A stretch of DNA of 62,367 nucleotides, counting the filler, from Globobulimina sp. (lineage: Eukaryota): NCBI GenBank assembly GCA_003354225.1. It is 32 parts of 32 records of this genome, joined end to end, with 100 filler letters (N's around TTAATTAATTAA, not from the genome) between each part and the next. Parts side by side here need not be neighbours in the genome. Positions count along the whole stretch, not along the records: positions 17,578 to 19,430 come from PIVH01011218.1; 31 more parts are not named here. One strand, 5' to 3'. The translations under genes were made by a program, and so were the position numbers. This document shows, one piece after another, positions 1 through 62,367 of this stretch. Within the stretch, counting starts at the first letter, position 1, and every line of letters starts with the position of its first letter. The notes beneath the pieces were generated by a model, which saw only the letters and a list, made by a program, of their open reading frames with translations, did not search any database and had not been told where the DNA came from.

Positions 1-309
1 AATAAAAGTAACAAACACCGACATCTATTACAATTTGCAAAGGAAAAGAGATGCTATTTTATCATACATTTTTGTATTGTGCTACAGTTAAAGACATTAT
101 GTCGTTTTGCGACTATTAAAGGGAAATAAGGAGTTTTCAAGATTTTCAAAATAAACTTGACACAAAACATATACTCACAGCTCTGACTATAGTCAGCAGA
201 AACACTTACCAATGTACATAGTAGTCTCCTCAGTTCAGCGGCAATTCCGCCAATCAAAATGAACAGATCAACACTAGAAACAATCAAAGAACAAATGTTA
301 AATAATCAT

Positions 310-1782
310 TTAGTTTGAGTGTTTGGTGCTGTCCGTGTTAATGGTACTGGTACATTCAACAACTGCATTACTAATGTTGTCAATCGATTGTTTCTGTTTC
401 ACTTTCATAGCGGTGTCTAAATATGAAATGGAAGAAATCCAAATTGTACCACCAATAACTATGCCTATTAAGGCGCAGTATTGGGATGAAATAAAAAATG
501 ATCTTTCATTGATTGCAGATACCAAAAATATATTGAATAAGGCACCAAAGACTTTGCCGAACTTAGCACCCAACATTTCCACTGCAATTTTAGCTTTATA
601 TTTTTCTTCATTATTTAGATATAAATACGCAATTTCTTTTGTTGGATCGCAGGTAGAATACTTCAATGACTTTTCGAATGTAAGAATTGCTGCACCAACA
701 AGCACCATAACAGCGCAGGCGGGCAACTGAGGGAGAAATTGCATCGATTGTTCATCCCAAATATGTTGCGGATTATTAATGCCATACAAATAAAAAACAA
801 GTGAACCAAACACTAATACCACTGGACACATCAAAGCAGTAATCTTCCAACCAACTATTCTCAACGCATTGTGACCTCCAAACATCATTGCAAAAAAAGT
901 AAGTACCGCAGTGAATGTAGTGACCAATGCACGATACTTAGTGTAGCCATTGGGACATCCACTGAAATAGAGATGCAATATATCTTTCCACGTATGCTCC
1001 ATGATAGAATTTAGCCAGTTATAACCACAAAGTATTCCAGCAACACTTAGTATATATTTATGCGAAAACGTAAATGATAATATTTGCCAAATTGAAAACT
1101 TTTCTTGCGTTTCTATCTTCGATATGTTCAGCAACTGTTTTTCCGAAATTCTAAACTTTGCTGATTTCATTAATTTAACGCGCACATAAAAGTACACGAT
1201 CATCATAACCAACATGATGGAGACACCAATAACGGTGACAAATTGATAGGACTCTGTGAATTGTTGAGCATCGCCAGACCCACTCGATGTATTCATTAGT
1301 GATGAGACTATGGTACCAGATATAATCGGGCCGGCTTGCGACAAAATGCCTATTGTCACATAATATCTTCTGGCCGCAGCTTTTGGTGTTATATCATTGA
1401 CAAAACCAAATACCAATATTGAGATACTAAGTGTTCCCCAAATGTCTGCTGCTGCGAATTGTAACGTGTTTATTGGGTAAAATAAGGCGCCGCATAATGG
1501 GATAACAATACGGATGGAAGTCTCCGAGGAACAATGTTCATGAATATACTGGTTGGCTCTGGCAAAGTATTTATGTAAAGCTGCACGATTAGGATGCAAA
1601 CAAAATGCATGAATCAAGAAGAATGATGTAAACGTAATAGTGACTGATGCGAAAATAAAATCTTTTGATACTACAGTTGATAGCTTCATTAATATCATTG
1701 TTATTAACAGCGATAAAGGCAGTACAAATAAGACATGCGCCCATTGCAATGGAATAGGTGTTTGGTCCCCTTCTGACATAAC
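310..1782 (-). CDS. TLC/NTT-family ATP/ADP (nucleotide) transporter, 5' partial
   Basis: Multi-pass protein with TLC motifs: VLPLSLLITMILMKLS, DIWGTLSISILVFGFVNDIT..AARRYY, MEHTWK, KSLKYSTCDPTKEIAY, KAKIAVEMLGAKFGK. Probable intron acceptor (CAG) just upstream of 1782. Confidence 0.88.
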   Translation of the reverse strand, partial: VMSEGDQTPIPLQWAHVLFVLPLSLLITMILMKLSTVVSKDFIFASVTITFTSFFLIHAFCLHPNRAALHKYFARANQYIHEHCSSETSIRIVIPLCGALFYPINTLQFAAADIWGTLSISILVFGFVNDITPKAAARRYYVTIGILSQAGPIISGTIVSSLMNTSSGSGDAQQFTESYQFVTVIGVSIMLVMMIVYFYVRVKLMKSAKFRISEKQLLNISKIETQEKFSIWQILSFTFSHKYILSVAGILCGYNWLNSIMEHTWKDILHLYFSGCPNGYTKYRALVTTFTAVLTFFAMMFGGHNALRIVGWKITALMCPVVLVFGSLVFYLYGINNPQHIWDEQSMQFLPQLPACAVMVLVGAAILTFEKSLKYSTCDPTKEIAYLYLNNEEKYKAKIAVEMLGAKFGKVFGALFNIFLVSAINERSFFISSQYCALIGIVIGGTIWISSISYLDTAMKVKQKQSIDNISNAVVECTSTINTDSTKHSN

Positions 1783-1853
1783 CTGTATGTTTGCGCATGC
1801 AATTTATTTACAATTGAAATCATTGAATGGGTTTCGCACAGCCAGCACAAGTA

Positions 1854-1953
1854 NNNNNNNNNNNNNNNNNNNNNNNNNNNNNNNNNNNNNNNNNNNNTTA
1901 ATTAATTAANNNNNNNNNNNNNNNNNNNNNNNNNNNNNNNNNNNNNNNNNNNN
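1854..1953. other. Artificial contig linker, first of 31 (others start at 3807, 5760, 7713, 9666, 11619, 13572, 15525, 17478, 19431, 21384, 23337, 25289, 27241, 29193, 31145, 33097, 35049, 37001, 38953, 40905, 42857, 44809, 46760, 48711, 50662, 52613, 54564, 56515, 58466, 60417)
   Basis: Identical 44N-TTAATTAATTAA-44N blocks (stops in all six frames) recur every ~1.95 kb. Contig lengths fall steadily from 1853 to 1851. Confidence 0.98.
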
Positions 1954-1955
1954 AA

Positions 1956-3806
1956 ACCTGTACTCCTGATAAATTTTATGACATATTATATCTTTGGTGG
2001 AATCAACAATTGCACCGTGCGAGTCTCAATAAATTGCAACCAAATCATTTAAATGTACTTAAAAATTATGTAAACAGTAACAACAAAAAACAACAACAAT
2101 CACAGCAACGCATTCAATCTCAAGATTGGAAATGTCCAATCTGTGGTGCCAATAACCACAAAACACACGTAATTTGTGATCAATGTTTCACAGATAAACA
2201 ACCACAAAATGAGCCAGAGGAAGAAAAAACAGACGAAAAAAACAACATGGATGATATCTCAAATTATTTAGGCTTTTTTCAACCTAAAAACGGTGTATGT
2301 GGGTTGGTAGCAGGTTTACACGCAATATTATTATATAAAATGTGGGACCAAGTTATCAATGAATCCATGCAACAAATGACAAATCAGCCCATTAAACCCG
2401 TATTTGATTATAAATATTTAATGGTTTCCACCATAACGCACGCATTAATCACCAGTGCCAATACAGCATCGCATTCATTGCAATATAACCCCAAAATTGC
2501 TCAACAAACCACACAAAAAAGCAAGCCATCAACCTGGATATGTAAACATTGCCAAACCAATAACAATTCAGCAAATATATTTTGTAAAACATGCTGGAAG
2601 GAACCAGGCACAGTGGACGATAATGATACGAATCAGCAAAAACAACAGACAAATAACAAAGATATGAAAACGATTGAGGCCTGTTCTAAAATTCAAATCA
2701 TAACAGACGGCGAGTTACCAATGCTTTGTGATAAAAATAACTTATTATTTTATAATGAGCAGTTATTTGGATTTAATATACATTGCATAGATTATGATAA
2801 GAATGACATTGAAAGCAGCACTGAGAGAGTGATGCGTTATTTATTGCATAACATTGACTTTGAAAAGAATTTCATTGATAAAGGCTCCTGTATTCGTATT
2901 TTGTTATCATTGATATTGACGCACGGTGTGGAACGATGTGAGTATGAATTATTACTACAAGAATATGAGGAGATTTATAGACAATTTCGCGACGAATCGC
3001 TGATTTTAGGACCATACGGCTTTTGTTCACAAAATTTAGTAAACTTAACCATGTTTGGACATGTAAAGCCAGTGATTGATTCGCCACAATATTTATCTTT
3101 TCCGTATGGTTTCTTAGGGCACGATGTGATTAATCCCGGCGCCACCGGCTTCACTCAGATTGGATACGGTTATGAATATCCAATGTATCCCATATGGGTG
3201 GTGCTATCCGGCACACATTATACCACATTGTTTGCGCTGCCGACACACATTCAGTCCTATAACAATCAGCATGTGTTGGATTGTTATCATTCGATGATTA
3301 AATGGATAAATGAGCACAATAAAACAGATAAAAAAAATAAAACGGAGAAAAAATATGAAGGTCACGATCAAGATCAAGTTCAAGATAATAAAGTGAAAGC
3401 TAAACCAGATGCAAACGCGAATAATATTAATAGTCAGAGCAGTAATAATAAAAATGGCTGCTCGCAGTTGGCGTTGCCAGCACCTGTAACGGAATGGATT
3501 TGTGTTTGTGGACATAAAAATGATAAGACACATGTAATCTGTGGTGGGTGCTTTATGGATAAAGGTGCTGCAGCGGGTGGAAATGATAAGAATACGAATA
3601 AGAATAATAATACAGGTTGGAAGTGTTTGAATTGCGGGACTAATAATGACGAGACACATGTTATTTGTGGTGGATGTTTCTGTGATAAAGATAAAGCAAT
3701 GGGTACTGGTGATAATAATGATAATGATAAAAAGGATGAGCATAAACATAGAGAAGACGAAAAGGAAGAGGATGCAGTCCATTTTGAGGTAGATTTATTA
3801 TGTTAT
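1956..3806 (+). CDS. MINDY-3/4 (FAM188)-type deubiquitinase with four RanBP2-like zinc fingers, partial at both ends
   Basis: Catalytic Q..NGVCG (cf. QxxGGPCG), GFCSQNLVNL and PIWVVLSGTHYTTLF. Four W-x-C-x(1-2)-C...N...C-xx-C fingers. The frame is open from the contig start. Confidence 0.85.
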
Positions 3807-4244
3807 NNNNNNNNNNNNNNNNNNNNNNNNNNNNNNNNNNNNNNNNNNNNTTAATTAATTAANNNNNNNNNNNNNNNNNNNNNNNNNNNNNNNNNNNNNN
3901 NNNNNNAAAAATTAGAAACATAATTATGAATTTCTTATTTAAATTAATTTTCAATGAGATTAAATTGAAAATTAAAACCTTGCCAAAAAAAAAAAAAAAA
4001 AAAAAAAACACAAAAAAAGCCTGAGGTGGAACGAAAAAAAAAACACACACAAACAAAAAAAAATACAAAAAGCTATGTTGAATAAATATAAATGCCACAC
4101 TCAAATAAAGTGGTCAAAAGAAACAAAGCAGAAAAATGCAAGGCACAGAAAGTCATTATCAACATAGGAAAAAACTTATAATTTTTTTTTAAATTTTATT
4201 TTATTTAATTTACATTTTTATTTTATTTACTTCTACGGATCATA

Positions 4245-5759
4245 TTATATAAGTTGTTGATCCTCATCAGCTGCCGTATCCGTCTCTGTTTCCGTAAGAT
4301 TTGTTCGAACATATCCACGAGCCTTCATCCTTGGTTTAATCACTACAAAATACACAATCAACATAATACAAACAGCCACCGCAATACCAATAAAAACGCC
4401 AATCCATATACCCGATGAACCACCCTTCGCCTCCTCAACCTTCTCCTCATCCTTCTCAGTTGTAATTATAATTACCTCTTCCTTCTCAGTTGTAATTGTT
4501 TCTGTCGTAGTGGGGGTCACAGTGGTTGTCTCAATTACAACTTCAAAAATATCATAAGCTTCATCCACATTCAACGACTCATCATAATTAGTTCCCACTG
4601 CACACGACACCAACTCGCATACATCAACAATCATATTAAATATCGCAGTCTCTACACTGCGTCCTTCAAAAGCCACAAAAACAGTGTCCGTAGTTGCTTG
4701 TAAACGCCTTCTTAAATCTCCTTCATATTCACTGCAATTTGCGAGTGTTGGCGACAATACAATCTGTATAAGATACACATTTCGAAGTACATAACGTATA
4801 ACAGATTATATTCTGTACATTTTTGAAAATGGATTATATATAAATATGCAAAAAGAACCTGTTTGGACGGCTGCCCGCATGAAGTAAACATGACATCATT
4901 CACATAATAGGATGGATATTGACTACAATACGACACAAACACATATACGCATCCTTGCGTTGAATCGATGTTCAACACAGTATTGGCATTGACATCTCCC
5001 GACGTTTCAAATTGAAAATATTTGGTAAAGCCCTCTTCCGTCGAAACATCCGCTACGACATCACCAACATTTAATTGCGTCGGAACATAACAGGTCTGCG
5101 TCATTACACCATCTAAAATCGTGGATAACTGCGTGAAGCCATCAATAGTATAAATTTTATCAGTGGTGGTAATATACTCTAACTGTGCGAGATTATAACC
5201 AGCAATACCAATGGCGATAATATTTAAATTCAAACCATCCAATGTTGCTACACCAGCCACCACATCGTCAGCTGCGATTCCATCGGTTAATACAATTAAT
5301 AATCGCGGGATACCCACAGAAGCTGCGCGCATTCCGTTAGCTTCCGTAAATTGAGTAACACCGACCTGGATATATCAATATTGAATGAAAACTAAATTAA
5401 TAATATAAATATGAACCTGTTACCTGTGTCAAAGCAGCGCCTAAATATGTGCCTCCACCGTTAAAGATAATGGCTGAAATATGATCTGTATACTCAGCAG
5501 TGGTCGTATATGCATTTAAGAAAAACTCATCCACCAAATTACTAGAACTGGAAAATGTTGCCACACCAAATCTTGTTCCAATATTAATATCGGTTTGATC
5601 CAAACTGGACTCATCAAAGGAACCAACAAATTCAGCCATCCAATCCAAGGTTAAATCGAAATTGCCTGCAGTAACACTGCCGGACTCATCCACTAAAAAC
5701 ACACAGTCGATATTGGTCACACAGCCCAAGGATGCGGTCAATACATTTGCTTCAGATCG
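4245..5759 (-). CDS. vWA-domain type I membrane protein, 3 exons (introns 5366-5423 and 4764-4858), 5' partial
   Basis: MIDAS motif DESGSV, GGGTYLG and IPRLLIVLTDG. GT-AG introns join the three ORF-track pieces in frame. Thr-rich stalk and C-terminal TM helix. Confidence 0.85.
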
Positions 5760-5894
5760 NNNNNNNNNNNNNNNNNNNNNNNNNNNNNNNNNNNNNNNNN
5801 NNNTTAATTAATTAANNNNNNNNNNNNNNNNNNNNNNNNNNNNNNNNNNNNNNNNNNNNTAAAAACAGATTCTTACGATAAAGCAAAAATGCCT

Positions 5895-6225
5895 ATAGCA
5901 GTAAGACTAAAAGCGCAACATTGCGGCGCCACATCTGCGGCGGCGCACTTTTTCGTCTCATTTTTGTGGCGTCTCACTTTTTCTATTTTGTGGCGCCTCA
6001 CTTTTCCAATTTATGTGGTATCGCCACATTTTTTATGAAAATCTGCAGCGCCACATATTTAATGAAAAAGTGCGGCGCCAGATAAATTGGAAAAGTGCGA
6101 CGCCACATATTTAATGAAAAATTGCGACGCCACAAAAATTGGAAAAATGAGACGCCACATAAATTGAAAAAGTGCGACGCCACAGATGTGACGCCGCAAT
6201 GTTGCGCTTTTAGTCTTACTGCTAT
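5895..6225. mobile_element. Foldback/MITE-like non-autonomous DNA element
   Basis: ~60-bp terminal inverted repeats (ATAGCAGTAAGACTAAAAGCGCAACATTGCGGCG.. / ..CGCCGCAATGTTGCGCTTTTAGTCTTACTGCTAT) with 3 mismatches. About ten internal GCGRCGCCACA-like subrepeats in both orientations. Confidence 0.85.
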
Positions 6226-6480
6226 GTATCTATGATTGTCTCCGTAACCAAGAATACTAAAATAGCAAACAGACTAATCTAAACATCACGAACAACATAT
6301 TAAGAGCTTTGCTGCTCTACTCAATACTCATAGGGTACTCAAACTGAACCATGTTTTCAGCTTGGTTACATATTCTTGTTGCCGTAACCATAAAATATTA
6401 ACATCTTATTTATACGCTGCAAAATTGTGAAGTGGAAAACGTCTGAACTTGACTAATATGCTTCCGTAACTTGGGGTAAA

Positions 6481-7674
6481 ATGAGTGAGAGTGAAGACTA
6501 TGAAGAGGATGATGTGTATGTCATCGTTATTGACTTGGGTTCTCACACAATTCGAGTAGGATGGGCAGGAGAGGACAAACCAGAGGAGATGAGAACACTC
6601 ATTGGTCACAAAAAAAGCACATCATCAAAAACCAAAAATATTGATATTCCAGATGCCAATAATTATGATATTTCAGCACCCATTCGGTATTATAATAAAA
6701 TGAATACTGGTGCTTTGGTTGATGGCTATGTTCGGAGTTATTCCTGTAAAAAACACGGTGTTCCTCAAGGTGTTGCCAATATAATTCAGAAACATATGCC
6801 TTATGGAAGAACAGTAAATTGGAACGATACAGAAATATTATTAAAACATGCAATTTATAATAAATTAAAATGTCCGACCACATCGGATAGGGCCTTATTA
6901 TTAACAGAACCTGTAATTAATCCAAAAAACGATCGACTAAAAATAACAGAAATCGCATTTGAATCATTTAATGTGCCATCATTCTTCATGCAAAACACAG
7001 CGATATTATCAATGTATTCTTCTGGAAGATGTTATGATCGAATAATCATAGAATATGGGTATGAGACAGTTAACATTGTCCCAGTTTTAGGCGACGAGCG
7101 TTGTCCATTAAGAAATGATGTGGAAACATTGGAGTTTGGTGGAAAAGATCTTACTTTGAAGTTACTGGAATTATTAAAAGAAAAAAACATTCCTCAATCT
7201 GTTGTAGGAAATGACTTTATTAATTCGTGTAAATCCAACAACATTCCAAATTCATTCAAGTTGCCAGATGGAAATGTCATAAATCTGAGTGATGTCAAAC
7301 CTTTATTTAAACAATTTGCCATCAACAAAGAACAGCAAATTGCAGAAACTGTGAGAAATGTTATAAATAAATACTCAGATAATAAAGATTTGTATTATAA
7401 TTTATGGGGATGTTTCAGGGCAAATATGCTTTTATTTGGAGGAGGTTCAATGGTCAATGGAATTGGTGACAGATTGGTAGAATATCTAAAACCGTTTCGT
7501 CCCACTATTGGTAGAAATTATAGATCTTGTCTCAGTTGTCCTCCTGAGAGGCAGTATAGTGCATGGATTGGAGCATCGATTGTTGGATCACTCTCGACTT
7601 TCTATGATCAGTGTATAACAAAATCGGAGTATGATGAGTGTGGTCCTGTCATTGTGATTCGACAATGTTTTTAG
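6481..7674 (+). CDS. Divergent actin / actin-related protein
   Basis: VIDLGSHTIRVGWAGED.P, LLLTEPVINP, FESFNVP, LPDG, GGGSM, PPERQYSAWIGASIVGSLSTF, EYDECGP...RQCF. Confidence 0.93.
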   Translation: MSESEDYEEDDVYVIVIDLGSHTIRVGWAGEDKPEEMRTLIGHKKSTSSKTKNIDIPDANNYDISAPIRYYNKMNTGALVDGYVRSYSCKKHGVPQGVANIIQKHMPYGRTVNWNDTEILLKHAIYNKLKCPTTSDRALLLTEPVINPKNDRLKITEIAFESFNVPSFFMQNTAILSMYSSGRCYDRIIIEYGYETVNIVPVLGDERCPLRNDVETLEFGGKDLTLKLLELLKEKNIPQSVVGNDFINSCKSNNIPNSFKLPDGNVINLSDVKPLFKQFAINKEQQIAETVRNVINKYSDNKDLYYNLWGCFRANMLLFGGGSMVNGIGDRLVEYLKPFRPTIGRNYRSCLSCPPERQYSAWIGASIVGSLSTFYDQCITKSEYDECGPVIVIRQCF

Positions 7675-7820
7675 TAGTATACCAACCACCTTTGGTATTC
7701 CGTTAATTAATTNNNNNNNNNNNNNNNNNNNNNNNNNNNNNNNNNNNNNNNNNNNNTTAATTAATTAANNNNNNNNNNNNNNNNNNNNNNNNNNNNNNNN
7801 NNNNNNNNNNNNCATATCGA

Positions 7821-8999
7821 ATGTTAACATATACAGTGTTTGTGTCTGGCTATGTCACTGTAATTCATTTATTAGCCTCAAAATATTATAATCGCATTCC
7901 TTGCAATATTTTCATATTTACTTGTTTTGTCTTGTCCTCATTGTCAGCATTCTTATTATATTACTTTTACGAATATAAATTCATCATATTTCTGTCTCGC
8001 CCATTATTAACTTTTTCCATTTTTGGATTGTGGAACTTTGTGCTTTCGATGATTGCCAACTTTGTTCCCATCGATAAGCAAAATAAGAGAAATATGCGCA
8101 AACAAAGTGTTTATATGACATTATGGAACTCATCGTATCCAATTTCTACTTTTTGTTTGGTTGTCACCGGTGTGATCATCCACAATTTGTCCTATTTCGA
8201 CTATTTATTATATTCCGCCATCATAGCTATGTCCATTGGGACTGTTTCTTTATTCATACTGCCATCGGATAGCATCTATTCATTGTGCGCAGAAAATAAA
8301 ACTGCGATCGAGAAGCAATTAAAACAATCACTGTTTGCCAATCTGTTGGAGCTTTGTTCCAATAATAAGATATTTATTTGCATGATGTGCTGTGCTGTGA
8401 TGGATGCCATGTTATTATCGATGATGAATTTGTTGTGTGGCCCCTATTTGAAAGATTATTACATTCTAAATGCACAACAATTGGGTATTTACGTGACAGT
8501 CAGCATTGGCAGTGCCGAATTAGTGCCATCTCTCATTATCATCCCGTATGTCGCCACAAGTTCGAGGTTCCATTTGTTGATTGTTGTTGGTGCGCTCATC
8601 GAGTTCATTGCTATTATGGTTTGGAATATGTTTCATATTTCTGCTGCGACGCCGCCGTTTGTTGCTTCGTTGCTGCTTATTTCTTTCGTGTATTTTGGAC
8701 ATGAAACATTATTTTGTGGCATCATGTTTAAAAACCAGCAAATTGCGCATAAGTCGCAACAGGTGATTTTGGTCGCATTGTGGAGTATTATTACAACAAT
8801 AACTGGCTCCATCGGCAATATTATGGTTGGACAGTTTTATTCGAACTACAAACAAACACAAAACCACTCAAATAATAATGGACTCACCATATTGTTGATA
8901 TTATTGGCATTGGTGAGTGCTTCTTCGCTTTGTGCTGCTCTCACAATGTCTTATTTTCAATATAGGAAAAAAAATAACTGCTCATCAACAAACGGGTGA
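7821..8999 (+). CDS. Multi-pass membrane protein, MFS-like, probably 5' partial
   Basis: About 10 hydrophobic segments in two bundles separated by a central hydrophilic loop. Confidence 0.6.
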   Translation: MLTYTVFVSGYVTVIHLLASKYYNRIPCNIFIFTCFVLSSLSAFLLYYFYEYKFIIFLSRPLLTFSIFGLWNFVLSMIANFVPIDKQNKRNMRKQSVYMTLWNSSYPISTFCLVVTGVIIHNLSYFDYLLYSAIIAMSIGTVSLFILPSDSIYSLCAENKTAIEKQLKQSLFANLLELCSNNKIFICMMCCAVMDAMLLSMMNLLCGPYLKDYYILNAQQLGIYVTVSIGSAELVPSLIIIPYVATSSRFHLLIVVGALIEFIAIMVWNMFHISAATPPFVASLLLISFVYFGHETLFCGIMFKNQQIAHKSQQVILVALWSIITTITGSIGNIMVGQFYSNYKQTQNHSNNNGLTILLILLALVSASSLCAALTMSYFQYRKKNNCSSTNG

Positions 9000-9841
9000 G
9001 GGATTAAAGATATATTCCAAAAATTAACCTCCTCCATCTGTAATCTGTCCTGACTTTGTTCTGTATTTGCAAACACAAAACAATTTAAGCGGAGAAAACA
9101 AACTCGAAATGAAAAACACTGGACTTCTTGATCAATGCGTTGACATTATCCCAAAGGACACTGTTACCAAATGTTATCCTTGTTTTTTATGAAATGAACT
9201 GAATAAAAGTAATGCATTTGTTTATTGCATTTATACCATTTCTGAGTTAATAACGCATCAAAAAACCACATATTACGATTAAAATCAAGCGTTTGATATT
9301 GCATTATCATTTAATACCATTCGGTAATGCGCGTAATAGCTACACGATACCAAATGCAACAAATAATTGACACAGTTATGCAATCCATTGAATCCAAGCA
9401 TAGGGCCTGTCAAAGCAGCATGAGATATATAGCAAAGGCTTCAGGTTTGATTGCTGTTTATAATATTAATACACTACGTCGTAGCTCCCAATTTATATTG
9501 GAACAACCCCATAATATCACGTTCAACGTGATCGCCCTGGTCTGGACGCGTGGGGTAATCACATTTGATACGTACAATCCTTATAATTATGATATTATTA
9601 AAAAGATACAACACGTAACACTCGTTCTCATCATATTTAATCTAAACTCAACACTTTAATTTGTANNNNNNNNNNNNNNNNNNNNNNNNNNNNNNNNNNN
9701 NNNNNNNNNTTAATTAATTAANNNNNNNNNNNNNNNNNNNNNNNNNNNNNNNNNNNNNNNNNNNNCTGAAAACTGTTAAAATGTTAACTTTTTAATGACA
9801 GCTTGCGGTTTTACTTTCAAACGTTTTATTATTCGAATGAG

Positions 9842-11389
9842 ATGGCATTTATGCCACAACAATATACTAATATCGACAAAAATAGGCGTCCCAACAGTAC
9901 AAATGACATGAATGAGAACAATAATCGCCGTGTTCAATTTACAGCAATGTATACTAAGAACACAGCGAATGCATCGTCATTCAAGTCACTCCCAAATGCA
10001 AACCCTTTTGAAACGGAAGAATCCATTCACTATCAACCATCATTGGATGAATATACCAACAGCCATTCCAACTCGCCACCAAAACCTACCTTGCCACATA
10101 ATGTCAAATCCATTGAAATAAAAAAATATTCCCAGCCCAACCCATCAAACGATTCATCCCCAGATTCCATATTAAATGAGCCCATCCCATACACAGTGTG
10201 CACGCAGCGCGACCGTTTTAACTCCAAATCCATTCTGTTAAGTCCACGGACCGTTTTAGTCGACCAAGACAGCCATCAAATCACCGACGAACATACCAGT
10301 GATATCGATGCAAAACAGCAATATTATGAACAGTATCAGGCACCGCTGACATTAGCACATACTGCAAAACCGGCATTACCAAACACCGACTCCATTGCCT
10401 TGACACCGAGCACTAACAACCACAACGACACTGTACACTCACTCAACACATTAACATTCAATCAGTCAATCCCAGCACAGAGCAGCAACGCCAGCAAACT
10501 CTCACTACACAAACACTTTTCTAATGACAAGCAAGCATTCGAAACCTGGATGGCTTGCTGTGATATTCAGGATGACACCTTTGGATATTACAGCGCATTG
10601 TACCCGTTGCTCTGTGAGATATTCGCGGAAAATACGCGATGCTGCAGAGTGCCGACACAGAGCGACTTAGAAGAAGTTATATTGAAGCACGGCGCCAAGA
10701 AAATGAAAATATCCAAACTGCAGCAAATGACTGAAATGAGTCATCTAAATGAGGAAATGAGCCATTTGTCCGGCACCATAACCTCTGACATATTGAACAA
10801 ACTCAATGCGTCTGACAACAATCCGCCGGATACGCCGTCGCGGAATATGTGCAAACATATGGCCACAGTCTCTGGCTTTACGGGTACGGTTTCGTTTGAT
10901 TTCGATAATCCAAGCTCGAAACCAAAGTATTTGGTCACTATTAAATACAAATCTTTTTTCAAATTTTGGAAATGGTTCATAGAATGCTGCAAAATCATCC
11001 GCGAGTTATCGCATTTATGGGATGCCAACAACCAATCTGCGCTGCAATGCAATTTGTTTTGTGGCAGGGAAGAGTCGCAGGTCATACTCGACCAAGCACC
11101 GCAAGGCACGTTTATGCTGCGGCTGTCGTCCGTTATCCGCGGCGGTGTGGTCCTGAGCTATGTTGAACCATCATTTAGCAAAAAAGATAAGCATTTCAAA
11201 CATACGATACTCATAAGGAAGAACGAAAATGAATATGAATTGAGGTCGGTTAAGAAAAATAAGTCGAGAAAATCAAATGGCAAACATGGCAAACAATTGA
11301 CTTCCATTTCAACGTTGATCCGCTCGTTTGTGAAGATTAAATTTCTGTATACGCCGCTTAATTTATATCCAAAAAAAAGCATATTTTAG
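9842..11389 (+). CDS. Protein with a STAT-type linker-SH2 module and a disordered N-terminus
   Basis: FWKWF...LWD...FCGREESQVIL...PQGTFMLRLS...GGVVLSYV...FLY..YPK matches the STAT SH2 pattern (FWxW..W..GF..A..LL..GTFLLRFS..GG). Confidence 0.75.
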   Translation: MAFMPQQYTNIDKNRRPNSTNDMNENNNRRVQFTAMYTKNTANASSFKSLPNANPFETEESIHYQPSLDEYTNSHSNSPPKPTLPHNVKSIEIKKYSQPNPSNDSSPDSILNEPIPYTVCTQRDRFNSKSILLSPRTVLVDQDSHQITDEHTSDIDAKQQYYEQYQAPLTLAHTAKPALPNTDSIALTPSTNNHNDTVHSLNTLTFNQSIPAQSSNASKLSLHKHFSNDKQAFETWMACCDIQDDTFGYYSALYPLLCEIFAENTRCCRVPTQSDLEEVILKHGAKKMKISKLQQMTEMSHLNEEMSHLSGTITSDILNKLNASDNNPPDTPSRNMCKHMATVSGFTGTVSFDFDNPSSKPKYLVTIKYKSFFKFWKWFIECCKIIRELSHLWDANNQSALQCNLFCGREESQVILDQAPQGTFMLRLSSVIRGGVVLSYVEPSFSKKDKHFKHTILIRKNENEYELRSVKKNKSRKSNGKHGKQLTSISTLIRSFVKIKFLYTPLNLYPKKSIF

Positions 11390-11800
11390 CTATAGCGCAA
11401 TATTACGAGTAGGTAATATTTAATATTTAGATATATTTTATTTTAATTAGTCTCACTGTGTTATTCATGCAGTTATTATTTCTATACGAAAATATATATT
11501 GTTGTACGTGTCTTGTGTGTCGTGTATTTATTTTTGTTGTAATTGTAAACCTTAATGCCACATATTTTTTTTTGTTTATGCATTTTTTTTTCTTTGTTTT
11601 GTTTTTGTTTCTGTATTANNNNNNNNNNNNNNNNNNNNNNNNNNNNNNNNNNNNNNNNNNNNTTAATTAATTAANNNNNNNNNNNNNNNNNNNNNNNNNN
11701 NNNNNNNNNNNNNNNNNNGATTTTAAAGAGGTATTGACTTTATTCAGAGTTGGAATGTGTGTTTTTGAGCTTCAATTTTAAAATTACAAGATATCAAACA

Positions 11801-12548
11801 ATGCCAAAAACGTTGCAAATGTTTGTGTAACATATATTATATGCAAACGCCCAATGGTCACAATGGTCACAATGGTACGGAGGCACCGGTGGAAACTACC
11901 AATGGTCATTGACAGGATCAGGCATAGCTCATGTCACTGAAATATGTGTACGGGAAGCAGATGAAATAGATGCAATTCAAGAAAAATTCAGTGATGGTTC
12001 GATGTCTGAACTAGTTGGTGGAGGAGGTGGAAACGGACCATATTGCTATACTGTCAACGTAGGACAATGTTTCACTTCCGTTGCCGTGCGAGCAGGGAAC
12101 AGAATTGATTTAAACTCAAGTCCTGTATGGGGCGCAGATGGAGGTTCTCCATACACTGCAATTGGTTTAGCAAACCAATGCATCACAAAAATAGGTGTTG
12201 ACTGTTGAGGTAGATGCCAAAATTGATAAAATACGATTTTGCTTTCAAGTAACTCCAACACCAACAACAAGCCCGACAACAAAAACCCCAACAACAGCTC
12301 CAACAATAAATCCAACAGCAGATCCAACATATGTACCAACACCAAATCCAACATATCTACCAACACTACAACCAACTATTAATCCCACTGTGTACCCCAC
12401 TATGTCGTCGTCAACACAATATCCAACTTTACCAGATAGGGAAGGCGAAACTGGAGAAGATTTACTGACAACATTTGCATCAGACTTGATTGGTGATGCT
12501 AATTTTCACCAGAAAACAATGAACCCAACATTTTTGCAGCAGACATAG
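11801..12548 (+). pseudogene. Jacalin-like lectin with PT-repeat stalk, disrupted
   Basis: GGxGG..I..VR..IDAIQ..F.DG..GGGGG repeats. In-frame TAA at 11828-11830 and a frameshift near 12195-12208. Confidence 0.6.
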
Positions 12549-13006
12549 CAAAATACCTGCAACTAGAAAAACTAATGCAACTCGCACAACAACAAAATAA
12601 CCAATTCAATATTAAACAACAATCCATACAAAAACAATCTAATACAGACACGCACAAATGGCAACATTGAGAAACGCAGTGGCATTACGTTAACGGCAAA
12701 ATTTGCTAATTCATTTTCTATAATATTTATTGCATTACAAATCGAAAAGATGTAAATTTTGGTATTTTCGAAAGAGTAAAAGCGTTGTCAGATGTATATA
12801 ATGTACGTAGTTGGGTGATATTGTATTGTTAATGGCTGGCGATTTAAATTTCAGACAAAATGTAACTTTCAATAAAAATAATCAATTTATTTACAGCTAC
12901 ATCTGCTCATAATCATATCTTTTAAAATTTATACTTTTATATATCCTGAAATTCTAAATTTATCATTCCTTTCTAGATTTAAAATCAATTAAGAATAAAG
13001 CCAAAC

Positions 13007-13571
13007 ATGTTTATATCTTTACTGTGTTTACAGATAATATTTGTCATTCAGTCCGCACAAATACCAATGAGAAGGTTAGGAACATCACAGAGATCTAAAA
13101 CAACAGCAAGAGCTAAAGCAACAGCAAGAGCTAAAACACAAGTATTATCAGAACAACGTGCCGCAATCAAAAATTGTAAAGACACACAGGAAATCATTTT
13201 TGTACTAGACTCGACTTTCAAGCAAACAGATACATTTCCAATATGGTGGCCACTGTACATTGAAGCTGCAATCCATGCAAATACATTGCATCAAATAGAT
13301 GGCTTGCGAATTGTTGATCATTTGCTAAGAAATAAGGATTTACGAACACATAACAAAGATAATCATCCAATATACCATTTCCATTATCAATTTTTCGCTG
13401 CAATATTTGATTGTATTTTGCCTGTTGATTTCGATGACTTAATTGACAAAGCAAACGATATTGAAGCTGATTTTGCAGCGGTTAGACTTCATACTTATGA
13501 TATTTCTCTGACATTGGGAGCTAACCAAAAATTTCGAAAATCCCAATCAGAGCAAGATATTGTTACTGTAT
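13007..13571 (+). CDS. Hypothetical secreted protein, 3' partial
   Basis: Signal-peptide-like N-terminus. ORF is open to the contig end. Confidence 0.5.
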
Positions 13572-13671
13572 NNNNNNNNNNNNNNNNNNNNNNNNNNNNN
13601 NNNNNNNNNNNNNNNTTAATTAATTAANNNNNNNNNNNNNNNNNNNNNNNNNNNNNNNNNNNNNNNNNNNN

Positions 13672-15000
13672 GCCATCACAACAAAGATAATATGACATAT
13701 TTTTAGCATTCTTTTTTTTATTTTTTTTACAGCCTAAATATATTTCATCATTCCAATTCTTTGGTAAATTCTCTTTATCGCCAACAATATACATTTCTTC
13801 ATCCCATTTATTCTCTGACTCAGCCAACATTAAATAAATCGCACCTTCTTTTGCTGAGCCACAACACGGATAACGATATACTTTGGACATTGAACCCTTA
13901 GTTTTTGAAACCCAAACTTCTTCGCATTCTTTAGGATGATACATTTCATAATGTAATGTTTTTGAATGATATGTTTCCACTCCCAACGCGTGGAAATACC
14001 GCGTTGAGCTGCTTCGTTCCATCGGTGCGGACCTCGTTTTATTCATTGCAGGCACCTTTCCATCAATATTTAATATCAATTTAACTGATTCTCGCGATCG
14101 CGCAGGAATAGAATGTGATTTATAACTACTGTTTCTATGTTGTAACTTATCGAGTTGTCGTATACATTGTGAGTCTGAATGTAATTGTAAATATTTATGC
14201 TGTTTTTGTAACAATTCGATACATTCAGTTTGCTTTTTTAGTTGTTTCTGAAACTTTAATTCTTTCTTCGTACTCTCAATGGAATATGATATCTTCCACT
14301 CATTAAACTCTTTGTTCATACAACTTATTGAATTTTTTAACTTTATAGTTTCGTATTTTAACGCACTTATTTCTTGATTTTCTTCTTGTAATAACTGACT
14401 GTTGTTTTTATGCATTACTTTTTCATGTAATAATGTTATATGTTTGATAATATTAAGTTTATTATGTTGTAAAATATCATTTTCAATGCATAATGTTTCA
14501 CAAATATTGCAGGTGATTTTTTTATTAAAGGTACATGACTTCAAATGTGAGGATAATTTGCATAACTTTCCAATCCAATCGCATCCAGTACAGCCTTCAA
14601 TATCTGGAGTCGTTGTGACTTGCTTGTTATTGCAATATACCAACAAAGAATTTATTTGTTTGCGTATATTGCGTGCTATGTTATAAGTTATGTCCAAATG
14701 TTTGGGATTTATTGGACATTGATTGTTATTCTTGGATAAATATAGTGATAAACATGATTCGCAATATAACACATCATGGCTGTTTCCGTCGTCGCAGGAC
14801 ACTGACTCGTTTTCATCATATTCATCACCACATTGTAATTCAACTGGATTTTTACATATCTGTTTGCAAATAGCGCATTGATATTGCAACGCGTTGCTTT
14901 TGTGTTTGAATATATCAACGTTGTATCCTTTTGGACATTCTTCCTGACGTTTTATTAATTTTATTATTTCTTTCTGTTCTTCTTTGCTTTCTGTTGCCAT
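13672..15000 (-). CDS. RING + TRAF-type zinc finger + coiled-coil protein, 3' partial
   Basis: CAICKQIC..PVELQC...YCESC...CPI, GCDWIGKL...HL..C, a coiled coil, and a C-terminal YHP...CC...GC zinc motif. Confidence 0.8.
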
Positions 15001-15062
15001 TATTGTTGTGTTGTACAAGCTTTTTAATCTTCCACACTGCAGTGCACCCTCTCACAGTAAAC

Positions 15063-15380
15063 ATGGGTTGTTGCCAAAGCGTCGATGAAGAGAAAAATGC
15101 ACCTTTATTACAAGCACACACTAAATCAGACGAAGATATTACAAAAGCCACCGGCACATCAACAGCCGTGGAATCCACACAAATACAATCAAAACCAAAA
15201 GCGAAGCCAAAAGCAGAAGCAGGCGCAACAGATGGAGACTCCAAACAAGAAGAGCAAACCCAACAAAGTGAACAAACCGGTTTAGTATCTTATACAGAAA
15301 CATGCAAATTTTTCAGCCATTTAATTTATCGGATTTATCATTTATGCAACAAACAAAATATCATTATATGTTGTCTGTAA
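15063..15380 (+). CDS. Small protein or first exon with an N-terminal dual-acylation signal (MGCCQS)
   Basis: MG-CC-x-S myristoylation/palmitoylation pattern followed by charged low-complexity sequence. The 3' structure is uncertain. Confidence 0.5.
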   Translation: MGCCQSVDEEKNAPLLQAHTKSDEDITKATGTSTAVESTQIQSKPKAKPKAEAGATDGDSKQEEQTQQSEQTGLVSYTETCKFFSHLIYRIYHLCNKQNIIICCL

Positions 15381-15625
15381 AACGTGCACAACATATAATG
15401 TTAAAAGAGTCGCACATTGATCGATCGAGTGCATCATAATAATTCTTTCTTTTTACGCTGCTGTCATGCGTCAAAAAAACGCGTTATTTTTAACCCTTTC
15501 CTTCCTTATCCACTGTACTGTTAANNNNNNNNNNNNNNNNNNNNNNNNNNNNNNNNNNNNNNNNNNNNTTAATTAATTAANNNNNNNNNNNNNNNNNNNN
15601 NNNNNNNNNNNNNNNNNNNNNNNNG

Positions 15626-16189
15626 CAAGAAATAATTGAAGAAATATCGGGTCGATTTGGCTTAAAAAACCAGTTGATCGTAGATGTAGGCGTAGGAACA
15701 GGTGTTTTTATCGCGAATATAACAAAAGCGATTGGCAATAATGGATGTTATATTGGCTTGGATATATCGCCGGCATTCATATATTATACAAATGAGGAAT
15801 ATCAACAACAAAAAAATGTGAAATTGAATTTATCCAAACCAGATAGTTTAGAGTTACCATCAAAATTAAAAGGTGAAGTGAATGTATTTTTTGTTTGTAC
15901 CACATATCATCATTTAAGTGATGTGAATACGATTTTAAATCAAATGTATGATTATCTTACGCCTGGCGGGAAATTGGTGGTTGTTGAATTAAAAAAACAT
16001 GAATTTAAACATCAACATAAACATGCGGATGAACATAAATATGGATGGATACAAAAGCATGTACCATTTAGTGAGAAACAGGCAAAAGAAGAAATTACAG
16101 CGACTGGATTTGTTTTTGAAAGAGATATTTTAAAAGATAATTGCAAAAATTATTTTGTGCATGTTTATAGAAAGCCTTCTTTCTTATGA
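15626..16189 (+). CDS. Class I SAM-dependent methyltransferase, 5' partial
   Basis: IVDVGVGTG, GLDIS, TYHH, LTPGGKLVVVE. Confidence 0.88.
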   Translation, partial: QEIIEEISGRFGLKNQLIVDVGVGTGVFIANITKAIGNNGCYIGLDISPAFIYYTNEEYQQQKNVKLNLSKPDSLELPSKLKGEVNVFFVCTTYHHLSDVNTILNQMYDYLTPGGKLVVVELKKHEFKHQHKHADEHKYGWIQKHVPFSEKQAKEEITATGFVFERDILKDNCKNYFVHVYRKPSFL

Positions 16190-16308
16190 TTGTAATATAT
16201 GTATAATATTTTGTATTTTTAAATTAAATATAAACACAATCCATATTATCTTTTCATAGTGTTATCTGTACGTTATGTATACTGCAATTTAAAGAAAATA
16301 CGACTACA

Positions 16309-17148
16309 CTACACTACATTTTGAGTATCTGCATCATTTTCACCACTGGTTACATGTACATCATTAGCACCACTAGTTACATGACTTACATCATCTGCGC
16401 CTCCAGTTGTTACACTTTCATTAGTTTGATTATTTTGATTATCATTATATTCATTTGACTCACCTTCCTCTTCCAGCGCCTTTTTATTTCTTTCTTCTAT
16501 GGCCATAACCTCCAGTAATTGTTCAGATTGTATTTTTGCAGCAGATAACATTGCACCAAAAGTCACTTGTTTTTCTTTCAGACTTACAACTGCAGCAATA
16601 TCATATCCACCGCGTGTATTATCATCAATATGCGCATCAAACATTCCATCTGTAATAACAGCTCCTGTGTTTCAACAATTAACAATTGGAAATCTCTAAC
16701 AATGACTAACATTATGAATATATTGATCAGTAAACGTACCGGTACTTCCAGGACTGCTGTTTAATTCACTTACAATGCCAACCTCTAAATGTCTTTGATT
16801 TGCTACTAACATTGGTTTTACTTTAACTTTGTAAATGAAAAATAAAATACATCCAAAAACACAATTTGCCACAACTATGACCATAAGAATGAATAATAAT
16901 GTCATTGTATCTGAATGTGTATCTTTACCATCATATTGTTCTTCATTCGTACTGGATTTATCGGAATCAGATGTTGTTAACGTTTCAACGGCACCATACG
17001 CTTTATGTGTTGGATGAGCTGTAGGAGCTAGTGTTGGAGCGTAAGATCGTGTTGATGTATGTGTTATTAATATTAGCAGCAATGTCCATGATATCAATTG
17101 TTTAGTGGCAGATAGAGGTTGCACATGATGTAGTAACGAGTGCACCAT
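16309..17148 (-). CDS. Single-pass membrane protein (intron 16665-16739)
   Basis: Signal peptide, PT stalk and TM helix. A GT-AG intron joins two ORF-track pieces in frame (ST-G|AVITDGM). Confidence 0.65.
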
Positions 17149-17244
17149 TTTTATATTGTAATTACTTCAACACAAAAATATAGATATGTACGATCTATTT
17201 GCGATCGATGAACATTTAAAGTTGAAGCTACAAGCTACTGAATT

Positions 17245-17477
17245 TCAAGCATATTTAATTTCAACTTTTTCATTTGTGGCCATATTTTCTTGGTCCTCAG
17301 TTTTAGAAATATTTAAGCTTCTTTGTGATGTAATTACTTTTTCGTTCACCATCCCAATCATTGCCTTTTGTACTTTTAAATATAAAAATACAGACATAAT
17401 AATGACAATAATTCCTATCGCCAAAGTGTACCAATATACCCATTTCGAATATAATGTTCCAATGGTTGGCAACTGAG
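17245..17477 (-). CDS. 3' end of a membrane protein
   Basis: TM helix followed by a short tail. Open at the contig edge. Confidence 0.45.
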
Positions 17478-18053
17478 NNNNNNNNNNNNNNNNNNNNNNN
17501 NNNNNNNNNNNNNNNNNNNNNTTAATTAATTAANNNNNNNNNNNNNNNNNNNNNNNNNNNNNNNNNNNNNNNNNNNNGAATGGTTACAAGTTGTTGAAAA
17601 TCGACCACATAAATGTAGTCTTTTTGATGATATAAATCGAAATATTTGGGAAAGCGAAATATAAGCGGAATATAAGAGCAAGCCCTTTGGTTAAGCATCA
17701 AAACTCCAGCTACAAACAAAAACACGTTTATTTGGAATCTCTATTGCATCAAATTTGGTTTTTTGGCTCTCTCTCATAATTGGGAGTTAATTTTTAATTT
17801 TTAAAAGTAAGAGAAATAAGATTGATAGAGGAATAAACAAATAGCGAAAATATACTGCTGTATTTTATCCAGTATTTAGTTGAGATCCAAATGAAAACTA
17901 AAGTTTGATTTTAAAATCAAAAATACTATTTTTCTGTTTCAAAATAACCATTTTGTGGTTTAAAAACTGTGATATAGAAATCAAATGGCAGAAATGCAGC
18001 ATAAGGTACCTACGTTTCTGAAAGGTTTGTTGACCTGTTTATTTTTCAGTACC

Positions 18054-18168
18054 CCAGAGAAAACTACTGACACACAATAATGTAGTCTGTCTAGTGTTTG
18101 TATTTGGCGCCTTCCAGAGAAAACTACTGACACACGTGTAGTCGTCTAGTGTTTGTTTTTGGCGCCTT
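18054..18168 (+). repeat. Two tandem 60/55-nt structured direct repeats
   Basis: CCAGAGAAAACTACTGACACAC..TGTAGTC(T)GTCTAGTGTTTGTWTTTGGCGCCTT at 18054-18113 and 18114-18168. Confidence 0.9.
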
Positions 18169-18445
18169 AGCTTTAGGCGCCAAACTTTCTCTTGTTATTT
18201 GGGAAACCAAAAACCATCTGGCCGCCAGCTGCCCATCTGTGAACACAAAGGTTAAAGAAAGGATACCTTTCCTTTCCCTTGCCATTTGAGCCTGTTCTTT
18301 AGGCCAAATGGTTGTATGGGAGCTCAACGTCTCCCTCTAACATACATACAACAGCAAATTATCTTGCAGTCACAAAACGGACAGTATAAACTTTTGGTTT
18401 ATTACTGTATTTAATATAGCTTACAGCTACTTTATAGAAGCTTAT

Positions 18446-18591
18446 ATCTGGGAGCCGACACATACGTCATTAGCCCCATGATAGAAGAGTCATTATTATG
18501 AACTCGATGAAGCTTATCTCTGGGAGCCGACACATACGTCATTAGCCCCATGAGCTCTGGGAGCCGGCACATACGCCATTAGCCCCACGAG
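18446..18591 (+). repeat. Three 37-nt hairpin repeats with compensatory substitutions
   Basis: Copies at 18446-18482, 18518-18554 and 18555-18591. Consensus MTCTGGGAGCCGRCACATACGYCATTAGCCCCAYGAK. Confidence 0.92.
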
Positions 18592-18806
18592 ATTGTTTGC
18601 AACATAGTCATATTGACTACATTCTTATGTGACTGAAAAGTTGGGTTTATTTAGCCCATGGGCATAGTTGAATTAATTAACCTCTGGGAGGAAACAGAGA
18701 TTACTATATAAAATTTGAATAAAATAAAAGGGAGTCGCAAGGACCTCTATGTAGTATGCAACTGTAAATGGAAAATAATAGAAATGTCTCTGGTCATATT
18801 AGCGCT

Positions 18807-18844
18807 GCACCTGAAGATGCCCTTCTGGGCGAAACCGGTCGTGC
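18807..18844 (+). ncRNA. Minimal type I hammerhead ribozyme
   Basis: Stem I GCAC/GTGC; core CTGAAGA(T); stem II GCCC-TTCT-GGGC; GAAAC; palindromic minimal stem III ACCGGT; GTC cleavage triplet ending at 18840. Confidence 0.88.
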
Positions 18845-19530
18845 TTTAAATCCTACGATTGGTGCTAATTTTTCTGGAGACTAGACTATTAATTAGTGCA
18901 CTTTGTAAGAGACACCCAAAATTGAGTTGGGTTTTGTGAAACATCAAGCTTATAATTTTGGTTAAAAACCATAGACGATGGAATGTAGAGGGTCAAGTTT
19001 AATCAGTTGGTCCCCTGCCGTGCCCTGGCACTACATATTTACATTGACTTTTTGCGGGAGTGATCATTTGTCACCTGCGGAGGCTTTTAGCCAAAGTAGA
19101 TGGATGGTTTGACTAGGCTCGCTGTACCTTGTGTTTGTTGATTATGCCACATGAGAAATTAATGAGCATTTCTCTTCTTGTTCGCTTTGATGCAGAAAAG
19201 TAACCAGGGCAAAAATAAGGAGCATTTTATTGCTAAAAATTGAATTGATTGGTAAAATTTGCACAACGAAAAATAAGCTACATAAATGGGTTTTCGAAAA
19301 TGTTTTCTGTCGATTCATAAAATAGGACAAATTAGTCCAAGAAGAAAAATAGTACTAAATGTATTTTTGAATTGGTTTTCTTGTGATTTATAAAATCGGC
19401 CAAAATGGGCAAAGGAGAAAAAATCATTTTNNNNNNNNNNNNNNNNNNNNNNNNNNNNNNNNNNNNNNNNNNNNTTAATTAATTAANNNNNNNNNNNNNN
19501 NNNNNNNNNNNNNNNNNNNNNNNNNNNNNN

Positions 19531-20909
19531 ACATATGATCAAGTATTTCTATTGCATCTTTAGTTGCAAATGTTTCAGGTATTTTTTTTAACCTTAATGT
19601 AACTAAGTCATAAAAATGTGTGGCATGCTTAATACTTAAACTATAACTTGATTTCCTACTTACTTTCAACGCTTTGTTGTTGGGATTATCTTTTTTTTGT
19701 TGTGCAAATTCTAAATCTTCTATTTTATGTAAAACTTGATTTATTTTTTTGAAATCTTTTTTTACTGGTTTTAATGCATGGTTAACATCATTTTTTTTGA
19801 TAATTCCTACGGACCATTGTTGAGCTATTATTTCTAATTCAGCGGAATATTTTCTATCTCCATCCATAGTAGTTTGTAAACAAACTAAATTATCTTGTGT
19901 TCTAAGTTCGTTAATCTGTATTATGTCGTTAACTAAACTCAATAATAATTCTTCAGTTACTTTCCAGCGCACATTTTTGACAATTTAAAGATTTACATCC
20001 AAAACCAATAATTTTCTCAATCAGTTGATCAAAAACAACACCATATGCTATAGAACTTAATCTGTGAGCTACATTTACCCAAGCTTCATCCAAAGAAACT
20101 TTCCATAAATCTAAATCATTCTGTATTATATTAAGTATTGCAATTTCCCTCCAATGATCTGCAGATTTTTCTCCTAAATGATTTGAAATCATTGCCGCTA
20201 TATTGTTAGCGTTTTCTTTTGACTGTTGGCTAAGACATTGCATTCCGAATAGAGCACACAAATCATCACTCATTGCACCAAAACTACCATTTTGGCTACC
20301 ACTGCATTGCAATAATATATTTGATAATGGAGCACAACGTTTATGTGGTATTGGTGCTGCATGAGTGAAATTAATTCCAACTTTAATATCGTTTATATCG
20401 TCACAAACAATCCAGGGTGATGATTGGATATCTTTCAAACAGATATTCTTGCATTTTTTACAAAGTAAATTAAATGATTGACAAGCACCAGAATTCCAAG
20501 CACTGTCATTTTTTTCAAATAGAAAACTGCCATGTAAATCACAGCTACATTTATATTTTTCAATGTTCTCAAAAATATGATTTAATGTATCAACATGCCA
20601 TAATGTGAAATCACCATGCATTGTAAATATACCGTTATGTTCTTTCATTTTGTTTGCAATAAAACTACTTTTAAATTGTTTTTTAATTTTTTTAATGTCA
20701 GAATTTGTATGACAACCTTGATAGCCTAAGCTCAAATCCGTTACACAATGATCCATGCTCAAAGATGATGAATTTATAGAATCATTTTCTGAACCATAAT
20801 TTATAATATCTGTCATATGTAGATCGTCAATGACACCATACGATTCGTCATCATCAGAGTTTTCTGTTATAAACCTATTTTCTTTTTGTTTTCTTACCCT
20901 TTTGGCCAA
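19531..20909 (-). mobile_element. DDE transposase of Mutator-like/Kolobok-related type, frameshifted, 3' partial
   Basis: CxxC zinc region (SGACQSFNLLCKKC). VSLDEAW..SS...G...KII...SLNCQKC resembles VSxDGTW..S..G...GKV...SKxCxxC, and MDGD resembles GDGD. Frameshift at 19953-19972. Confidence 0.65.
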
Positions 20910-21489
20910 TGTTTGAGATCGTGCTGTTTTATATTTAATAATTAAATAAAAAGTACATATTACAAACTAAATAATATATTTAAGACAAACTGATTGGGCT
21001 TCTGTTGATATCCGCAGTACCGCTAAATTTTGATTGTAATGAACACTCAATATATTCTTTTTTTTGCCTCTATAAAATTGGAAACAAGCAAACAAACTTT
21101 AAATTTTTTTTAAATAATAACTCTAGTGAGAAGTCAGCATCAACATTTGTACTAAGCAGATGTTCCACACTGAAATATCATGTCAAGTGTTTCTCGTTGG
21201 TTTCCCAAGCGATTGAGGTTGCAAGACAGCCACTTCATGTTTTACGTCCACACAATTAAGGCGTCGGTAGGACTGAATCCCGTTGCCGTCCAGGACGCGT
21301 CGCGTGTAAGGCGTTACTTTTTCCAAAAAAAGCAGCAAAAAAATAACTTTTCAAAAAAAGTTAGATCAAACAATAAAATTTTANNNNNNNNNNNNNNNNN
21401 NNNNNNNNNNNNNNNNNNNNNNNNNNNTTAATTAATTAANNNNNNNNNNNNNNNNNNNNNNNNNNNNNNNNNNNNNNNNNNNNGGCAAT

Positions 21490-22254
21490 ATGTATTATAG
21501 CAATGCGCACTTAATCCACCATGAGGACATCGAAAACAATAAGAAATTGATCCCATTATATTTGCAGAGAATGCAGCCTTTTTATTTTATGATCTCCCAC
21601 TTCGATGATAAGAACTCGCGAAGACATAGCAAGATCTCTGCGGATCAAAAGTTAACGTGGCAAAATATTGAATTTCGGCGGCAGCGGCATTTTAAATATT
21701 TGTATATTGGCTGGATTTCGCCGTTTCTGCGCAAAATTACCTGTTTGTTGATATTTAACTGTGTTACGGGGGCCAAAGGACAGTCGGATCAGACATTTGT
21801 AGTTAAGAATTTGGTGTTGGCCACTTTGGTTTTCTATCAATTATTCAGTCAGGATTACACCTCCATGGCCAACTACACGTTGCATTTGTATTGCATGTAT
21901 TTGTTGTATTGGTTGGTGCTGTTAATCGTGTCTGGTTCCACCAAAATTATCACTGAGAATTCGGATACTATGCAATCATTGAAAATCATCGTCAATGTTA
22001 TTATGTGGATACCGGTTGTTTGTGTTGCGTTTGTGGTGTGTTGGGCCATTTTATTATTGGTTAATCCAGATTTTTTGGAGCGAGCGAAACCGGTTGTTAC
22101 CGTCACAGAACTTGACTATGAAAAAGCGAAAACATTAAATAGAAATTTTACCTCTGCCCGATCTATTAATATTACGTCTGACTCCGCCCTTCAAAAATCA
22201 TCATATTCTGGCGATGAGGTTGATGTATCAAAGGAACAAGATGATCTTTTATAG
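21490..22254 (+). CDS. Hypothetical multi-pass membrane protein, probably 5' partial
   Basis: 254-aa ORF with several hydrophobic helices. Confidence 0.55.
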   Translation: MYYSNAHLIHHEDIENNKKLIPLYLQRMQPFYFMISHFDDKNSRRHSKISADQKLTWQNIEFRRQRHFKYLYIGWISPFLRKITCLLIFNCVTGAKGQSDQTFVVKNLVLATLVFYQLFSQDYTSMANYTLHLYCMYLLYWLVLLIVSGSTKIITENSDTMQSLKIIVNVIMWIPVVCVAFVVCWAILLLVNPDFLERAKPVVTVTELDYEKAKTLNRNFTSARSINITSDSALQKSSYSGDEVDVSKEQDDLL

Positions 22255-22391
22255 AATTAATATTAATTGTATTTTTATGTTTTTTTTTGCTGCCTTTTTT
22301 ATATCTATACCAAAAAATATGACTTTTTGTTTGTGTTTTTACTATCTTTACATTTACCAAATTAAAAAAACAGTTTGCTTTGTCGGCGACC

Positions 22392-23225
22392 ATGTCGAGC
22401 GTAATGGAATTTAGAAAAAGGACACTGAAATTGCGGTCTCGTTTAAAAAAAAGTTTGCAAAAAAACGCAAGCAATGAATATGTAAACCAACTGAAATGTA
22501 AAAGAATTGAGTTGCCATTCGCGAGAAATAAATGGTGTCATGTCATTAATGATTTTTTAACCAGAAAAGATTGCACGTCGTTTATCAATTTTCTATATAA
22601 AAGCCGCTCGAATTCACAAGAAAGCAAACAGAGAGATCCTGTCTCAATAAATAAAAGGGCTGCGAGGCCTCGTGGCCTGACCTGGACTATAAATAAAAAT
22701 GATGAAATCTCAAATTTAATTTTCGAGCGATGTTTTAATTTTTTACCGAAAATATGGGTCGACGAAAATGAGAATACAATTTGGGAAATCTGTGGCATTA
22801 ATAATGATATCAAGTCATTGAAATATGTGCCTGGCGATGTTTTATGTGTGTCTCGTCTCTCTCACTCTGTCTCTGCATATCTTAAAAAATAAACACATTC
22901 CACATTGACAGGTAGCCATTATGATACCCCATACATTAAAAATAAAAATGAAAAGTCATTCATTACGGCAGCGCTTTATTTAAATGACGATTTTGTTGGT
23001 GGTGTGTTTCAATTTATAAATCCTCGCAATCGAAATAGAATCTATCCAATCAAAATTGAAGCGGGCAGATGTTTATTGTTTCAGCACAACACATTCCATC
23101 AAGGCTCCGCAATTGAGAAAGGAACAAAATATATGATTCGATTTGATATATTATATAGAAAAGTAATTTCAAGCAAACTACAAAGAAATCAAATCAATGG
23201 CTGCAAATCTTGTATTTGGTTATAA
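22392..23225 (+). CDS. 2OG-Fe(II) oxygenase, prolyl-4-hydroxylase-like (intron 22846-22911)
   Basis: Spliced YVPGDVLCSHYD (HxD), LYLNDDFVGG, HQG...GTKY..R. Ends in CIWL. Confidence 0.85.
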
Positions 23226-23436
23226 TGTTTGATGTGTGTTTTTGTGTTTTTATGATTCTACAGTTGTGGAATCACAGGATTTTGAACCAATTGGACCCTA
23301 TAATGTGCAGTGTACAATGCAACCACAAATACAACANNNNNNNNNNNNNNNNNNNNNNNNNNNNNNNNNNNNNNNNNNNNTTAATTAATTAANNNNNNNN
23401 NNNNNNNNNNNNNNNNNNNNNNNNNNNNNNNNNNNN

Positions 23437-25288
23437 TTTACGAAAACAGTGTGGGATTTGGAAAAAATGTCGGCCCAAAACATAGAAAAATACCAAAATG
23501 ATTTAGATATTAAGTTCAAATCAATGAAAATGGTGACTGATAACGTTAAATCAATGGAGGTAAAGCCAATTAAGTACATATCGACAATCATGAAACACAC
23601 AAAAAAGTTAATAATAAATTCAGCGCAATATCACTTTGGAAAAATAACAAAGCGCGTTGGCCAAGTCTTGGTATTAAATGATGAAATAAAAAAAGTGATT
23701 GATGACACTCGTAAATATCGAAAAAAATACAAATCTGTCCTTAAATATGTGCAAAAAATCAAAAAAAAATGGTATCAAAAGCGGCGAAACGTCACTAGAA
23801 AATGTCCGAAATCATTTATTATTGACAAAATTGGTCATAATCGATGGCATATATTTCAAACTTGGAAAAAAATGGACAGATTAAAAAGCCGTAAAGTCCG
23901 AAGAATTCATCGTAAATTAAAGAAAAAACAAGATCTGAAAACGATAAATGAATATAAATCCAAATCATGGTATGAATTGGTTAAGAAATTAGATGGAAAT
24001 AATAATAAAAATAATGATCGATCAATTGGTAAATTAATTAAATTGTCAGTTGCTATTAAAAAATTGACAAAAGATCAAGATGCAAATTTAAAATATGATG
24101 ATTTTATTTACGATGATAAGCAAAAAGCGAATGAAATATCAAAATTTATGAACACAATCGGTCATAAATCCAATCCATTGCATGACAAAAAAGTAAAAAG
24201 ATCGAGAAAAAGGGCCCGTGAACTCGACGCGCCGTATGATTTCCAACCAAAATTATGGTCAGATTTGGATGAAAACGACCTTACAAACAATCAAAAGAAT
24301 GAAATTGCTGAATGGAAATTGGCATCATCTAAATTGGTTGAACCGTTTACGAGATCCGAGCTGCATTTTGCATTAAAAAAAGGTAATCCAAATAAAGCAT
24401 TTCATGGCGATATACATTTGCTATTATTGGTACATGCAGAGAAGCAAATTGCTGATATGTTATTAGTGGTTTTTGATTGGTGGAAGGATAATGGAATAAT
24501 CACAAATAATATGAATGAGCGCCTCATGAATCCACTCATTAAAGGTGGTAAAGACAAGAGATTGATTGGTTCCCTCCGACCCCTCGAATACGGAGTTATT
24601 ATATTCAAAGTATACACCATTATGGTATTTAACCGTATTGCTACCTACGCTGAAAAATATAAATTATTGACGGTGCATCAGTTTGCATCAAAAATAGCGT
24701 CCGGTTCGGAGGATTGTTTGGTTGATATGATAACGGACATTGATGAGATGGTTTGTAAAGGATTTCCAACAGTATTAACGTCAAACGATTCAAGCAGCGC
24801 TTATAATGCCATGCATCCGACGATAATTGAAGACAAAATGAGACATCATTGTGGTTTTAACGATGCTGCGATTACTATGTTTCAATCGTTTACAAGCAAC
24901 GTATGGTCGAAATGCAAAGTAAATAATCAAATATCCGATACATTTAAGCCGCGAAATTCATTATTTTCTCAAGGCTTTATACCCGCGGGATTCTCGTGGT
25001 GTGTTTATATAAATCCTGGCGTCATGCATTTGGATCAAAATTATATATTATATGATACAAATAATGGCAACCAATTAGCAAAGATCCAGCCAAAGGTATT
25101 AATGGATGACGTTAATTTTTATATTAAATTACATAAAAACAGTAATCGGTTAAAGTTGAATGAGGATTTTGATGAATATAATAAAGTTATAATGTATGAT
25201 AAAATATCGATAAATAAGTTTATTAAATTGCAGCCAAATAGAAAGTATATGCAAATATTATCGAAAATGTACCCGATGATGCAAAAAG
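23437..25288 (+). mobile_element. Highly divergent non-LTR-type reverse transcriptase ORF, partial at both ends
   Basis: RT subdomains in the correct order: PFTRSEL..AL...NKA, PLIKGGKD...LRPL, HQF, NDSSSAYN, SQG...VYIN, LMDD. No stops in 617 codons. Confidence 0.8.
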
Positions 25289-25679
25289 NNNNNNNNNNNN
25301 NNNNNNNNNNNNNNNNNNNNNNNNNNNNNNNNTTAATTAATTAANNNNNNNNNNNNNNNNNNNNNNNNNNNNNNNNNNNNNNNNNNNNTGTTTATCTGCT
25401 GTCTGTGATCCATATTGTTGTGCTAAATAAGCTTGCGTTAAAAGCCCACAACTCAGGTCTAAATTGCAATAAATTGCAATAACCATATACCTAGGTCCTA
25501 GGTCCAAATTTATATTGCGCAATATAAGAACAACCCCTAAGCCCAATGCCCATCCCACAGATATGGTTGTTTTTGCCGTCACTGTTAAAAATAAAGCAAC
25601 AAATAGTAATTATAAAATAATAGAAAAAAAAAATGAAAAAAAATAAGAAAATAAAATAGAAAAATAGCCTAATTTAAAT

Positions 25680-27032
25680 TTAATAGCTACGAAGTAAATG
25701 TAACAATTTTTTTCTTGATTTATAATTTTTCAATCCAGTCCACCCTCCAACTCCCGCACCCATCTTACATCCGATATTCCTCCCTCTTAAATACTTGATG
25801 ATGTATGGTACAATTGTTTCCATTGTATGTCGTGTATTCTTATGATTGCCCACAATCCTCTCACCAAGTCGCGTAATTACATCACTGCACGATTCATTGG
25901 CCAATATTTTATTCAATTTCTGCATCTTTGCTTTTCTTGCAATTTGCCTTTTTTTTTGGTTGGCTTTATCTCTTTGAGTGATCAATATAGAGACTGGAAA
26001 CAACACTTTTTTAATTTCGTGCCAAGGCTTAGCTGTATATCCGATCATTATCAATGGTTTGTAACTATCATTTTGATACAAATGCGTGATATTATACTCC
26101 GGAAATAAGCTCTCAACCAAAATATACTCCAAATAGTAAGGTATTGCAGAGATCTTTGGCATAAAATGGCCGGAAGCTGTGTCCAAAATCATTGTATATC
26201 GCTTGTATTTATAGTCATAAATATAATAACATTCGCCGCTCCACAATACGTGATTATGCACACCGTTTAACAACAAATGTTTGGTGTAATCGTGTTGATG
26301 CACTCCGTTAATTTCTCCAATTCTGAATTCAAGCGACCTCAACGAGCCTGATTTAGCCACACTCACTGTGTACGCAAACAATTTCGGAGAACGATATCTT
26401 GTCTGATTCAGATTGGGTACTGCACCATGGCCATTATCATAATTATAATAGCTCAAATCATAAAACATGAGAGACTCATTTGCGTTTACATCGATATTAA
26501 TATATGGCGTATCATAATGAATAAAGTCGAAGAAATTAGTTGTGTACTTATCATTTTCTTGTTTGCTCTCATTACATTTTCTTGTTTTCAAATAGGAGTC
26601 ACTATGAAACTCATTATAATATAAATTATACAATCTGCGCATTTCCAGTTTGGAAGGAGAAGTTTTATTGTTGTGCCATTTGGCGATATTTTGTAATAAA
26701 TCGTGTTGAATCATCGCTGTATAGTTTGCAATTTGTTGTTGTGACAGATGGCGAAGCAATATTGTACCAATTGCTATATTATAAACGTAAAATGAATAAC
26801 CAGTTTCATTTATGTGTTTGCGATAATAAGTTGTCGGATATTGATTGCCATTGCATTGTTGATCGACATTAAATACAGATTTGAGGAATGCGTCTCCATT
26901 CATACTGTTAAATATCAAGCATTCTGCTAAAATATATATGATCAATTCGGCAATAAACAGCAACGCAAACAACTGTGCACGCTTTTTAAAAACTGCAATA
27001 CAATGCAGCAGGTTGCATTTGTGCCTTGACAT
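25680..27032 (-). CDS. Type II membrane protein with a TKH...SGE...DTASGHFMP domain of unknown function
   Basis: Long ORF with an N-terminal TM helix and a conserved-looking His/SGE/SGH motif set. Confidence 0.6.
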   Translation of the reverse strand: MSRHKCNLLHCIAVFKKRAQLFALLFIAELIIYILAECLIFNSMNGDAFLKSVFNVDQQCNGNQYPTTYYRKHINETGYSFYVYNIAIGTILLRHLSQQQIANYTAMIQHDLLQNIAKWHNNKTSPSKLEMRRLYNLYYNEFHSDSYLKTRKCNESKQENDKYTTNFFDFIHYDTPYINIDVNANESLMFYDLSYYNYDNGHGAVPNLNQTRYRSPKLFAYTVSVAKSGSLRSLEFRIGEINGVHQHDYTKHLLLNGVHNHVLWSGECYYIYDYKYKRYTMILDTASGHFMPKISAIPYYLEYILVESLFPEYNITHLYQNDSYKPLIMIGYTAKPWHEIKKVLFPVSILITQRDKANQKKRQIARKAKMQKLNKILANESCSDVITRLGERIVGNHKNTRHTMETIVPYIIKYLRGRNIGCKMGAGVGGWTGLKNYKSRKKLLHLLRSY

Positions 27033-27340
27033 CGTAATAGAAAATGGTTTAATGGAATTCGTAAAAAAAAAACTTTTCCTACTTTTTTTTTGTGAAACCC
27101 AAAAAAAGTATTTCGGTGAGTAATGCAAGGATGTTGTAGCAACTGTTACAGTACTGATGAGTGCTAAAGAGCATCAGGTTTTCAGCGTCAGATTTTTCTT
27201 GTTTCTGAGACACGAAGGCAAACCTATATTATTTTTCCCTNNNNNNNNNNNNNNNNNNNNNNNNNNNNNNNNNNNNNNNNNNNNTTAATTAATTAANNNN
27301 NNNNNNNNNNNNNNNNNNNNNNNNNNNNNNNNNNNNNNNN

Positions 27341-27766
27341 AAAGCAAAATTAAATGGAATGAGGAAGGGATTCAGTGTTGTGAATGACGGCGATGATGAA
27401 AAAAAAGAAAAAAAAGAAAAGGATTTAATTTTGGATTTTGTTAAAATATCAAAAAATGATTTCAAGCCATTTGAGGATGTTTATAAACAATTATCGGAAT
27501 GGATTGATATGGAAAAAGATAAAAAAATATTTTCTATTAATTTATGGTATAATTTGCAAAAAGGATTAGTTGGCAAAGTGTTAAGTATGATAAATGATAA
27601 AATAAATGCAAATGCAAAAGATGACAAAGCTGCATCGAGAGAGCAAATTGAAATGAAATTGAAAATTTATAAAAAATATTTAGGAAAAAAAGAATTTCAT
27701 TTCTTAGTTCAGCAAATTCAAATGGATTTATTCAAGAAATTTCCAAAACAATATAGACGTTTTTAA
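27341..27766 (+). CDS. 3' end of a hypothetical protein
   Basis: Lys/Glu-rich ORF running from near the contig start to a stop. Confidence 0.5.
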   Translation, partial: KAKLNGMRKGFSVVNDGDDEKKEKKEKDLILDFVKISKNDFKPFEDVYKQLSEWIDMEKDKKIFSINLWYNLQKGLVGKVLSMINDKINANAKDDKAASREQIEMKLKIYKKYLGKKEFHFLVQQIQMDLFKKFPKQYRRF

Positions 27767-27823
27767 TTTTACTATGTAATTTACTCATATTCAATATTCC
27801 TGACATTGACACGCAAGCTTGCA

Positions 27824-29173
27824 TTACGTATATTTGATGCTATGATTGGTATATTTCCCTCTCCGATTCACCTTTCTATTCAGAACCATCCTCGCATCGT
27901 ACATATGATTCCATCGCTTCCTGCTCGACCTGCGCGGCCTAAACGTATTTCCCATATATCGCTTCCAATATTTGATCCCCTTTTTCTTTTTCTCTCTGTT
28001 AATCTCAAATTGTTCCACAATCAATCCGTCTCTTTTATACTTCTCCTCGATGGCATGTGCGCTCATTGCATATCCTCCGGCAAACACTCTCTCCCTCCCC
28101 ACCAATGCCCAATTATTTTTCATTTTAACTATCTGATCTCGTGCTCGTTGATCCAAATCTCTTTTCCATTCAATAAACCTCCGAGCAGTATTCCTGTGTT
28201 TTTCCGCTTCCTTTTCCGGTTTCATCCGCAAAAAGTTGCCCTTTGGAGGCACCGTAATTGGATGCTCCCCTTCGTAGATTTCATGCAACTCCGCCTGACT
28301 CATACTCTTATAATCGGGAAACTTCGTTTTTGGCACTGGAATGCCGCGAGGCACTCCGTTGGCATTCACCAACATTGGGTCGTTCTTATAATCCACCACT
28401 GTTTGGCCACTGCTATCAATCTGTACCAGTCCCACCTGTTTGTATTCTTTCATAATGGCCACTTCGCGCGGCGTAAACCAGTCCAAATCGCGAAACTTTC
28501 CATAGATTTCAGGCTTCTCCCTCAACAACTTTATAAACAATGGATGTTTGTTCAGAGGCAATGCTTTCAAGTCAGCAAACTCCTCCGTTCCAACCAATTT
28601 CCGATTTTCCACATCGAGCAAGCCTTCATCTTTCAATAAGAGCACAATTTCATCGTCGGATTTCCCCGCAGCTCTCCATTGCGACAGTAACTCTTGTTTT
28701 TGTTTCCATTTTTTAGTTTCCCTGCGATTTTCCCACCACATTTTCCAAAATTTTAATTTTGCAAAGAAACCTTCTTCCATTGGCATCGGATTGTATTTGG
28801 CTTTCGCAGCTTCGAATACTTCGATCTGTTTATAGTTTGTTGCTGGGAACAATGAGTTGTCCATAACTTCAGGCGGCAATGTTATGGGTTTAATTAATTT
28901 TTGTTCGTCCAACATAGACATCACATCATCGCCAAACATCACTTGCAATGCCTTTGCATCACAGAAACGACCGCTTCGTCGCACGTAATAATATCCCCAT
29001 TCGTTATACACTTTGATGCCCATTATATATTTCCGTAAGCCTTTCATAGTTCGGAATTGTTGCGGTGGAATGCGTGCAAATCCGATGGGTACCTTTTTTA
29101 TAGCAGTTTGTGTTGAAAATTCTGGAAAATATATCACGTACTCTGGTATGTCTGATGTTGCCCATTCTCGAAT
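27824..29173 (-). CDS. Hypothetical basic protein (terminal exon)
   Basis: ~450 open codons after a TAG acceptor. Arg/Lys-rich C-terminus. No family recognised. Confidence 0.6.
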   Translation of the reverse strand: MREWATSDIPEYVIYFPEFSTQTAIKKVPIGFARIPPQQFRTMKGLRKYIMGIKVYNEWGYYYVRRSGRFCDAKALQVMFGDDVMSMLDEQKLIKPITLPPEVMDNSLFPATNYKQIEVFEAAKAKYNPMPMEEGFFAKLKFWKMWWENRRETKKWKQKQELLSQWRAAGKSDDEIVLLLKDEGLLDVENRKLVGTEEFADLKALPLNKHPLFIKLLREKPEIYGKFRDLDWFTPREVAIMKEYKQVGLVQIDSSGQTVVDYKNDPMLVNANGVPRGIPVPKTKFPDYKSMSQAELHEIYEGEHPITVPPKGNFLRMKPEKEAEKHRNTARRFIEWKRDLDQRARDQIVKMKNNWALVGRERVFAGGYAMSAHAIEEKYKRDGLIVEQFEINREKKKKGIKYWKRYMGNTFRPRRSSRKRWNHMYDARMVLNRKVNRRGKYTNHSIKYT

Positions 29174-29324
29174 GGGACTCTATATGGATCCANNNNNNNN
29201 NNNNNNNNNNNNNNNNNNNNNNNNNNNNNNNNNNNNTTAATTAATTAANNNNNNNNNNNNNNNNNNNNNNNNNNNNNNNNNNNNNNNNNNNNATAGCTGG
29301 ATTGAAATGATATATTTATATTAG

Positions 29325-30083
29325 ATCCCAACATCTCATCCGACCCCACAACCAACCCCTAAGCCTACATATCTTCCCACCATAAATCCGACAAGCTCTC
29401 CGACTGCACACCCAACAACTGACCCCACTAAAAATCCCACATTTGAGCCGACTACATTGCCCACATTTAACCCAACTATACCACCAACATTTGAGCCTAC
29501 GACAAATCCAACTGTAGTACCAACAAGAAATCCCACCTTTGAACCAACAACGGAGCCTACATTTGAGCCCACAAACAACCCCAGCTTCAATCCTACAAAT
29601 AACCCAAGCTTCAATCCAACAACAAATCCTACTGTACCACCAACAACAAATCCTACATTTGAACCAACTGTGAAACCAACATTTGAGCCTACAAATAACC
29701 CCAGCTCCAATCCAACAAATGCTCCCACAGCTGAACCAACTTCCAATCCAACAACAAATCCAACGTTTGACCCAACAACTGATCCAACACTTTATCCTAC
29801 CATTAACCCTACTGACAATCCAACAAGTAAACCAACTGTAAATCCATCAAACATTCCAACAACTAATCCTATTATTGAACCAACAGCACATCCAATAAAA
29901 AGTATGTGATGCATGAATGATAAATAACTAACATTGTTTATGAAATATTATATAGGACCAAAACCCAATGAGTATGAATGGTATGATACAAATGAATTAG
30001 CTAGAAACTATTGGCAAAAATCTGATAAACATTCTGATTCGAATTCTAATCACGTTCAAATTAATGTACATTTTGATAATTAA
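29325..30083 (+). CDS. PT/NPT-repeat (mucin-like) surface protein, 3' exons (intron 29902-29955)
   Basis: Dozens of xxPT tetrapeptide repeats. An in-frame GT-AG splice leads to a terminal exon. Confidence 0.7.
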
Positions 30084-30334
30084 TGACATCAAAAATTGTT
30101 TGTTCTTTCTTGTACATTTCACACTTTTTGTAATAGCTTATTGTTTTTTCATGCAAATAATTATCATCATTTCATGCTTTTATTATACCTGTTATATACA
30201 TTAAATTGCTTTTTACACAGTTCCCGAAAATATGACCTAAATTGCAACAGAATTGGTATTTTTTTTTAAAAAACAGCGTCTGAACTCTGAACCATCCCAC
30301 CTGTAATTAATCACTTCTATCAATTAATTAGAGA

Positions 30335-31144
30335 ATGAAACGGAAACTTGAAATAGAAGAAAATGACCAAATCGACGAAGCACCTGCGAAAAAACAAAAA
30401 ATGAATAACAAACCTATTGAAGCATCTAAAATATTTACAAATTATAAACATGCTGAATATGACCAGCGAGATTTTCAACACATGTTCAAATCCATTGAGA
30501 ATTCATATGTTGTTAACATTTTACCACGAGAAATACGTAAAGAAATAGCTGAATATGCAACTGGAGATTGGAGTGAATGTATACATTGTGATCAGGGCAT
30601 TGGTATATTACGCAGTGCACTTTTGGCTAGAAAATATGAAGGCATTTGTGTTGACGCAAATGTGTCGGAACGATGTTGGTTAATATGTATGAAATGTGCT
30701 GAGAATTTAGATCCGAATAATTGTGAATGTGGCGCAACAATATATCTCCCAAACAGTCAAAGATGTTCGGTTTGTTACGAAAGCTTGAAAATATGTGAGG
30801 AGCAAATGGATGATGCAGGCCATTGTATGGAGAGTGACTTTGCATATTCATATTGTGAATCATGTAAAGAATATTTATGCAGTGTTTGCACCAAAGGTAT
30901 AACTTGCCATGGTTGGGAAACTTGTTTTCAACATCATGAGTATTTTATGGGTCAACCTAATGAGTCTGACGCTCATTTCAAATTAAAATGTGACGATTGT
31001 AATATTGACATTAAATGTGGTTGTTTTATAGATTGGGAAATGGAATGGAATACGGATAATAAATTAGAGTGGATTGGTGCATCATATCATGGATTTGTAG
31101 CATGTGAGTTTGCAGACCGTCTTAATTTTGCTTGTGAACATCAT
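30335..31144 (+). CDS. Cys-rich (CxxC) protein with an N-terminal NLS and an F-box-like motif, 3' partial
   Basis: MKRK...PAKKQK, LPREIRKEIAEYA, and many CxxC pairs. Confidence 0.65.
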
Positions 31145-31244
31145 NNNNNNNNNNNNNNNNNNNNNNNNNNNNNNNNNNNNNNNNNNNNTTAATTAATTAA
31201 NNNNNNNNNNNNNNNNNNNNNNNNNNNNNNNNNNNNNNNNNNNN

Positions 31245-32089
31245 TCAATCATTTGTTTAATAATACGATCAGGGAAAAGAACAAAATCAGAGAAGAAATA
31301 TATGAAATGGTACATTGGATCATTCACCGTTTCATAGACTAGTTTCTCCCACCATTCATTGGACCGAATTAGCGCCGCTTTAAATCCGTTCGAGTAAAAC
31401 TTAGACCATTCATAATCTTTAAAATATTCATCAGAAAATGTGCGATTTCGAAGTCGAGCGTTATCTTTGGACCACAATATAGCTCCGGATAAATATCGAT
31501 CTCTTGGATCACGAAATGCAGTGAATGTGCAATCACGGTGACCATTCGGAGTTGCTGTATAATTAAAATTGAAATTTGATGCATTCACTAATTTCGCTTT
31601 TCTATCCAAATGGTGTTTACCTGCGACAGCAACTGCATTTAGAGGCTGCTTACAAAATGATAATGATATTTTTTGTCGTTCAATCAATTTACAAAAATAT
31701 CCATAAATTATAAAAACAAGTTTTTCCAAAGTAGTTGTTCCCGATCGATATTCGCTCCAAATTGCTAATTTATGGCATATGACTCCATTATAATTGTTTA
31801 TTGTATGATTTGTATATTTATATTGCGCGAATTTAGCAGTTCTAATTTTATTGAGATACTCTAAATATTGACTGGTGCTCATATTATATGCAACGCCTAC
31901 TTGTATTGGTATTGCTATTGGAAGTGGCTGGGATTGGAAGCTCGAGATGTTTGTAGTGTCATTGTCAACAATATCATCAAATTCTAATGCAGAGCCATAT
32001 ATTGTAATATAATTATAACAACCTATCAGACATAATGTAAGCACAATGACAGTGCCTGTTTTTTTTCCTCGGTAATTGACCATGGCCAT
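31245..32089 (-). CDS. Golgi-type sulfotransferase-like protein, 3' partial
   Basis: N-terminal TM helix, 5'-PSB-like YRSGTTTL and 3'-PB-like FRDPRDRYLS. Confidence 0.72.
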
Positions 32090-32160
32090 GTTTCGGTAAT
32101 TGACTAAATACCACTAAGTTTTAAAACATTTTTTTACAAATGATCTAGTCACTGGAAAGA

Positions 32161-33096
32161 ATGTCGTTTCTTTTAGTAATTGGTTTATTAATTGCAGTAC
32201 ATGATGCAATGCCAAATTGTAATGGTGGATCAAATAAAGACAAAATTACTGATTTACCAGGATACCCAATCAGTGCGCCACAATTAACAATGTACTCAGG
32301 ATTTGTTGAAGTGAATGAAACTGCAAACGGGTCATTATTTTATTGGTTTATAGAATCACAGTCCGCTCCAAATGATCCAAATACACCCGTTTTAGTGTGG
32401 GTTAACGGTATGTACTATGTTACTATGTAGATATTGTATATATTTAAACAATAAAATCAAATCTAAGGTGGGCCGGGAGCTTCCTCAATGACCGGCCTTT
32501 TCGCAGAGAATGGTCCTTTCAGAATCAATGAGGATGGCTTAACATTGTCATATCATAAATGGAGCTGGAATGTAGAATATCATATGCTATTCATTGACAA
32601 TCCAATTGATACAGGATTTAGTTTTTGTAACACAGGCAATTGGGTAACAAATGAAGATGAAATGGGCCAGCAATTTGTGAATTTATTAAATACATTTTTT
32701 ACTGAATGTCATCGCAAATATCTTCCAAATCCATTATATATTACAGGCGAATCATATGCTGGCAGATATATACCATTTATAGCGAAATGGATTTATTTGC
32801 ATTGGGCAAATTTAAATTTGCAAGGATTAGCAATTGGTAATATTCCGTGTCAACACACCTGCGTCCATTTGATTTTTGCATTTAATTTGATTCGTTTTTA
32901 TATTTCATGTATATAAAAACTTAAAATGCATATTAATTATTTGTATGGCGTTGACACGGAACATTGCTTGTTTATAGGTAACGGCCATTACGATCCAAAT
33001 ATTATGTTTCGAAAAGGCCCCTCGTATGCATACCATATGGGAATTATCGACGAATATACATATAATCAAACTATTCGAACTGTAAATCATTGTTTG
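32161..33096 (+). CDS. Serine carboxypeptidase, family S10 (introns 32408-32467, 32837-32977), 3' partial
   Basis: [13 protein letters not shown], spliced WVNGGPGASS, ENGPF, catalytic GESYAG, spliced AIGNG. Confidence 0.95.
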
Positions 33097-33196
33097 NNNN
33101 NNNNNNNNNNNNNNNNNNNNNNNNNNNNNNNNNNNNNNNNTTAATTAATTAANNNNNNNNNNNNNNNNNNNNNNNNNNNNNNNNNNNNNNNNNNNN

Positions 33197-34561
33197 CAAG
33201 AATGCAATGAAAGAATTGTTATCGACTGAACAAACATATGTGAGTTTATTAAAAAAATGTATTGATGTTTTTGTGGATCCATTATTAGCGCGCCCACAAT
33301 TATTGGATGATAAAATACAAAATGGACATCGGGCTTTATTTAGTGATATAAAAATAATCTATGGAATAAACGAAGCGTTTTTAGATGATTTAAATGCAAA
33401 ATATTCCAAATATGATGATAAGAATGGTATGGATATAATGGATGTGACCATTGGTGACTGCTTAAAGCGTTTTACACCGTACTTTCGATCGTATCAAAGC
33501 TATTTAAACAACTATGAAAAAGCATCAATTTTATTATCTAAATTGACCAAAAGCGAAAGTAATAAATTTAATGAATTTAATGAATGGTATAATGCAGAAA
33601 AATTGAAACATTGCGATAATAAGTCATTGGATTTTTATTTAATTTTACCCATACAAAGGTTGCCGAGATATAAATTATGTTTGAATGAAATCATAAAATA
33701 CACTGAATCGGATCATAAAGATTCAAATGATTTGAATTTTGCATTGAAACTAATATCGGATACAGTGAGTTTATGCAATGATAGAATGAAAGACTACGAA
33801 TCAAGATCTATTGTACGAGACATTGATGTTAAGTTAGTAACGCCGTCGCGAAGATTTATTAAACAGGGAATATTATCATTGATTACAGGAAAAGGAGACG
33901 AACTTAAATTAACATTCCTTTTATTTAGTGATTTATTGTGCTATGCGACTGGGAATATGGATGTGAATAATAGTAATTTTCGATTACAAATGAAACTGCC
34001 AATCGATGACGTATTCCATGTCGAAGATTTAAGAGATTCAATATCAATGCAGAAATATAATGGGAGAGCATTTGAAATTCATTCATCTGTTAAATCAATC
34101 CTTGTTTATGCTGAAAATATGAAAGATAAAACAGGTATATGTATAATTAATATATTATATATGTACAGTATAATACAACATGACATCTATACAAATATAT
34201 AACAGAATGGTTATTGGCTTTAACTGATTGTTTGGAGAAAATCCAAAATCTAATAAAGTATAAAGGTAAAACACGATATGAACTATCAGCGGCAGTGTGG
34301 ATACCCGATGATTGGAGTGATTGTTGCATGGTTAGTGATTGTAGAAAAAAGTTTAATTCATTTACAAGAAGGCGCCATTGCAGATGGTGTGGTCGATTGA
34401 TTTGTGGTTCATGTGGCAAATATAAATTAGCACATAAAATTCAGTCAGATAAAATGGTAAAACCAGTGTGTAAGAAATGTTATAATATGTATCATCAGAG
34501 ATTTAGAGCAAATACCGGCTCTTCTTTGTATGATGAAAACGATGAATATACAAAAAACTAA
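33197..34561 (+). CDS. DH-PH-FYVE RhoGEF, FGD-like (intron 34135-34205), 5' partial
   Basis: ELLSTEQTYV and LILPIQRLPRY (DH), FLLFSDLL (PH), WIPD...RRRHCRWCGRLICGSC (FYVE). Confidence 0.93.
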
Positions 34562-35148
34562 GTCGTGTAATGTTTTATTTTATGTTCTATAGCTAACTTT
34601 TTGGTATGCGTTTCAGTCATGCCTCGTAATTTTAATTTAAAAATATATTTTTTCGTAAACATAAATATGATAAATTTAATTTAACCTCTATTGGCCCTTT
34701 GATATATCTAGTTTATGAAAAACACATGTTTGAAATGTCGAACCCAAAATGGGTAAATCCTTTCAAAAAAACGTAATAAAAGGCATGTGGCAATGTAAGC
34801 TTATTTAAAAATGGCAAAAGAAAATGGTTATCCGCGAGCTCAAAATGATAAAAATACCAATGAAATAATAAAATAAATAGAAATACTAGAAATAGGCAAA
34901 AAGATCACCAATCTTGTATTAAATTGATTTCTTTGAGTCTTTTCACAGAAAGAAAAAAAATAATTACCAGAGCCATTGCAACAACAACAAAAAAAAATAT
35001 ACAAAAGAAAGAACTAATTAAAGTATATTATTATATGACAATGATAAGNNNNNNNNNNNNNNNNNNNNNNNNNNNNNNNNNNNNNNNNNNNNTTAATTAA
35101 TTAANNNNNNNNNNNNNNNNNNNNNNNNNNNNNNNNNNNNNNNNNNNN

Positions 35149-35289
35149 GTGCGCAAAATGTATGCAAATAATACGAATTAACATGCAATAATAAGATGAA
35201 CATAACTGTACAATTTCTCCAGGGATTAGTAACGCATTTAATGATTCCCCAATCTCTCGAATATACCCATCAACTAATAATTTATCCAT
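35149..35289 (-). CDS. 5' end of an LLVDGYIR-motif protein
   Basis: MDKLLVDGYIRE...LIPGEIVQLCSSYY, open to the contig edge. Confidence 0.6.
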
Positions 35290-35358
35290 GAAGCATCAAC
35301 TTGAAAATGATGGCATGATGAAAATAGTTAATAGTTTTGAGTGAAAAAGTTTACAGCG

Positions 35359-36530
35359 ATGTTGCAATATACGTGTTTGTGGATATGTTGTCTGTTATAT
35401 GCATCGCAATGCTTGTCAGAACAAGAGATATATTTTGATCCTATGGGCACCTCAACAGCAACTGAATGGACCTATAGTGGAAACGTTGCTGTTCCATCAA
35501 CAGCAAATCAATGCAGTCCACAAAATAGTTGTTTTGAATTGAATAATGGAGGTTGTGTCGAGAGAAATTTTTCAACTCTGGGATATCATAATATTAATTT
35601 CAGATTCGTTGCGGATTCGTTATGTTGTGATGGGCGGATTATTATAAAAGTATATGATGCGGCAACAGCAACACTTTTAACACACACAACAAATAATGTT
35701 GACAATGTAGAATCAACTCAGACTGTAATACCATCTCCACATTGGTTATGGGATAATATTTCAAAGTTTAAAATCCGGTTTGAACAACAAAGTAATATAA
35801 TATGGATTGACAGTCTACGTATAAACGGTGTTCCTATCACACCAACTCCGGCTCCGCTAGGTACTCATTATTTTATTTAAGCTCTTGAACTACAAATATG
35901 AGTACTACTCAAACTACAGCACATAGCCATAGCTATAATTTTACTCAAACAATAAAGAAAGATTATGAAGCTGCGGAGCAAGAGGATGATCAAAGCACAA
36001 CTACAGAAAGTGAACCTGGATATAATGACTCAAAAAAAACTGATTCCATGTTTGCTTATGATTATTTGTTGACTCATTGGCATTATTTGGTTATTGCAAT
36101 AGTTGTAGTTGTATTTATATGTTGCTTATGTATGAGAATCTTAAGTTGGTTGATAAAAATAAAGAATTCGACAAAAATACTATCAGTGTCATCTAAAAAA
36201 GATATGGCAGCGAAGGAAATGCAATGTAATGATCATGAGGGAAATGAAGAAATGGAGATTGAACAGATTTCGTTTCAAAGTATACAAATTACACAATCTG
36301 TCTCACCTACAAAACCTACAAAAACACCATTAACACCATTGGGATGTAAAGAAAAGGGAGTCGTGACGCCTAGTAAAGAGGGTGATGATGAAGAGGAGGG
36401 TGAGGATGATTATGATGAGATGTATGCTATAATGGAACAAGAAACTGCTGGAGGATTTTCCCTAACACCACCACATAATGAAACGCAGCATAATGATAAG
36501 AATGAGCAACATAAGGTGAGGCAATGGTAA
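35359..36530 (+). CDS. Type I membrane protein (intron 35861-35919)
   Basis: Signal peptide, beta-rich ectodomain, TM helix and acidic tail. The splice is in frame. Confidence 0.7.
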
Positions 36531-36776
36531 TGCTTGCAAATATATGTTTTTATATACTGTTAATATATTATTTTATTTATATATCATTTTCTGACTGGTT
36601 CCAAACATCATGCATCTATTTCTAGATCATTTTCAAATGATTAATCTGACTGTTACTAGCTTGGCAAATGATTAATCCATAATCCTAATGAAGATGTAAA
36701 GCAGCACCCAAGACTAGTACGGTATATTAAAACATTTTGCTACCATCAAATCTTGAAAACATCCCTATAGCGTACC

Positions 36777-37000
36777 ATGTCTCATTCTTATTCTCAATCG
36801 GAAAAAAGAAGAAAGACGAAGCGTAAATTAAGTAAATTGAAGATTAAACCATTTAACGTGCCACCTATCAAGAAACCAAAGACAAACGGAAGCAACAATA
36901 ATAACTCAAACCACTGCACTTCAAAGAATAAAATGAATAAAAATAATAAACAATCATCAGATAAATCAGACATAAAAATTGAAAATGAATTTGAACATTT
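36777..37000 (+). CDS. 5' end of a basic, probably nuclear protein
   Basis: Lys/Arg-rich ORF open to the contig end. Confidence 0.45.
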
Positions 37001-37293
37001 NNNNNNNNNNNNNNNNNNNNNNNNNNNNNNNNNNNNNNNNNNNNTTAATTAATTAANNNNNNNNNNNNNNNNNNNNNNNNNNNNNNNNNNNNNNNNNNNN
37101 ATTTTGCGGTGTAATAATTTCAAAATCCCAGATTCATACTGGTTTTCTATAGTTTGTAGAGCTGCGTCTTTCTTACCTAACATAGCATGCAGCGAGTTAT
37201 TCGTGAAAGCCATTTTGTTTATGATATAGTTTGACTGAAAAAACTTTTTTTACACTTGATATTTTTAAGATTTTTTACACGTATGCATGCGCA

Positions 37294-38952
37294 ATGTCAT
37301 TCTTTTCGAAACAAGCATTCCATGACGATGATGATTCTGATATCGATTGTGAATTAACCAACGATAATACCTGGGATGACGACACTGACATTAATATCTG
37401 TCAACCAGTGTCAGTATCAAATAACGATTTAAATATCATCAAAAAAGAGACCTTCATCAACAAATCATCCAATAACAATTCCAACCACAATGTACCATCC
37501 ATGCAATCGGACCATACCAACCCAATCAAAAAAGAAGACAATTTCCAACACGCTCCACCAACCATACCTTCACAACAAAATGACACTGACAATAAAACCT
37601 CATACAATTTGATCCATGATAACCTGGATAAAGACACTGATGACGACATACTATTTGACAGTGACTCTGATGAGGAACCCATTGCTTTTTTCAATAAAAG
37701 CACCGCAGTTAAACCCATTGAGTCAAACCCAAGCATAGCAGTTAAAGTTGAACCCATTGAGTTACGCAATAAAGCCGCTGCAGTTAAAACTGAGCCCATT
37801 GCGCTTTGCAATACAAACATTGCAGTAAAAGCTGAAGCCATTATACCGGCAACAAAAACAAAAGGAAGCATCCTGGCACCAAATACACACAAAATGAAGC
37901 AACGGAGGCAAACTAAAATTAAGCTCCCAGTCAAACTGCAAAAAAAAGAAACATTGCAATTTGTTATACCACCAAACCAACACTTAAAAGCACAACATAA
38001 TAAAAACAAAAATAAATACCGAAGCAAGAAATATCGGAATAACAATAGGCGTAAAGCAGTGGGCATGAATTGGAAGACAAAAGCAGGCGTTTTATCGACT
38101 AAAGTGAACAATAAACAATGTCCAATATCGCACCCTCGCTCTGAGCTAACTATCCAAGAAAGAACGAAATATGTTGCATTGAGACACAAACTGTTGATTA
38201 AGAAAGAAGTATTAACACAGGTTGAGAGTATCCAATATAATGAGTTACAAACAAGGCTTAGCGATGAACAAAATGTGTTTAAAAAGTGGATGTTTGCGTT
38301 TTATAAAGGAAAAGATGAGAAATATTGTGATGATGAGGAATTAATAAACTTTGCACAACAAAACCAAGCAGAATTTAGAAACTATAAAATGAATTTAAAC
38401 GAATTGGTCAAACGTTCAAAGTTTAATCACTTGGCATATTATTATATTAACCACCATACATTGCTGCATATTCAACGGATTATAAACACAAAAAAAAAGA
38501 ATTTATTCAATAATTTTGCAGATAAATATATTGTACAAGAATGTGGTCAACAAATGGGTGAAATTTGTGGGCGAAATGTTGGTGAAAAGGAAGCATTGAT
38601 ATCCTTTGAGTTTTTAGCAAATTTGAATGAAAATAATGGTCAAATACCACAATGGAAGATACCACGAAAATATTTTAATCGGACATATAATGATCAGATA
38701 GCAATGGATATATTACCATCAATGCTGAATGTATATGGAGAAGAAAAGGAAAAGGATCGGAATGATATGACAAAACATATTCGCTATAAAGAAGCAGTAA
38801 ATGTATCAAAGGATGATATAATTGGCGATATTTTATTAAATAATCCAAATTCAAAGGATATAAATGTTGTAATATCAGATCATGTGATGAGTTTATTGAT
38901 TGATACTGATCAAAACAATAAATGGAGCAAAAGTTTTATGATTCCGTTTGTA
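37294..38952 (+). CDS. Nuclear protein, possibly ICE2/NARG2-like, 3' partial
   Basis: Acidic N-terminus with repeated VKxE/IKKE SUMO-consensus sites. The C-terminal VSKD...VVIS...LLID...W...IP pattern recalls ICE2, by eye only. Confidence 0.45.
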
Positions 38953-39052
38953 NNNNNNNNNNNNNNNNNNNNNNNNNNNNNNNNNNNNNNNNNNNNTTAA
39001 TTAATTAANNNNNNNNNNNNNNNNNNNNNNNNNNNNNNNNNNNNNNNNNNNN

Positions 39053-39460
39053 TATACAATAAATAATAAATTCCGTTAATTCTGTAGGTGTTGTTGTTTC
39101 TTGTTTATTTTCGTCGTCATCTTTACTTTCTGGGGCATGCGACCTGACATTAAACAAACATCTCATGTCAATTGCGCCCAAATCCAAAAAAATATATATT
39201 TTTTCTTTTGTTTCGTTGTAACCATAATTGGTGACTATGAATTCACACTTATTTAAGGCAGTTTGCAAGCATATTTCTTGGAGTATATCTTTCCGTTCAT
39301 TACGCATTTCATTGATGGTGCATTCTTTGTGTGCCAAATATTTACCATCCGCCGTTTTTACTAATTGCACCACTCCAAATGCACCTTCGCCTAATGTTCC
39401 TAATACACGAGCGACTGCAATGTCGCTTTTGTGTAACGTGTTTTTTTTTGGAGCTGACAT
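39053..39460 (-). CDS. Ser/Thr protein kinase N-lobe, 3' partial
   Basis: LGEGAFGVV, AHK, and the alphaC Glu (QEI). Confidence 0.9.
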
Positions 39461-39846
39461 GATAATTGATGGTATGTGGAAAGTGTATGTATCAAAACCA
39501 TGGGACCACGTCTAGGATTCGCTTAATTGAGTATTGTTACGTTCCTTTTACAAACGAATGAAACATTTGACATGTTATTTATTTCGATGCAGCAACAGAA
39601 CTTGCAAAGCAGTTAATAGAAATGGTCAAATTAACAGAGCCAAATAATAACAGAATCCCTCTGACATCCAATATAAATGGTTGTTATATAAGCAAATTCC
39701 AACACATCTTTTAGTGAATGGTACGATTAACTCTATGATGATTCAGAACCGATTTCAATTGAAAATTTAATTCGTGTCAAAACCAATTGGATCCATCGAT
39801 ATCCAGACTGGTTTCAAAAACAAGTTGATTTATACAATTACAATTA

Positions 39847-40813
39847 ATGGAAAAAAATAACATAAGTGGCGGATATAATGACTCCTCGTATTCGCGATAC
39901 GGCAATAACGGTGGCGGTGGTGGCCATTATGGACAATCGACAAATTCATATGGTTCAAAGTATGTATTTATGTATTTTTTTATGTAAATTCCCTGTTTTT
40001 TTTGCCTAAAATAAGTTTGATTTTCTCTCTATAAAAATCCATGCAAAAATAAAATAAAATAGAGCATGTGCTGTACATTGAGAGAGAAAACAAACTGACA
40101 CTAAACACAACTGGTATTCTGACAATTTTTTTTGTTTACTTCTATTTTTTAGCAGGAACTCATCCAAATACACCCGCGAAGACAGAGAAAACCCGCCCAA
40201 ATCGCGCGTGTTGGGGTGTTTTGGGCTCTCTAAAAGGACGGGGGAGCGGGAGTTACGAGACGTGTTCGAAAGGTACGGCATTGTGGAGAAAGTGATGTTG
40301 ATTATTGACAGAAAGACGCAGATCAGCAAAGGTTACGCCTTTGTATACTTCGGAGATCCGAGCGGCGCACACAAAGCAAAAGAAGCCTGTACCGGCATCG
40401 AATTGGATGGCAGGCCGATCAGAGTCGATTTTAGTTTGACCAAACGGCCGCATTCGCCCACACCGGGCACCTATTTGGGGCGGAGATATCCGCAGAAATA
40501 CGACAATAGACATGGTGGCGGCGGCGGTGGCGGACATGGAGGTGGTTATGGACAGTCTTCGTACGGCAATAATAGATATAATAACAACCAGTATAATGGA
40601 GGAGGAGGAGGTGGTTATGGCGGAGGAGGCGGTGGTGGTAATTATGGAGGACGAGGTGGCGGCGGTAAGTATGGAGTGAGTGGCAGTGACCGGCAGAAAG
40701 GGTCCAGATCGAGGTCGAGAAGTAAGTCTGGTTCAAGGTCTAGGTCGAGATCGAGGAGTTATTCCAAGTCGAGATCGAGGTCGCGGTCGAGGAGTGCTTC
40801 GAGATCGCACTGA
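39847..40813 (+). CDS. TRA2: Transformer-2 splicing factor (intron 39960-40152, NAGNAG acceptor)
   Basis: RENP...LGCFGLS..T.ERELR.VF..YG, RNP1 KGYAFVYF, IRVDFSLTKRPHSPTPGTYLG, Gly-rich and RS tail. Confidence 0.9.
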
Positions 40814-41004
40814 TTTGTGTTGGATTAAAGTTGATGATAATTGTTTTGAAGTAAAGTGTATTTTTTGTTTTGAAGTAAAATGTGTAGTATATTAAATACG
40901 GACTNNNNNNNNNNNNNNNNNNNNNNNNNNNNNNNNNNNNNNNNNNNNTTAATTAATTAANNNNNNNNNNNNNNNNNNNNNNNNNNNNNNNNNNNNNNNN
41001 NNNN

Positions 41005-41745
41005 CATATGCTTTATTTCTATTGTATTTGAATCATATGCCAACCGGTTAAGTTAAAAAAAATACATAACCAATGTACCAATATACAAACAACTAAAAAT
41101 ATTAATTATAATATCAAAGGTTGCGGAACCTGGCCAGCATGGTATGTTCCACAGTACATTAAAATATATACACTAAAATAGGTGGACAGTAGGTCCAAAT
41201 TGGCCAAATGGAGGCGAGATTGATATCATTGAGCAAGTTAATACGGCAACAAATGACCAGTCAACATTGCATACAGGTTCGGGCTGTGATTTCGGTGCAG
41301 CGCCAAAGAATTATACTGGCACTACTTTGGGTAATAATTGCTTAGGTAATAATGGCTGCGGCATCCAGAATAGAAACGGGAAATCTTTTGGTGGCACGTT
41401 TAATTCTGCCGGCGGCGGATTATTTGCAATGCAGTGGACAGATTGGGGCATTTCTATGTGGTTTTGGAACGAAGGGAGTATTCCCAGCGATCCCTTAAAC
41501 AGCAATAATCCGAATACGTTATCGTGGGGCATACCATACAGTGGCAGTTTGGTTCTTGGTGTCCAGAGTCGAATTTCGTAAATCAACAGGTTATATTTGA
41601 TTTGACTTTTTGTGGGGATTGGTGTGGAGCTGTGTTTGCCAGTCAATGTCCGGGAAAAGGAAACTGTAATGGTTATGTACAAAATAATGCGGGTGCTTTT
41701 GGTGAAGCATATTGGGATATTCATTGGATGAAAGTGTTTCAATGA
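41005..41745 (+). CDS. GH16 beta-1,3-glucanase (Lam16A-like), 5' partial; introns 41047-41119 and 41142-41181; frameshift near 41540
   Basis: Spliced HMPTGCGTWPAWW, catalytic EIDIIE, and FDLTFCGDW in a different frame. Confidence 0.85.
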
Positions 41746-41787
41746 AAACAGTGACTTGTTTCACAAAACTCTCTCGAAGTACAGACA

Positions 41788-42856
41788 ATGTCTGCTAGCA
41801 AAGGTCAACCATTTTTAACAGCAAAACAAGCAACAGTCAACACATGGCATCAACTGCCAAGATCTCCTTTGGCAGCCTATGCGTCAGAGCCAGAGAGCCG
41901 TGATTATTGCAATAAGCATAATTGTACGGGATCCGTAAACAGAAGAATCCATCGGAAAAATAAAAAACATCAACACCGACATAGACACACAAAAAGTATA
42001 AATCCGAATCCATTGGAGAAAAAAGATTCTGCTAATTTCTTTATTTCCGAATTAATAAAACAAGACCGAAATAATCAAGAAAAACAGGTCCATTGTATCA
42101 GTGTTTGCAAATCTTATAATTTTGATGAAATATCAACTTATTTGAATAATAATTATTATTTTATATTTGCACGCTACGAAGACGCACTACATTTTAAAAT
42201 TAAATTAAAAATCGATAATAATGAAAATGAAAATAATTTACAATGCATTGTGAATGACGAAGATATTTTTGTATTTCAGAATGAGGGTGTTATCGTATTT
42301 TGGAATGTAGACAAACGAGCTCGCTACAGATTTGTTGATTTATTGAAAGAAATTCAAATTAATTATCCAATCCATGAATTGTCACAAAAAATATTGCCTC
42401 AAATAGACAATTTTGATTATGAATTGGGACATAATTTTGAAATCGAAAACAGTGAGATTACATTATCACTGATTAGTTGTTTTGAGAAACAATTCGTTGA
42501 AACTTGGACGGAATATCTCCGCCAAAATAGTTTTGATTATACATTTGATTTAAATATCAATATTGACCATGATGGCAGTAAAATGAATGAACAACAATTA
42601 AAATTACAAGATCACAATGATAAAAACATAAATATAAATTGGAAAGCTGTCCGAGGTGTTTTAATGATGCAAAAACTGGCAATTTCCTTTGGTTTGGCTC
42701 AATCAGTAAAATTAACTGTATTTGAAATAAGAATGGATGAGAACATTGAGTTAAATGCAGATATTCCCAAACAAATGGCATTGAATGGATCGATTGGTTT
42801 GAATGGGAAACAAATTGGACAAAGAATGGGTCGATTATTTATTGCGAGATCTGAAT
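41788..42856 (+). CDS. RMND1/Rmd1 (DUF155) family protein, 3' partial
   Basis: IFVF..GVIVFWN, KLAISFGLAQSVKL..FE, IP..MA..G. Confidence 0.85.
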
Positions 42857-42956
42857 NNNNNNNNNNNNNNNNNNNNNNNNNNNNNNNNNNNNNNNNNNNN
42901 TTAATTAATTAANNNNNNNNNNNNNNNNNNNNNNNNNNNNNNNNNNNNNNNNNNNN

Positions 42957-44331
42957 AATTGTATCAACAATTGATTATGAAATAATACGTGAGCTAGAAA
43001 GAAGTGATAGTGATTTAAATGTATTAATTGCAGAGGAATCAAAAGTATTTGGTCGATTAAGAGATGTGGTGGTCGGCTCATGGACGCAGCGATTTGTTTC
43101 GAAAAGAATGAAAATCAAATTTGTAAATATATTATTTAAAAGAAGGATAAGTTTATTACATGAATTTTCGAGAAATGATCAATTAAATACGAATAAATTG
43201 TTAATAGCATATAATGGATTATCAGAATACACGTTTTATCATGAAAATAAATTGAAAAAAATGATAAAAATTACAGGAAATGTTGAAATGTTTACGTATT
43301 ATATTCAAAATATGGCAGCTAAATTCATTCAAAATGCAATTGATTTTGATTTAAAAAACAAGAATAAACATTCATTATTTTTACATTCATTATCACATAT
43401 TTTTGGGTTAGACATTGACGATAATGATGGCAATGAGCGGTTAATGTATCCAGACAATAACACAATTATCGAATTACAAGAAATGATAAAAAAAATAAGA
43501 ATTAAATTATATGACGATTTTGATAAAATAAATAATTCAATACAACTTTCGCAAAATAATATTAACACACAAATTGAAAAAATGCAAGAAATATTTTTCA
43601 ATAATTGCGGAAATATTAATACACGAAACCCATTGATTAAAGATAACATTTTTAATTTTATTTCAGTTTCAAAAATAATGAAGCAAAATTATAAAAAATT
43701 AATGATTCCAAAGATATATTTAAATAAAATGATTATTCATTACATTCCGTTATTTCAAAAATTAACAAAATATGCTGAAAATGTATTAATTCAATATAAT
43801 ATTAAATGGTGCAAATATAATTATCGTTCATTTCAATTTACACAAAACATTTGGAATGAATTACAATTAAAATATAAAAATAATAATTGTAATAATGATG
43901 AGGAGGATGACATTCTCAATGACCCAGAATGGCTAAAAGATAATTTTCATGAAACAAATACATTTTTGAGAAATGAAATAACAGCATTGGAGAAATTATT
44001 AAGTGATCAAATAGTGAGTGAGTGTTTTGTAAATATTCTGCAGTCATCAATGTCAATCACAGATAATATAATAATGAAAGCAATATTATGTGAATCAGGA
44101 TCAATATATTTTTATCAACATAATGACAATGATGATCAGGATAAATTGACACAAAATGAATTCAAATTTGTGATTGATTTATCAACAATAACCAATATAC
44201 ACCATCATGACAATGACAATGTACTGCAGTTTGTATTCAACAAAGGAAATAAGATAGCAATTCAATTTCAAAATTACAATGTCTATCAAAAATGGAAATC
44301 TATTCATTTGTCATCATTGATTCCACAATAA
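42957..44331 (+). CDS. Hypothetical helical protein with a C-terminal PH-like domain, 5' partial
   Basis: Long open frame ending in IYFY...IDLS.I....W (PH-like). Confidence 0.55.
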
Positions 44332-44427
44332 ATAACTTTTTTGTGTATTGTTTTTTGTTGGTTGTACTATATTTTATTCCGTTTTCAGTTTTGTGTATAC
44401 CATAAATTACTGTTAAATTAAACAATT

Positions 44428-44808
44428 TTACAACTCGAGTTTTTTTTTCTTTGCAAATGGACATTGAGTAACTTTCTGAACACAGTCACAACACAAAATG
44501 TGTCCACATTGTAACGCATGCGATTTCCAGTTGGCATAACAAATGGGACACGAATCACCTTCGATATTTCCTGGTTTTACTGCATATCCATCATCACTTT
44601 TCATCGCATTTATTCCTAAATTATCGCTCCTTTGGCTTTCATCCATAAAATATATTTTTCATCGTCATTTTGAGCACTTACACTTCCTAAATGTTGCGGG
44701 ACAGAAACAACAGTTTTAATCGCATTTGTATTGACCACTGATTTTGCAGTGGCGATGCCGACTTTTGCCGTATTTTGAGCAGCAGATACAACCAAATTTA
44801 TGCTTCCA
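44428..44808 (-). CDS. C-terminal RING finger fragment, possibly frameshifted
   Basis: CPIC...CGHILCCDC....CP. Confidence 0.6.
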
Positions 44809-44908
44809 NNNNNNNNNNNNNNNNNNNNNNNNNNNNNNNNNNNNNNNNNNNNTTAATTAATTAANNNNNNNNNNNNNNNNNNNNNNNNNNNNNNNNNNNN
44901 NNNNNNNN

Positions 44909-45002
44909 TGGGTTAGCTAGAATGGTTTTCAACTTTGAATACTAGGATTCGAATCCTAGGTCAACTTCGAATACTAGGTTGAAAACCGCTCTAGCTAACC
45001 CA
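44909..45002. repeat. Small inverted-repeat (hairpin) element
   Basis: 25-bp arms at 44909-44933 and 44978-45002 (2 mismatches), with a perfect internal palindrome CTAGGATTCGAATCCTAG at 44942-44959. Confidence 0.8.
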
Positions 45003-45729
45003 AAAACCTTGCCAATCACAAAAGAAGTGTTTAGAAGTTTAAGCCTAAAAAGCAATTGTTCTTGCGTGAGATTGGAACCACACATATTATTTATTTGTTT
45101 CTCGCGATATACATGGATTTCTTTGGAGTAATTGACTTTTTGCTTCCTGTGAAATGGTTGGTGGTTAGAACGATTTTACGGTTTTCCAGTTTTTGCAGAC
45201 TGGCTTGCTTTTAACAGTTTAATTTAACAGATCGAGCTGGTCATTTTTTAACGCCGTATATATACGGCATTAGTATGCATATACAACACGTACAATCCAA
45301 ACGAAAATTAACACACATTTGTACTCAACCATTGCGTCTCCTATGATGATCTAGTGACTTTCGACTCAATACCTGTATTGATCACATACTCAGAAACATC
45401 ACAAAACTATTGATAACAACTGTAACATAATCAATACAGATATTTTAAATAACGTTGTAATGTAACAACTGTAATGTTACATAAATAACGTTGTAATCAA
45501 TACAGATATTTGTGGTTGGTTTGATTGTGTGTTTTTGTGTTTGGTTGGCTGGTCTTTGCGTGATGTGATGTGATGATTGGGATTTGAACCCAAATCTTCT
45601 TCAATAAGATGCTTTTTTAAGCTGTCATCACTTTAAATAAATTATATGAATTAAGCGACTTCGATCGTCGCTCATATTAGATAAATAAAACGTGTCATTT
45701 TCACACGTTTGAGCCATGAATATTTGCAT

Positions 45730-46680
45730 TCAAATCGCATATAATATTGCATCGATATGGCATCCAAATCGCAAATATAATATGCAATCGTCAGTACACA
45801 TATTATATAATATAACGGATCCAATGATGTTAACACATTCAATGCTGTATAGCTTTGTGCCTGTACTTAGTATCTCGTCCAACGTTGTACTTATTGCCAC
45901 TGTACAAAATATAAAGTGTTTCCAACTCAAAATATATACAGAAATATATGATACCTATGCTGGAAATGGGAACACTGTTCGTATATTCTACATCTTTTGT
46001 AACATATTTGCCAAATCCACACAAACCAATAACATCTTCATATATCCATTGTGCCTTAATATTGTCCCAAATAAGTGACTAAAATCATCACCACAGAATA
46101 GCGTTGATTCAGTGCAAGAATCTGCATTTTTTTGCACAATCCATATGACAGAAAGCGTGTTGTGAACAATATATATTTGTATGACTGCAATCTGCGGAAT
46201 TTAAACCGTTGCATGATATTAAACATTACAGATGTCGTGTTTGCAGAAATAGGCAGTGAGTGGATGGTGTTGTTGGTGCACTGGTTACCAATGTCACAGT
46301 TTATGTGTATATTGGATGAGTTTTGTTGTGCTATGATTGTAGAAGCATAGAAATCAGATTCAACAGTTTGTAAATTAATGGATAATTCGCCACCGTTGGA
46401 TCCTGGTGAATAAATTGTCATTGCTTTGCCTGCATCGATAGAGCCGATATTGATCTCCGTGTATTTACAGGTTGTGGCTAAGACAGTTGCTCCAAGACAT
46501 GATTTTGCCTGGTTTGGATATACATTATTTATTGGGGCTGGATTCTTTTTGTAATCCATTTTCATCCATTTTTCATCCTACTCAAACATCTTCTCTTTCA
46601 TATATCTTATCCACCCAACCAATACGTACACATCCTGATCCATCATTGTCGCTAATCGACTCAATTGGATGTAATTAGTG
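45730..46680 (-). pseudogene. Fragmented Cys-repeat extracellular protein gene
   Basis: Several short offset ORFs with I.C....C....I patterns, broken by stops and frameshifts. Confidence 0.45.
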
Positions 46681-47473
46681 AGCCGTGCATTTAGATTTAT
46701 GCTGGTGAATATTCAGTAAAGCTTTTGGAAAACTGCAGAAAACTGTACGTTTCCATCGANNNNNNNNNNNNNNNNNNNNNNNNNNNNNNNNNNNNNNNNN
46801 NNNTTAATTAATTAANNNNNNNNNNNNNNNNNNNNNNNNNNNNNNNNNNNNNNNNNNNNCAATATATAACTTGACTATTTATGGAAACATACATATTCAG
46901 GCTGATATTCCAATAATATTTAGTTTTAACAGTTTTTCATGATTTCAATACACTTTTTCAATACACTTTTTCAATACACTTTTACAATTTTTTACAATTT
47001 TTTACATTTCATCATATTTTAACTTTTACAATTTTTTGATACCAAAAAAGGGGTACATCAATTCGAAATCCGTAATAGTAGTCATGTACAGATGCAAACC
47101 AACACATTTGTATATAAATTCACTAAGTTTTTATGCAAACGAGATACGAAAATGTCATTAATATAATTTCCCGACATGTCCATATTTCAAGTGTTTGTTC
47201 TGTTTCGTTTGATCATTGTTTAAAATTTAAATTTTTAGCACTTTAAGCATAATCTTAATAGATGGAACATAAATAAATGTAAAATATAACATACTAAATT
47301 TAAAACAAATGAGGATTTATATTCCATTTATTTCAATCAGGCACAACAGAAAAGCGCCAAAAAAAATAAATATATATAATCCAATCACATCAATCACTGC
47401 AAAAAAAAAACAAAAGAGGAGAAAAAAAAAGAAAACTGGACAGTACATATCGTACAAACTGAAAACCGAATAT

Positions 47474-48325
47474 TTATATGTTTAGCTGATATGATTGATC
47501 ATATTTTTGTTGCGAAATGCTATGATAATTTAATGTTTTCAGAAACTGTAATTGTCTCAACATTACTTTTAACGACGGCTGGTCGTTCAATTTAAATCGA
47601 GAATAATTAATATTATTACCAGTTCTTCTTCTCCTTAACCTCAACACAGAGCAAACAGTGTCAATATCATCATATTCCTGTAACGAATCCCCAACACAAA
47701 TGACTTTATTTATATGTTTTTTATTGCGCAAAACAGCCATAAATGCAGACGATTTTTGCGATCTATACGACTCTGTGGCGGATATCACCTGTATCTGATG
47801 ATTGATAATAAGTGCCCTCATTCGCTCATACAATCCATTATATATTAAACAGGACTGATTCACCCATAATAAGCTCGCGTTGGTTACAATGCATACATTT
47901 GGTGCACCAAATAATTCTATAAATAACAATAATATTTGACAAACACAATTATTTAGTTCATGCAATACATCCCATTCCTGCTGAATAATATATTCTGAGC
48001 TATTGATGCCATTTTTTATGTTCTGGTCTGTATAGGCGGTTGGGAACAATGTATCATCGTAATCCAATATTATCTGCGTATTTGGCAATGGATTTATATG
48101 TATGATATTTGAGGGGTTATTCTCGTCACTGCACACAACAGGTTCGGTCTCTGTATGTTCAGCCACATTCTTTGCTTTTCGTTGTTGGAATTCTATAAAT
48201 ATACATGCGGCAAAAACAGAGAGCAACAATATAAATACGACGTTTTTTAAGCTAGATATTGAAATTGAACCAAATGTACCATGAATATTTACATGTGCCG
48301 CATTTGTAAGAACCGGTATCGTCAT
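47474..48325 (-). CDS. Membrane-anchored HAD-superfamily hydrolase
   Basis: ILDYDDTLFPT (motif I), IVTNA...WV (II), K (III), VGDS..E (IV), and an N-terminal TM helix. Confidence 0.8.
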   Translation of the reverse strand: MTIPVLTNAAHVNIHGTFGSISISSLKNVVFILLLSVFAACIFIEFQQRKAKNVAEHTETEPVVCSDENNPSNIIHINPLPNTQIILDYDDTLFPTAYTDQNIKNGINSSEYIIQQEWDVLHELNNCVCQILLLFIELFGAPNVCIVTNASLLWVNQSCLIYNGLYERMRALIINHQIQVISATESYRSQKSSAFMAVLRNKKHINKVICVGDSLQEYDDIDTVCSVLRLRRRRTGNNINYSRFKLNDQPSLKVMLRQLQFLKTLNYHSISQQKYDQSYQLNI

Positions 48326-48812
48326 TTGATTTGATTGTTGTTTGTTTTTTGTGGAGTAATTTTTGTAGTATTTATTGTTTCCAAATCCATTGAATTTTGA
48401 ACCCTTTAATTTGTTTAATATTATTTTAATGTGGTTTATATATGTTATTTAGGCATAGATGTAGATGTAAAGTAGTTTGCGATAAAGTAGTTTGTATGAC
48501 GTCGACTAAACTGTTCGGTTTAATGAATACGTTGATGCGACAGGTACTGATGTTGGCGATGAAGAAGGGATTGTCTGTTTTAATGATGCACTATTGCTTC
48601 GTGATGCAAATTGATAAAATGCCAATATCCAAAATATCACTCTTGCCATCATTGAAAAAAAAAAGGAAAATAAAGTTAAAGGTAGGTTTTTGATACTAAC
48701 AATTGACTGGNNNNNNNNNNNNNNNNNNNNNNNNNNNNNNNNNNNNNNNNNNNNTTAATTAATTAANNNNNNNNNNNNNNNNNNNNNNNNNNNNNNNNNN
48801 NNNNNNNNNNCC

Positions 48813-50661
48813 ACGCCAACCCTAGCCTGCATTACATTATTCCGCGCACTTTTGGGCGACTTTGAATTTGAAAATTTGAGTGATATTGGCAGCGAAGTGT
48901 CCGCTGGAATATTATTCTTTGGTTACGGCATAATGTTATTATATCTGGTGATTGGCAGTTTGGTCTTATTAAATTTATTAATTGCGATGATGGCCAAAAC
49001 TTTTGACACAATCGAGGAGGATACTACCGCTTCCATCATATTTGCACGATTTAAATTGGCCATCGATCGAGATACAACGCCGTCGTATATGGCACCACCG
49101 CTAAATGTGTTTGTTATGGGGTTTATGATCTTATTCTATGTGATTGAATTACCAGTGACTACATTACAGAGACTGTGTGATTGCTGCCGACGGAAAAAAG
49201 CAGTGAGGTTTGATTTGGCAGTAAAATTGATGCCGAAATTTATGAAAGAAAGGAAATTAGAGTTGGATGCTCAAGTATTGTTTGATAATTGTCATAAGTT
49301 ATGGACCATCACTACCAATAAAGGACCAACAAAATGCAAAATTATAAAATATAAAAAGGAAGTCGGCGATCATTATGTGCGATTTTATAATGATAATAGT
49401 AAAGGAATTAAAGTATCAGTTAAGTGCGAGTAAAAACGTTTAAATAAATCCGTCAAAGTATCTGACATTAATTCCACTGTTTTTAATCAAAAACTTGTTG
49501 ACAAAAGGTTCAAAATTCAGTGGACAAGAAACATCAATGGCAAGTAGACCTATTTGATTTGCATGACGAAGGATTGATAGAGTTCTCCCAATTTGATGCA
49601 GTGTTCGTTGACGCTGAATGGACCTCAAAAGCGCATGATGCCGTCAGTGCGCATGACAGTGATGACGATCAAAGACCGCCGTATTGGATTTGCGGCTTTT
49701 GCCGCGGCTATGTAAAAGCTTCCAAACTATCCATAAAAAGGCTTGGTTATATGCTAAATGTGAGCGATATGGAAATGAAGATTGTAAACAAAGTATCTCC
49801 CGATATCTGTCCAAATTGTTATCGTGTTCGGTTAGAAAGGAAGCGCTGGGAATTGGTATGGGAAATTATCAGTTATTGGCTGTACAAAATCATGGTCGCT
49901 CCATTGTTATTGTTGATATTTGGCATCGTGATCGGATTTGGTTTGATTGGGAACCCCTCAGACTTAGCGCGAGCAATCGACATTTTGAAATCAAAAATAC
50001 TGTCAGCTCCGGAAGAGGCCGGCGATTTGGTGGAGGAGGCAGTGGAACGTGTTGTGGATCGTGTATTTTCTGACGAAGAGCATCAACGGGAACATGCGGA
50101 TGAGCATAAAAAGAAATTAATGGAGCGACATAAAGGCGATGTCAAATACGTTCGCTATCATTACGCCGATACTCAATTAATCACAAACATGAACGAAATG
50201 GACGAACAGCAAACCATATTTGACGTCGCAGTACGTGACAGTATCTGGGCATTATTAGGCGATGCGAAAAACGACATTGATGTGTTTTTGATGGGAGAGA
50301 AAATAAATAACCACATTATGTCCTTGTCCTCAGAGGACGAGCTGACTGAATTTGAATTTTTCGACGACTTCATCAATATGGGAGGCCTCAAGAAAAACGG
50401 TGGCGATTTCCTGTGGACGGAATATTTCTCGCCATTGGCATTGACCATATTTGAGCGTATACAAAAATTAAGAAACATTTGCATTCCGCTACACTTATTT
50501 CGCAGATATCCGTTTGATATTCACTTGGTTTTGGACGACTTCACGGCGCATTTTGACCACAAAGAAAATTTTAACAAACAATTTAAGGATTTGGATGGTG
50601 GCGATATTGTGGATGCGCTGAACCACTTGGAATGTTTGAATTGCATCAATGAGGAACAACG
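48813..50661 (+). CDS. TRP-type cation channel, C-terminal part (intron about 49400-49520), partial
   Basis: Pore TLFRALLGDF, S6 LLNLLIAMM, TRP-box-like IFAR, and PPLN. Confidence 0.8.
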
Positions 50662-50890
50662 NNNNNNNNNNNNNNNNNNNNNNNNNNNNNNNNNNNNNNN
50701 NNNNNTTAATTAATTAANNNNNNNNNNNNNNNNNNNNNNNNNNNNNNNNNNNNNNNNNNNNGAAGGTTATTGATTGTTATCATGCTAAAAAGAAGAAAGC
50801 GGAAGAAACTCAAGAAAGTAGAATGGAGATTTTGATCCCACACAAAATGAGAATTCGTAAAATTAAAACGCAGATTCAGATAAAATTGCA

Positions 50891-52217
50891 ATGAATTTAT
50901 TTTTTGAAAATATAGTAACATTAAAAAAGTATTTTGGTGATATAAAATTAATTTTGATTGCAATGATATTGCTTATATTTTATTATTATAATTCATATTA
51001 TTTTAAATGTTCATTACTTTCATCTCAACTCAGCCTTTCATATTATTATAGTTTTGATAATGGAATGTGGTGTGATTTAATATTAATTATTTTATTATGT
51101 TTAATGTACATATTTATGGGATCAATTTAATAAAACACGCGTAATTTATCATGATGATGATATGAATGATATTAACAGTAATAAAATTAGCAAAGGTTTT
51201 TTGTAATATTGTGGTTTTTGCTGTATTTATTTTTATTTTTATTGGCGACAATATTTGTTATTTTATCGATGATATTGGACAGCTTACCAAATCATAACAT
51301 TTTTAAATTAAATTCATTGAGCATACAAATTGCACAAAATTCAATTGGAGTGATATTAACAATTAACACAGCGATAATTATTCCGAAATTTGTGGACAAT
51401 GCATATAATACAATTAATATATGCACGTCCACATCATCAGCATTATTTACCTGCAAATATCGGCCATTAATCATTATATTCTTACGAACAGTCTCAATCT
51501 TAATAATACCATTAATATCTTCCATATTTTTATTACAAGAATGCGGCAATAATTGGTCCTATTTTTGGATGGAATGCGATGAGAGACATAAAAAACAATT
51601 TGATATTGCATATTGGGACCAATTATCCGGCGATGATTTGACGGTTTCATCTGCCGCAGAAATTTGTTCATCAATATCAGTTTATAATATTTTATGGAAT
51701 AAATGTGTTCGGACATTTTGTGCAAAATGGTCGACTGTAATAACGCAAAAACAATGTATTATGATTATTTTGCCGTTTTTGATGGTGAAATGGAAAAAAA
51801 TAAAAACTATATATGTTCCCAAAATATGCATCAAAAAAAATCAAAATTGATATGGAATATTCAATGATTTTAACTAAATGCGAATCAATGATTATTTGGG
51901 GTGTAATCTCACCATTTATTATTCCGCTAACAATAATATCTATTTATTCAAATCACTATGTTTATCACAAAATGGTTAATAAACAAAATTGGATTGTTGA
52001 ACCATTTGATAATAATGTAATATTTCCAACATATATTCTATGGCTTAGCTTCATATTCTCACAATGTTTTATTTCAATATTTATATTTATTTGTATTCAC
52101 AACAAAATATGCGCCTATTTATTAATAATAATATTAAGTTTAACCGATGCAGTATATATTATAAAACATAAATATTGTAAAATAAATACAACAAAACAAA
52201 ATCTTGCGTTAAATTAA
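50891..52217 (+). pseudogene. Multi-pass membrane protein gene broken by frameshifts
   Basis: Three hydrophobic ORFs in different frames with no convincing introns between them. Confidence 0.5.
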
Positions 52218-52815
52218 AATTGATAACAAAAAAAAACAATAAGTTGTTGTTGTGTTGTAATATATATTTGTGCTCTAATTAATGTCACGTTATATATAAA
52301 ATGCTAAATATTAAAGTTAAACAATATAAATGGTAGACTTGTAGTTGTTAAGCAATCATGATTCTATTTATAATTCATAATTACATTTATAACTAAACAT
52401 AAGTCCATTAATAACTGACAAGTCCATTTATAACTAAACATAAGTCCATTTTAGATTTTTAGTTAACTTAAAACAATGAATAACGGCGTTACATCACAAA
52501 ATATAGAATTTGAACGTGTTGAGTCTGATCCAGCAGATATGTTTAAACCAAACAATTCTGTCAATTCACCGCATTCAATAACAAGGAATCGACGGAGTAA
52601 AAACAATATTATNNNNNNNNNNNNNNNNNNNNNNNNNNNNNNNNNNNNNNNNNNNNTTAATTAATTAANNNNNNNNNNNNNNNNNNNNNNNNNNNNNNNN
52701 NNNNNNNNNNNNTATTGTTGTGATATTGTATGATCTATCTTATCATGAATGTAATCGTGAATTTTCTCATATCCATATAATAGATTGATATGGGCAATAA
52801 TCAATATTATGAAGC

Positions 52816-54563
52816 ATGTCGAACACATGGTACAGTGCATTTTTTTTGAGTTACTTTATTTTGTCACATAAAAAAGGAATAATGCTGTCCTGTGAAGCTG
52901 TTTTAAGTCGAAAGAATGCATTTTATCCAATTTATGATAAAATCATTATCCCAACAATAGTAAATTGCTTACGTATCATGTCCATCGTGGCATTATTTTA
53001 TTTGAAATTTGAGAAATGTGTAACAGCAATCTTTATTCGTTTTGTTTTTTTGTGTCTCAATCTTTATGGCTTTTATCAAGGTTTAATAGAAGCAAAAATT
53101 ATGGACCAAATCAAAGACAAAAAATGGGATCGTATTATTTTAGCATCCACAGCAATATTATTTGAGCCATTATTACCGAGCATATTTTTGATTGTCGTTC
53201 GGTATTATAATAAAAAAGAAATTATATCATCGCAATATATCCAAATCCCAAACGAGAATGAGGACAATATTGACACTGAGACGCCGCGCATAGAATTACT
53301 CGTTCCATCGACTGACTTTATTGACGAATCTGAGTTATTTGAAATTGACAGCAAGAATAAATTAAATAATTGCATTGAATGGATGAATGAGAAAATATTA
53401 ATGTTCAACACGGATATTGATAATGAGGTATTTTTTTGGATGGTTTCCTGCCAATTTGAGTTTGTGGCACATTTAGTATTTTGTTGTTATTATACCTCAG
53501 TTGACTGGAAATATGGTTTTATTTATCTGGATAAGACCTTATTTGTTAACGACCATATATTATCATTACGTATTTTACCTTTGATCTATGTCATTGTTGC
53601 GGTGCTGTTTTCAATCAAGGTGTTATTTTATTGGATTGCCGATATGTTTCGAAATTGTTACCACGTTCAAAGAATGTTATTATTATTACCCACTGAATAC
53701 TTATTATATGTATTAACGATATTATTTGATATATTTTCTTCATTTGCGCTGTATTCATTTTATGCGCAACATCGATTTAATTCATATTGGAATTATCATT
53801 ATTTTCCTGTTTATATTTCACATGTAATGATATTATATTTGTTATTTTATTGGCTGTGCCTTCACGGACCATTTGTTTTGTGGTATAACCGAATGGATCT
53901 TATTCATCATTTGAAGAATCACACTTTGATGTTTTGTTTGCTCTCTGTTTTAATTATATTGATGACTCTGTTATGTGCCTGGCTGTTATATTGGATATTA
54001 TTTGGTGTTTGGTTTAGTTTATTTTCATTTTTCCTCATTATGTTAGCAAATCAATACACAATGAACATCAATCATAGTGATCATGACTCATTCCGTGCGA
54101 TGTGGACAACATTTTGTAATTTTATATTGAATTCGAAATCATCCAAAGACGAATTATATCGAATTATGTCACTCAAATCGACACTTCATAGTTGTGGATT
54201 GGTCAAAAATGATGAATTATATAATAAATTTGTCCATTTCACTGACAATGAGTGGCTTGTTTGTGATCGTAAAAAAACTATAAAAAATATACAAAGTTTG
54301 AGTGGTGAAAAACTGTCAAATACACAGCGATTAAAAGAAGCAGTATATCCAATTTGTAATGATATGAGAAATGGAATATATTCATTACAATTGGATTTTG
54401 GTAATGTTGTATTTTATGGAGAGTGTGCACTTATTGTTATATTTTTAATTCTTTTGTCCGTGATCATTTTATCAAAGATGTCGATTTTACCGTATTTATT
54501 ACTGGAATGGATGTGGAATATTCAATTATTCGGTGTGCTGGATTATATTTTATTTTGTATTTG
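52816..54563 (+). CDS. Hypothetical multi-pass membrane protein, partial
   Basis: ~580 open codons with many TM helices. Confidence 0.6.
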
Positions 54564-55636
54564 NNNNNNNNNNNNNNNNNNNNNNNNNNNNNNNNNNNNN
54601 NNNNNNNTTAATTAATTAANNNNNNNNNNNNNNNNNNNNNNNNNNNNNNNNNNNNNNNNNNNNTATTGATTTCATTAAATTTTGCAAATTAATGGAGAAT
54701 AACTGTGACAATAATAATATTGAGGAATATTTGGCGCAGTGCGTATTGATTCACTTTGCGTGTTTGCCAGAGTTAAAAGGTGCGATTTCTGTTTGTGTTC
54801 GTGTTGGAAGGCAAATATTTGAGAAACAATCAAAAACTACAAAATGGGCAAAGGAGAGACAGAAATTCCATAAAGATATGGATGGAAAATTGAATTTGTA
54901 TCAAACACACAATCTGCGATGAACTCTATTTGTCGACCATTCGCTTTGTTAATTATTACTATCTGTTTCAATATCTAATGTTTCTAACGTGTTGTTGGGT
55001 GATATTTGTTGTGTTGGTGGTCTAAAACGGAAAACTGTTCTCATTGTCTCTTTTTTTTTTGTTTATTTCTTTTGTATCTCAAGTACTGTAGAATGTCAAT
55101 TGAGAGCGGCGAATTAATTGATTCGCCGATTCCGTAGCATTTAATTTGCGAAATAGCTAATGCTAATATTGCAGCTGCATTGTTTCATCAACTTATTGTT
55201 GTCTATATAAATAAATAAAACGATGATAAATTCCGATAAACTCCTCTTTACAACCAACTAAAATTACATTTAATATTTATGTCAGATAAATTGATTTGCC
55301 ACCACTTGTGAGTCATAGTAACTGCTCCGATCATGAGATGCATATTTTCAATACCTTTACGTATACCGTGCCCAGTCTGTAACTCTGTATTTGCGAATGA
55401 TTTGATGTTGAAACTATATGATGTGATTTCTTGTCAACATGTGAGTCATAATAATTGCGCTGATCATAAGATGGTTAGAGTTCAATTCCGCGCAAAGAGG
55501 GACGTGATTAATATTTCCAATAACTTTTTGTAACTCCAAATCATAAAATATGAGACGTAGATATATCTCCGAGAAGAACCATCATTTCTCGCCAAACAGA
55601 AAACTGCATTGCTTAAAAGTTGTTTACATTTATATC

Positions 55637-55951
55637 ATGGAGATATTAATGGGAAAATTAAAAGGATGGATGGAATCAAAAGAACTGGGTAATTTATGGG
55701 ATGACCATTTCAAAAAAATTGCACCAAAAATATTTGGTTGTGCTCTCCAGAATCAGTGGCAAAGGGCAGAGATTACTGCACACGCTCTAAAAATTCCAGA
55801 CGGGCTTTGGGAAGAATTAGAAGAATTTGTAGTGAACAGTATTGGAGAGCTTCCTTCAAGCGATGAAGACGAAGATGAAGATAAAGATAAACACGCTGCA
55901 CAGAAAAAAGTCGAAGAAAAAGAAAAAAAAAAGCACCAATGTTTTTCATAG
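55637..55951 (+). CDS. Small hypothetical protein or exon
   Basis: Protein-like composition with an acidic/basic tail. Confidence 0.35.
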   Translation: MEILMGKLKGWMESKELGNLWDDHFKKIAPKIFGCALQNQWQRAEITAHALKIPDGLWEELEEFVVNSIGELPSSDEDEDEDKDKHAAQKKVEEKEKKKHQCFS

Positions 55952-56614
55952 AAGAAATAAAATAAGAATATTACAAAAAATAAAAATGTGTGTTTTGAGT
56001 CATATATGTAAATGTAATATGTAAATATGTAATATGTGTTTTTTATTAATATTTGTGCATTCGATCTGCGTAACAATGAATGATTGTTTTTAGTTTTTAT
56101 TAATCAGTTTGATATTTAAGCAAACTAATTCGTAAAAACAATCATTACATTGCATGTGATGTGTATTATTGAGTGGTGATTAAAGGTTGTATTTGCAGTA
56201 TGAATAGATATTAAATATGTGCATTATTAAAATTAAATACATTTTTAGGTTCACACATTTTTTGTTTTTATTTTTGTATCCGATAGTTTTGTTTGTTTTT
56301 TTCACGATTTTTATCAATAAATGTTTTCATTTCGGTAAACGCATCACATACAAAAACGTCTCTGTTTTTGGGTTCGCGTTGAGTTCGCACAAGAATATTA
56401 TTCATCATTTTGTTTAATTGTTTTTCTTCGTTATCCTGACGTGAATAAGTTAAACATGGTAAGCTTCATTACATTGCCATCTTTATCATCATTATGAATT
56501 AATTGGTGATGGATNNNNNNNNNNNNNNNNNNNNNNNNNNNNNNNNNNNNNNNNNNNNTTAATTAATTAANNNNNNNNNNNNNNNNNNNNNNNNNNNNNN
56601 NNNNNNNNNNNNNN

Positions 56615-56757
56615 TCCATGCTGGGACTGGGTGTTCAATACAAAATGGTATAGATACAAAGTTTATTAATGCTGCAAGTTTGAATGAAGCATATTACCCA
56701 AGAGATAAACCTATTGTGTTTTATGTTGAGTGTAAGGAGAATTTGAAAGATTCTTAA
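56615..56757 (+). CDS. 3' end of a metallophosphoesterase (MPPED-like)
   Basis: H...G......TKFINAASLN..Y....KPIVF, then a stop. Confidence 0.6.
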
Positions 56758-56798
56758 TTCGAAAAATATGTTAAAGTTTTCAGTTGTGAACGCTCCCT

Positions 56799-56858
56799 AA
56801 TCACCTTACTCAAACTTTGCAGAATCACCTTACAAAATCACCTTACAAAATCACCTTA
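56799..56858 (+). repeat. Four AATCACCTTA repeats just upstream of a start codon
   Basis: One copy at 56799 and three tandem 13-nt units from 56823. Confidence 0.8.
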
Positions 56859-56877
56859 AATCTTCTGTTTCTTAACT

Positions 56878-57633
56878 ATGACAGATCTGTCAGTAAAGGA
56901 CAAGGCAATATTAACAACCTCTGGTTATCTCCGACATCTCTGGTTAACAACCTCTGGCTCTGCTTATTGTGATTTTGATGGAGACATAATGGCATTGACT
57001 TTTTCTTTTTATGATTACCCCGTATATAATATATTTAAAGAAATATTCAATCAAGAAATTGCAATAAAAATCACAGATTATCTTAATGAACCGCGCATTG
57101 TCAATAATAGTGATAAACAGTTCATTGATATGGGCTCAACAATCAATATTTTACATTTAAAACCCGCAAATCATCGTGAACGATGGTCGTCTGATGAAGA
57201 AGGTGAATTAGAGGAATATATTAATTCCGTTAATCCAAAAAAACCAAAGAAGAGATTTATCCGAGATTTTACAAAAAAATGGGAAAGAACAGCATCAGCG
57301 ATAGAAAATAAAATTCGCAAATTAAAAGGGAAAGACAGTCACAAAAAGGAAGTAAAAAAAGAAAAAAAAACGTATAGATTTTGGTCAAAGGAAGAACATT
57401 CTGAATTAATTCAACATATTAATGACAATTCTGATAAACCGACCAAACCACAAGATATCAATTTTTATGCAAATGAGTTTAAAAGGACACCAGCAGCAAT
57501 AAGACAAAAAATATATGGATTAATTAACATGAATGAGACAGCAGCGATAAGAACAAAAATATATAAATTAGTTAAGATGAATGAGACAGAAAGACTGAAA
57601 ATTGCAAAAGATTTTAAAAATGGAAAATGTTGA
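56878..57633 (+). CDS. Protein with two Myb/SANT-like repeats and an N-terminal GYLR motif
   Basis: WSSDEEGEL...ERTASAI and WSKEEHSEL...KRTPAAI. Confidence 0.7.
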   Translation: MTDLSVKDKAILTTSGYLRHLWLTTSGSAYCDFDGDIMALTFSFYDYPVYNIFKEIFNQEIAIKITDYLNEPRIVNNSDKQFIDMGSTINILHLKPANHRERWSSDEEGELEEYINSVNPKKPKKRFIRDFTKKWERTASAIENKIRKLKGKDSHKKEVKKEKKTYRFWSKEEHSELIQHINDNSDKPTKPQDINFYANEFKRTPAAIRQKIYGLINMNETAAIRTKIYKLVKMNETERLKIAKDFKNGKC

Positions 57634-57885
57634 TCTATTTAATTAATCTATTTAATTTTATAAAACAGTACTTTTTAGATTCCAATGAAAAAAAAAATCC
57701 ATGAGGTTGATGAGATTGTAGCAATGATTATTTTTTCCGGAAAAAATAACACTGATCGAAAAAAGTACTAGTAATACACAATGACATTCATTTCATAGAG
57801 TTTTGAAGAATTCTTGACTTATAAACTGCTGTGCACCGTTAACGTTACAAAAATTGAAAATCCTAAATATTACTTTATTATTAAT

Positions 57886-58465
57886 TTACTTATGAAACAT
57901 ATTGTTAGACCAACCAAATAATTTTAAGTAAACTAGATAAGTGATCATCGGCAACATTAATGATACTATCAACAGAATAGGACCTAAATTATCAATCCAT
58001 TCATACTGTATTCTATTCACCAACACTTCATTCCTTTTATAATATTCATGATAGGATCGCAGCAATATACCAATCGACAATATAATCAACAAAACACCAG
58101 TCACCTTCTCGTGTCCCATGCTTAATATGATCATTCCAACCAGAACAGTCATGGCAGCCATTCGCATCCATTTCAAGAAGGTCCTCTCGTTTGCCATATA
58201 CGACCTTGGTTCCACATTCATCGGTATTATCTCCTTTAAATCATCGCACTCTGTCACCATCTCCAACTGCTGTATGCACTCTGCCATTTGTTTTAAATTC
58301 ACACCCTTTTCCCTCAAATCATTGGCATCCAAATGGCCAAACGGTATGGTCCTTGTACACAACACTGCCGCTACCTGTTCTATATACGATTCATTCCTTT
58401 TTTCTTGCACAAATTCATTTAATTTAATTTTGGGCCATAATGTACTCGTTAATGTCTTACTAAAA
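57886..58465 (-). CDS. VTC (vacuolar polyphosphate polymerase complex) subunit, DUF202 membrane domain, 5' partial
   Basis: IPMNVEPRSYMANERTFLKW followed by three TM helices. Confidence 0.85.
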
Positions 58466-58743
58466 NNNNNNNNNNNNNNNNNNNNNNNNNNNNNNNNNNN
58501 NNNNNNNNNTTAATTAATTAANNNNNNNNNNNNNNNNNNNNNNNNNNNNNNNNNNNNNNNNNNNNCACTGGTTTGTTCTGTACTATTAATATCAATAAAT
58601 TAAAGCGTCATGATATCTGACAGTATATTAAAACACCATTCAGACATCAAAAGTTTTGTAACTAAAACTATCACAGTAACTGAAACGAATGCGTTATGTT
58701 AGAAATGTAATGATAACTATTATTAAAAAAAAAGCAACAATTC

Positions 58744-60416
58744 CTATCGTGTCAATCCTTTGGCAATGCCATGTAACAATTGCTTCACAAATCTATGCGT
58801 AATATTGGTATAATTTACAATATGTTCCCCATTGATATTCTTCCAATTTTGTTCACAAAGTTCATGCAATATTTCGCAATTTTTCTCCAAATCCTGCTGT
58901 AAAAACTCAAATAAATCCTTCTCGGCTCCAGTGCGCAAATAATAGGCATAAACATACGTATACTTCAAAATCTGTCGACAAAAAAAGATCTCATCGTGCG
59001 CATTCTGCAAAAACTCCACATCAATCCATGACTTTCCAGTGTCATTCCCCATATTCAAATGCGACTTAATTTTCCGTAGAACTTTATGCGAGGATTCAAT
59101 CAAAAACTGCCGACTCTGTGCATGATTATGAAACCTATTAAAATAATGCACGAATTTATCCAATTCCTCGTCTTCCTTCTCCTGCAACTTCTGCTTATTC
59201 CCCATCGTAGCTTTGGCCTTATACTTATTGCACCGATAATAGCCCCCCGTGCCAATTCCGTGCTGCTTCCAAGTGCCCATACAAACCCAACAGAATTCAT
59301 ACTGGCACTTGGAGCACACCATATGGTTGCAACCGTGGTTCCGCTCGATGCGCGTAAAGCATTTCGGACATTTCTTGGTATTGGTCACGATCCACTGCGC
59401 GTTCTCTGACTCTTTTAGACATTTAAAGTTCCAACTTTCGACCTGCGAACAGGTGGCGGGCGCGTGATATTCCTCCAAACACAAAAAACAAACATCAAAG
59501 CCACATTTGCATTGTACAAATACGGACTGCTGTTCCTGTGCGGCACTGCCAACTCTATGGCCCTGCCCTTGTTGTTGTTGTTGTTGTTGTTGCGCTGCAC
59601 GGCTTTCTTTCTTATGCTCGGTGGCTTTTTTCTTCTTTGCATTGGAGCTTTGACCGAAAAACTGAAAGCCTTGCAACTCTGCAGCTAATTTGTCATATTT
59701 TGTAGGCGATTTTTCAACGTTGACTTGCTTTTGTTTTTGTTTTTGTTTTTCTTGCCGTTGCCGTTGCTGTTGCTGTTTCTGTTTGTATTTTGATTTATAT
59801 TTTGTGGGACTGGGAGTGCATTTATTTGACGTATTGGTGTCGTTAATCAATGATTTTGGAGACGTGTCGTTGCAATAAATGATGTAATTGCATCCCGGCG
59901 CGGGACAGAAGCGGTATTTGTGTGCGTTGCAAGTGATGTATGATTGTACCATATAATTTTCATATTTGTTCCATTGTTTCACGACATCTGCGCAGAATTG
60001 TTTAATGACGGAGTTTTTAAGCGGAGTCTTACATTTATGGCCGGGACAAGTGATGAAAATGGAATTGAATGATTTGTTGTTGATGGTGGAGCAGATATAA
60101 TCGGTCCAACATTCGTTACAAAACCGATGGTTGCAATCTAAGCTGAAGGTCGATGATATTTTTACATCATTGACACAAATGCAACATTCAATCATTAAGT
60201 CGTTGTTGGATAAGAGTTTCTTGTCGTTTTTTTTGTGGATTAAATGTAAATTATGTTCGTGTACACATTTTAGTGAATTGCAGAGATATTTTTCCATTAA
60301 ACGCTCGGTTTTCCAGTCGTAGCGACGTAATAATAACGAGACTATTTCGGTGTCGATGTTCAAGGTTAAGGATAATTCGTGGATTACGGTGTTGATATGC
60401 TGTTTCATGTCCTTTT
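58744..60416 (-). CDS. ARIH: Ariadne-family RBR E3 ubiquitin ligase, 5' partial
   Basis: RING1, IBR, RING2 (TKKCPKC...IERNHGCNHM.C..C.YEFCW.C) and the Ariadne domain (HYFNRF.NH, YTYVYAYY, LFEFLQ). Confidence 0.93.
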
Positions 60417-60516
60417 NNNNNNNNNNNNNNNNNNNNNNNNNNNNNNNNNNNNNNNNNNNNTTAATTAATTAANNNNNNNNNNNNNNNNNNNNNNNNNNNN
60501 NNNNNNNNNNNNNNNN

Positions 60517-62336
60517 GAATCCTTAGGTTTCTTCAACCAATCCGGACCATGCCACCAGAAAGATAAATCTGTTAATTCTTTCATATCCATACCTCTGCTA
60601 GGTAAATCAGCCAGATTATCAGTTGTAGCAACATACCGAAATGTGCATCGTCCCTTGTTGGCTTTAATGTGTTGTAACCGTCGTTCAACAAACACCGATA
60701 AAGACTTTTTGCTAGTCAGCCAATGTAAGACGGCCTTTGAGTCCGTCCAAAGTGTCACTGCCGAAATAGGTAAATGGAGGTGTTTCTCGACAAACTTGAG
60801 ACAGTTAATGCCAATGAACATTCCCAATAATTCCAGTCTGGGAATACTGACGTCCTTTTGAGGGGCTAATCTCGTTTTGGAAAAAACCAAATCCATTCGC
60901 ACTTCCTCCGGAGTTGTTTGACGTAAGTAAATCACCATGGCATAACTTTTCCCGGAAGCATCACAGAAACACAGTAATTCATACTCTGGTTTCCCTTTTT
61001 GAAAACCAATATAACGTGGAATTTGATGGTCTGGAATAGCCTGCAAACACACAGCTATTTCTTTCCACTTTGCCGTTAGTTCCTCGTCAAATTTCATATC
61101 CCAATCCATTTGTCGTGCCCACAATTCCTGCACGAACAGTTTAGCCTTCACAAGTACAGGCGAGAAATATCCCAATGGATCATAAATGGAGGGAATGGCT
61201 TTGAATACTTGACGTTTAGTGTTGGCACACATCATTTGTGCTGCGTCAGGACCCGGAATAGTTAACAGATCATCTGTTATATCCCATTTGATTCCTAACA
61301 CCTTTGTGGATTTAGTGACGATTTTGTCATCATCGGGAATATTCTTCATAACAGTTTCAGATGATGATGCCCATTCACGCAAATTCATAGAAGCTTTGGC
61401 AAAAATTTCCTTAGCCTCTTTTCGAAATTGTATTGCATCTTCTTCAGAATCAACTCCAGTGACCAGATTGTCTACATACAAATCCATCATAATTTGCCTA
61501 GCAATGTCACTGTCTATCTGACTTAAATGATACAAAATTGTTTGAGCCAGCAAAGTTGGGCTGGATCTCGTTCCGAATGGCATCATAATATATCTGTACT
61601 TTTGAATATTCCGTTCCACATGCTTTTTTGTGATATCTTTCAACCACAAGAAACGAATGGCATCTCTATCATCTTCGGTCAAACGAATCTGCAGAAAAGC
61701 TCCTTCTATATCTGCAATTAATGGAATTTTATGTAAACGAAACCGCATCAACATTCCACAGAGATCCTCCAACAATATGGGTCCTCTATACAAACAATCA
61801 TTCAGACTATTGTTCGTTTTCTTAGTTTTAGCTGATGCATCGAATACAATACGAAGTTTCGTTGTACTTTTAGATGGAGTTATGACCGGATGATGAGGTA
61901 TGTAATGTTTATGGGGACCTTCCTTTGTGTCCTCCAACACCTTTTCAATAATCCCATTCTTTTCTTGTTCCGCAAACTTAGCAGTATATTTTTGGAACAA
62001 TTCCGGATCTTTTTCAAATCTTGGCAGAAGAGACCGCAAGCGTCCTACTGACAAGGCATAATTATCCGGTAAATTAGGATTTTCAACATCTTTCCAAGGC
62101 CACGATACTTCATATCGGCCATCGACAAATTTAACCGTTTTGTTGAAATGCTCAATAGCTTTGTCGTCATCTGAATCATGAGGAGATTCTTTGATACCAA
62201 TAGTTTCCAAATCCCAAAACTGAGTGAGATTGGGTTCATACAACAAAGATTTATCTGGGGAAGTGAGCATTGATACTTCCGTCTGCAAAGCAACAGGCTC
62301 CAGACAAGTGGACATGACAAACATGCTTGGTTCCAC
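60517..62336 (-). mobile_element. BEL/Pao LTR retrotransposon pol (RT + RNase H), partial
   Basis: FWDLE.IGI, YIPHHPV, KLRIVFDAS, SLNDCL..GP, ADIEGAFLQI, YVDN, YDPLG, FCDAS, IPRLEL, WTDS, NLAD..SRG, WWHGP. Confidence 0.96.
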
Positions 62337-62367
62337 CTTTTTACATGCATTTTCATTTTCAACTCTT

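Follow-up and report, generated by a model that had tools for sequence, protein, structure and literature searches.

The locus examined here raises the question of whether a contig that is rich in hairpins and carries a hammerhead ribozyme motif represents a new kind of self-cleaving RNA or a copy of a mobile element of a kind already described. Penelope-like elements (PLEs) possess an ORF for a reverse transcriptase (RT) of the telomerase-like type, with or without a GIY-YIG endonuclease, and are characterized by pseudo-LTRs formed through partial tandem insertion, by 5′ truncation, and by a tail of 30–40 bp. Non-LTR retrozymes give rise to plentiful unit-length RNA, in linear as well as circular form. 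The window, which is the whole 62,367-nucleotide stretch of DNA that was analyzed, was resolved by the contig map into 32 contigs of 1851–1853 bp with N/TTAATTAATTAA spacers between them. BlastN comparison of the contig at 17578–19430 with the other 31 contigs returned chance matches of 18–38 nt only, indicating that it is unrelated to its neighbors. Its outline is as follows.

17578..19430, no strand assigned: contig bearing the findings, 1853 bp, with N spacers on either side.
19268..19422, + strand: AT-rich units of ~76 nt, degenerate and repeated in tandem where the contig ends.

The two AT-rich units (19268–19349 and 19344–19422) shared 74% identity over 82 nt by BlastN, and their folding showed no excess over shuffled sequences (z-scores of −0.54 and +0.06). 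Tandem-repeat periods on the contig were limited to 7, 11, 37, and 55 nt, and no second flanking repeat, LTR pair, or long direct repeats were found within 17578–19430. A DNA transposon or MITE was also considered and was rejected, as the terminal inverted repeats amounted to two weak pairs of 16–17 nt with 81–88% identity.

A first-pass annotation had described the element as non-coding, and the analysis of its coding capacity agreed. No credible ORF was present, the longest one starting with ATG, GTG, or TTG being 67 aa; stop-to-stop frames did not exceed 72 aa, and the 72-aa frame extended into the Ns. None of the six longer frames tested matched a Pfam family at E ≤ 0.01. The search for a PLE-type RT was a Pfam scan of 24 long ORFs in the window, its scope for this element being the 1.85-kb contig and not the genome; such an RT or a GIY-YIG ORF was absent from the contig and from the rest of the window, where the sole RT was of the Pao/BEL type (contig 60517–62367).

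The sequence was found to be repeated. Sequencing run X1 matched 0.77 of the words of the contig, and runs X2 and X3 of the same sample matched none; the listing of matching runs included no RNA run. In X1, 41 contig pieces aligned at 85–100% identity (16 at ≥99%, seven at 95–99%, 12 at 90–95%, and six below 90%); together with a public record, L001, they bear out the earlier suggestion of a repeated retroelement-like sequence and not a unique locus. The X1 contigs over the repeat were short (129–474 nt) with many branch points, and the copies differed by module-sized indels, the joints skipping 69, 84, 89, and 150 nt. X1 depth, given as summed contig depths, was 4.8 in the flank and 57–77 at 18446–18569, climbed towards the hammerhead to its highest value of 109 at 18818–18879, and fell after 18880. 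Such a profile would be compatible with 5′ truncation, with the reservation that the depths of contigs were added together.

L001 is the reverse strand of positions 1–1127 of PJEL010002097.1, a foraminifer-associated metagenome record, and the comparison covers those bases of the 18,828-bp contig. It was the only related public record found; the exact hammerhead pattern gave 0 loci in public metagenome, viral, and genome contigs, and the hairpin-module pattern gave 0 loci in genome contigs. The segment shared with L001 is given below.

17779..18941, + strand: repeat body common to the window copy and L001, 89% identical.

In the alignment, 978 of 1103 aligned base pairs were identical, with 143 gap columns. 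The left limit of the repeat body is the end of the L001 DNA compared, and on the right homology is truly lost. Homology stopped 101 nt past the predicted cut site of the hammerhead and 125 nt after an AUG within it, and the last 44 nt of L001 did not align elsewhere in the contig, their local score falling within the shuffle range.

The presence of the hammerhead motif was confirmed. A descriptor combining helices I, II, and III with the core gave a single match across both strands of the 32 contigs, compared with a mean of 0.02 in shuffles of the window, which speaks for the hammerhead.

18807..18844, + strand: type I hammerhead motif, predicted cut after C18840.
18786..18882, + strand: hammerhead domain with an outer closing stem, GUCUCUGG/CUGGAGAC and UUAGCG/UGCUAA.

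The motif consists of helix I (GCAC/GUGC), the core CUGAAGA with an additional U behind it, helix II (GCCC-UUCU-GGGC) followed by GAA, and a helix III formed by the palindrome ACCGGU at 18834–18839. Helices I and II are each 4 bp long, the loop of helix II is 4 nt, and all conserved positions of the Rfam clan CL00010 core are present, 18811–18840 reading CUGAAGA(U)GCCC-UUCU-GGGC-GAA-A...U-C. According to Cervera and de la Pena (2014, PMC4209133), PLE hammerheads display four emergent features outside the search descriptor used there, including a base between positions 9 and 10.1, a G10.1–C11.1 pair, and a palindromic 15.2–16.2/loop 3. Three of the four are shown by this motif, namely U18818, the pair G18819–C18830, and the perfect palindrome ACCGGU. 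They are not fully independent of our own search because our descriptor, which was drawn up after the motif was seen, left room for an extra base and set a minimum of 2 bp for helix III.

In folding calculations, helix III cannot close in the monomer, since its loop has only two bases. Two 38-nt copies folded together at −30.1 kcal/mol into a double hammerhead, helix III being formed by 6 bp between the molecules, compared with 2 × −13.3 kcal/mol for two monomers in a different fold. No second hammerhead, the U3–A8 core variant included, was found on either strand of the contig or L001; the 1853 bp thus contain a lone hammerhead, with no visible second one to pair with for cleavage as a dimer. 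A CUGAAAA...GAAA string at 18015–18049 on the − strand was rejected as a hammerhead due to its C3/A8 mismatch. The sequence features support the assignment of the motif as a putative hammerhead of the minimal/dimeric type associated with PLEs.

It was then considered whether the motif could be a chance or non-functional one in an ordinary interspersed repeat, a satellite-like sequence, or a multi-copy intron or UTR, with the hairpins being palindromes and duplications typical of such DNA. The descriptor had a mean expectation of 0.02 matches over 200 shuffles of the window, a value that, for a post hoc descriptor, is not negligible across very many windows and that favors a chance origin, as does the outcome of the Rfam check proposed earlier. 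That check returned no hammerhead family at E ≤ 10 on the whole contig; what it did yield was a sub-threshold alignment of the same structure to Hammerhead_HH9 (RF02275), which even on 111 nt scored 10.4 bits against a gathering score of 52 (E = 6.1). L001 gave nothing at E ≤ 1. On the other hand, the extra base (permitted but not demanded by the descriptor), the G10.1–C11.1 pair, and the perfect 6-nt palindromic helix III (PMC4209133) speak against a chance motif, as does its position in the segment of highest summed X1 depth. Conservation speaks on both sides. In L001, where overall identity is 89%, the hammerhead has been conserved to ~97%, its core being intact and its helices identical, which argues against chance; the domain differs from L001 by two substitutions and two one-base indels, in loops or outside helices, and no differences inside 18807–18844 were seen among the X1 contig matches listed. 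Because no helix varies between the window copy and L001, there is no covariation support for the hammerhead, and stems that are invariant between copies are in this respect compatible with a non-functional motif. The same is true of a competing 10-bp stem, ACCGGUCGUG/UACGAUUGGU, which could sequester the cut site, is equally conserved in L001, and is taken over the hammerhead in the minimum-free-energy fold of the 97-nt domain, and of the perfect palindromes of the contig, which fold on both strands. Strand preference is hinted at by 18803 C>T (four X1 contigs and L001), which turns a C–G pair of the hammerhead domain into U·G, and by 18382 C>T (L001), both pairing on the + strand only. Finally, the AUG in stem II matches the layout of the anole PLE PAc (PMC11167929). 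Overall, a chance motif is regarded as an unlikely explanation.

Another explanation, the bolder reading of the first-pass annotation and regarded as slightly less likely again, is a long autonomous structured non-coding RNA (a "giant retrozyme" or mobile ribozyme RNA) without an ORF, in which the modules and the hammerhead form one functional unit that is processed by the hammerhead and perhaps circularized. The structured elements relevant to it are listed below; all the stem-loops reported in the first-pass annotation were recovered, and its two families of duplicated modules proved real, one of 55–60 nt in two copies (18054–18168) and one of 37–45 nt in three (18437–18590).

18054..18168, + strand: tandem duplication of the 55–60-nt module with an imperfect hairpin fold (TRF period 55, 2.0 copies, 88% matches).
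18158..18184, + strand: perfect 10-bp hairpin TTTGGCGCCT/AGGCGCCAAA; L001 keeps all but the outermost pair.
18282..18311, + strand: hairpin CCATTTG-GCCT/AGGC-CAAATGG; the L001 change is in the loop only.
18311..18352, + strand: nested hairpin GTTGTATG/CATACAAC around GGGAG/CTCCC; outer stem broken in L001.
18381..18408, + strand: hairpin ACAGTA-TAAAC/GTTTA-TACTGT, from folding and comparison with L001.
18446..18482, + strand: hairpin module copy 1, 37 nt, 12 bp, AC-rich loop; identical in L001.
18518..18554, + strand: hairpin module copy 2; identical in L001.
18555..18591, + strand: hairpin module copy 3, abutting copy 2, with an A–U to G–C compensatory change; identical in L001.

The strong conservation of the hairpin modules and their compensatory changes favor a functional RNA of this kind. 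Between the window copy and L001, 0 of 111 positions differed in the three 37-nt modules, compared with ~11% elsewhere. When the three modules, which are paralogous, were compared with one another, 12 of 12 pairs held in 36 of 36 cells with two compensatory pairs, and four of the five variable columns made up those two pairs (chance P ~0.005); with three sequences the shuffle control is a weak one, 49 of 500 shuffles attaining the observed value. The identity of the modules between copies could also reflect gene conversion. A coding origin of the modules was rejected because the spacing of copies 2 and 3, 37 nt, is not divisible by 3. An astrovirus frameshift-element look-alike obtained with Rfam on the module region (15.5 vs. 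70 bits) was attributed to chance, arising from the GGCGCC hairpin; the absence of a credible Rfam match, short stretches included, suits an RNA of this kind.

Several other hairpins are not conserved, which weighs against a single functional unit. The 55–60-nt module is single in other copies, with one unit in L001 and a joint from 18074 to 18144 in an X1 contig. In L001, the hairpin at 18381..18408 has lost one pair in addition to the C–G to U·G change at 18382, the hairpin at 18250–18275 is deleted, and the TAGTCA/TGACTA hairpin at 18605–18619 is weakened. The hairpin at 18601–18623 pairs better on the − strand.

Folding gave a similarly divided result. Segments of 150 nt were each compared with 200 dinucleotide shuffles, the sole controls being the flanks of the contig itself. 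On the + strand, z-scores of −2 or lower were obtained in eight of 17 segments (17850, 18050–18450, 18750, and 18950), including five from −2.27 to −3.29 at 18050–18450, −2.70 at 18750, and −2.19 at 18950; the − strand gave four of 17. The remaining segments, including all of 19050–19399, folded the same as shuffles. The claim of dense structure over 17850–19420 thus held for 18050–18600, 18750–18899, and 18950–19099 and failed for the whole 1.5 kb. Folding beyond shuffles over ~550 nt and in the hammerhead domain is in keeping with a long structured RNA, but half of the 1.5 kb folds no better than shuffles. In addition, non-autonomous PLE relatives exist in animals and Chlamydomonas (PMC7229834; PMC8557442; 2026 preprint), but the known animal units measure 170–400 nt (PMC7229834). 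Here, one hammerhead occurs per 1.85 kb without a tandem unit, so that the DNA examined offers no unit whose self-excision could be depicted. The absence of an ORF upstream of the hammerhead in both the window copy and L001 would fit a purely non-coding RNA, but the L001 open frame, described next, starts in the hammerhead itself.

18817..18849, + strand: AUG composed of A9, the additional U, and G10.1; 10 codons followed by TAA in the window copy.
18911..18941, + strand: AC-rich stretch with an ACCCAA/UUGGGU stem, beginning ~95 nt past the AUG; final segment in common with L001.

With the A of the AUG at 18817 taken as base 1, the predicted cut comes after base 24. The same AUG in L001 opens a frame of 54 codons that reaches the contig end, and only 3% of shuffles remained open for so long. 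The window copy differs from this ORF by two one-base insertions and a TAG for TAT within the first 25 codons. Zero relatives of the L001 ORF scored at E ≤ 10 in a word-indexed search of longer proteins. HMMER analysis against 1.84 billion representatives gave 10 matches at E ≤ 0.001, which were read as spurious as they were to repeat proteins, those listed aligning in 4–24 stretches each; three that were scanned contained DUF6533, MBG, and WD40 repeats. Pfam analysis of the 93-aa frame of L001 gave no match, and tBlastN of the L001 frame against the contigs of the window identified the contig at 17578–19430 as the sole match.

A further possibility is that an autonomous element is represented here by its 5′ part, truncated through the contig end or through misassembly (short-read repeat collapse), with its ORF lying downstream in the genome. 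This is very improbable: PLE tandem and inverted structures are said to break short-read assemblies (PMC8557442), the X1 contigs here are as short and branched as noted above, and the L001 ORF runs past its contig end, but within 25 codons the window copy departs from L001 by two frameshifts and a stop, the ~490 nt after the homology break at 18941 hold no open frame, and this window-type continuation recurs in another X1 contig with one mismatch.

The explanation we prefer is that the contig is a decayed or non-autonomous copy of a multi-copy, retroelement-like (PLE-like) eukaryotic repeat, most similar to the non-coding pseudo-LTR/UTR of a PLE as far as a point shortly beyond the start of its ORF; this is held to be probable, with considerable room for doubt. 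Points that weigh against it are the lack of an RT or GIY-YIG ORF and of a credible relative for the L001 ORF, the sub-threshold Rfam score, the 4-bp helix II, the invariant helices, the competing stem, the lone hammerhead, the weak shuffle control for the modules, the hairpin that pairs better on the − strand, and the hairpins that L001 has not kept. A PLE-type hammerhead repeat of a known kind is most likely, rather than a new class of RNA. In this explanation, the element would be transcribed from the + strand, and the hammerhead at 18807–18844 is predicted to become competent for cleavage only once its ACCGGU palindrome has paired with that of a second copy. By analogy with published elements, the two copies would have to lie in tandem on a single transcript or on two separate transcripts, and cleavage after C18840 would probably be assisted by protein, as in PAc. 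In intact copies, the AUG formed by A9, U, and G10.1 may open the ORF of the element, a lead provided by L001 only. The window copy would be dead, or dependent on proteins supplied in trans, because its ORF is destroyed and its downstream sequence differs. The three upstream 37-nt hairpin modules, the most conserved part of the repeat, would most likely act at the RNA level as protein-binding or template-recognition elements of the retroelement RNA.

The host of the element is probably not an animal. The published protist and fungal PLE hammerheads have a long helix III (PMC4209133), which would make a motif of the dimer type unusual for a protist host. It may be proposed, as a speculation that we ourselves rate as doubtful, that the repeat represents a rhizarian family (of a foraminifer or an associated eukaryote) of >1.1-kb non-coding, non-autonomous "retrozyme-like" RNAs, combining a metazoan-style dimer hammerhead with covarying 37-nt hairpins as a new PLE-type RT recognition module, and that it would be the first hammerhead retroelement in Foraminifera. 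A literature search for hammerheads in foraminifera found no report, the sole co-mention being an RNA-virosphere review that uses each term once; for Rhizaria and Penelope-like, the latter term was confined to the reference list in one co-mentioning paper. If the attribution is true, dimer-type PLE hammerheads extend beyond animals into a lineage with almost unstudied repeat content, and the three perfectly conserved, covarying hairpins are candidate RNA features recognized by PLE proteins. If the contig is only a dead PLE fragment, the result is a routine repeat annotation.

Compared with known systems, the repeat resembles the 3′ ends of the EN-less PLEs Athena/Terminon and Coprina (PMC8557442) in that the hammerhead lies near the 3′ end of the unit. 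An ACACCC word occurs ~70 nt downstream of the cut; unlike in Athena/Terminon and Coprina, it is single, without a reverse-complement telomeric run. The LTR retrozymes of plants (PMC4918200) are also non-autonomous, non-coding, hammerhead-bearing, and ~1 kb long, but they have two LTRs with type III hammerheads as well as a primer binding site and a polypurine tract, none of which were seen here. The non-LTR retrozymes of animals consist of tandem 170–400-bp monomers, each with a type I hammerhead (PMC7229834), and a derivation from PLE pseudo-LTRs has been proposed for them (PMC7229834; Li et al., 2026 preprint). The present repeat shares with them a non-coding, AT-rich sequence, a type I hammerhead, and a helix III that is palindromic, weak, and dependent on dimers (PMC7229834; Li et al., 2026 preprint), whereas its 1853 bp include a single hammerhead, the body common to both copies spans at least 1160 bp, and a tandem monomer is absent. 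With one core per 1853 bp, no 170–400-bp tandem monomer, and no LTR pair, the term "retrozyme-like" used in the first-pass annotation does not apply in its defined sense. Its proposal of a self-cleaving RNA of over 1 kb likewise found no support, since a monomer cannot form helix III.

The resemblance to PLE hammerheads (PMC4209133) includes the type I topology, the 4-bp helix I, and the dimer-only palindromic helix III. PLE hammerheads likewise occur mostly as single motifs in truncated copies, within non-coding repeat sequence (PMC4209133). Consensus families per genome that are rich in compensatory changes are also described for them (PMC4209133); here, the two full copies compared had identical helices. 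Helix II is 4 bp here, compared with 6–8 bp in the metazoan PLE minimal hammerheads; 4 bp is the size given for canonical metazoan type I motifs (PMC4209133). Unlike full PLEs with hammerheads, the contig holds no RT-EN ORF or second flanking repeat.

The closest resemblance in layout is to PAc, the Poseidon element of Anolis carolinensis, in which a hammerhead core is followed by an AUG where stem II begins and by the ORF (PMC11167929). In PAc and L001 alike, the ORF begins inside the hammerhead, the window copy having this ORF broken. The PAc hammerhead lies at the junction between pseudo-LTR and ORF, a likeness counted for this repeat, and an AC-rich stem is located ~100–120 nt into the PAc ORF, where copies end (PMC11167929); the arrangement is similar here, where homology ends at +125. 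Unlike PAc, the ORF of the window copy is broken after 10 codons, and that of L001 has 54 codons and no recognizable domain. The likeness is one of layout as described in PMC11167929. The statement that the architecture is not recognized overstated its novelty, since the layout has been published for PAc (PMC11167929) and the odd features of the hammerhead are published hallmarks of PLEs (PMC4209133).

Contig 17578–19430 of the window carries a hammerhead motif and an array of hairpin modules, as listed below.

18446–18482, 18518–18554 and 18555–18591, plus strand: three 37-nt hairpin modules
18786–18882, plus strand: hammerhead domain
18807–18844, plus strand: hammerhead motif, comprising helix I GCAC/GUGC, CUGAAGA, an inserted U, helix II GCCC-UUCU-GGGC, GAA, ACCGGU and C

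The cut site was predicted to lie after C18840. Nothing in an Rfam search of the whole contig reached a gathering threshold, and at E ≤ 10 no hammerhead family matched. When 18780–18890 only was searched, Hammerhead_HH9 aligned to 18807–18844 with 10.4 bits (gathering score, 52; E = 6.1), reproducing the structure read by eye. A structural descriptor (the core, helices I and II of ≥3 bp, and helix III of ≥2 bp) matched 18807–18844 alone among the 32 contigs on both strands. The mean of 0.02 descriptor matches in 200 whole-window shuffles is a generous figure, because the descriptor was written after the motif had been seen and already allowed the optional extra base. More telling than this count are the properties of hammerheads in Penelope-like elements (PLEs). 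Cervera and de la Pena (PMC4209133) name four properties that emerged in PLE hammerheads outside their search descriptor; three of these are present in the motif: an extra base separating positions 9 and 10.1, a G10.1–C11.1 pair, and palindromic 15.2–16.2/loop 3. The fourth is the occurrence of families with covariation. That study gives 6–8 bp for helix II of PLE minimal hammerheads, whereas helix II here has 4 bp, the canonical metazoan size.

Helix III, with its two-base loop, cannot close within a single molecule. For two 38-nt copies the predicted fold is a double hammerhead whose helix III, of 6 bp, is intermolecular (−30.1 kcal/mol), and for the monomer it is another fold (−13.3 kcal/mol each); helix III is thus dimer-dependent in the predicted folds. 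In the minimum-free-energy fold of the 97-nt context, the cut site is buried in a 10-bp stem enclosed by the outer stem 18786–18882. The 10-bp stem (ACCGGUCGUG / UACGAUUGGU, 18834–18876) competes with helices I and III and is conserved in the second copy described below, where its loop is shorter by one base. This stem may represent a conformational switch or the real reason for the conservation of the segment.

The exact hammerhead pattern had no match in three collections (metagenome, viral, and genome contigs). The hairpin-module pattern, which was not found among prokaryote genomes, identified a single locus, L001, at bases 1–1127 of the 18,828-bp contig PJEL010002097.1, with the element on the reverse strand. 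L001 and 17779–18941 share 978 of 1103 aligned bases (89%), with 143 gap columns. Homology ends at 18941, and the AT-rich final 44 nt of L001 have no alignment elsewhere on the contig. Conservation is uneven along the element:

Three 37-nt hairpin modules: 0 of 111 positions differ
Hammerhead domain, 97 nt: two substitutions and two one-base indels, in loops or outside helices
55-nt unit: single in L001
Hairpin 18250–18275: deleted in L001
Hairpin 18311–18352: outer stem broken in L001
Hairpin 18605–18619: weakened in L001

In hairpin 18381–18408, the L001 loop is UUCG with a closing C-G pair, which makes a stable tetraloop; one stem pair has become U.G and another is lost.

When the three modules were compared with one another, all 12 pairs were retained (36/36 cells). 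Two pairs changed on both sides (basal A-U vs C-G; inner-stem A-U vs G-C), Watson-Crick changes that are uninformative on strand. In slid controls, pairing was 25–53% and double changes were absent. With three rows the shuffle test is a weak control: 49 of 500 shuffles reached the observed value. The two changed pairs account for four of the five variable columns, and two pairs among five random columns would be expected with P ~0.005. The modules are both conserved and compensated. Neither the module region nor L001 matched Rfam.

The contig stretch was found in one public sequencing run only, X1 (0.77 of sampled words), which may be the source itself and is therefore not independent support. 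X1 placed 41 contig pieces on the contig: 16 at ≥99% identity, 7 at 95–99%, 12 at 90–95%, and 6 below 90%. Two runs from the same sample, X2 and X3, gave no matching pieces. Summed contig depths, which are not copy numbers, were 4.8 at 17578–17825, 57–77 at 18446–18569, 109 at 18818–18879, and 24–28 at 18880–19065. Joints in X1 contigs skipped 69, 84, 89, and 150 nt, and loose ends at 18271, 18773, 18783, and 18881 looked on inspection like further-diverged copies of this sequence. Among the 40 of 48 difference rows listed, none fell inside 18807–18844, and 18803 C>T was present in four X1 contigs. The element is a diverged family of copies in which the hammerhead segment is best represented, and the motif is conserved together with its PLE hallmarks.

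The best-supported account, and a moderately probable one, is that the contig holds a copy, either dead or non-autonomous, of a retroelement family that is PLE-like and bears a hammerhead. Such an element would be transcribed from the plus strand, cleaved by its hammerhead, and linked to a PLE protein, and the hairpin modules may have a role. A chance hammerhead motif within an ordinary repeat, weighed between the sub-threshold Rfam score and the PLE properties with their conservation, is considered unlikely.

The first-pass annotation described a densely structured element without a credible ORF. The contig element is indeed non-coding as well as multi-copy: the longest ATG/GTG/TTG ORF is 67 aa, no stop-to-stop frame exceeds 72 aa, and none of the six longer frames tested contained a Pfam family at E ≤ 0.01. 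All reported stem-loops were found in place and in predicted folds, and so were the two duplicated module families:

18054–18168: 55–60-nt unit, two copies
18437–18590: 37–45-nt unit, three copies, at spacings of 72 and 37 nt

Folding was compared with 200 dinucleotide shuffles per 150-nt window (17 windows per strand). On the plus strand, z was ≤ −2 in eight windows (17850, −2.07; five windows from 18050 to 18450, −2.27 to −3.29; 18750, −2.70; 18950, −2.19) and ranged from −1.43 to +0.38 in the other nine. Four minus-strand windows reached −2, all inside 18050–18499. Dense structure over 17850–19420 thus held for a ~550-nt core and the hammerhead domain and failed for the 3′ third, 19050–19399. 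It is doubtful that the element is a genuine long non-coding mobile RNA with a ribozyme, a reading that the core would suit and the 3′ third would not. Degenerate AT-rich units of ~76 nt (74% identity over 82 nt) occupy the 3′ contig end at 19268–19422, with a weaker echo (19 nt at 79%) at 17597–17680 near the 5′ end; neither folds in excess.

The 62,367 bases of the window are 32 separate contigs (each 1851–1853 bp) artificially joined by N runs and the TTAATTAATTAA linker, so neighbours are uninformative on linkage. Eukaryotic genes occupy long unbroken frames on other contigs and encode a TLC nucleotide transporter, MINDY, an SH2-domain protein, an Ariadne E3 ligase, an actin-family protein, RhoGEF, and DUF155. 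The TLC-family ATP/ADP transporter (310–1779, minus strand; Pfam, 3.9e-59), on a eukaryote-like contig, has unnamed proteins as best relatives (62–79% identity), one from a protist set (EukProt). Several contigs have open frames of 449–613 aa with no Pfam family at E ≤ 0.001 (e.g., 13672–15018, 23449–25288, 25680–27128, 37231–38952, and 52816–54563), which suggests a fast-evolving and sparsely sampled lineage of eukaryotes. A retrotransposon polyprotein fragment at 60517–62367 (minus strand) encodes a Pao/BEL-type RT with peptidase A17 (Peptidase_A17, 2.8e-49; RVT_1, 3.2e-10). This group is generally considered to be confined to animals; either the assembly includes animal DNA, or BEL/Pao has an unusual host here. 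A Pfam scan of 24 long ORFs in the window showed no PLE-type RT, and without an RT the element is not classifiable as a PLE. The PJEL accession comprises, according to the paper behind the deposit (PMC6783311), unassigned contigs of a Globobulimina-associated metagenome, Globobulimina being a benthic foraminifer. An associated animal is a possible host, because host attribution comes from one related record in this unassigned fraction.

The AUG at 18817–18819 is spelled by A9, the extra U, and G10.1, and the cut site follows base 24 counted from its A. In L001 the frame from this AUG has 54 codons and runs past the contig end (L001:3–164, minus strand); 3% of shuffles are open as long. The surrounding stop-to-stop frame is 93 aa, and protein searches with the peptide gave neither a Pfam family nor a credible relative. 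The window-copy frame ends after 10 codons and differs by two one-base insertions and a TAG replacing TAT. An autonomous copy truncated by assembly, which the L001 frame would allow and the short window-copy frame would not, is improbable. The retrozyme-like identity also proposed in the first pass was rejected, as the contig has a single hammerhead and no tandem monomer.

The favored reading, a PLE-like family, places the element among known systems. PLE-derived repeats with hammerheads are well described in animals, where dimer-type motifs are the norm, and the possible novelty here is the host lineage together with the conserved hairpin array. Our literature search on hammerheads in foraminifera found no paper, the sole co-mention being an RNA-virosphere review that used each term once. 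In PAc, the Poseidon PLE of Anolis carolinensis, the hammerhead lies where the pseudo-LTR meets the ORF, with the AUG opening stem II; the ribozyme requires protein for cutting, and reverse transcription begins in an AC-rich stem-loop 111–118 nt into the ORF, a start point that determines the ends of genomic copies (PMC11167929). The final shared segment here, 18911–18941, is likewise AC-rich and contains a 6-bp stem, and the two copies cease to be homologous 125 nt past the AUG; the parallel with PAc is one of layout rather than of demonstrated homology.

Follow-up and report, generated by a model that had tools for sequence, protein, structure and literature searches.

The presence of three near-identical 37-nt hairpins within 146 nt of a gene-free stretch of the Globobulimina sp. 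assembly raises the question of whether their common fold is kept by selection on a folded molecule or has been generated by mutation at the DNA level. The hairpins lie on a contig of 1853 bp (17578-19430) in the window, i.e., the whole stretch of 62,367 bases analyzed, which comprises 32 pieces of 1851-1853 bp each, joined by N44-TTAATTAATTAA-N44 linkers that also bound the hairpin contig at both ends. Being short contigs from a fragmented assembly, the pieces offer no context beyond a linker. Repeats and inverted repeats that run across linkers, such as pairs I1-I3, are artefacts.

Regarding coding content, the longest stop-to-stop ORF of the hairpin contig is 70 aa, compared with at least 134 aa in each of the other 31 contigs, which carry long ORFs under the standard code (e.g., actin-family and TLC ATP/ADP-transporter). 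The hairpin contig is the only one of the 32 without a long ORF and has no coding potential. GC content is ~25-40% over the contigs of the window, 36.5% in the hairpin contig and 51-65% in the hairpins themselves. Under the mitochondrial code (code 4) no ORF beyond 116 aa was found on this contig, nor was any rRNA or tRNA, so that a mitochondrial origin was rejected; there was no sign of a bacterial origin either. A coding repeat was also rejected, given that no open frame is kept across the copies, the only ORF there being one of 46 aa on the minus strand, and the 37-nt period shifts the reading frame from copy to copy. The 46-aa ORF had no relatives among proteins of 25-81 aa, the length class to which the search was limited. 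Elsewhere in the window, the minus strand at 310-1803 has an ORF of 497 aa belonging to the TLC ATP/ADP-transporter family (E 6.7e-60), a type better known from plastids, intracellular parasites or symbionts, and a 194-aa ORF at 29325-29909 on the plus strand consists almost entirely of PT-rich short repeats (xxPTxxPT...).

The three hairpin copies were located on the plus strand at 18446-18482, 18518-18554 and 18555-18591. When copy 2 was used as a query with up to 3 mismatches, exactly three matches were obtained in the 62,367-base window (2, 0 and 3 mismatches for copies 1, 2 and 3, respectively), and no match appeared in any of 100 dinucleotide-preserving shuffles of the window. Copies 2 and 3 abut head-to-tail, their 37-nt period being called by Tandem Repeats Finder; copies 1 and 2 are spaced 72 nt, with a 35-nt spacer (18483-18517, plus strand) between them. 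The 9 nt 5' of each of copies 1 and 2 are common to both. This motif, GAAGCTTAT, belongs to direct-repeat family D2, contains the palindrome AAGCTT and is found directly 5' of hairpin 1 (18437-18445, plus strand) and again within the spacer (18509-18517); in self-BLAST, 18509-18553 matched 18437-18481 at 97.8% over 45 nt. The spacer also includes a small hairpin of its own (18487-18505; stem GAGTCAT / ATG-AACTC, loop TATT).

All three copies share the same RNA minimum-free-energy (MFE) fold, (((((((.((.(((......)))....)))))).))), i.e., a stem of 3 + 4 + 2 + 3 bp that is capped by an ACAUAC hairpin loop and interrupted by a bulged A, a C/AUUA internal loop and a second bulge (U or C). The fold energies of copies 1, 2 and 3 are -9.8, -11.3 and -13.4 kcal/mol, with z-scores of -2.1, -2.75 and -2.1 and equally good shuffles in 4, 1 and 7 of 200. 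The alignment of the copies has 32 invariant columns out of 37. Copy 1 carries an A-U closing pair, a GAC/GUC apical stem and a U bulge, copy 2 a C-G closing pair, and copy 3 a GGC/GCC apical stem and a C bulge; the variable columns are thus the pair 1/37 (A-U vs. C-G), the pair 13/22 (A-U vs. G-C) and the unpaired position 34 (U/C). Standard pairs occupy all 36 pair cells of the three copies. The original prediction had described three 37-nt hairpins with fold-preserving differences, the five variable positions representing two compensatory pairs and one bulged base, and it is borne out by the coordinates, the common MFE fold, the pair cells and the column analysis alike.

How far such differences argue for selection depends on how easily they arise otherwise. 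Covariation is seen in 2 of the 12 pairs, and 56 of 500 column shuffles reached the observed level; this control is weak with three sequences only, and it takes the varying columns as given. In a simulation where the same 2 + 3 substitutions were placed randomly on the ancestral unit, with 400,000 trials for each setting, only 1.1-1.8 x 10^-4 of the trials yielded two or more compensated pairs and no broken one. Some process thus maintains the complementarity of the arms, and both selection and templated mutation would fit.

A second locus supplies information on what has happened to the hairpins since. Scanning a metagenome collection for the hairpin core returned a single stretch, L001, which corresponds to bases 1-1127 of the 18,828-bp record PJEL010002097.1. 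Its accession prefix is that of the unassigned contigs of a metagenome associated with the foraminifer Globobulimina and obtained from pooled cells of two species, according to extracts of the source publication (PMC6783311), and the organism is for this reason termed foraminifer-like here. The publication also mentions assembled transcriptomes for that set of samples. The non-coding stretch homologous to L001, which belongs to a multi-copy family, spans 17850-18935 with 87% mean column identity when L001 is read on its minus strand (alignment A1, ~1.1 kb; 898 matches, 96 mismatches, 111 gap columns), and homology extends left to ~17780 as judged by eye. L001 carries all three hairpins in the order and with the copy-specific variants of the window, identical to copies 1, 2 and 3 at 507-543, 435-471 and 398-434 (minus strand), respectively. 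The two loci differ at none of the 111 hairpin positions, at 4 positions of the 35-nt spacer and by substitutions in 92 of 848 flank columns (10.8%). Based on base-specific flank rates, 12.07 changes would be expected in the hairpins, and the probability of finding none is 2.7 x 10^-6; flank G/C positions change no more slowly than others. Furthermore, every one of the 887 37-column windows that lie outside the hairpins contains at least one difference, and the longest perfect runs of alignment A1 (85 and 48 nt) both fall on the hairpin block. Since the split of the two loci the hairpins, including their loops, have remained unchanged. The copy-specific variants being identical in both loci, the triplication and the compensations are older than that split. 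By the same token L001 adds no independent covariation, and the distinct sequences number three in all.

This conservation does not extend to a larger structure. When the window was folded alone and the L001 changes were mapped onto the result, a conserved global fold was not recovered (37 pairs broken and 9 kept on the plus strand, 19 broken and 10 kept on the minus strand), and restricting the pair span brought no improvement. Long-range helices around the hairpins that RNAalifold proposed from the two loci (0 pairs broken, 2 compensated) were attributed to selection bias and rejected by the window-alone fold test. Structure outside the hairpins is not conserved.

Some further features of the contig were recorded alongside. 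At 18054-18168 a unit of 55-60 nt is tandemly duplicated in the window and single-copy in L001, and it ends in the left arm of a perfect hairpin, TGGCGCC-TTAGCTTT-GGCGCCA (18158-18184). A stretch at 17985-18050 on the plus strand (ATGGCAGAAATGCAGCATAAG, then GTACCT...TTTTTCAG) resembles a 44-nt mini-intron, with its putative donor site inside a 33-nt stretch (17997-18029) perfectly conserved with L001; the spliced frame stops after 13 codons and thus, if the intron is real, the transcript would be non-coding. A motif of ~16 nt, CACAnnAATGTAGTC, occurs three times on the contig, directly at 17606-17621 and 18073-18088 and inverted at 18615-18631. The inverted pair 18071-87 / 18615-31 (17 nt, 88%) does not stand out from chance pairs. 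The sequence AATGTAGTC has no other plus-strand occurrence in the window, and its complement GACTACATT is additionally present at 29450 and 49157.

The only four differences from L001 within the 146-nt block (18494, 18497, 18508 and 18509) are all situated in the spacer between hairpins 1 and 2, and they can be described as two events. In the first, the window sequence TCATTATTATGA (18490-18501) reads as the L001 12-mer in exact reverse complement, and the 4-nt loop of the small spacer hairpin is flipped. In the second, TG to AT at 18508-18509 (window to L001) lengthens the palindrome AAGCTT from 6 nt to the 10 nt of ATAAGCTTAT. Both events are hallmarks of template switching, and such a process is demonstrably active in the block; its quasi-palindrome signature was found in the spacer and not in the 37-nt hairpins. 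Template switching at quasi-palindromes has been described for RNA genes, where it yields loop inversions and compensated changes, in the available extracts of PMC8794818. The two loci match that description in a stem-sparing loop inversion and in a multi-base change that perfects a palindrome. However, what is described there is a mutational process and not a function, and it leaves unexplained the absence of ordinary substitutions in the hairpins against 10.8% in the flanks. The block supports both readings, as it reveals a DNA-level process able to fake compensation and, at the same time, a region of ~150 nt in which only changes that keep or strengthen pairing have been tolerated.

The stretch was found in one public sequencing run (X1), no RNA run being among those listed. 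Assembly contigs of run X1 were aligned to the hairpin contig at an identity of at least 80%, and 44 did align (16 at 99% or above, 7 at 95-99%, 12 at 90-95% and 9 below 90%). The summed contig depth, which derives from assembly contigs and does not represent copy numbers, was ~4.8 on the unique ends and 77, 57 and 40 over the hairpin bins, with a peak of 109.7 at 18818-18879. The L001-type spacer variant is present in the run at a depth of 20.5, and a third variant skips 18347-18430, so that at least three variants of the locus exist in one sample. None of the 40 variant rows listed, out of 61, falls inside a hairpin. From runs X2 and X3 no contig aligned to the hairpin contig. Given that several diverged copies occur in one sample, the window and L001 loci may be paralogues, and gene conversion could explain their identity.

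With respect to the molecule and the strand, pairing alone leaves the choice of strand open, as had been predicted, since the stems are Watson-Crick only and the mirror fold forms on the minus strand. As RNA the hairpins fold well on both strands. As single-stranded DNA (ssDNA), the plus strand reaches -2.6 to -3.1 kcal/mol with z about 0, no better than shuffles, and the minus strand folds modestly (-5.1 to -6.8 kcal/mol, z ~-1.5 to -1.7). Sliding 150-nt windows across 18178-18627 gave z of -1.9 to -4.6 on the plus and -1.1 to -3.5 on the minus strand. The further claim of the original prediction, that selection acts on a single-stranded structure with invariant loops, stood in part. In its favor, the hairpins are constrained, loops included (0/111 vs. 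92/848 in the L001 comparison), the symmetric changes among copies are far from random, and the RNA fold is much stronger than the ssDNA fold. On the other hand, it had left out of account that template switching, visibly active here, produces compensated changes without selection.

The main alternative is that the block is a functionless DNA repeat, namely a quasi-palindromic minisatellite that arose by replication slippage, had its arms symmetrised by intrastrand template switching and was homogenised between loci by ectopic gene conversion, with the hairpin-forming DNA serving as a break hotspot for conversion. We regard this as doubtful. Both events in the 146-nt block are palindrome-associated, template switching is credited with just such compensated changes and loop inversions in the extracted text of PMC8794818, tandem duplication is common at the locus, as the 55-60-nt unit at 18054-18168 illustrates, and the several variants in one sample mean that conversion partners exist. 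However, all 6 copies retain their bulges and the 1x4 internal loop, features that arm-to-arm copying would tend to erase. Homogenisation would also need two conversion tracts ending at the hairpin edges; one tract would not do, as all four differences fall between hairpins 1 and 2. Nor do G/C positions in the flanks mutate more slowly, and the DNA hairpin is thermodynamically weak.

A second conserved core of the family, a closed three-way junction of 96 nt, is situated ~190 nt downstream of the hairpins at 18786-18881 on the plus strand (L001 93-199, minus strand) and contains the part of the family most deeply covered in run X1. On the plus strand it folds at -36.1 kcal/mol (z -4.05, none of 200 shuffles as good), compared with z -1.55 on the minus strand, and for its L001 equivalent the values are -2.87 (plus equivalent) vs. 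-1.53. Inspection of alignment A1 against the fold placed the two single-base deletions of L001 in hairpin loops of the element, which also includes a U-rich AAUUUUUCUGG stretch. Its plus-strand-specific fold points weakly to a plus-strand transcript of the family, a pointer by neighbourhood and not evidence on the hairpins themselves, and we infer the link between the two elements from their co-conservation. The 96-nt element resembles a hammerhead ribozyme in its three-way junction, in CUGAAGA preceding a GCCC/GGGC hairpin, in GAAA following it and in an A-U opening the third helix. It differs in that 8 additional nt separate helix I from the CUGA box and one more U stands ahead of helix II. 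Hammerhead identity was rejected on account of a G at cleavage position 17 (where a non-G is required), the 8-nt insert and a CUGANGA box not adjacent to helix I; no Rfam hammerhead family was listed for the element at E up to 10, and its core matched 0 stretches in viral contigs. It is conceivable, though unlikely, that an undescribed family of structured non-coding RNAs, present in multiple copies in a foraminifer-like protist, or else a non-autonomous retroelement, has the hairpin triplet and the 96-nt element as its two conserved cores; a dedicated protein would then use the hairpins as a multivalent site for binding or packaging.

We consider it improbable that the hairpins are the cis signal of a mobile or self-replicating element, i.e., that the ~1.2-kb non-coding family is a non-autonomous transposon or retroelement whose enzyme recognises them as ssDNA (HUH-type, Helitron-like) or as template RNA (reverse transcriptase), their conservation then reflecting that only copies with an intact signal propagate. 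Such an origin would agree with a multi-copy non-coding family of 80-100% identity in which conservation peaks at the hairpins and at 18818-18879, and with hairpins that are GC-rich (51-65%) in a contig of 36.5% GC. However, none of the boundaries showed terminal inverted repeats, target-site duplications or a poly(A) tail, the hairpins sit inside the homologous stretch, the contig has no transposase or reverse-transcriptase ORF, and the hairpin core recurs in one other metagenome stretch only and nowhere else in the window. Specifically for a MITE or DNA transposon, self-comparison revealed no terminal repeats bounding the block and the window holds no further copies. A CRISPR array was rejected, as copies 2 and 3 abut without a spacer and other contigs carry eukaryote-type ORFs (actin-family). 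Bacterial REP/BIME clusters and the GC clusters and double-hairpin elements of fungal mitochondria are comparable, being likewise imperfect, GC-rich palindromes of ~35 nt that are found, often as tandem arrays, in AT-rich non-coding DNA. In contrast to the present case, they occupy tens to hundreds of dispersed sites per genome, whereas the hairpin core was found only here, in L001 and possibly in a few family members.

Database searches yielded no known family for the hairpins. At the gathering threshold, the sole Rfam match in the window was a tRNA at 45569-45631 (minus strand, 43.6 bits), where ARAGORN does not report one, and there was none on the hairpins. Permissive Rfam scans of the contig, L001 and 18420-18620 returned only chance-level matches, at most 18.6 bits and below gathering, with E of at least 0.86. 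A covariance-model search (model R1) over 79,494 bases recovered only the 3 + 3 known copies of the window and L001. The next-best matches, with 13.4 and 11.4 bits, were two single partial ones that the hairpin core had in bacterial genome bins, and ~4 matches would be expected by chance for a pattern with 19 fixed bases when both strands of 596 billion bases are searched. No stretch in viral contigs matched either of two patterns of the hairpin core. Going by titles and the opening part of abstracts, none of the papers found on foraminiferal genome repeats or stem-loops concerns such elements.

The 3' UTR of transferrin-receptor mRNA contains a cluster of five iron-responsive element (IRE) stem-loops, and IRE clusters are comparable in design. 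They too consist of several hairpins of ~30 nt close together in non-coding RNA, in which the 6-nt loop does not vary and the 5' side of the stem has an unpaired C; their stems vary by compensated changes and their multiple sites bind one protein. They differ in the hairpin loop (CAGUGN vs. ACAUAC here) and in the upper stem (5 bp vs. 3), and in our hairpins four nucleotides, AUUA, stand opposite the C. IRE membership was rejected, since loop and upper stem differ and Rfam gave no IRE family at E up to 10, and the analogy is one of design only. It is very improbable that each hairpin is a small-RNA precursor or gene of a tandem cluster: the hairpins are indeed tandem, conserved and stable as RNA, but no Rfam small-RNA family was found at E up to 10 and, to our knowledge, a 37-nt hairpin whose interrupted stem has 12 bp falls short of the known Dicer-type precursors in length. 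That repeat collapse created the copies or the identity between loci is scarcely credible, for although both loci come from short-read assemblies and run X1 contigs break inside the block, the window and L001 are separate records with the same three copy-specific variants in order and with different flanks.

We thus tentatively favor the reading that the three conserved hairpins form an RNA cis-element in a non-coding transcript, with three identical protein-binding sites. They are the best-conserved part of a gene-free stretch and therefore probably work as a folded signal. This reading gains from the fact that the fold is the RNA MFE structure of every copy, is stronger than that of ssDNA and lies on a non-coding contig, and also from the non-random compensated pairs, the unchanged hairpins of L001 and the exclusively structure-preserving nature of the later changes in the block. 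It is weakened by the activity of template switching, the weak column-shuffle control, to which L001 contributes no further covariation, the possible paralogy of the loci, the unconserved structure around the hairpins and the lack of an Rfam match. According to the favored reading, one imperfect stem-loop would have been locally duplicated into three units, which would act in cis and single-stranded, most likely as RNA of a non-coding transcript from the plus strand. Such a transcript may represent a long non-coding RNA, an untranslated region or RNA derived from a non-autonomous repeat family. The ACAUAC hexaloop, the C/AUUA internal loop and the bulged A recur in every copy, and one sequence-specific protein would find three equivalent sites within 146 nt. 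RNA as the active form, the plus strand, protein binding and a relevance of the copy number are presumed in this proposal.

Under either reading, the finding is local in its reach. If the symmetry of the hairpins is due to template switching, the locus would be a clean natural example of that process and would show how it can imitate the compensatory pattern that commonly counts as proof of RNA structure. If, however, the hairpins do function as an RNA signal, they would rank among the first cis-acting RNA elements to be defined for a foraminifer-like genome, in a group whose non-coding RNA biology has barely been described, and their three identical sites would offer a ready handle for pulling down the binding protein.

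Follow-up and report, generated by a model that had tools for sequence, protein, structure and literature searches.

A candidate minimal type I hammerhead ribozyme with features of Penelope-like elements in a short, non-coding repeat of the Globobulimina sp. assembly

A minimal type I hammerhead motif with a palindromic helix III and a helix I prolonged by its flanks is present at 18807-18844 (+) of the analysed window, within a multi-copy repeat. This is probably a genuine hammerhead, predicted to cleave, carried by a short, non-coding, non-autonomous repeat that is derived from Penelope-like elements (PLEs) or parasitic on them; the repeat would be a decayed or 5′-truncated PLE fragment, or a non-autonomous element borrowing PLE machinery. 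The window (the whole stretch of DNA analysed, 62,367 bases) consists of 32 separate, size-ordered contigs of 1851-1853 bases, divided by spacers (N44-TTAATTAATTAA-N44). These contigs are unlinked, so features on different pieces are not neighbours. The hammerhead-bearing contig occupies 17578-19430 (1853 bases), and the remaining window is unlinked DNA from the same assembly.

The 38 bases of the motif read GCAC-CTGAAGA-T-GCCC-TTCT-GGGC-GAAA-CCGG-T-C-GTGC and follow the type I core order throughout (C3 U4 G5 A6 N7 G8 A9...G12 A13 A14...H17). The 5′ strand of helix I (GCAC/GUGC, 4 bp; 18807-10 with 18841-44) is followed by the core CUGAAGA (C3-A9; 18811-17), an extra U (18818), helix II (GCCC/GGGC, 4 bp; 18819-22 with 18827-30) closed by a UUCU loop (18823-26), GAAA (18831-34, with G12-A14 at 18831-33), the helix III palindrome ACCGGU (18834-39) and C17 (18840), which places the predicted cut between 18840 and 18841. 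Helices I and II (4 + 4 bp before extension) flank the core, and the strand ends exit via helix I. A first-pass annotation of this DNA had read the site in the same way, and its bases are exactly as written there, with the core and both 4-bp stems present. The stem I of 4 bp that it gave stands as far as these core pairs are concerned, but the flanks add 9 + 8 + 6 further pairs.

The descriptor used for searching comprised CUGANGA, 0-1 inserted base, a helix II of at least 4 bp, GAAA, an A...U helix III of 4-12 nt, H17 and a helix I of at least 4 bp; the inserted base was optional, and neither G10.1-C11.1 nor a palindrome was demanded. At all four stringencies applied, 18807-18844 was the sole match in the window. 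A first-order Markov control of the same composition as the window (64.4 Mb) gave one match with Watson-Crick pairs only and 10 with G-U pairs, corresponding to a chance expectation of 0.002-0.02 descriptor matches per window. Accidental occurrence of the motif in one window is unlikely, but scanning very many windows would still yield chance examples, and the motif taken alone is suggestive, extra evidence being needed beyond it when many windows are scanned.

As arguments against chance, Cervera and De la Pena (2014, PMC4209133) point to four features of the minimal hammerheads of PLEs that lay outside their own descriptor: grouping into consensus families that show covariation, an additional base separating 9 from 10.1, pairing of G10.1 with C11.1, and palindromic 15.2-16.2 and loop 3. 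The last three are all found at the site, where the extra U lies between A9 and G10.1, G10.1 pairs with C11.1, and 15.2-16.2/loop 3 is palindromic. According to that paper, helix I of PLE minimal hammerheads measures 4-5 bp and helix II is preceded at its 5′ end by an unpaired base; cleavage in vitro is low, and could be detected only when the constructs were dimers or trimers or when helix III had been lengthened. Most genomic minimal hammerheads are reported there to be solitary, not inside full elements, and a large helix III is ascribed to the PLE hammerheads of protists and fungi.

Rfam gave no hammerhead match to the site at the gathering score, nor at E<=10 on 251 nt around the motif. 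Forced onto 58 nt, Hammerhead_HH9 (RF02275) aligned exactly to 18807-18844, in the register of the first-pass annotation, and scored 10.4 bits, the gathering score being 52; the Rfam cmsearch that had been proposed as a check thus leaves the site below the gathering score. This negative result carries little weight because the same models missed 14 comparable motifs: the classical hammerhead families of clan CL00010 matched none of 14 environmental loci whose minimal hammerheads are as good as this one or better, and the sole hammerhead-named Rfam match was a weak one to RAGATH-1-hammerhead (20.6 bits, in locus L077). A covariance model (R1) was trained on 20 metagenome minimal hammerheads, none from the candidate's family. 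On the window it gave the site 35.5 bits (rough E ~6e-9), part of which is by construction, since the core pattern and the invariant columns of R1 were taken from the candidate itself, leaving only the helices as an independent test; the next best site scored 13.8 bits. Among 100 prokaryotic loci with the same fixed core, one training member reached 51.3 bits; the highest score among the other 99 was 33.4 bits, and their median about 18-19 bits. Three loci in prokaryote genome contigs (L145, L137 and L227) score 30-33 bits with R1 and may be chance matches or real small hammerheads.

Three collections were searched with a core-only pattern (CUGANGA, N, G, 3+3-8+3 N, C, GAAACCGGUC). None of the seven matches in viral contigs had both helices of at least 4 bp. 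Prokaryote genome contigs gave at least 120 matches, with one such case among the 120 matches listed, and metagenome contigs at least 122 matches in at least 121 loci, with 17 among the matches listed (14 of 80 when these are counted by distinct string). The sole prokaryote case among the matches listed (L138; helix I 6 bp, helix II 5 bp) lies on a 3.3-kb contig assigned to a MAG with the label Gammaproteobacteria; the contig may be eukaryotic DNA that binning placed in a bacterial MAG, and the hammerhead family of L138 also occurs in metagenomes (locus L093). Among the matches listed in metagenome Ga0194135 (L009-L128), another minimal hammerhead family (CUGAUGA-U-GGUU-UUC-AACC-GAAACCGGUC) is represented by dozens of copies, with a helix I of only 2-3 bp and, in some copies, a frame at A9-U-G10.1 that is open for ~70 codons. 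A similar hammerhead from another metagenome (L108) has a compensated helix II pair, unrelated flanks and no extended helix I; it was set aside as covariation evidence because it had been picked by pattern and by its stems. A pattern for the exact family of the candidate found no match in metagenome contigs or genome contigs.

The motif belongs to a multi-copy dispersed repeat (18260..19130), delimited by summed contig depth in a run (X1, of DNA or RNA) in which contigs were aligned at 80% likeness; two further runs, X2 and X3, gave no aligned contigs. This depth, which is not copy number and is taken only as showing that the repeat is multi-copy, is 4.8 at the left end of the contig and 10-110 across ~18260-19130, with a peak of 109.7 in bin 18818-18879, on the motif. 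Likeness stops before 18773 or 18783 in some copies, a contig of depth 30 departs at 18892, and none of the variant letters listed falls within 18804-18905. The motif occupies the best-kept, most repeated core of the repeat. Direct subrepeats are present upstream of the hammerhead, as three copies of 37/72 nt (18437..18591, +), also found in L076 (below), and two of 55-60 nt (18054-18168). The other 31 contigs of the window contain no further copy of the repeat, and no tRNA-like SINE head was found on contig 17578-19430.

Another copy (L076) forms the end of an 18.8-kb record of the metagenome collection (PJEL010002097.1), of which 470 b were compared; it aligns to 18519-18941 with 88.1% identity over 437 columns. 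The first-pass annotation had let its reading stand or fall partly with conservation of the core in other genomic copies, and L076 keeps the motif intact, the sole change in the 38 nt being one base absent from loop 2. Over 18560-18941, 53 columns differ between L076 and the contig, and five of these lie within the segment 18776-18891, which folds as an extended hairpin (see below). Four are in internal loops (18797 and 18884), loop 2 (18825) and a bulge (18848), while the fifth changes C-G to U-G at 18803 and keeps the pair; in X1, U prevails at this position (depth 62 of 76). By a rough estimate from these two copies (contig and L076), such a pair-sparing pattern would have a ~2% chance if the five differences were random. 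Because its variant letters occur in X1, L076 is regarded as a further copy from a genome of the same kind and not as an independent lineage.

Constrained folds extend helix I into a hairpin of ~116 nt (18776..18891, +), the ends of which coincide with the limits of the part common to most copies. The extension consists of a 9-bp helix stacked directly on helix I (18798-18806 with 18861-18869), an 8-bp helix (18786-18793 with 18874-18881) and a 6-bp helix (18776-18781 with 18886-18891), with a 16-nt bulge containing a small hairpin on the 3′ strand (18845-18860). When constrained to the hammerhead, 123 nt fold at -36.6 kcal/mol, compared with -22.7 +/- 2.9 for 1000 flank shuffles (z -4.74), none of which was as stable; the count of cross-pairs in this control discriminates weakly, 60 of the 1000 shuffles reaching 23 pairs.

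The minimum-energy fold of the monomer is a misfold (-13.3 kcal/mol, with the hammerhead fold lacking helix III at -9.9 kcal/mol), and in the 123-nt context the hammerhead-compatible fold lies 3.6 kcal/mol above a minimum in which the cut-site strand pairs with 18861-70 instead. Helix III of the monomer (A15.1-U16.1) is too short to be predicted, and in the minimum-energy dimer from RNAcofold it becomes a 6-bp ACCGGU/ACCGGU helix within a double hammerhead (-30.1 vs 2 x -13.3 kcal/mol). This dimer, together with the three hallmarks above, agrees with the first-pass assignment of the site to the PLE form with palindromic helix III. On these models, any activity would depend on a second copy or on some helper, in line with the published behaviour of the class. 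Dimer cleavage by such hammerhead variants was reportedly described by Lunse et al. in 2017.

A second hammerhead copy had been expected in tandem. Neither the descriptor nor R1 detected one on the contig, whether along the 1229 nt before the motif or along the 586 nt after it, no tandem period on the contig contains the motif, and the X1 contigs have only ‘skip’ joints, with no ‘goes back’ joint among those listed, so the expected arrangement found no support in either place. A partner may possibly lie ~3 kb off, as in a pLTR-ORF-pLTR arrangement, outside the reach of an 1853-base contig. Contig 17578-19430 contains no ORF of at least 80 aa, and Pfam gave no match, and no RT/GIY-YIG remnant, in its 13 short + strand frames or in the L076 peptide; a pseudo-LTR position within an element encoding an RT (+ GIY-YIG) is therefore not seen on the contig. 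As no protein is encoded there, the PLE link rests on motif class and geometry. On the other contigs, no PLE-type RT or GIY-YIG was found among the 38 of 85 ORFs of at least 100 aa that were scanned against Pfam.

An AUG frame formed by A9, the extra U and G10.1 (18817..18849, +) closes after 10 codons (TAA, 18847-49). In L076 the corresponding frame is open for 54 codons, to the end of the record, and the 54-aa peptide has no longer relatives among the sequences found. Just before 18941, where the likeness to L076 stops, lies a weak AC-rich hairpin (ACACCCAAAA...UUGGGUUUUG; 18912..18937, +) whose stability does not exceed that of shuffled sequences; by analogy, and speculatively, it may be the counterpart of the site where PLE reverse transcription starts (‘tail’).

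The minimal type I class sits at the PLE pLTR/ORF junction, and the same class is assigned here. If the repeat is PLE-related as proposed, its + strand would be transcribed and the ~116-nt module would fold as a long, interrupted helix I bearing helix II. Helix III of a single copy would be too short, and the ACCGGU segments of two copies would pair to give a 6-bp helix III and two active sites. Each copy would then be cut after C18840, possibly aided by the protein of the element, as in the Anolis PLE.

Three other readings were weighed against this one. The site could be a chance look-alike, in which the conserved hairpin of the repeat has another role or none and the core bases are accidental. 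The rate of loose-descriptor matches expected by chance, multiplied over the many windows scanned, the lack of a significant Rfam match, a minimum-energy fold of the region that is not a hammerhead and the three prokaryotic core matches at 30-33 bits with R1 are all consistent with such an accident. It would also have to account for three class hallmarks that the descriptor did not demand, a central position of the motif in the best-kept, most repeated ~115 nt, flanks that prolong helix I in exact register and a score above all 99 core-matched controls, and we regard it as improbable. A monomer of a non-LTR retrozyme, that is a tandem repeat of 150-450 bp with type I hammerheads giving a small circular RNA, as in many animals, would share with the site a type I hammerhead, a short palindromic helix III and low-GC, non-coding repeated DNA. 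Retrozyme and PLE readings overlap in part, because a 2026 preprint derives animal retrozymes from PLE pLTRs. With one hammerhead in 1853 bases (and none in the 1229 nt before it or the 586 nt after it), no head-to-tail units of 150-450 bp, no tandem period and no back-joint listed in X1, and with retrozyme hammerheads described as canonical, with loop 1-loop 2 contacts (PMC7229834), a retrozyme is quite improbable.

Highly improbable is the remaining reading, in which the segment would be the 3′ module of an endonuclease-lacking, telomere-attaching PLE (Athena/Coprina/Terminon type), with the hammerhead beside reverse-complement telomere repeats. Such EN- PLEs are reported outside animals (PMC8557442), the assembly looks protist-like and a single ACACCC lies 72 nt past the cut site, yet the motif is not followed by a telomere-like repeat tract; no RT ORF lies upstream, and the PLE hammerheads of fungi and protists, as described in PMC4209133, have a large helix III.

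The owner of the contig bears on what a minimal hammerhead in a PLE-related repeat would mean. Gene-bearing contigs of the window carry long, intron-free ORFs at ~32% GC, encoding a TLC ATP/ADP transporter, an actin-family protein, RhoGEF, SH2 and an Ariadne E3 ligase. The best relatives of the TLC-type transporter (313-1803, -; 497 aa, intron-free) are eukaryote or metagenome proteins (62-78% identity), and its sole named relative is bacterial (27%). Those of the Ariadne ligase are EukProt or metagenome proteins in the same identity range, the nearest named ones coming from chlorarachniophytes and oomycetes (45-50% identity over ~46% of the query). Judged by these sequences, the assembly looks like that of a little-sampled protist. 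A BEL/Pao-type retroelement frame (Peptidase_A17 + RVT_1; 60516-62366, -) is open across an entire contig. BEL/Pao is, to our knowledge, a group restricted to animals and, if so, this frame is odd in a protist assembly. Another contig is filled by a 617-aa frame with RT-like motifs and no Pfam match (23437-25287, +), for which no PDB relative was found. It was considered as a PLE and rejected in favour of a divergent LINE-type retrotransposon, because its relatives, the longest of them 1783 aa, combine an AP-endonuclease domain with RVT_1 and RNase H. The sole Rfam match in the window at the gathering score is a 63-nt tRNA (45569-45631, -; 43.6 bits).

It appears doubtful that the hammerhead-bearing contig belongs to the intron-poor, SAR-like protist owning most of the assembly and not to admixed animal DNA; the BEL/Pao element and the animal-type form of the hammerhead are pointers to the latter as a possible origin. 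If the contig is protist-owned, an animal-type, dimer-dependent minimal hammerhead would be present in a protist, widening the host range, and a hairpin module of ~116 nt, complete in itself and built on a long helix I, would be spreading as a non-autonomous repeat without a nearby PLE ORF. PLE minimal hammerheads are a kind familiar since 2014, with thousands of them in some animal genomes, so that a further copy is unremarkable. The long helix I made by the flanks is an added detail, and could suit folding tests of weak dimer-type ribozymes.

Compared with known systems, the site has the core, helix order and register of the Rfam CL00010 hammerheads, with Hammerhead_HH9 as best local match, but at 10.4 bits against 52 it is not a member by the Rfam score. 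Animal non-LTR retrozymes (Cervera and de la Pena 2020, PMC7229834) are likewise type I and located in low-GC, non-coding repeats, and some act as dimers; they are described as short tandem arrays of canonical hammerheads, whereas one minimal motif per 1.85 kb is found here. The Anolis Poseidon PLE ‘PAc’ (Frangieh et al. 2024, PMC11167929) has its start codon where helix II begins, and its ribozyme, which cleaved only once protein was added, cuts 26 nt into the frame; an AC-rich stem-loop at +111-118 is where its reverse transcription is initiated and where genomic insertions stop. Here an AUG is likewise found at the helix II start, with the predicted cut at +24, and an AC-rich hairpin at +96 to +121, with likeness to L076 ending at +125. 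These parallels are weak, because the frame stops after 10 codons with no ORF following, the L076 peptide is without relatives, the hairpin folds no better than shuffles, and other copies already diverge from 18892. The closest resemblance is to the metazoan PLE minimal hammerheads (PMC4209133). Their families have a helix II of 6-8 bp, compared with 4 bp here, and their hosts are animals, while this assembly, though perhaps not this contig, looks protist-like; the +23 flanking pairs of helix I and the lack of a PLE ORF in reach also set the present repeat apart from the PLEs of that paper. Common to both are the type I order, a short helix I, the unpaired base, G10.1-C11.1, a tiny palindromic helix III implying dimers, and occurrence mostly as single, dispersed motifs.
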